Below are positions 1 to 20,000 of a stretch of 20,000 nt of DNA, in pieces. Positions within the stretch are counted from its first letter, which is position 1. Each line of letters opens with the position of its first letter. A program made the translations under genes and the position numbers. Source of the stretch: an uncultured virus (IMG/VR IMGVR_UViG_3300017528_000566) (lineage: Duplodnaviria > Heunggongvirae > Uroviricota > Caudoviricetes); the IMG/VR virus record IMGVR_UViG_3300017528_000566. The stretch is one strand, 5' to 3'. The notes under the pieces were generated by a model. That model searched no databases and had not been told where the DNA came from. It worked only from the letters and a program-made list of their open reading frames with translations.

Positions 1-1014
1 ATTTGGGAGGATGCATTCTGCCTTCGACGGGTAGACGAGTGGGAAGCTGAGCAGTCCGCTCTCGTAGCCAATCGGTCCGGCACCGTTCCCGTGGCGCGGC
101 GGGTATGTGGTGCCCACGAAGTGCCCGGCGGCGTCCCCCGCAAACACGTCGCCGCCGCCATCGGTTTCGAAGTCCCCGTTCGCGTCGGCGCTGCAGATAA
201 GCCGCTCGCTGTATGCACCATATTGAATGCAGGCTCCAACGAAGAGGCCCGAGTCTAATGCGACCGTTGCGTCAACCGGGTAGAACAAGGTGGGCTGACC
301 TGGCGGTGGGTAGGGAGCGACGACCTCGATCGGCGAGCCTTCGCGCCAAATCGCCGCGGCACGCCCCGAATCATAGCTGGCTTCGTCGACCGAGCCGACG
401 ATCACATGCCCATTCGGGCTCACATCGTTGGCTCGACTCTGGTTGCCTCCCAAGCCGCTGATTCCCGAGTCTCGAGTCCAGCGAAATGCCTCGTCGCCCT
501 GTTCCGAGAGGCTCCACCCTACGATGACATTGCCGGCGGCACTCACTGCTGTCGCGTAGCTCGCAGCCGCGCCGCCGGGTAGATCGCCGAGGCCGCTGAA
601 GCGCGCAACCTCGTTATCTGTGTTCAAGAACGAAAAGACTTTGACGACGACGTGCTGATGCACGCCGAATATACTGGACTCAGCGTCGACGGTGACTTCG
701 TACGTCCTGTCGCCATCCATCTCGGCATCATCCAATCCGGTGATCACGATATCCTGAGATGTCTGCCAATTGCTGTCATCGAAATGCAGCGGCGCAGAGA
801 CGCTCGCTTCGGAAGCGTCGGATGATGACGCGCTCACGATGAGCGTGCCGGGCGGCGGCTCGAGCAAGGATACCGTTAGCTTGACCGATTTCCCTTCCTC
901 AGATGTCACAAGCTCGGCGCTCGGGGTGATGTCGATGATCGACTCAGGTTGTGGGCAGGCGCTCAATCCTGCGAGACAAACGACGGTCTGGCAGCACCGT
1001 TTAAACGTAGACAT
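1..1014 (-). CDS. Lipoprotein with a Calx-beta/Ig-like domain followed by HAF-type extracellular repeats; runs off the window start
   Basis: Not in the ORF track. ATG at 1014 after AGGAG; frame open down to position 1. MSTFKRCCQTVVCLAGLSA-C lipobox; 'LHFDDSNWQTSQDIVITGLDDAEMDGD' is Calx-beta-like; 'GLGDLPGGAAASYATAVSAAGNVIVGWS..EAFRWT' and 'SRANDVSPNGHVIVGS' are HAF-repeat-like. Confidence 0.8.
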   Translation of the reverse strand, partial: MSTFKRCCQTVVCLAGLSACPQPESIIDITPSAELVTSEEGKSVKLTVSLLEPPPGTLIVSASSSDASEASVSAPLHFDDSNWQTSQDIVITGLDDAEMDGDRTYEVTVDAESSIFGVHQHVVVKVFSFLNTDNEVARFSGLGDLPGGAAASYATAVSAAGNVIVGWSLSEQGDEAFRWTRDSGISGLGGNQSRANDVSPNGHVIVGSVDEASYDSGRAAAIWREGSPIEVVAPYPPPGQPTLFYPVDATVALDSGLFVGACIQYGAYSERLICSADANGDFETDGGGDVFAGDAAGHFVGTTYPPRHGNGAGPIGYESGLLSFPLVYPSKAECILPN

Positions 1015-1054
1015 TAGTTAGCTCCTAGGTTCGAAAGTCAGAGACGCCGGCATC

Positions 1055-1061
1055 TACACCG
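1055..1061 (-). promoter_or_regulatory. CGGTGTA motif, putative phage promoter element
   Basis: 40 nt upstream of the ATG at 1014; same motif recurs upstream of other minus-strand units. Confidence 0.5.
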
Positions 1062-1269
1062 TCGTGGTGTGGGCGCTCGAACTTCGGTGGAGCCAAGACC
1101 CTGTTGATGGCGTTCCCGGCAGGCGTCGGACCCACCTGCACCCTCCAGTTGCCACACCGGGCGCGTGATCCCGGATCCGGATTCGGAGCTTTGCCTTGAA
1201 GTTTTGGGTTCCTGACGTGTCTTGGGGCCAGAACCCCCGGATAACGGGCAACGGAAAGCAGTGAATCAG

Positions 1270-2178
1270 ATGGCAACCAAGAGTCAGGCACCCAAGCGCA
1301 GCAAGCTCGCGATCGATGAGAAGCGCGGTACGCCAACCTTCATGGTCGACCCGCACAAGCTCATCATCGTGGGCTTCGATACGAAGCACAAAAAGGGTGA
1401 ACACCCGCTCTGGCAGGAGCGCGCTCTTGAGGAAGTAGACGAAAACCTGGCCCGGAATATCGCCACGGTCGGCTTCCAAAGTGTCATCCAGGTGCGTGTC
1501 GATGGCACCAAGTACGAAGTTGTCGCTGGCCGTCGACGCGTGAAGGCGGCTCGCCTCGCAAACCAGATGCGTGAGAAACTGGCGAAGGATTCCGGTGACG
1601 CGTTCATCCCGGTCAAGGTGGAATGCAAGATCGTCAGGGGCACTGACCTCCAGCATGTCGGCATGATGATCAGCGAGAACGCGAATCGTAAGGATGTCGC
1701 GCCGCTCCAGATGGCCGAAGATATCCAGGGGTTTCTGAACCTCGGGGCCTCTGAAGAGATGGCAGCTTCAGCGGCGGGTAAGACCGTTCCCCAAATGAAA
1801 CTCTTCCTGAAGCTGCTCGACTTGGACTCCAAGGTGCAAGCGGCGGTGCGCAAGGGCGAGATCTCGGTCAAGGCAGCGATTCAACTCGCGGCGCTGGGTC
1901 GGGAAGAACAGGTGGTTGAGCTCGCGAAAATCGAGGCCGGTGAGGCCGGCGCCACGGTCGCCGACGTTGAAGCGGCGGTGAAATCCAAGCGCACGGGTGA
2001 GGAGGTTTCTAAGGCTCCTGGTAAACGCCTGGTCAACAAGCTCTTGGAGAGCGACGACGGCAAGCGCGTACTGAGCGCCGCCGACAGTGTCCATGTGGTG
2101 CGGTGGATGATCGGCGAGCTGCCGGCACGCAACATCAAGGGGCTGGTTGATGCAATCCGGCTCGTCTCGGGTGGGTAA
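1270..2178 (+). CDS. ParB/RepB/Spo0J-family protein
   Basis: 'LARNIATVGFQSVIQVR..YEVVAGRRRVKAA' (GxRRxxA arginine patch) and 'ISENANRKDVAPLQMA' followed by an HTH-like region. Start placed at ATG 1270; GTG 1261 is possible. Confidence 0.85.
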   Translation: MATKSQAPKRSKLAIDEKRGTPTFMVDPHKLIIVGFDTKHKKGEHPLWQERALEEVDENLARNIATVGFQSVIQVRVDGTKYEVVAGRRRVKAARLANQMREKLAKDSGDAFIPVKVECKIVRGTDLQHVGMMISENANRKDVAPLQMAEDIQGFLNLGASEEMAASAAGKTVPQMKLFLKLLDLDSKVQAAVRKGEISVKAAIQLAALGREEQVVELAKIEAGEAGATVADVEAAVKSKRTGEEVSKAPGKRLVNKLLESDDGKRVLSAADSVHVVRWMIGELPARNIKGLVDAIRLVSGG

Positions 2179-2189
2179 TAGAGGGACCG

Positions 2190-2387
2190 ATGGTAGACAG
2201 CGACAGTAGGGAACAGCGAGCGTTTGACGGGGCTCGAGAGCTGCAAGTGGATGCGTGTGAGGCGGCCATGCTGGGACGCATCCACTACCGTCACGGGGAT
2301 TTCGCGCTCGCACGGGGCAAGGCTTTCGAGGCGGAGACGCTGTATCGCCGTGCTCGTACGTGGACGGCCCCTACCAGAATCGCCTGA
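2190..2387 (+). CDS. Small hypothetical protein, possibly extended to 2448 by a +1 frameshift
   Basis: GAGGG RBS directly after the ParB stop; 65-aa helical-looking ORF. Confidence 0.55.
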   Translation: MVDSDSREQRAFDGARELQVDACEAAMLGRIHYRHGDFALARGKAFEAETLYRRARTWTAPTRIA

Positions 2388-2477
2388 CACGGACGGCTTG
2401 AAGGATATCGCCGTCCAGCGGGTGGCCTCCTGGTGCATGTATTTGTAGACGCGGCTCTGTAGGAGAACGCGTAGACA

Positions 2478-2903
2478 ATGAACAAGATTGCTTCAACGAC
2501 TGAGCTTCAGGCGGAGCTTCAGCGGCTACTGGCGTACGCAGCGGGACGGCCATCACGTGCACGGATCGCCCGCGAGCTCGAACAGCTCGGTCGCCGTCTG
2601 ACTGCTGGCTTCGGAGATGCGACGGGGGAGCCGGCTGACTCTGCAAAGCGGCCCGGCGAATACAACATATTCATCCGTCACAGTCGGCCGACAAGGTGGG
2701 ACCTCTTTGTGGAGAACCCAAAGGGCGGCGGCGGTGGTTCGAGCTCATACCCGAGTGCAAAGCGCGCCCTGGCTGCCGCAGTGACGCGGGATACCGGGCT
2801 GCTGGAGCTGGATAAGGTATGGGTCATCATCGCGGAATGGAGCGCGTCTCAGGAAGATTACGTCGTCAGTAAGGCGTTCTGGCAGAAGCTGCCGATGGTT
2901 TGA
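2478..2903 (+). CDS. Hypothetical protein with an N-terminal 'AGRPSRAxIA' module shared with the ORF at 19578-20000
   Basis: AGGAG RBS upstream; 141 aa; N-terminus aligns with 19578..20000. Confidence 0.8.
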   Translation: MNKIASTTELQAELQRLLAYAAGRPSRARIARELEQLGRRLTAGFGDATGEPADSAKRPGEYNIFIRHSRPTRWDLFVENPKGGGGGSSSYPSAKRALAAAVTRDTGLLELDKVWVIIAEWSASQEDYVVSKAFWQKLPMV

Positions 2904-3002
2904 CCCCGCGAAAGCGCCCCGTTTGTGGCGACACGCCCGCGGGTTAAGCGCAAACGGCCCCGCTGGTTGAGCGGAGCCGTTCTCGTATGACGGGCACTGG
3001 TG

Positions 3003-3248
3003 TTAGGAGCGACGGCCGCGGTTGTTGAATTCGACCATGAAGGCGTCGGCTTCCTCGCGAGTCTTGGCCGGCACTCGGCAGCAACCGATGGTGCCGTTGT
3101 CGAGCATCCAGGTCCAACCTTCCGTGACCATTTCCCAGTTGGCCTTGTCCGCCTGGCTCGTGTAGGGGCTCGCGCCGTACGGGCTGACCCGGGAACCCGT
3201 GTGCTTGTTGATCCACACTCGCGCCGGAATAACTTCTACGATCCGCAT
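3003..3248 (-). CDS. Hypothetical protein (81 aa)
   Basis: GGGAGAG RBS before ATG 3248 (MRIVEVIPARVWINKHTG...). Confidence 0.7.
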   Translation of the reverse strand: MRIVEVIPARVWINKHTGSRVSPYGASPYTSQADKANWEMVTEGWTWMLDNGTIGCCRVPAKTREEADAFMVEFNNRGRRS

Positions 3249-3372
3249 CTTGCTCTCCCTGATTCCCGCTGTCCCTGTCTTGTATACGCACCAGCTCGGC
3301 AAATCTCCACGGCGCCGCGACGATTGGTAGCACCCTCACCCACTGGTGTGCGACGCCCTTCGGCTCGGGTTG

Positions 3373-3495
3373 TTACGCGCAGATGTCCTCGCCGGTTAGG
3401 CGCGCCCAGAGGACGGCAGCGATCGCGATCGGCAACATCGCAATGAACCACACCATGAACCGCACCTCATCCCAGGTCATGTTTGGGCGGCTCAT
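3373..3495 (-). CDS. Small single-pass membrane protein (40 aa)
   Basis: Below the ORF-track cutoff. MSRPNMTWDEVRFMVWFIAMLPIAIAAVLWARLTGEDICA; starts 7 nt after the upstream stop at 3503. Confidence 0.55.
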   Translation of the reverse strand: MSRPNMTWDEVRFMVWFIAMLPIAIAAVLWARLTGEDICA

Positions 3496-3502
3496 GAATG
3501 GT

Positions 3503-3700
3503 TCATGAATCGATGCCATCTACCCACCAGGTGTTGAGGCAAGTCCCGCACTTGTACTCGTAATCCGTGTAGCCGCCGCAGCTAGAGTCCCAGCAGCGTA
3601 CGGTCACAGATGCGCGAGAATGGCACGCCTTGCACGGGGCATGCGCCGGCTCAGCCTCTCCGAATGTGCCGTCATGCTCGGCGACGGGCTTGTCGTGCAT
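3503..3700 (-). CDS. Small C4 zinc-ribbon protein with TFIIS/RpoM-like spacing
   Basis: CKAC...YEYKCGTCLNTWW. Confidence 0.65.
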   Translation of the reverse strand: MHDKPVAEHDGTFGEAEPAHAPCKACHSRASVTVRCWDSSCGGYTDYEYKCGTCLNTWWVDGIDS

Positions 3701-3800
3701 GCGGTACTGTAGTGAATTTGCCCGCTGGATGTGCTCACCGTTTGAAGAATTGGCGACCGTAGTTTGTACCTAGGGCGAAGCACGAAGGGGAAACCGGACC

Positions 3801-4130
3801 ATGACGATGCGCGTTCTTGTGTACAAGCCCGAGAGTTACCGCGGCGAACTTCGCCAACTGGACGGTGAGTTGACCGCCAGTCTCGACGCAATGCAGGAGG
3901 TCGTCGGCGGGAATATCCAGATCCTTTACCTGACTAAAGATAGATCAATCGTCGCCGTTATGAACCAGGACGGCCTCCTTGAGGGGTTGCCTCTGAACCG
4001 TTGCTCCGGGCGACTTGGCTTGGTCGGCACATTTTTCGTGGCTCGAGTGGGCGGTGAAGACTTCGTTTCGCTCACCGATGTCGACGTGATGAAGGCCCGC
4101 GATATGTTCGACATGCCCTTGCACTCGTAG
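3801..4130 (+). CDS. DUF3846-like protein
   Basis: 'SLDAMQEVVGGNIQ..AVMNQDGLLEGLPLNR..LVGTFFVA..DFVSLT' pattern; AGGGG RBS. Confidence 0.75.
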   Translation: MTMRVLVYKPESYRGELRQLDGELTASLDAMQEVVGGNIQILYLTKDRSIVAVMNQDGLLEGLPLNRCSGRLGLVGTFFVARVGGEDFVSLTDVDVMKARDMFDMPLHS

Positions 4131-4183
4131 CCTTGTGGGGCAAGACCGCTGGGCCTCTTGTCACATGGGCTCAACGGCGAGGG

Positions 4184-4885
4184 TCAAGGACCAACGCCCC
4201 CACCCCTCAAACTCGATGCCAACGCTCCAAAGAATACCACCACAAGGACGACTGTGATCACAACGAAGCGCACCATGGCACGCACAAACTCGCCGACCGC
4301 ATCAACCCATGAATACGACCGAGCAGGTGTCAAATGGCACGATTGTCGGCCGGCAGCATGAAGCAACTTGGCAAGCTGGAACCGTGCAATTTCTGCGGCA
4401 ACGTCGGTAGCGTACCTGACGTTGAGTCCTTGTTCGGATTCATCGACGAGCCTTACGTGTATCCAGCACGGAATCGGGCCAGACCTAGTCCCCCTATCGT
4501 AAGGGTCATTGGGGTCGCGGGGCGCGTAGAGCCATGAAGTGTCTATGTTCAGGATCACGTCTTTGATCCGCTCGATTGGTACCCGCGCCGTCTCGAAGAC
4601 CCACCCCAATCGATGCGCTCTGATGACCAGCTCGTGTTCCTCGATGGTCGCTGTCGAGTAGTCACAGACTACGCCAAGCACCACGTAGAAGAGTGCGAGG
4701 AGCCCCAAACAGCCGATGGCCTTGAACACGGCCGAAATCGTCGGGGGCAGGTGGAGTAGCGCTTCGCGAGCAGGGGCTAGTTGAAAAACCGCCCACAAGA
4801 GGAACATGGCAAACCAAGCCCATTTGTTCTTGCCGTCGAAATCAAACTTCAACCGCTGTCTTCTGGGCCTGGGAGACGTGGGCAT
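4184..4885 (-). CDS. Membrane protein with about 3 TM segments around a PH-like beta domain
   Basis: Hydrophobic stretches WAWFAMFLLWAVFQL, IGCLGLLALFYVVLGVV and FVVITVVLVVVFFGAL; start uncertain (ATG 4885). Confidence 0.65.
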   Translation of the reverse strand: MPTSPRPRRQRLKFDFDGKNKWAWFAMFLLWAVFQLAPAREALLHLPPTISAVFKAIGCLGLLALFYVVLGVVCDYSTATIEEHELVIRAHRLGWVFETARVPIERIKDVILNIDTSWLYAPRDPNDPYDRGTRSGPIPCWIHVRLVDESEQGLNVRYATDVAAEIARFQLAKLLHAAGRQSCHLTPARSYSWVDAVGEFVRAMVRFVVITVVLVVVFFGALASSLRGGGVGP

Positions 4886-5074
4886 TCCCCAAAATCGATC
4901 ACCATCTCTCCGGTGTCCAGCGCGAATTTGACGGGCAGAAGGAACGCCTCGAATCGGCCACACGAGGCCCGCATTGAATCATCCGGATACGAAACGCCTG
5001 CCTTGCCTTGTGCGGGGAGGCGTTTTGATTGGGGTGCGGATCTTTCGTTACCACGGGCTAGTGGAGAGGTTTTG

Positions 5075-5539
5075 ATGGGCTACACATACGATCACCGACC
5101 GGGCAAAGTCGCCAGCGACAAGAGCGAAAAGAAGAAGGTAGAGGCCCTGTTCGAGCTGTTGGACGATTCAATCACGTCCGCCGAAGCGATCGTTTCGGAA
5201 CTAGGCATGAGCTTCGACACCGACCTACACGACGCCAGCAAGATCGCGGATGACCTTCTCGGGGACCTTCAGAACTGTGCGGATGTCGAGACCATCAAGA
5301 ACTTCGTGAGCAACCTTCACGAGGTCCAGCGGTACATGGGGCTGCTAGAGCCCGCGCTGAAGAAGGCAAAGAAGGATGCCAAATCGGAGGACGATGCCGC
5401 GGCAATCGAGGCGATTGAAGAAGCCATGGACGCGCTCAAGGACCTCAAGCGCGAGCTGAAAAGCGTCGAGGCTAAGATTGAATCGCCCGACGAGGACGAT
5501 GAAGAGGATGACGATTCGGAGGATGAATCCGAGGAGTAG
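5075..5539 (+). CDS. Acidic coiled-coil protein with a D/E tail
   Basis: GGAGAGG RBS before ATG 5075 (MGYTYDHRPGKVAS...); C-terminal DEDDEEDDDSEDESEE. Confidence 0.8.
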   Translation: MGYTYDHRPGKVASDKSEKKKVEALFELLDDSITSAEAIVSELGMSFDTDLHDASKIADDLLGDLQNCADVETIKNFVSNLHEVQRYMGLLEPALKKAKKDAKSEDDAAAIEAIEEAMDALKDLKRELKSVEAKIESPDEDDEEDDDSEDESEE

Positions 5540-5784
5540 CCGGCCAGTTTTGGCGGCACGTATCCGCGCATTCACGGCGGTTAGCGGATGGATTGGGCTC
5601 GTGTGGTCGAGTGTAACCCTGGGCTAAACGCTGCCTCTTGGGGACGCGGATCTGGTCCAACATCGGCGGTTATCCGGCGCTTTCGAGGTCATAACAGGGA
5701 CCACTTTGGTGCGTTATTGGGCCGCAACGGCACCGCTATTCGGCCGCTTCTGGCCCGGAAACGACCTGGGATCGCCCCGTTAGC

Positions 5785-6171
5785 GGTACCGAATAAGGGC
5801 GTGAACGGTACCAAAGAAGGGGCAGTTACCGGTACCAACGGTACCGCAGGGAGCGAATAACCACATGTCGGATGAGTACCGGAAGCTACTAGATGAGATC
5901 AGGCCCCGTGCCATAAACGATGACGCGGAGTACCAGCGAGCGAAGGCCGAAGTGAGCCGTCTGGTCGCCCTGCACGCCGCCCAGGGCGATGCCATCAACG
6001 AGATGATCGCTCTGCTATCGACGCTTCTCATGGCGTACGAGCTGGAGCAGAAATGGGAGCGTGAGCGAGACAGCGCCGAGCTCATTCAGGAGCGGTGACC
6101 CCGCGCCTTTGGTACCAATCGAAACCGCCCCAGTCAGCCTTGTGGGCCAACCGGGGCGAGGTATTGGTACC
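5785..6171. repeat. Cluster of six GGTACC palindromes flanking the small HigA-like gene
   Basis: GGTACC at 5785, 5807, 5831, 5840, 6111 (within TTGGTACCAA) and 6166. Confidence 0.7.
5865..6098 (+). CDS. Protein resembling the N-terminal domain of HigA antitoxins, with no HTH
   Basis: 'PRAINDDAEYQRAKAEVSRLV...EMIALLSTLLMAYE' resembles the P-x-x-I-x-x-x-x-E-Y-x-x-A ... L-L-x-x-L-x-x-x-Y-E HigA N-terminus; the ORF ends where the XRE HTH would begin. GGGAG RBS. Confidence 0.6.
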   Translation: MSDEYRKLLDEIRPRAINDDAEYQRAKAEVSRLVALHAAQGDAINEMIALLSTLLMAYELEQKWERERDSAELIQER

Positions 6172-6284
6172 GGCCCGGAGCGGATCGAAGGCCAAATTCT
6201 GACCGTCGGCTCAGTCTGACCAAGGCCTTTTCAGACGGCCCACCTGTCGCCCAGGCGTCCCCATCCGATTACTGAACGCCAAGG

Positions 6285-6572
6285 GTATTGTCCAGGGAAT
6301 CGTCCAGAAAACGACTGTCCAGACCGCACTTTTGCTTCGACCGCCTACCGAAAAGTTCAACAGTTTCGCTTGGGTAGCCGAGGAGAGACTCGAACTCTCA
6401 CTCTCGTAAGAGAACCGGATTTTGAGTCCAATGTTTATCCATGCTGGAAGCCTCCTGAGCGATATAATGGGGTATGAGCCTCCGAAACCCCACTGAACAA
6501 GCCCATACAAACGGCCCCATGGACAATCCGTGGACAATACATTACGAAGCGTGGACAATACCTATCGTCCAG
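6285..6572. mobile_element. Putative attP site: tRNA-Leu core with inverted arm-type repeats
   Basis: Left side: GTATTGTCCA 6285-6294 (reverse complement of TGGACAATAC), AATCGTCCAG 6298-6307, GACTGTCCAG 6313-6322. Right side: TGGACAATCC 6520, TGGACAATAC 6531 and 6552, TATCGTCCAG 6563. The tRNA fragment lies between them and the integrase follows. Confidence 0.75.
6372..6429 (-). tRNA. 3' half only of tRNA-Leu(CAA), the att core; not a complete tRNA
   Basis: Minus strand: GGA-CTCAAAA-TCCGG anticodon arm (CAA at 6424-6422), variable arm TCTC-TTAC-GAGA, T arm GAGAG-TTCGAGT-CTCTC, acceptor strand CTCGGCT-A-CC. No matching 5' acceptor strand or D arm upstream. Confidence 0.85.
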
Positions 6573-6615
6573 ACAGCCAGATAGTGGAGCTGGGCCTACA
6601 AAACAAGGGATTTTC

Positions 6616-7965
6616 ATGCAGCAAACACAGCCGAGCACCTCGAAAACCAACACAGGCCACAAGCCCGCTACTGGCACCGCCGAATGGCTCCCAAGTAGGG
6701 GCGGTCGGTACGTCGCGCGTATCAGCGTTCCCGGTGCAGCGGGTCGGGTACGGGAGGAGATGCTGGACGAGAACGGCGCCCCCCTTTTCACCAATAAGGA
6801 GCGGGACTGGGACGCCGCCAAAAAGTGGGCGAGCAGCTATTCGACGTCTGTGCGTGACCCTGCAGTACCGACGGCAGAGCGGCTGCGCCACCAAGTTAAG
6901 GTCAGGGCGTGGGGTGAGGAATGGACTTCCGGCAGCCTGTTCAAAAAGTACGGTGAGGTGAAACGGCTCAAGATCAAGAAGTCTGCCGGTGACGATGTGC
7001 GCCGGCTTGACCAGCATGTTTACCCATACCTGGGCGAGATGTCGGTCGCGGGCGTGCAAGACCAGGACGTTGAAACCGCCTTTGCCAAGGCATGGGAAGC
7101 GTACGAAAAACGCTACGGAGAGCCGCCGTCGCAGGGCACTAAACGACAGGTATACATGGTCACACATCGGCTATTCGACCTGGCAATCCGCCCCGGACGC
7201 TTGCGCGAAGACAACCCTGTTACCGATGACCTATTGCCCGCCAAGGGGTCACCAAAACTCTACAGCTATCTGTACCCGAGCGAGCTATTGGCACTCTTGA
7301 AGTGCGTCGATATCCCGATAGAGCGTCGCGTCTACTACGGAATCGCGACGTATACGGGGCTGCGCAAAAGCTCGATTCGGGTCAACGCTCGCGCTCGCAA
7401 TGACAACGCCATAAAACTTGAGAGCTACCTTTGGTCGTCCATTGACCTGGATAACTCGACGATCCTAAGCCTTGTAAACAAGAACGACGTACCGCAGATG
7501 TTTGCGCAAAACGATGCTGATCTTCCGGGTATTGGTTCGTTGATTCAGTTGCTTCGTCGCTGGCGAGAGTATTGCGGTTGGCCGCCTGACGATTCACCCG
7601 TGGTCAAAACCCTCCATTGCAAAAAGAAAGCAGAAGCCGAAACGCTTCGGAAAGACCTGCTCTGCGCTGGCGTGACCCGCGGAATCCTCTTCAACAACAC
7701 CGACAAGATCCAAGCGCTTCGCTTTCACGACCTGCGTGCCACGTTCGTGACTTGGGCCAAGCGCGCCGGGAAAGGGGACGGCTGGATTGCCGATCGAACC
7801 GGCCACATCACAAAAGAGGTCATGGACCGGTACAATCGAGCGGCACGAAACCTCGCCGATTTGCGTCTCGACCCTGGCCCGTTCCCGGACATCTCGCTCG
7901 CAATCCCCGAGCTCGCGGCGATCGACCTGTCGCAGTTGTCGGGGACAAGGCGCTACGCACGGTAG
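6616..7965 (+). CDS. int: Tyrosine recombinase / phage integrase
   Basis: Catalytic motifs TGLRKSS (R), FHDLRATF (HxxR), RTGH and MDRY (Y); N-terminal arm-binding-like 'GRYVARISVPG'; core-binding 'LDQHVYPYLGEMSVAGV'. Confidence 0.93.
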   Translation: MQQTQPSTSKTNTGHKPATGTAEWLPSRGGRYVARISVPGAAGRVREEMLDENGAPLFTNKERDWDAAKKWASSYSTSVRDPAVPTAERLRHQVKVRAWGEEWTSGSLFKKYGEVKRLKIKKSAGDDVRRLDQHVYPYLGEMSVAGVQDQDVETAFAKAWEAYEKRYGEPPSQGTKRQVYMVTHRLFDLAIRPGRLREDNPVTDDLLPAKGSPKLYSYLYPSELLALLKCVDIPIERRVYYGIATYTGLRKSSIRVNARARNDNAIKLESYLWSSIDLDNSTILSLVNKNDVPQMFAQNDADLPGIGSLIQLLRRWREYCGWPPDDSPVVKTLHCKKKAEAETLRKDLLCAGVTRGILFNNTDKIQALRFHDLRATFVTWAKRAGKGDGWIADRTGHITKEVMDRYNRAARNLADLRLDPGPFPDISLAIPELAAIDLSQLSGTRRYAR

Positions 7966-8270
7966 CCGTTGCGGCGCAATGCGCGTTGCACTGACGCCTC
8001 GATGTCGGTCGGAGGTGTTTCGGTCTTAGGCTCCACGTTCTTCGGGGTAATGCCCTTGCGTGCCAGAAACTTATCCAGCTCCGAACGCTTCATTAAGAGC
8101 CGTCGGCCGACGCGGCTAACCTCGCATTCGCCGCGTTCGGCCGCTGCGACGATGCGGCGCCACGGATATGGGTCCCTCCGTATGTTGACCCAGTCGTCGT
8201 TCCCGCTTGGACTCCCGCGCTCGACTAATAGGGTCAAGAACTCACGTAGTGTCAGGTCAAGAGGGTCCAC
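7953..8270 (-). CDS. Excisionase-like winged-helix DNA-binding protein
   Basis: 'IVAAAERGECEVSRVGRRLLMKRSELDKFL' resembles HTH_17/Xis; convergent with int and overlapping its stop; GTG 8270 preceded by GAGG and the CGGTGTA motif. Confidence 0.65.
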   Translation of the reverse strand: MDPLDLTLREFLTLLVERGSPSGNDDWVNIRRDPYPWRRIVAAAERGECEVSRVGRRLLMKRSELDKFLARKGITPKNVEPKTETPPTDIEASVQRALRRNGYRA

Positions 8271-8279
8271 CCTCGCCTC

Positions 8280-8286
8280 TACACCG
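8280..8286 (-). promoter_or_regulatory. CGGTGTA motif
   Basis: About 10 nt upstream of GTG 8270. Confidence 0.5.
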
Positions 8287-8555
8287 GACACAGCATCAGC
8301 AACGGGGGATTTGACACCGCAAAATCGGTCTCCCGCAGAGCACCAACCAGCACTCACCCCACGGGTCAACCAGCATAGTGAGGCGGATGGACGGCCATTT
8401 AATCGCGATACCGCCGCAGCTTTCGAGCTCGATGAAGGGCATGTGGGAGCATCGGTCAGGTACCGCTTGGTTGCCCCGTTTCAGCTTGCTCTATCAAAAT
8501 AACGTGCGAATTTACCAACAGTGCGTCGCTGTTTGACGCACCAAGGAGTAGTGCA

Positions 8556-8870
8556 GTGGGACGCCCGAAGAAGAACGCTACAGCCAAGACTGCCGCCCCC
8601 ATGGACCCCATGACGGCTGCCATTCTAGCCGGGATCAAGCCGCACATTGACGCGGCTGTGACGGAGAAGTTCACGACCATGCTAGTGGATATGCTGGCGA
8701 AGATCGCTCCGGAGGTCCTCGCCAAGGCGAGCGATCAGGCTCATCCGACCACTGCCGACCACGCCCCCTCACCGAATCAGCGACCCGAGGGATCAGATTC
8801 TGGCGCAGGCAAGGGCCAAAATGGGGCCAAGAAAAACGGCGCTCCGACTGCAGCTGTCCCGAGCGAATAG
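8556..8870 (+). CDS. Hypothetical protein: basic N-terminus, one amphipathic helix, disordered tail
   Basis: AAGGAG RBS at 8543-8548, GTG start. Confidence 0.7.
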   Translation: MGRPKKNATAKTAAPMDPMTAAILAGIKPHIDAAVTEKFTTMLVDMLAKIAPEVLAKASDQAHPTTADHAPSPNQRPEGSDSGAGKGQNGAKKNGAPTAAVPSE

Positions 8871-8890
8871 CGCGCCAGCACTGGCCAGAA

Positions 8891-8936
8891 GCATGGGCTT
8901 CACTAGGAGAGAAAGCTCTCCGGGTGAAGCCCGTGC
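8891..8936. terminator. Long hairpin between convergent genes, probable bidirectional terminator
   Basis: GCATGGGCTTCAC..GGAGAG-AAAG-CTCTCC..GTGAAGCCCGTGC followed by CTTTT. Confidence 0.75.
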
Positions 8937-8939
8937 CTT

Positions 8940-9767
8940 TTAATTCCGGTCATCAAATGCTGCCATCACCTTGAGATACGGCGTCAGTACCTCCAGCAGG
9001 ACTTGTCCGATCCGTTCGTTGAGCACGTCGAGTACCGGCTGAGGAAGCGCGCGATGCGCCAGGGCGGCAGCGGATCCGTTCCCTAGGTGCGCCCTGCCGC
9101 CGTTCCCATTCCTGCGAAACACGTCATTGACCGGGATCATGGGCGGGACGTTTGCACCATGAGCTCCATTGAGGCCGGGTGCTCCCTGATCAGGTGCAGC
9201 AACCTGCTCGTCCCGCGCCAGGAGTCTCTCGGCCTCTGCCAAAATATCCTGCGGGGTTGACACGCGGAAACGACCTCGCTCCGTGCTCGTGAATACGTGA
9301 ACTTTGAGGATCCAACCAGAACGATAACGAAGTGGCTGACCGCTCGAATCGAGCACGCTAGTCGTCGACGAATTCAATGTCGTCGATATGTAGCTGCGTA
9401 CGTTTCCCGATTGAAGCCTCTCTCCGACAGCCTCCAGAGCCGCTTCTACCTCCCCCGCCGTCATGGTTCGATCCCCCATGACCGCCGCCATTCTCGCCGG
9501 AACGGTCCGCGATTCTTCGCCAACCGGGGGTCGCCCCCGCCTGACTGGCATGAACGATTCGGGTGGGGCCGGAGCGGGTATCGGTTCAGGTGGTGCTTCA
9601 AATGCTGTCTGAACCGGCATTTCGAGCTGTACCTCAACCGGCAACTCGGGCAGTGCTCCAGTCTGGAGAAGCGCTCGCCGCCGAATCTCATCCGCGAGTC
9701 GCTTGTTCGAGCTGCTGATCTCTGCCGGGGAACGGCGCTGTTGGGTTTTCTTCTTAGCCTTCGACAT
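8940..9767 (-). CDS. Hypothetical DNA-binding protein: RRGRPP AT-hook-like motif plus a winged-helix-like domain
   Basis: ATG 9767 (MSKAKKK); 'TMTAGEVEAAL..VRSYISTTLNS..FTSTERGRFRVSTPQD'; paralogous to 10106..10591. Confidence 0.7.
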   Translation of the reverse strand: MSKAKKKTQQRRSPAEISSSNKRLADEIRRRALLQTGALPELPVEVQLEMPVQTAFEAPPEPIPAPAPPESFMPVRRGRPPVGEESRTVPARMAAVMGDRTMTAGEVEAALEAVGERLQSGNVRSYISTTLNSSTTSVLDSSGQPLRYRSGWILKVHVFTSTERGRFRVSTPQDILAEAERLLARDEQVAAPDQGAPGLNGAHGANVPPMIPVNDVFRRNGNGGRAHLGNGSAAALAHRALPQPVLDVLNERIGQVLLEVLTPYLKVMAAFDDRN

Positions 9768-9774
9768 GGGGTGC

Positions 9775-10134
9775 TCACGAACCAAAATCAATGGTCATGT
9801 CTCCTGTTTCTAGATCGAAGCGAACCGCGAGAAGGAACTCTCGGCTGTGCCCGATCCTGTGGTGAACCTCCTCAAGAGCCGCGTCTACTTCTGTCGGTGC
9901 GTATGCCTTGCCGTGCTTCCTAATGTTGGCCAGGCTCCGCAATAGCGTCTGCATCTCTTGCGACGGCGTCCCTCGAACGCGCAGTTTGAGGTGCACGATG
10001 CGGTCTTGGACGCTGATGACCTCGGACTGCTTTGCTCTATTTAGCTCGCGCCGTGCGGCCCTATCGTAACGGTCCAAGGCGAGCGGCGTCCAAGATGTCT
10101 TCCCACTACGCGTTACGTTTCTCTTGTTCTTCAT
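9775..10134 (-). CDS. Hypothetical basic protein
   Basis: Fills the gap in a co-oriented gene run; start uncertain (ATG 10134, overlapping the upstream gene end). Confidence 0.55.
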   Translation of the reverse strand: MKNKRNVTRSGKTSWTPLALDRYDRAARRELNRAKQSEVISVQDRIVHLKLRVRGTPSQEMQTLLRSLANIRKHGKAYAPTEVDAALEEVHHRIGHSREFLLAVRFDLETGDMTIDFGS

Positions 10135-10591
10135 GAGAGTAGAGAGCATTGAAGCGAGCTCTGACGTGGCTTGCAGAGAACCGACCACAAGCACGGATCA
10201 GTGCACGCAAGGCCTTCAGCCCATCGTCTGGCAGCTCGGTTGGCGGCTCGAACGAGCATAGCTCCAACACCTCGCGCATCATATCCTGCCGCGTCGCTAC
10301 TCGATAACGACCTCGGTCAACCTGGATAAATCGAGGTACCCGCCATGTCTTGCCGGTCCGGGTATCCGTGACGGGTCGCCGGCTGAAGAACAATGTCTCC
10401 AAGACTTCCGCGTGAAGGGCACCGCATGTGCTCCGCTCGTGTTCCGTAAACACGATGCGCTCCAGGTCTGTCACCGACACGGTCTCGTCCTGCATGACCG
10501 ACGCAAAGCGTTCGGCAAGGGGGAGGTACGGGTCGGGCTCGGACTGGTTTCTAGATTTAGAGGGATGGGCTCGAGACTTTTCGTTTGGCAT
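10106..10591 (-). CDS. Hypothetical winged-helix-like protein, paralog of 8940..9767
   Basis: GGAG RBS; 'TVSVTDLERIV..FIQVDRGRYRVATRQD'. Confidence 0.7.
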   Translation of the reverse strand: MPNEKSRAHPSKSRNQSEPDPYLPLAERFASVMQDETVSVTDLERIVFTEHERSTCGALHAEVLETLFFSRRPVTDTRTGKTWRVPRFIQVDRGRYRVATRQDMMREVLELCSFEPPTELPDDGLKALRALIRACGRFSASHVRARFNALYSHEEQEKRNA

Positions 10592-10610
10592 AGTCAGCTC
10601 CAGCTAGCGG

Positions 10611-11159
10611 TCACTCAAGCTGCAATGGGCCGGTTCTCTTGTTCTTAAAGTCCGTCTCAGTCTGCTCGGTGATGACCGGCTTGCACTTCGTTTGGTCGAT
10701 CTTAGGAAAGCCCATCCAGCCCGCGATTAGCGAATTGGGGAACTGCATATAGTAGGTCTTGTACACTCTGCACTTGTCAAGAAGCACCGCTTGGTCAGCG
10801 TCGAAGCCATTGCGGCCCGCTTCCATCGCCTGCATCAGCGTCCGATAAATCTGAGGATCAACCGAGGGGTTCTGCTCCTTCACCGCGTGGAAGATCGCTT
10901 GGGCGCCGTTCTGGCCGTACCTCCCCTGGATCGCTGCGGTCGTAATCTCCAGGATGTGGCTCTTGGCCATTTTGGGCACTTGCACCATATCCAGGATCTT
11001 GTTCGTGTAACCCGCGAGCGCGACCTTGTTCTTTTCGTACTGGGCATCGATCCCATTCTCCTGAGCAACGCACGAGTTGCTGACGCCCATAAGCGAAAGA
11101 AGGCAGCTGCCCCCGAGCATCACGAAAAGGACCAGGAGCACTATCAGTGTTTTCGACAC
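10611..11159 (-). CDS. Membrane-anchored helical protein, LemA-like
   Basis: GTG 11159; N-terminal TM TLIVLLVLFVMLGGSCLLSLMGV; helical body ending 'YKTYYMQFPNSLIAGWMGF', resembling the LemA C-terminal Y-x(4)-F-P-x-x-x-I-A-x-x-x-G-F motif. Confidence 0.65.
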   Translation of the reverse strand: MSKTLIVLLVLFVMLGGSCLLSLMGVSNSCVAQENGIDAQYEKNKVALAGYTNKILDMVQVPKMAKSHILEITTAAIQGRYGQNGAQAIFHAVKEQNPSVDPQIYRTLMQAMEAGRNGFDADQAVLLDKCRVYKTYYMQFPNSLIAGWMGFPKIDQTKCKPVITEQTETDFKNKRTGPLQLE

Positions 11160-11182
11160 AGCGTCACCCTTCTTTCTGGTAG

Positions 11183-12274
11183 CTAAAATCGGCCAAAGTT
11201 TTCGTCCCCGAACACGTCGTACTTGTGCATGACCCAGCTGAGTCCGAGACAGACCAGCAGCCCAACGACCATGCTGGTCGCCCATTGGGCCGGCGTCGGA
11301 GCGATGCTCGACGCCAGGTATTCAAAGTCCGACATCGGCTTACGCTCGTAGTAGGCGAGCACTGATTGCTCTAGCCGGCGAAACAGGACCTCCCGATCGA
11401 GCACCGGAATGTCCATCACCACGTCCCGCAGATACACCTTGAGCATCTCGTTGGTGGTCCAACTCATGACCGCGGCCCATTGCGGCATGAGCGCAGCGTT
11501 CACGCCGATGACCAAAACGACCGAGTTTTGCTTGCCCCCAATCCACGCCTGATCAAGTGCGTAGAAGTATTCCTGCGGAAGGTCCCGCACTAGCACCAGC
11601 ACGATGTCGACTTGCTTGCGCGCCCCGAGGCGGCCGTTCATCTCTGCGAGCCCCAGGTTCCACGCACCGATGGAGTCGACCCGAGCTCCATTGACGAGCA
11701 CGAGTGGCTGATAACGGTAGTAGTCCGTTACCTTTGCCGGGAAGTCAGGCAGATTGCCGGCGTACTTGTCGGTCAGCCCTTGCCGTCGAAAAAGCGATCC
11801 GGGCGCCGCCTTGATGTAGTTCGTGTACTCGTGTTCGGCCGAATACGGTTCACCGACGCGAGCCACGGTCCAGCGTTCTGGCTCAGCGACGCCCTGCCAA
11901 TCAACCTTGTTGATCACCGAGGTGTGCTCGATCGAGCTGTAGACTTGCCATTCGTAGTCGAACGGGTGGTGATAACAGGTGCTGCACTTCTTATGGCATG
12001 AGCGTTTCTTACCCGAGCCCGAGCAGACGGTGTGGCAGTTGCAGTCGTACGAGTGTTGGCAGCGAACCCGTACATGCTTCTTGCTGAGGACCACACCGTT
12101 GAGAATCTCGGTGTCGGAGGTGTTCGCGCTGTAGATGGCCCACACGGATAAACCGGCGACCACGGCCTGAGCGACCATCTGTAGAGCGAACTCTTTACGG
12201 GTGATCCCAGAGGAAAACCGAAACGCGATCATCCCGACCAGGGCCGGGATGATGAAAAGGACAAGGAATGGCAT
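11183..12274 (-). CDS. Membrane protein with a Cys/His-rich insert and a TPM-like extracytoplasmic domain
   Basis: Two N-terminal TMs, CQHSYDCNCHTVC..CHKKCSTCYHH, 'WIGGKQNSVVLVIG', C-terminal TM. Confidence 0.75.
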   Translation of the reverse strand: MPFLVLFIIPALVGMIAFRFSSGITRKEFALQMVAQAVVAGLSVWAIYSANTSDTEILNGVVLSKKHVRVRCQHSYDCNCHTVCSGSGKKRSCHKKCSTCYHHPFDYEWQVYSSIEHTSVINKVDWQGVAEPERWTVARVGEPYSAEHEYTNYIKAAPGSLFRRQGLTDKYAGNLPDFPAKVTDYYRYQPLVLVNGARVDSIGAWNLGLAEMNGRLGARKQVDIVLVLVRDLPQEYFYALDQAWIGGKQNSVVLVIGVNAALMPQWAAVMSWTTNEMLKVYLRDVVMDIPVLDREVLFRRLEQSVLAYYERKPMSDFEYLASSIAPTPAQWATSMVVGLLVCLGLSWVMHKYDVFGDENFGRF

Positions 12275-12290
12275 GAGGGGTAGCGGTAGT

Positions 12291-12297
12291 TACACCG
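12291..12297 (-). promoter_or_regulatory. CGGTGTA motif
   Basis: 16 nt upstream of ATG 12274, in a 41-nt intergenic gap. Confidence 0.5.
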
Positions 12298-12315
12298 AGC
12301 TCACGCCATTCCGAT

Positions 12316-12642
12316 TCAGGCCCGGTGGTCTCGCAAAGTGAGGGGAAGTCGCGCAACCAAGTTCTTACCCTGCGGACCCATGGCGATCGCGGTCAGCTCA
12401 TTGCCCCGGTCTGGCTCTCGAAACCGTGCAACCTGGATCCATTTTCGCTCGGCGGTACACGCGAGGTTCTCGAGCTCGGCCTCGGTCGGGACAGACAGCA
12501 ACGCCACGGTATTAGAGCTTGAGTGCCATTCACTGGCGATCTACGAGAAGCGAAACGCGAACTCCAGCGCAGCGTGGCAGCTTTGGACCGCCTGCTGTCC
12601 GGGGCTCAAGTCTTGGCGAGTAACGATGTAGAGCTTATCCAT
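12316..12642 (-). CDS. Pth2-like peptidyl-tRNA hydrolase with an in-frame TAG at codon 34 (readthrough candidate or pseudogene)
   Basis: MDKLYIVTRQDLSPGQQAVQSCHAALEFAFRFS-TAG(12543-12541)-IASEWHSSSNTVALLSVPTEAELENL..FREPDRGNELTAIAMGP..LPL. PTH2-fold motifs lie on both sides of the stop in one frame; the ATG overlaps the HD gene end. Confidence 0.8.
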
Positions 12643-13210
12643 GGCTGGGTTCTCCGAATAGATGGCGGCAAATCGCCTTGCCTCGACGGTTGATCTGCCC
12701 CCATTTGATTTTGAACGAGACAGAATCTAGGCCACCAAACATCCGCGCGTTCGAGTGGACCTCGGATAATCCGGCCAGCAAAAGGGTGATCGCTTCAGGG
12801 TTGAGGCAGAACCCCGGCACCTCATCTGCCTTCATCGTGTGAACCAGCATATCCATGCGCATCAGCTTCGAAGCTTCCTGGCTGCCACCGACCGACAACC
12901 AAGTCCTGCACGACATCTCTGCGTGGTCCGGGAACTTCCGCACCCCGTCCGGCACACAGTAAGGTTTGCCGCAATCATGAAACAGCGTGTATTCCGCGAT
13001 GACCGAGATGGGCATGACCGACAACTTGAGTTGGAGGCGGTACACGCGAAGCCAATCGGGCAGGACCCACGCTCCGTGAAGCTCCCCGGTATCTAGGTAA
13101 ACCAAGAGCTGAAGCATGTGGTCGCGGACAGATTCACCGTGAGCGTAGACAGATTGCCCTTCGCTCTGCTGACAGGCATGCATGGCTTCAATGAGGTCAA
13201 TCTACGTCAT
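12635..13210 (-). CDS. HD-domain phosphohydrolase with an in-frame TAG at codon 3
   Basis: GAGG RBS, then ATG ACG TAG(13204-13202) ATT GAC CTC ATT GAA GCC ATG CAT..., in frame with the track ORF 13183-12635. Motifs HGESV, FHDCGKPYC, FPDHAEMS, MDMLVH. Confidence 0.75.
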
Positions 13211-13529
13211 GGCGCTTTTCCTCGAACAAAAACTCGGCTGGAATGATCCCATACGAAGAGTGCAGGCAGCGCCGCTCGATCTCATGCCGCACGAAACGCC
13301 GTCGATATCGGAGAGCATCGATTGCCGATGTGTAGAGGTCGACCAAGCGCTCTGGGTCCTCCAAAGATCTCAACCAGACTTCGTACTCGGGCGCCCCGCC
13401 GAAACCGCCTGGCTTCTCGGCAGACAGAAGTCGGCCAAAGATGCCTTTGCGCTTGAACGGCTGCGATTCGAACACAAGGCGCTTCAAATGATGGTTTTCT
13501 TCCCGCAGCCGGGTCAGTTCGTCAGACAT
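13197..13529 (-). CDS. Hypothetical protein (110 aa)
   Basis: GGAGGG RBS before ATG 13529; overlaps both neighbours; TGA stop. Confidence 0.7.
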   Translation of the reverse strand: MSDELTRLREENHHLKRLVFESQPFKRKGIFGRLLSAEKPGGFGGAPEYEVWLRSLEDPERLVDLYTSAIDALRYRRRFVRHEIERRCLHSSYGIIPAEFLFEEKRHDVD

Positions 13530-14617
13530 TCCGCCCTCCACGGCCGCGTGATCTGTGCCAGGAGTGGCGGTGTCAGCAGTGACTTCGCGTACTCGAATGC
13601 CTCTCGCATCCCCTCTACCGAGTGCTCGAAGAATTTCGCGTCATGGGTCTTGCCGTTCAGGAAGATCGACAACTTGACCGGTCCCGTGTTGACCGCCCAG
13701 TCCAGGTCGACCGTAAAGCGCTCGCCCTTCTTGATGATGCGGCGGCACCAGCGACTTTCCTCACCGGTGAAGTCCGGGCACCACCCCTTGAACGTGACGC
13801 CAACGCCCTCGTTATCTTCCGGGCTGAAGCTCGGGTCCTTCAGCTGCTGCTTGAATTCGAGGTACAGCGGGTCAGTTTTCCGGAACTCCTTGCGCCATGC
13901 CTCATACTTGCGGTTGCCCTCAGCTCGCTTGACGCGTCGCTCGCACTCCGCCTCGGATACCCACACGGATACGAACTGGAGCTCGCTTTGGTGTCGACGG
14001 TACGTGCGGATCGCGGCGCAACTGCGTTGCTCGGCGGGCGTATGCTCGTCGACATCCTCTGCTTCAGGCTCGGGCTCGTAGCAGCGAATCAAGCCGTCGC
14101 TTGAGATCTCCGGCCACCGGCCCTCCGCGAACACACCTTCAAACTCCAGCGCTGGCCAACCTCCCATCGGGTCTGAAAAATCGTAGAACCGATATTCGAA
14201 CGGAGCGGCCCAGATGCACCCGTCTACGATCAGGATCTGGGATTGAGCGTCGAACCGATGGTCGACCCAGCAAAAGCCCCATCCCTGCTCCGCTTCATCA
14301 GGCAGGTAGTCACGCCGCTTTCCAGTGTCGAGCTCGACCACCGTTTGTCCCTGGTAGTCCTCGCCTCCAACGAAGTAGTGGTGACCGTTGGGATGGTCCT
14401 CGATGAACGTGTATTCGAAGCTGCTGTAGTTGCGGCGGACGTCAGCGATGGGTACGTCCGAGCCGACCTTGAACACGAGCCCCTGCGTATAGTTCCAGCT
14501 GCCTTCTTTGGTCGCGTACGGCGTGATCACGACCTTGTACTCGCCAGAATCCGACAGGTACTCGCGGCGGCATTTGAGATTGGCGTTCTCAGGCGTGAAA
14601 AAATCGAGGTCGGTCAC
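13514..14617 (-). CDS. Hypothetical beta-rich protein (367 aa)
   Basis: GTGA overlap with the upstream stop; aromatic motifs YQGQTVVELDTG, WGFCW, DGCIWAAPFEYRFYDFSDP; TGA stop. Confidence 0.8.
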   Translation of the reverse strand: MTDLDFFTPENANLKCRREYLSDSGEYKVVITPYATKEGSWNYTQGLVFKVGSDVPIADVRRNYSSFEYTFIEDHPNGHHYFVGGEDYQGQTVVELDTGKRRDYLPDEAEQGWGFCWVDHRFDAQSQILIVDGCIWAAPFEYRFYDFSDPMGGWPALEFEGVFAEGRWPEISSDGLIRCYEPEPEAEDVDEHTPAEQRSCAAIRTYRRHQSELQFVSVWVSEAECERRVKRAEGNRKYEAWRKEFRKTDPLYLEFKQQLKDPSFSPEDNEGVGVTFKGWCPDFTGEESRWCRRIIKKGERFTVDLDWAVNTGPVKLSIFLNGKTHDAKFFEHSVEGMREAFEYAKSLLTPPLLAQITRPWRAECLTN

Positions 14618-14973
14618 GCGGCCACCTCTGCTTTCGCAGCGACCACGGGAGCTTTAGCGTCCAACCACGCGGCAATGGCGTCCTTGGTTAGCCCGAACCC
14701 GCGCTGCTCGGCCATCCGATGCATGCCGTTCGAGATCCACCAATCGTGGTTGGGATCGTGCTTGGCCTCTACCACAAACCGAGGGACACCGCGCAGCATC
14801 GCGTAAATGAGCAGCAAGCACCGGGTGGTGTTGCCCTCTCCACGCTTGTCTTGCCAGGCTTGCCAGCGGTCCATGCCACTCGACGCATGGATGCGCTTGC
14901 GGATTTCGCGGCTAGCCGTCTCTCGTGATCGTATCTCTTGCTTCAGTTCTGGGTATCTACTCTTCTTGCTCAT
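14614..14973 (-). CDS. Hypothetical basic helical protein, first gene after the leader
   Basis: AGGAG SD at 14985-14981, 7 nt before the ATG; 'RCLLLIYAMLRGVP'; TGA stop. Confidence 0.8.
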   Translation of the reverse strand: MSKKSRYPELKQEIRSRETASREIRKRIHASSGMDRWQAWQDKRGEGNTTRCLLLIYAMLRGVPRFVVEAKHDPNHDWWISNGMHRMAEQRGFGLTKDAIAAWLDAKAPVVAAKAEVAA

Positions 14974-14982
14974 GACATATCT

Positions 14983-15021
14983 CCTGTGACGTTGGGGTGT
15001 TGCGAGTTACACCGCCACAGG
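14983..15021 (-). promoter_or_regulatory. SD-sequestering hairpin, putative translational attenuator
   Basis: mRNA CCUGUGGC (15021-15014) pairs with GUCACAGG (14990-14983, which includes AGG of the SD); inner GGUGU (15013-15009) pairs with ACACC (15000-14996). Confidence 0.65.
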
Positions 15022-15075
15022 GGGGCCACGAGCGAGGGGATAGAAGATCTACCAGAGGTGTCCGATTATCGGCAT
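15007..15075 (-). CDS. Leader peptide MPIIGHLW-(TAG)-IFYPLARGPPVAV with an RGPP arrest motif downstream of an amber codon
   Basis: ATG CCG ATA ATC GGA CAC CTC TGG TAG ATC TTC TAT CCC CTC GCT CGT GGC CCC CCT GTG GCG GTG TAA. TAG at 15051-15049; RGPP codons at 15030-15019. GGTGTA motif at 15104-15099 upstream. Confidence 0.65.
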
Positions 15076-15095
15076 GTTGAGGAACCTAACCAGCT

Positions 15096-16352
15096 CTATA
15101 CACCTGTCAAGAGATCTGAGCGCACAAAGTCAGGGACTGGCAATAAGTCTCTGTACCGAGCGCGAGTACTATCCTCAGACCAATCCCCCAACGTCCCCTC
15201 ATCTCCTGTTGACGCGACGTACGTACGCCTCGACGGGACTGCTTGGGGGTTTTCAACATCAACGATGACTGTGCGACGCTGCTGGCCAGAACCACGTGGC
15301 GCACACACGGAAATGAGCTCGTCGCTGATCACGTAAATAGCAGTCGCGTCCATCCGGCGAGCTAAATCTCGAAGAGCAGTTCGAACCCAATCGTCGCCTT
15401 TCCTGCCGAGTTCGGTGGGTGTAGCAAACGCAAACTGCCCTTTGCCCTGCAGGAAAGCGCCCCCGAAGCCCGCGGGTTCATCTGGTTCCGGCTGCAAGTT
15501 CCGCGCTGCTTCCAGCACGACCTCATCAGTGAGTTTTGGTCCGGAGTGTTCCCAGCTCTTCACCTTCAAACGCCCATTGATGATTAGCGCATCCCCATCC
15601 CCATCCCTATCCACGTGAGCTATCGGCTTCCAGGCCATCTGGTCCTGTCGATCAGATTCGGCCTTAGAAGCCGCGCTATCCCCGATCGTGGGCACGAGCC
15701 GCCTGCCCATCACCACTGCGAGCACCATGGCGTCAATTGGTGGCTTGAGCCCCGAGAGCTTATGAATCTCAGCCGCTATGTACTGGGCTACAGCCGACGT
15801 GCTGAGGTGTTTGGGAGGCTTGGTGAGTAGGTGCGTCCGTACAGGACGCGCCCCTTGAGCAACCGCCAGTGATAGGACGTGCGCCTGCGTGGCGATCACC
15901 ATCGCACGAGGCATAGCTGCATCAGTACCGGCGCCACTCTCGATTGCTGCCCGTAACGCTCGTACAAACATCAGCACAAATGTGCGCGAGCTGCTCTTCT
16001 CCGATACCCGTTGGCGATAGTCGTAAAAGACACTAGCTTCCCTCTCAGAAGCGTTTACCTCTGCGAAGACCGCTCGAACGCCATCCTCAGAGAGTGCCGG
16101 CTCGCCGCGATTGCCCACTTGGAGCTCACCGTCCCCAAAACACAGAAAGCGTTTTGAGACATGCAGCCCGTTGGCTAGCTCACCCAGCTCTATGAGCGTC
16201 GGAACATCCAAAAAATTCTCGAAGTGCCCAAGGGTCTCAGACGACATGTGGGCCGCGGCGGCGAAACTCTCGCGGGTGTGGCCTGCCTGCGAATACAAGC
16301 CAGTGATCCGTTCCGGCATCGTTAGCCAAGGGATGGCCCGTTCCTCACTCAT
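15096..16352 (-). CDS. XRE-family HTH protein with a long C-terminal region of unknown function
   Basis: GGAGG RBS; 'ERITGLYSQAGHTRESFAAAAHMSSETLGHFEN..PTLIELGELANGLHVSKRFLCFG' matches the Cro/C1-type HTH pattern. Confidence 0.75.
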   Translation of the reverse strand: MSEERAIPWLTMPERITGLYSQAGHTRESFAAAAHMSSETLGHFENFLDVPTLIELGELANGLHVSKRFLCFGDGELQVGNRGEPALSEDGVRAVFAEVNASEREASVFYDYRQRVSEKSSSRTFVLMFVRALRAAIESGAGTDAAMPRAMVIATQAHVLSLAVAQGARPVRTHLLTKPPKHLSTSAVAQYIAAEIHKLSGLKPPIDAMVLAVVMGRRLVPTIGDSAASKAESDRQDQMAWKPIAHVDRDGDGDALIINGRLKVKSWEHSGPKLTDEVVLEAARNLQPEPDEPAGFGGAFLQGKGQFAFATPTELGRKGDDWVRTALRDLARRMDATAIYVISDELISVCAPRGSGQQRRTVIVDVENPQAVPSRRTYVASTGDEGTLGDWSEDSTRARYRDLLPVPDFVRSDLLTGV

Positions 16353-16457
16353 GACGCCTCCGACTTATGTTTGCCCGATATCCTACACGGGCCAACGCTC
16401 GAGCAGCAAGCGAGGACTCTCCAACGGCCTACCACTTAGGCCAGGCGGAGCATTCGT

Positions 16458-16805
16458 TCACCACTCACCATCGTCATCATCCCGTTCATGCCGTGAGCGT
16501 CGCCGCTTACTAGCGTAGCGATCGAACTTCGTAGGCTGCGCATCCGGCCATTCCTGCCTCGCGTCATACTTGGAGGCTCGCCGTTCTTCTTGGCGGGGTG
16601 CCGGGCTGTAGCGGTCTGCGACCCTCTGCACAATAGGCTGCTGATCTTGCCTTGAGGGTGCGCTCGCCTTCCTAGTATCCCGGCACTGTTTGCACCGAAC
16701 CGGGGGTGTGAACTGGCGCTCTGCGAAGAACTTCTGCTCACCTGCTGTAAATGAAAACCCGCGCTTACAGTCGCGACAGGTCTTATCCTCGTCCTGGTAA
16801 TCCAC
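16458..16805 (-). CDS. Zinc-ribbon domain protein (zf-trcl-like) with a disordered tail
   Basis: 'YQDEDKTCRDCKRGFSFTAGEQKFFAERQFTPPVRCKQCR'. Confidence 0.85.
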   Translation of the reverse strand: MDYQDEDKTCRDCKRGFSFTAGEQKFFAERQFTPPVRCKQCRDTRKASAPSRQDQQPIVQRVADRYSPAPRQEERRASKYDARQEWPDAQPTKFDRYASKRRRSRHERDDDDGEW

Positions 16806-16829
16806 TATCTCTACTTGTCCTCTTTCTAG

Positions 16830-17252
16830 TCATGGCCTCATCTTGCCGAGCCTGGCCGCTTGCTCACGCGAATCTCCCCGCCCTCGCGGACGTCTAGTGT
16901 TTGCTCGCGTATATGGCTGGGTCCCGGAAGCCGGGACCGTCACTGTATTGACTCTGTACTTAGGGCCTTGGGGCAACTCTGGTTCAAGACCAGCGCCGAC
17001 TTGCCGGGCATCGAGCCACTTCATAGCTCTCACCAATAGAGAGAAGATCTGCGCCTTGTCCGAACCCTCCCCGCTGTGGTCCGGGTGATATTCCAGCGCC
17101 AACTCCCTAAAGCGTTTCCGCGTCCTTGCTTTGAACTTCTTGAGCAGGTCCTCTGCATCCGGCGCCCGCTCAATCTCAATCAACTCTTGAGTGGTGATGC
17201 CGAGCATCTGGTGTGCTAGGTAGCGTTCGGACGGCGAGAGTGGCAGAGCCAT
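16830..17252 (-). CDS. J-domain (DnaJ-like) co-chaperone
   Basis: 'RKRFRELALEYHPDHSG..AQIFSLLVRAM' with an intact HPD motif. Confidence 0.8.
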   Translation of the reverse strand: MALPLSPSERYLAHQMLGITTQELIEIERAPDAEDLLKKFKARTRKRFRELALEYHPDHSGEGSDKAQIFSLLVRAMKWLDARQVGAGLEPELPQGPKYRVNTVTVPASGTQPYTRANTRRPRGRGDSREQAARLGKMRP

Positions 17253-17306
17253 AGAGTGTTGCTGTCGGAGCCTCTAATGTCCCGGGCCACAAGAAGAAGT
17301 GATCCC

Positions 17307-17891
17307 CTAGACGAACCGATCCCGCTTACCCCACAGCGCCAGTTGCACCGTGGCGCGCTGCAGAGCCCCCTCACTCGCAACCCTACTCATAGGCAGGCTA
17401 AGCGGAAACTTTACAACTAGGCGGCCAACCCCTCGATTACTCCCCCACAACAGGAGCTCATGCGCAGGCCAGGAAATCTCCGGGATGTCCGCCTCAAATA
17501 GGGTGTCTGGGTCCTTCGCGTACGCGAGCGTCACGTGCGGTTTGTAGACGGGGAACTTGTTGTTGTACTCGATCCCGGCCTCGTCCATCGCTTGGCGGAG
17601 GGCCTGTTGGAAAGCGTGGAGCTCGGGGGACCGCACTTTTGCGATCACGGGGACACCATCCTTACCCGCTGGAAAGGTGGTGATCAGATCTGTCGAGACC
17701 GAAAACGGCATGGTCTTGGACGTCACCTCATAGAGGACCGGCAATAGCTGCCCGATGCGCTCGATTGGGGTATCATCCCCGAGATACACGACGGTGATAT
17801 GAAGATGGGCGCGCTCTGGCTTACCAGGCACAGGGAGTTCTCCGAGTACCCGTGAGGTTTCTTCTGGGACAGTAAACATAAGCGCGGCCAT
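17307..17891 (-). CDS. 2H phosphoesterase (2'-5' RNA ligase/ThpR-like family)
   Basis: Two HxT motifs: LHITVVYLG and YKPHVTLAY; AGGAG RBS. Confidence 0.88.
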   Translation of the reverse strand: MAALMFTVPEETSRVLGELPVPGKPERAHLHITVVYLGDDTPIERIGQLLPVLYEVTSKTMPFSVSTDLITTFPAGKDGVPVIAKVRSPELHAFQQALRQAMDEAGIEYNNKFPVYKPHVTLAYAKDPDTLFEADIPEISWPAHELLLWGSNRGVGRLVVKFPLSLPMSRVASEGALQRATVQLALWGKRDRFV

Positions 17892-18353
17892 CTATGGGGC
17901 TCCTATTTCAACATTGGGCAACAGACGATCGGTCATCCACGGCGGCAAGAGGTCATCGGCGGCGAAGCCGAATGACACCCAATAGGCGGGCTCGTTTTGC
18001 AACTGAAGCACGCGACTCATCATCGTGAGTGTCTTGAATAGGACGGTATAGCCATAGATTAACTCCTTGGCTCGTTTGGGGTACTTCTTACACCCCTCGA
18101 AGGTGGCCATGGCCGTGGCCTCGCACTGCTGAAGCAACCAAGCCTCGTGACCGTGGGGAACCAGCAAGAGGACCCGTTCGGTATCCCTGCCTGACATCAA
18201 GGCCGTGATGATCACAGCTTCGGCACGTACAGGGCAGGCGTTGCGATCCGAGAATCCTCTAAACTTTGGCCATCTAGTATACAGCCTTTCCTGATCTTCT
18301 TGGGGGGCTCGGCCTAGGATGCGCTGATGCGCTTCTGCCAAAGGCATGGACAT
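17892..18353 (-). CDS. Hypothetical protein
   Basis: ATG 18353, about 10 nt downstream of the CGGTGTA motif; its TAG directly abuts the next ATG in frame. Confidence 0.65.
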   Translation of the reverse strand: MSMPLAEAHQRILGRAPQEDQERLYTRWPKFRGFSDRNACPVRAEAVIITALMSGRDTERVLLLVPHGHEAWLLQQCEATAMATFEGCKKYPKRAKELIYGYTVLFKTLTMMSRVLQLQNEPAYWVSFGFAADDLLPPWMTDRLLPNVEIGAP

Positions 18354-18362
18354 AGCCCCAAG

Positions 18363-18369
18363 TACACCG
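18363..18369 (-). promoter_or_regulatory. CGGTGTA motif
   Basis: In the divergent gap, about 10 nt upstream of ATG 18353. Confidence 0.5.
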
Positions 18370-18411
18370 CTCAACGGTCACAGGGTTAATCACTAGGGAG
18401 GACGACAGCAC

Positions 18412-18705
18412 ATGGACATGACAGCACTACACGAACTCCGCGACCGGCTTTGGTCTGCGAAGGTTTACAAATACCGGTTCGCAGCAGCTGCCGACTATGC
18501 CGCGGAGCTCGAGAAGCAAGCCGGCCCTGTGGACTTCGAGGGCTACAAGCACTCCGTGGACCACCTGCTGGCTCTTGTTGAAAAAGCCATCCGGGTCTAC
18601 GACATGCCCAAACCCCCGAAGATGGCCGGCAAGCCGACCGCAAAAGATACGCCAAAGATGGTAGTCAGGCCTGAGCCCAAGGCAAAGGCCTCGGACAGCC
18701 GCTGA
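18412..18705 (+). CDS. Hypothetical protein (97 aa)
   Basis: GGGAGG RBS; helical body with a K/P-rich tail; 3' end overlaps the convergent kinase. Confidence 0.65.
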   Translation: MDMTALHELRDRLWSAKVYKYRFAAAADYAAELEKQAGPVDFEGYKHSVDHLLALVEKAIRVYDMPKPPKMAGKPTAKDTPKMVVRPEPKAKASDSR

Positions 18706-19363
18706 TCTGGCGCATGAAGGCGTCGACCATGAGACGTAAGTCCTCGATCGTACCTGTGTTCTGCAGGACTTTGTCGAACGCCGAATCAGGGATACTGGCC
18801 TGCTCCGTCTCTGATGAGTGAAGCCCCAGTGCCCCCGGGAGCCCAGCGCCGGGTCTCGAGATTTTCACTAGGAGGCCGCCTGACTCTTTGATGGCGGCCA
18901 CCTCATTCTTGAACCTGACATCGGGGATCACGACCCCGATAACGGAGCGTGTACGCCCGCGGAGCCCATCCTGGCGTTTGTGTATCCCTAGCTGGTGCGA
19001 GTACTGAAGAGAGACGCCACCATCCAGCAGCAGCTCATGGGCTGTTCGGATGCCCAGCTCAACCCAAGTGTTGGGATAACATCCGCGGCCCCATTCGGTC
19101 CCGAGCGACTGCAATGCTTCGCGGGGCGTGAGGAATGAGCCGTCGGGACGTGGATAACGCTTGTCGGGTGCGACTTTAGCTTGGCCCGGACCCCAGAGTT
19201 GCTCGTCCGAGAATGCGTAAACTCGACGAGCTATTTGTTTCACGGGGTCCGCCAAGCTTACCTTTACGAAGCCGTGGTCCTGAACCAGAAGGTCCGCAGT
19301 GGTGTCCTTCCCTGCACCCGAGATCCCTAGAATACCAACGAGCAGGCTAACGGTGTTCTTCAT
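18665..19363 (-). CDS. Deoxynucleoside monophosphate kinase (T4 gp1-like)
   Basis: P-loop GISGAGKDT, SLADPVK, TPREALQSLGTEWGR, VVIPDVRFKNE, HSSE. Confidence 0.92.
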   Translation of the reverse strand: MKNTVSLLVGILGISGAGKDTTADLLVQDHGFVKVSLADPVKQIARRVYAFSDEQLWGPGQAKVAPDKRYPRPDGSFLTPREALQSLGTEWGRGCYPNTWVELGIRTAHELLLDGGVSLQYSHQLGIHKRQDGLRGRTRSVIGVVIPDVRFKNEVAAIKESGGLLVKISRPGAGLPGALGLHSSETEQASIPDSAFDKVLQNTGTIEDLRLMVDAFMRQISGCPRPLPWAQA

Positions 19364-19373
19364 GAACGGCGAC

Positions 19374-19380
19374 TACACCG
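19374..19380 (-). promoter_or_regulatory. CGGTGTA motif
   Basis: 10 nt upstream of ATG 19363, which lacks an obvious SD. Confidence 0.5.
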
Positions 19381-19387
19381 TCCGCCG

Positions 19388-19498
19388 CTAGAGTGATGGC
19401 CAGATAGCAAGCGTAAGAATCGTTCCGAGAGCGACTATCACTTCAAGCGCATCCAACACGTTTACAGCTAACGTTAGCCACCGATACCAATTTGCCAT
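19388..19498 (-). CDS. Small membrane peptide (36 aa)
   Basis: Below the ORF-track cutoff. AAGGAGG RBS at 19510-19504; MANWYRWLTLAVNVLDALEVIVALGTILTLAIWPSL; TGGTGTA at 19539-19533 upstream. Confidence 0.65.
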   Translation of the reverse strand: MANWYRWLTLAVNVLDALEVIVALGTILTLAIWPSL

Positions 19499-19577
19499 AT
19501 CCGCCTCCTTGGTGATCAACCCAACCACCCTTTACACCAAGGCCCAGAAATAGATGCTTCAGCGCGAGCTCGCCGCA

Positions 19578-20000
19578 TCACATTTTGCTCAGGTCTCGAT
19601 ATGAGTCGATGTGCTTGATCACCTCAGCTAGCTCTTCTTCACTGGCATCGTGGTCGGTGTAGTTCTCTGCCCACTCCCGCGGAGACATGGCCTTCTCTAG
19701 TGCCAACTCCGATTTCAGGGTTCGGTACACTTGTTTGATGACCGTTTTGCGGATCCCCGCGCGAATCTTGACGTTCTCAAAAGCGATGTCGATCGCCTGC
19801 GAGCAAGAGGTGGACGCGTTCATTGTGTGGTTGAACGACGTCATGAGCTGATAGATACGCGAAAGCACGGTGCTAACAGCCTGGTCAATCTCCGCTTCAT
19901 TGCTGCGCGGCGCCCCCTCGTGCAAGCGAGCGCTGAGCCCCCGCAGAGCTGCGGCGATGTGTGCCCTGGATGGCCTCCCGGCCCCGAGATAGCGGAGCAT
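19578..20000 (-). CDS. Hypothetical protein with the 'AGRPSRAxIA' module; true start probably beyond the window end
   Basis: LRYLGAGRPSRAHIAAALRGLSARL aligns with about residues 18-41 of 2478..2903. Confidence 0.75.
   Translation of the reverse strand: MLRYLGAGRPSRAHIAAALRGLSARLHEGAPRSNEAEIDQAVSTVLSRIYQLMTSFNHTMNASTSCSQAIDIAFENVKIRAGIRKTVIKQVYRTLKSELALEKAMSPREWAENYTDHDASEEELAEVIKHIDSYRDLSKM

Follow-up and report, generated by a model that had tools for sequence, protein, structure and literature searches.

A leader ahead of a phage operon

The window (the whole stretch of DNA analyzed here, 20,000 nt from an uncultured virus) is phage-like, with phrog_2087, phrog_14850, a LigT/2H phosphoesterase, a DnaJ-domain protein, a zf_Tbcl protein and a dNMP kinase. 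The genes around the leader all lie on the minus strand, and the leader itself is held in a gap of 122 nt between a 418-aa ORF (16352-15096, with its stop codon TAG at 15098-15096) and the gene for a 119-aa protein (14614-14973). This gene is the first of an operon: it overlaps the next gene by 4 nt and is followed by a tight co-directional string encoding proteins of 367 aa (14617-13514), 114 aa (13541-13197) and 182 aa (13183-12635), a Pth2-type peptidyl-tRNA hydrolase (12316-12642) and, after Pth2, a protein of 363 aa (12274-11183). The 119-aa protein belongs to a family of 20 and has no Pfam or PHROG match. Its AF2 model is all-helical (pLDDT 88), and Foldseek searches with this model returned nothing from the PDB at E <= 0.001 and nothing usable from the Atlas. 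The protein cluster is reported on contigs of up to 433,843 bp.

On the minus strand, the leader runs from ATG (15075) through the codons CCG ATA ATC GGA CAC CTC TGG to an amber codon, TAG (15051-15049), and continues in the same frame through ATC TTC TAT CCC CTC GCT, then CGT GGC CCC CCT, then GTG GCG GTG to TAA (15009-15007). Its translation is MPIIGHLW*IFYPLARGPPVAV* (asterisks, stop codons), as the sequence-only reading had it, and the coordinates given there are correct. We divide the leader into a mini-ORF of 8 codons, MPIIGHLW, that lacks an upstream Shine-Dalgarno sequence (SD) and is closed by the amber TAG (15049-15075); an in-frame spacer of 18 nt in the window, IFYPLA, from TAG to RGPP (15031-15048); the RGPP motif itself, the predicted arrest site (15019-15030); and a tail in the read-through frame, VAV plus TAA (15007-15018), that is not conserved among leaders. 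In the window three codons lie between RGPP and the TAA. The motif shares its frame with the only start codon available to it, from which the TAG separates it; the whole read-through peptide has 22 codons. The SD of the 119-aa gene, AGGAG, lies at 14981-14985 on the same strand.

Upstream of the mini-ORF we identified a σ70-like −35 hexamer (TTGACA, 15105-15110) and, 16 nt after it, a −10 hexamer (TAGGTT, 15083-15088), both on the minus strand. The −35 element is kept as TTGAC[AT] in all five lineages of related leaders described below, amid diverged flanks, with a −35/−10 spacing of 16-17 nt in 5/5; the −10 element is TAGGTT in three lineages, TATATT in one and TACCTT in one. A promoter scan of the window did not list this promoter among its predictions, because the −10 hexamer matches at only 3/6 positions. 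The distance from the −10 element to the mini-ORF AUG is 6-9 nt, with no SD, so the leader mRNA would be leaderless or nearly so, and we infer from these elements that the promoter puts the mini-ORF AUG at or near +1.

The leader in related phages

We compared the DNA of seven loci of the 119-aa family. One of them (L004) begins inside the gene and was left out, leaving six leaders (the window, L002, L003, L001, L005 and L007) from five lineages. L002 encodes the same protein as the window, and its leader differs by one extra C; identity to the window is 84% for L003, 64% for L001 (on contig G001), 50% for L005 and about 45% for L007 (on contig G002). The whole module was found in all six loci that cover the DNA upstream of the 119-aa homologue, always in the order TTGAC[AT], 16-17 nt, −10, 6-9 nt, mini-ORF, spacer, RGPP, hairpin, AGGAG and start codon. 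The mini-ORF follows the pattern M-[PQ]-I-x-G-H-L-W-TAG-AT[CT] and the RGPP codons the pattern CG[TC] GGC CCN CC[TC], each in 6/6 leaders.

The leaders of four relatives are 86, 70, 70 and 70% identical to that of the window. For the first 300 nt of the gene, the same four relatives give 83, 68, 53 and 58%, and for the 100 nt further upstream of the leader identity is only 43-48%. As judged from these alignments, the leader is conserved equally to or better than the coding sequence. The gene upstream of the module differs between loci (the 418-aa ORF in the window, a zf_Tbcl-like gene in L001), which argues that the module travels with the downstream gene.

Searches of INPHARED by megablast with positions 13000-17000 and by tblastn with the 119-aa and 418-aa proteins gave no match. 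A search across viral contigs with the pattern TGGTAGAT-N9-24-CGNGGCCCNCC returned 30 loci, of which two (on G001 and G002) are real; the other 28 were judged by eye from their flanks to be chance matches in coding DNA, and one of them that was checked in detail (L041) belongs to an unrelated 'MSKK' gene, with the match inside an open frame. A wider protein-profile scan of viral contigs found the same two contigs. Two 23-residue matches from a profile scan of genome contigs were not regarded as relatives.

Substitutions on both sides of the amber codon

In the 30-nt mini-ORF block, 6/9 variable columns are third codon positions, including an Ile codon that varies as ATA/ATC/ATT and a His codon that varies as CAC/CAT; in the RGPP block, all three variable columns (3/3) are third codon positions. 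The two blocks together give 9/12 (binomial P = 0.0039). With only five lineages to draw on, the statistical support from frame and wobble is modest (P 0.004-0.04, and about 1/27 for the spacers). The spacers of the five lineages measure 18, 18, 21, 12 and 15 nt, all multiples of 3, and have no canonical start codon in the read-through frame. RGPP would therefore be translatable only from the mini-ORF AUG by way of the TAG. The substitution pattern is coding-like in one shared frame across the TAG.

Beyond RGPP, the frame takes a different course from leader to leader: an early stop in the window and L003, an overlap with the AUG of the gene (AUGA) in L001, entry into the gene in another frame in L002 and L005, and entry in the gene's own frame in L007. 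Arrest at RGPP predicts such a free frame beyond the motif, which a normal coding ORF would not show. The distance between the invariant GHLW and RGPP varies among leaders, and the conservation of GHLW finds no explanation in the arrest model.

A predicted two-layer hairpin over the start site

RNAfold predicts, in both the MFE and the centroid structure, an inner hairpin whose 5′ arm, CCUGUGGC-GGUGU (15009-15021, the anti-SD side), is opened by the second Pro codon (15021-15019), as had been noted from the sequence. The 3′ arm (14983-15000) consists of ACACC (15000-14996), a bulge, CCAAC, and GUCACAGG (14990-14983), which covers the AGG of the SD AGGAG. The masking of the SD proposed by the sequence-only reading is thus borne out by the predicted fold, and an outer helix over the AUG, absent from that reading, comes in addition. 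In this outer helix, the strand GCUCGUGGC (15025-15033, the Ala-Arg-Gly codons) pairs with GUCAUGAGC (14976-14968), which includes and buries the start codon (14973-14971).

The window sequence from the mini-ORF AUG to position +15 of the gene folds at −41.3 kcal/mol (z = −3.20), and 0/200 dinucleotide shuffles are as stable; stretches of 146 nt and 66 nt give z-scores of about −2.1 to −2.2. The hairpin is predicted in all five folded lineages, with z-scores of −3.20, −2.10, −2.48, −1.32 (L005) and −4.27. In the alignment A3, 19 pairs are aligned and 91.2% of 114 cells are paired, versus 30-43% when the partners are slid, and four pairs have changed on both sides, a count reached by 9/500 shuffles. 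Covariation among homologous leaders, named earlier as a check, is therefore present in the form of these four compensatory pairs. Three of them fall in the outer helix (9 pairs, 92.6% of cells paired). The third base of the Arg codon and the first base of the start codon covary as a pair: U-A in most leaders, C-G in L007, which has a GUG start. L001 and L007 differ by a G-C to C-G swap in the upper stem. The lower stem of the inner hairpin is kept in 5/6 leaders, and in L005 it is replaced by GGUUGC/GCAACU plus CUCCU/AGGAG, another stem of like shape. RGPP is shifted by 1 nt relative to the hairpin in L002 and L007, yet retained. No terminator-like site (GC-rich hairpin followed by a U run) was found at the hairpin, after which comes AGAUAUGUCAUG, and a cmscan of the window against Rfam at E <= 1 gave only a chance SrbA match at 6019-6211.

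To place ribosomes on this structure we masked their footprints. A ribosome at the TAG, modeled with Trp8 in the P site, leaves the hairpin at −28 to −40 kcal/mol in 6/6 leaders, with an unpaired probability of 0-0.31 for the AUG and a mean of 0-0.27 for the SD, the latter also being the range in the free RNA. A ribosome at RGP|P, modeled with Pro18 in the P site, leaves no more than −0.6 to −4.3 kcal/mol in 6/6 leaders, and the unpaired probability rises to a mean of 0.47-0.65 for the SD and to 0.49-0.83 for the AUG. The earlier proposal of an OFF state at the TAG and an ON state at RGPP fits these modeled states, in which the hairpin would be closed in the first and the SD and AUG opened in the second. 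In all six leaders, 39-44 nt separate the SD from the P site of a ribosome stalled at RGP|P, and the arrested ribosome would therefore not block the SD.

Probable decoding of TAG

The contigs of two relatives, G001 (203 kb) and G002 (208 kb), have exactly one tRNA each, and in both the anticodon is CUA. In both tRNAs the anticodon loop is canonical (7 nt) and the RF00005 score is 51-52 bits, and both are encoded on the operon strand downstream of the leader, at 6.4 kb in G001 and 5.2 kb in G002. A tRNA search of the 20-kb window found none. The G001 tRNA lies just upstream of a ParB-like gene, and the syntenic spot in the window, 1015-1221, holds a doubtful remnant at best. An integrase-like ORF lies between this spot and the operon.

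The Pth2 gene of the operon has an in-frame TAG at 12543-12541 (codon 34). Its PF01981 match (E = 5.1e-11, residues 3-99) spans this codon; the window, L003 and G001 all have the TAG (3/4), and G002 has GAG in its place. A conserved TAG inside the Pth2 domain argues that TAG is decoded in this phage group. After filtering for the best-scoring frame, the Pth2 TAG is the only robust in-frame TAG, and the leader TAG is the only other conserved one found. A read-through of the ORF at 6616-7965, across its TAG, into 7969-8502 was considered and set aside, because the extension is of low complexity and has no domain.

TAG is also an ordinary stop codon in these phages, used by 26/116 conserved ORFs in G001, 14/107 in G002 and 3/14 in the window (13-22%), and the 418-aa ORF directly upstream of the leader is among the ORFs that end with it. 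Suppression must therefore be partial or timed. Global recoding (code 15-like) was rejected, as standard-code ORFs of at least 150 aa cover 0.88-0.91 of G001 and G002 and TAG stops are common. The tRNA(CUA) has features that we take to be Glu-like, and the GAG that G002 has in alignment with the Pth2 TAG is a weak hint at the amino acid that it may insert.

The sequence-only reading had taken termination efficiency as the input of the leader. Its view that read-through of the TAG would make the decision is kept, and the input is refined, given the CUA tRNAs of G001 and G002 and the Pth2 TAG, from termination efficiency in general to what is likely a phage-encoded amber suppressor tRNA.

RGPP as an arrest motif

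RGPP is described as the most stable arrest sequence among the RAPP-like motifs, tolerant of varied N-terminal contexts and unrelieved by EF-P (PMC12992588). According to the same source, no tetrapeptide is avoided more strongly in many bacterial phyla, and small upstream ORFs are enriched for it near their C-terminus. For RAPP, the reported mechanism places RAP in the P site with an A-site Pro-tRNA that is unable to attack; a minimal RxPP is reported to be sufficient, with N-terminal residues modulating the arrest, which can be species-specific (PMC10951233).

The phage leader resembles the RAPP/RGPP arrest peptides (ApdA, ApdP, ApcA and the Streptomyces lividans uORFs) in having an R-x-P-P core near the end of a small same-strand uORF, as they are described in PMC12992588 and PMC10951233, and in its predicted geometry, with RxP in the P site and Pro-tRNA in the A site. 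The hidden start site of a downstream same-strand gene lies in a structure that overlaps RGPP, where arrest is predicted. It differs from them in that it is a phage leader of 19-22 codons, with the motif behind an in-frame TAG and on an mRNA that is probably leaderless. The nascent chain at the arrest is predicted to have 18-19 residues, and force-based release would be impossible, as there is no room for a signal peptide or membrane anchor. A leader that monitors Sec or YidC (as SecM, MifM, VemP and ApdA/P do) was rejected, as the 22 codons contain no N-terminal signal and the downstream gene is unrelated.

A proposed switch and its alternatives

Each element of the original interpretation has backing in the comparative data and in the literature, and we regard that interpretation as supported at the level of sequence. 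We propose, with a probability of about 0.6, that the leader is a translational attenuator in which an RGPP arrest peptide behind an amber codon is gated by amber suppression. The course of events that we infer, from transcription start through read-through and arrest to the ON and OFF outcomes, would be as follows. The σ70-like promoter would yield an mRNA starting at or a few bases from the mini-ORF AUG, and ribosomes would translate MPIIGHLW. In the OFF state, RF1 would terminate at the TAG and the ribosome depart 18 nt before the structure, leaving the SD and AUG hidden. In the ON state, the TAG would be decoded, most likely by a phage-encoded tRNA(CUA), and the ribosome would add six more codons and arrest at R-G-P|P, the Pro codon 15024-15022 then occupying the P site and the Pro codon 15021-15019 the A site. 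Sitting on both 5′ arms, the arrested ribosome would thereby free the SD and AUG of the 119-aa gene. Since RGPP arrest is long-lived and EF-P-resistant, one rare read-through could license many initiations. The operon placed under this control would include the Pth2 hydrolase, which itself appears to require TAG decoding. By analogy with PepNL, the invariant GHLW-TAG-A may influence whether RF1 or the tRNA wins at the TAG. Suppression prefers a 3′ purine.

In an explanation in terms of RNA only, the hairpin is an operator that represses the 119-aa gene and is opened by a protein, an sRNA, temperature or upstream translation, with the mini-ORF ending at the TAG and RGPP untranslated and conserved only as the anti-SD and anti-AUG strands. 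All 12 RGPP bases are in or beside stems, among them the anti-SD sequence CCUCCU and an Arg wobble base whose changes track those of the start codon, so RNA pairing could explain part of the RGPP conservation; six-frame RGPP is not rare in this GC-rich DNA (18 in G001, 30 in G002 and 4 in the window), and the window has no tRNA. Such an operator does not predict, however, that the four different spacer lengths should all be multiples of 3 with RGPP in frame in 6/6 leaders, fails on the survival of RGPP through the 1-nt shifts against the hairpin in L002 and L007, and has no role for a single CUA tRNA or the Pth2 TAG. We regard it as unlikely. We consider it quite unlikely that the architecture and arrest are as we propose but respond to how efficiently the host terminates (RF1 level or activity, or near-cognate read-through) without a phage suppressor tRNA, which is the exact version of the sequence-only reading. 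Both large relatives have the CUA tRNA as their sole tRNA, near the locus, and occasional leakage would not be enough for the conserved TAG within the catalytic domain of Pth2, which has to be decoded efficiently; for a host input speak the lack of a tRNA in the window, the invariant GHLW-TAG-A, which could tune RF1 action, and PepNL, whose nascent peptide is reported to block a release factor, with read-through as a regulatory input (PMC11890864).

The mini-ORF could also act at its own stop codon. MxIxGHLW would then stall the ribosome there, or feed ribosomes downstream, and RGPP would be irrelevant. TnaC is a leader of this termination-arrest type, and PepNL is described as another (PMC11890864); GHLW-TAG-AT[CT] is the most invariant part of the phage leader, at a variable distance from RGPP. 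In the masking, by contrast, a ribosome at the TAG misses the hairpin, with SD and AUG paired in 6/6 leaders, and the in-frame RGPP is left unexplained, which makes action at the stop codon highly improbable. Barely credible to us is a lack of any regulatory function, the ORF and hairpin having arisen by chance between two genes. In its favor are the moderate z-scores of the single window sequence (−2.1 to −3.2); against it stand the compensatory pairs, a leader identity of 70% compared with 53-68% for the gene and 43-48% for the upstream DNA, and a module that travels with the gene despite a different upstream neighbor.

The place of the proposed attenuator in the phage may be wider. We give about even odds to the idea that a standard-code jumbo phage uses its lone tRNA, an amber suppressor, as an internal developmental signal, which would be read by a leaderless, amber-guarded RGPP 'genetic-code-state sensor' that latches open an operon with a suppression-dependent Pth2.

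Relation to known systems

Arrest-peptide attenuators sense secretion force, antibiotics or metabolites. In ermC, an arrested leader ribosome occupies a strand of the helix that hides the downstream ribosome-binding site (RBS). In prfB (RF2), a +1 frameshift takes place within the gene itself, with no arrest peptide and no hairpin over a downstream SD; what the phage leader would share with prfB is that competition at a stop codon sets the expression level. As in secM-secA, where the leader-arrested ribosome is described as occupying one strand of the helix over the downstream RBS (PMC10951233), the predicted ribosome at RGPP would open a hidden start site. The likeness to secM-secA and ermC drawn in the sequence-only reading holds for this output side; the input would be neither secretion force nor an antibiotic but a stop codon read as sense.

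PepNL of E. coli is likewise a leader peptide with stop-codon read-through as its regulatory variable. As reported, it arrests at UGA by blocking RF2, and read-through by Trp-tRNA cancels the arrest (PMC11890864), whereas here read-through would cause an arrest downstream. The C-terminal tail of mammalian AMD1 is described as a case of read-through followed by a stall on a conserved downstream peptide (PMC13025110). It is eukaryotic, and in that account the stall falls at a second stop 384 nt away, limits its own gene and opens no downstream start. Recoded phages have been reported to carry a tRNA(CUA), with in-frame TAGs proposed as a post-transcriptional timer, such that suppressor tRNAs would time late genes through many recoded codons (bioRxiv 10.1101/2021.08.26.457843). 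Those phages are described there as low-GC gut phages with many recoded late genes and a depletion of TAG stops; unlike them, the contigs here have 56-59% GC, TAG as a common stop and two conserved in-frame TAGs found. Our literature search found no description of a natural leader whose arrest motif is gated by an amber codon in a phage that has a suppressor as its only tRNA.

If true, the proposal would make the leader the first natural riboregulator with a suppressor tRNA as its effective ligand and a testable example of a cell or virus sensing its own genetic-code state. A single amber codon before the strongest known arrest motif would turn rare decoding into a long-lived open RBS. It would also explain why standard-code phages keep a lone suppressor tRNA, and could provide a compact synthetic-circuit part that reports amber suppression.

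The leader in soil contigs

The window is found in soil and rhizosphere sequencing runs, with no RNA run listed among them. We examined contigs from four such runs, which cannot reveal starts or expression. Among contigs from three other soil or rhizosphere runs, two soil-run contigs reach across the whole stretch and have an identical leader, and a third, which covers 14969-15160, departs from it at a single spacer position, 15044.

Amber codons and CUA tRNAs in the window and its relatives

The operon headed by the 119-aa gene also contains a gene for a Pth2-type peptidyl-tRNA hydrolase (12316-12642, − strand), whose in-frame TAG (12543-12541) falls within the Pfam domain. This TAG is retained in the related locus L003 and in the large related contig G001, and is replaced by GAG (Glu) in a second large relative, G002. 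The base directly 3′ of the TAG is a purine in 3/3 cases, with TAG ATC, TAG GTC and TAG GTN represented among the window, L003 and G001. Another TAG (17892-17894, − strand) terminates a 160-aa ORF and abuts, in the same frame, the ATG of a 2H phosphoesterase gene (2_5_RNA_ligase2/LigT; 17307-17891, − strand), an arrangement that L003 shares, TAG included. The 160-aa and LigT proteins would form a fused product under amber suppression. The LigT protein also exceeds the Pfam cut-off for the anti-CBASS Acb1 family (29.6 bits vs 27).

G001 and G002, each about 200 kb, encode one tRNA per contig, with anticodon CUA in both (G001, complement of 45239-45313, locus L012; G002, 134711-134783, locus L011). 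Compared by eye, the two tRNAs are unlike at most stem positions, as if the putative suppressor tRNA had been swapped out or were diverging fast while its location stayed constant. The G001 tRNA is positioned immediately upstream of a homologue of the window's ParB-like gene (1222-2178, + strand). The counterpart gap in the window (1015-1221) contains no tRNA, showing only weak resemblance to the 3′ half of the G001 tRNA, with the anticodon arm absent. An integrase-like ORF (6616-7965, + strand) matches PF00589 at 23.7 bits, under the cut-off.

Leader flanks, leader variation and the C-terminus of the 119-aa family

Upstream of the leader lies a 418-aa ORF (15096-16352, − strand) without a family match. 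It extends at its 3′ end into the predicted leader promoter, where its final codons overlap both the −35 hexamer and the spacer, and it is missing at the corresponding position in the related loci L001, L003 and L005. In L002, a relative encoding a 119-aa-family protein identical to that of the window, the Pro-codon run of the leader (535-541) has 7 C vs 6, which leaves RGPP intact and shifts the downstream frame. The 6-C form was found in contigs from three other runs.

In the family alignment (A2), the 119-aa protein ends in AEVAA in most members and in RGAA in a few (window 14614-14640, − strand). Degradation tags of the ssrA type have a similar Ala-Ala C-terminus, and by analogy such an end would suit a short-lived regulator.
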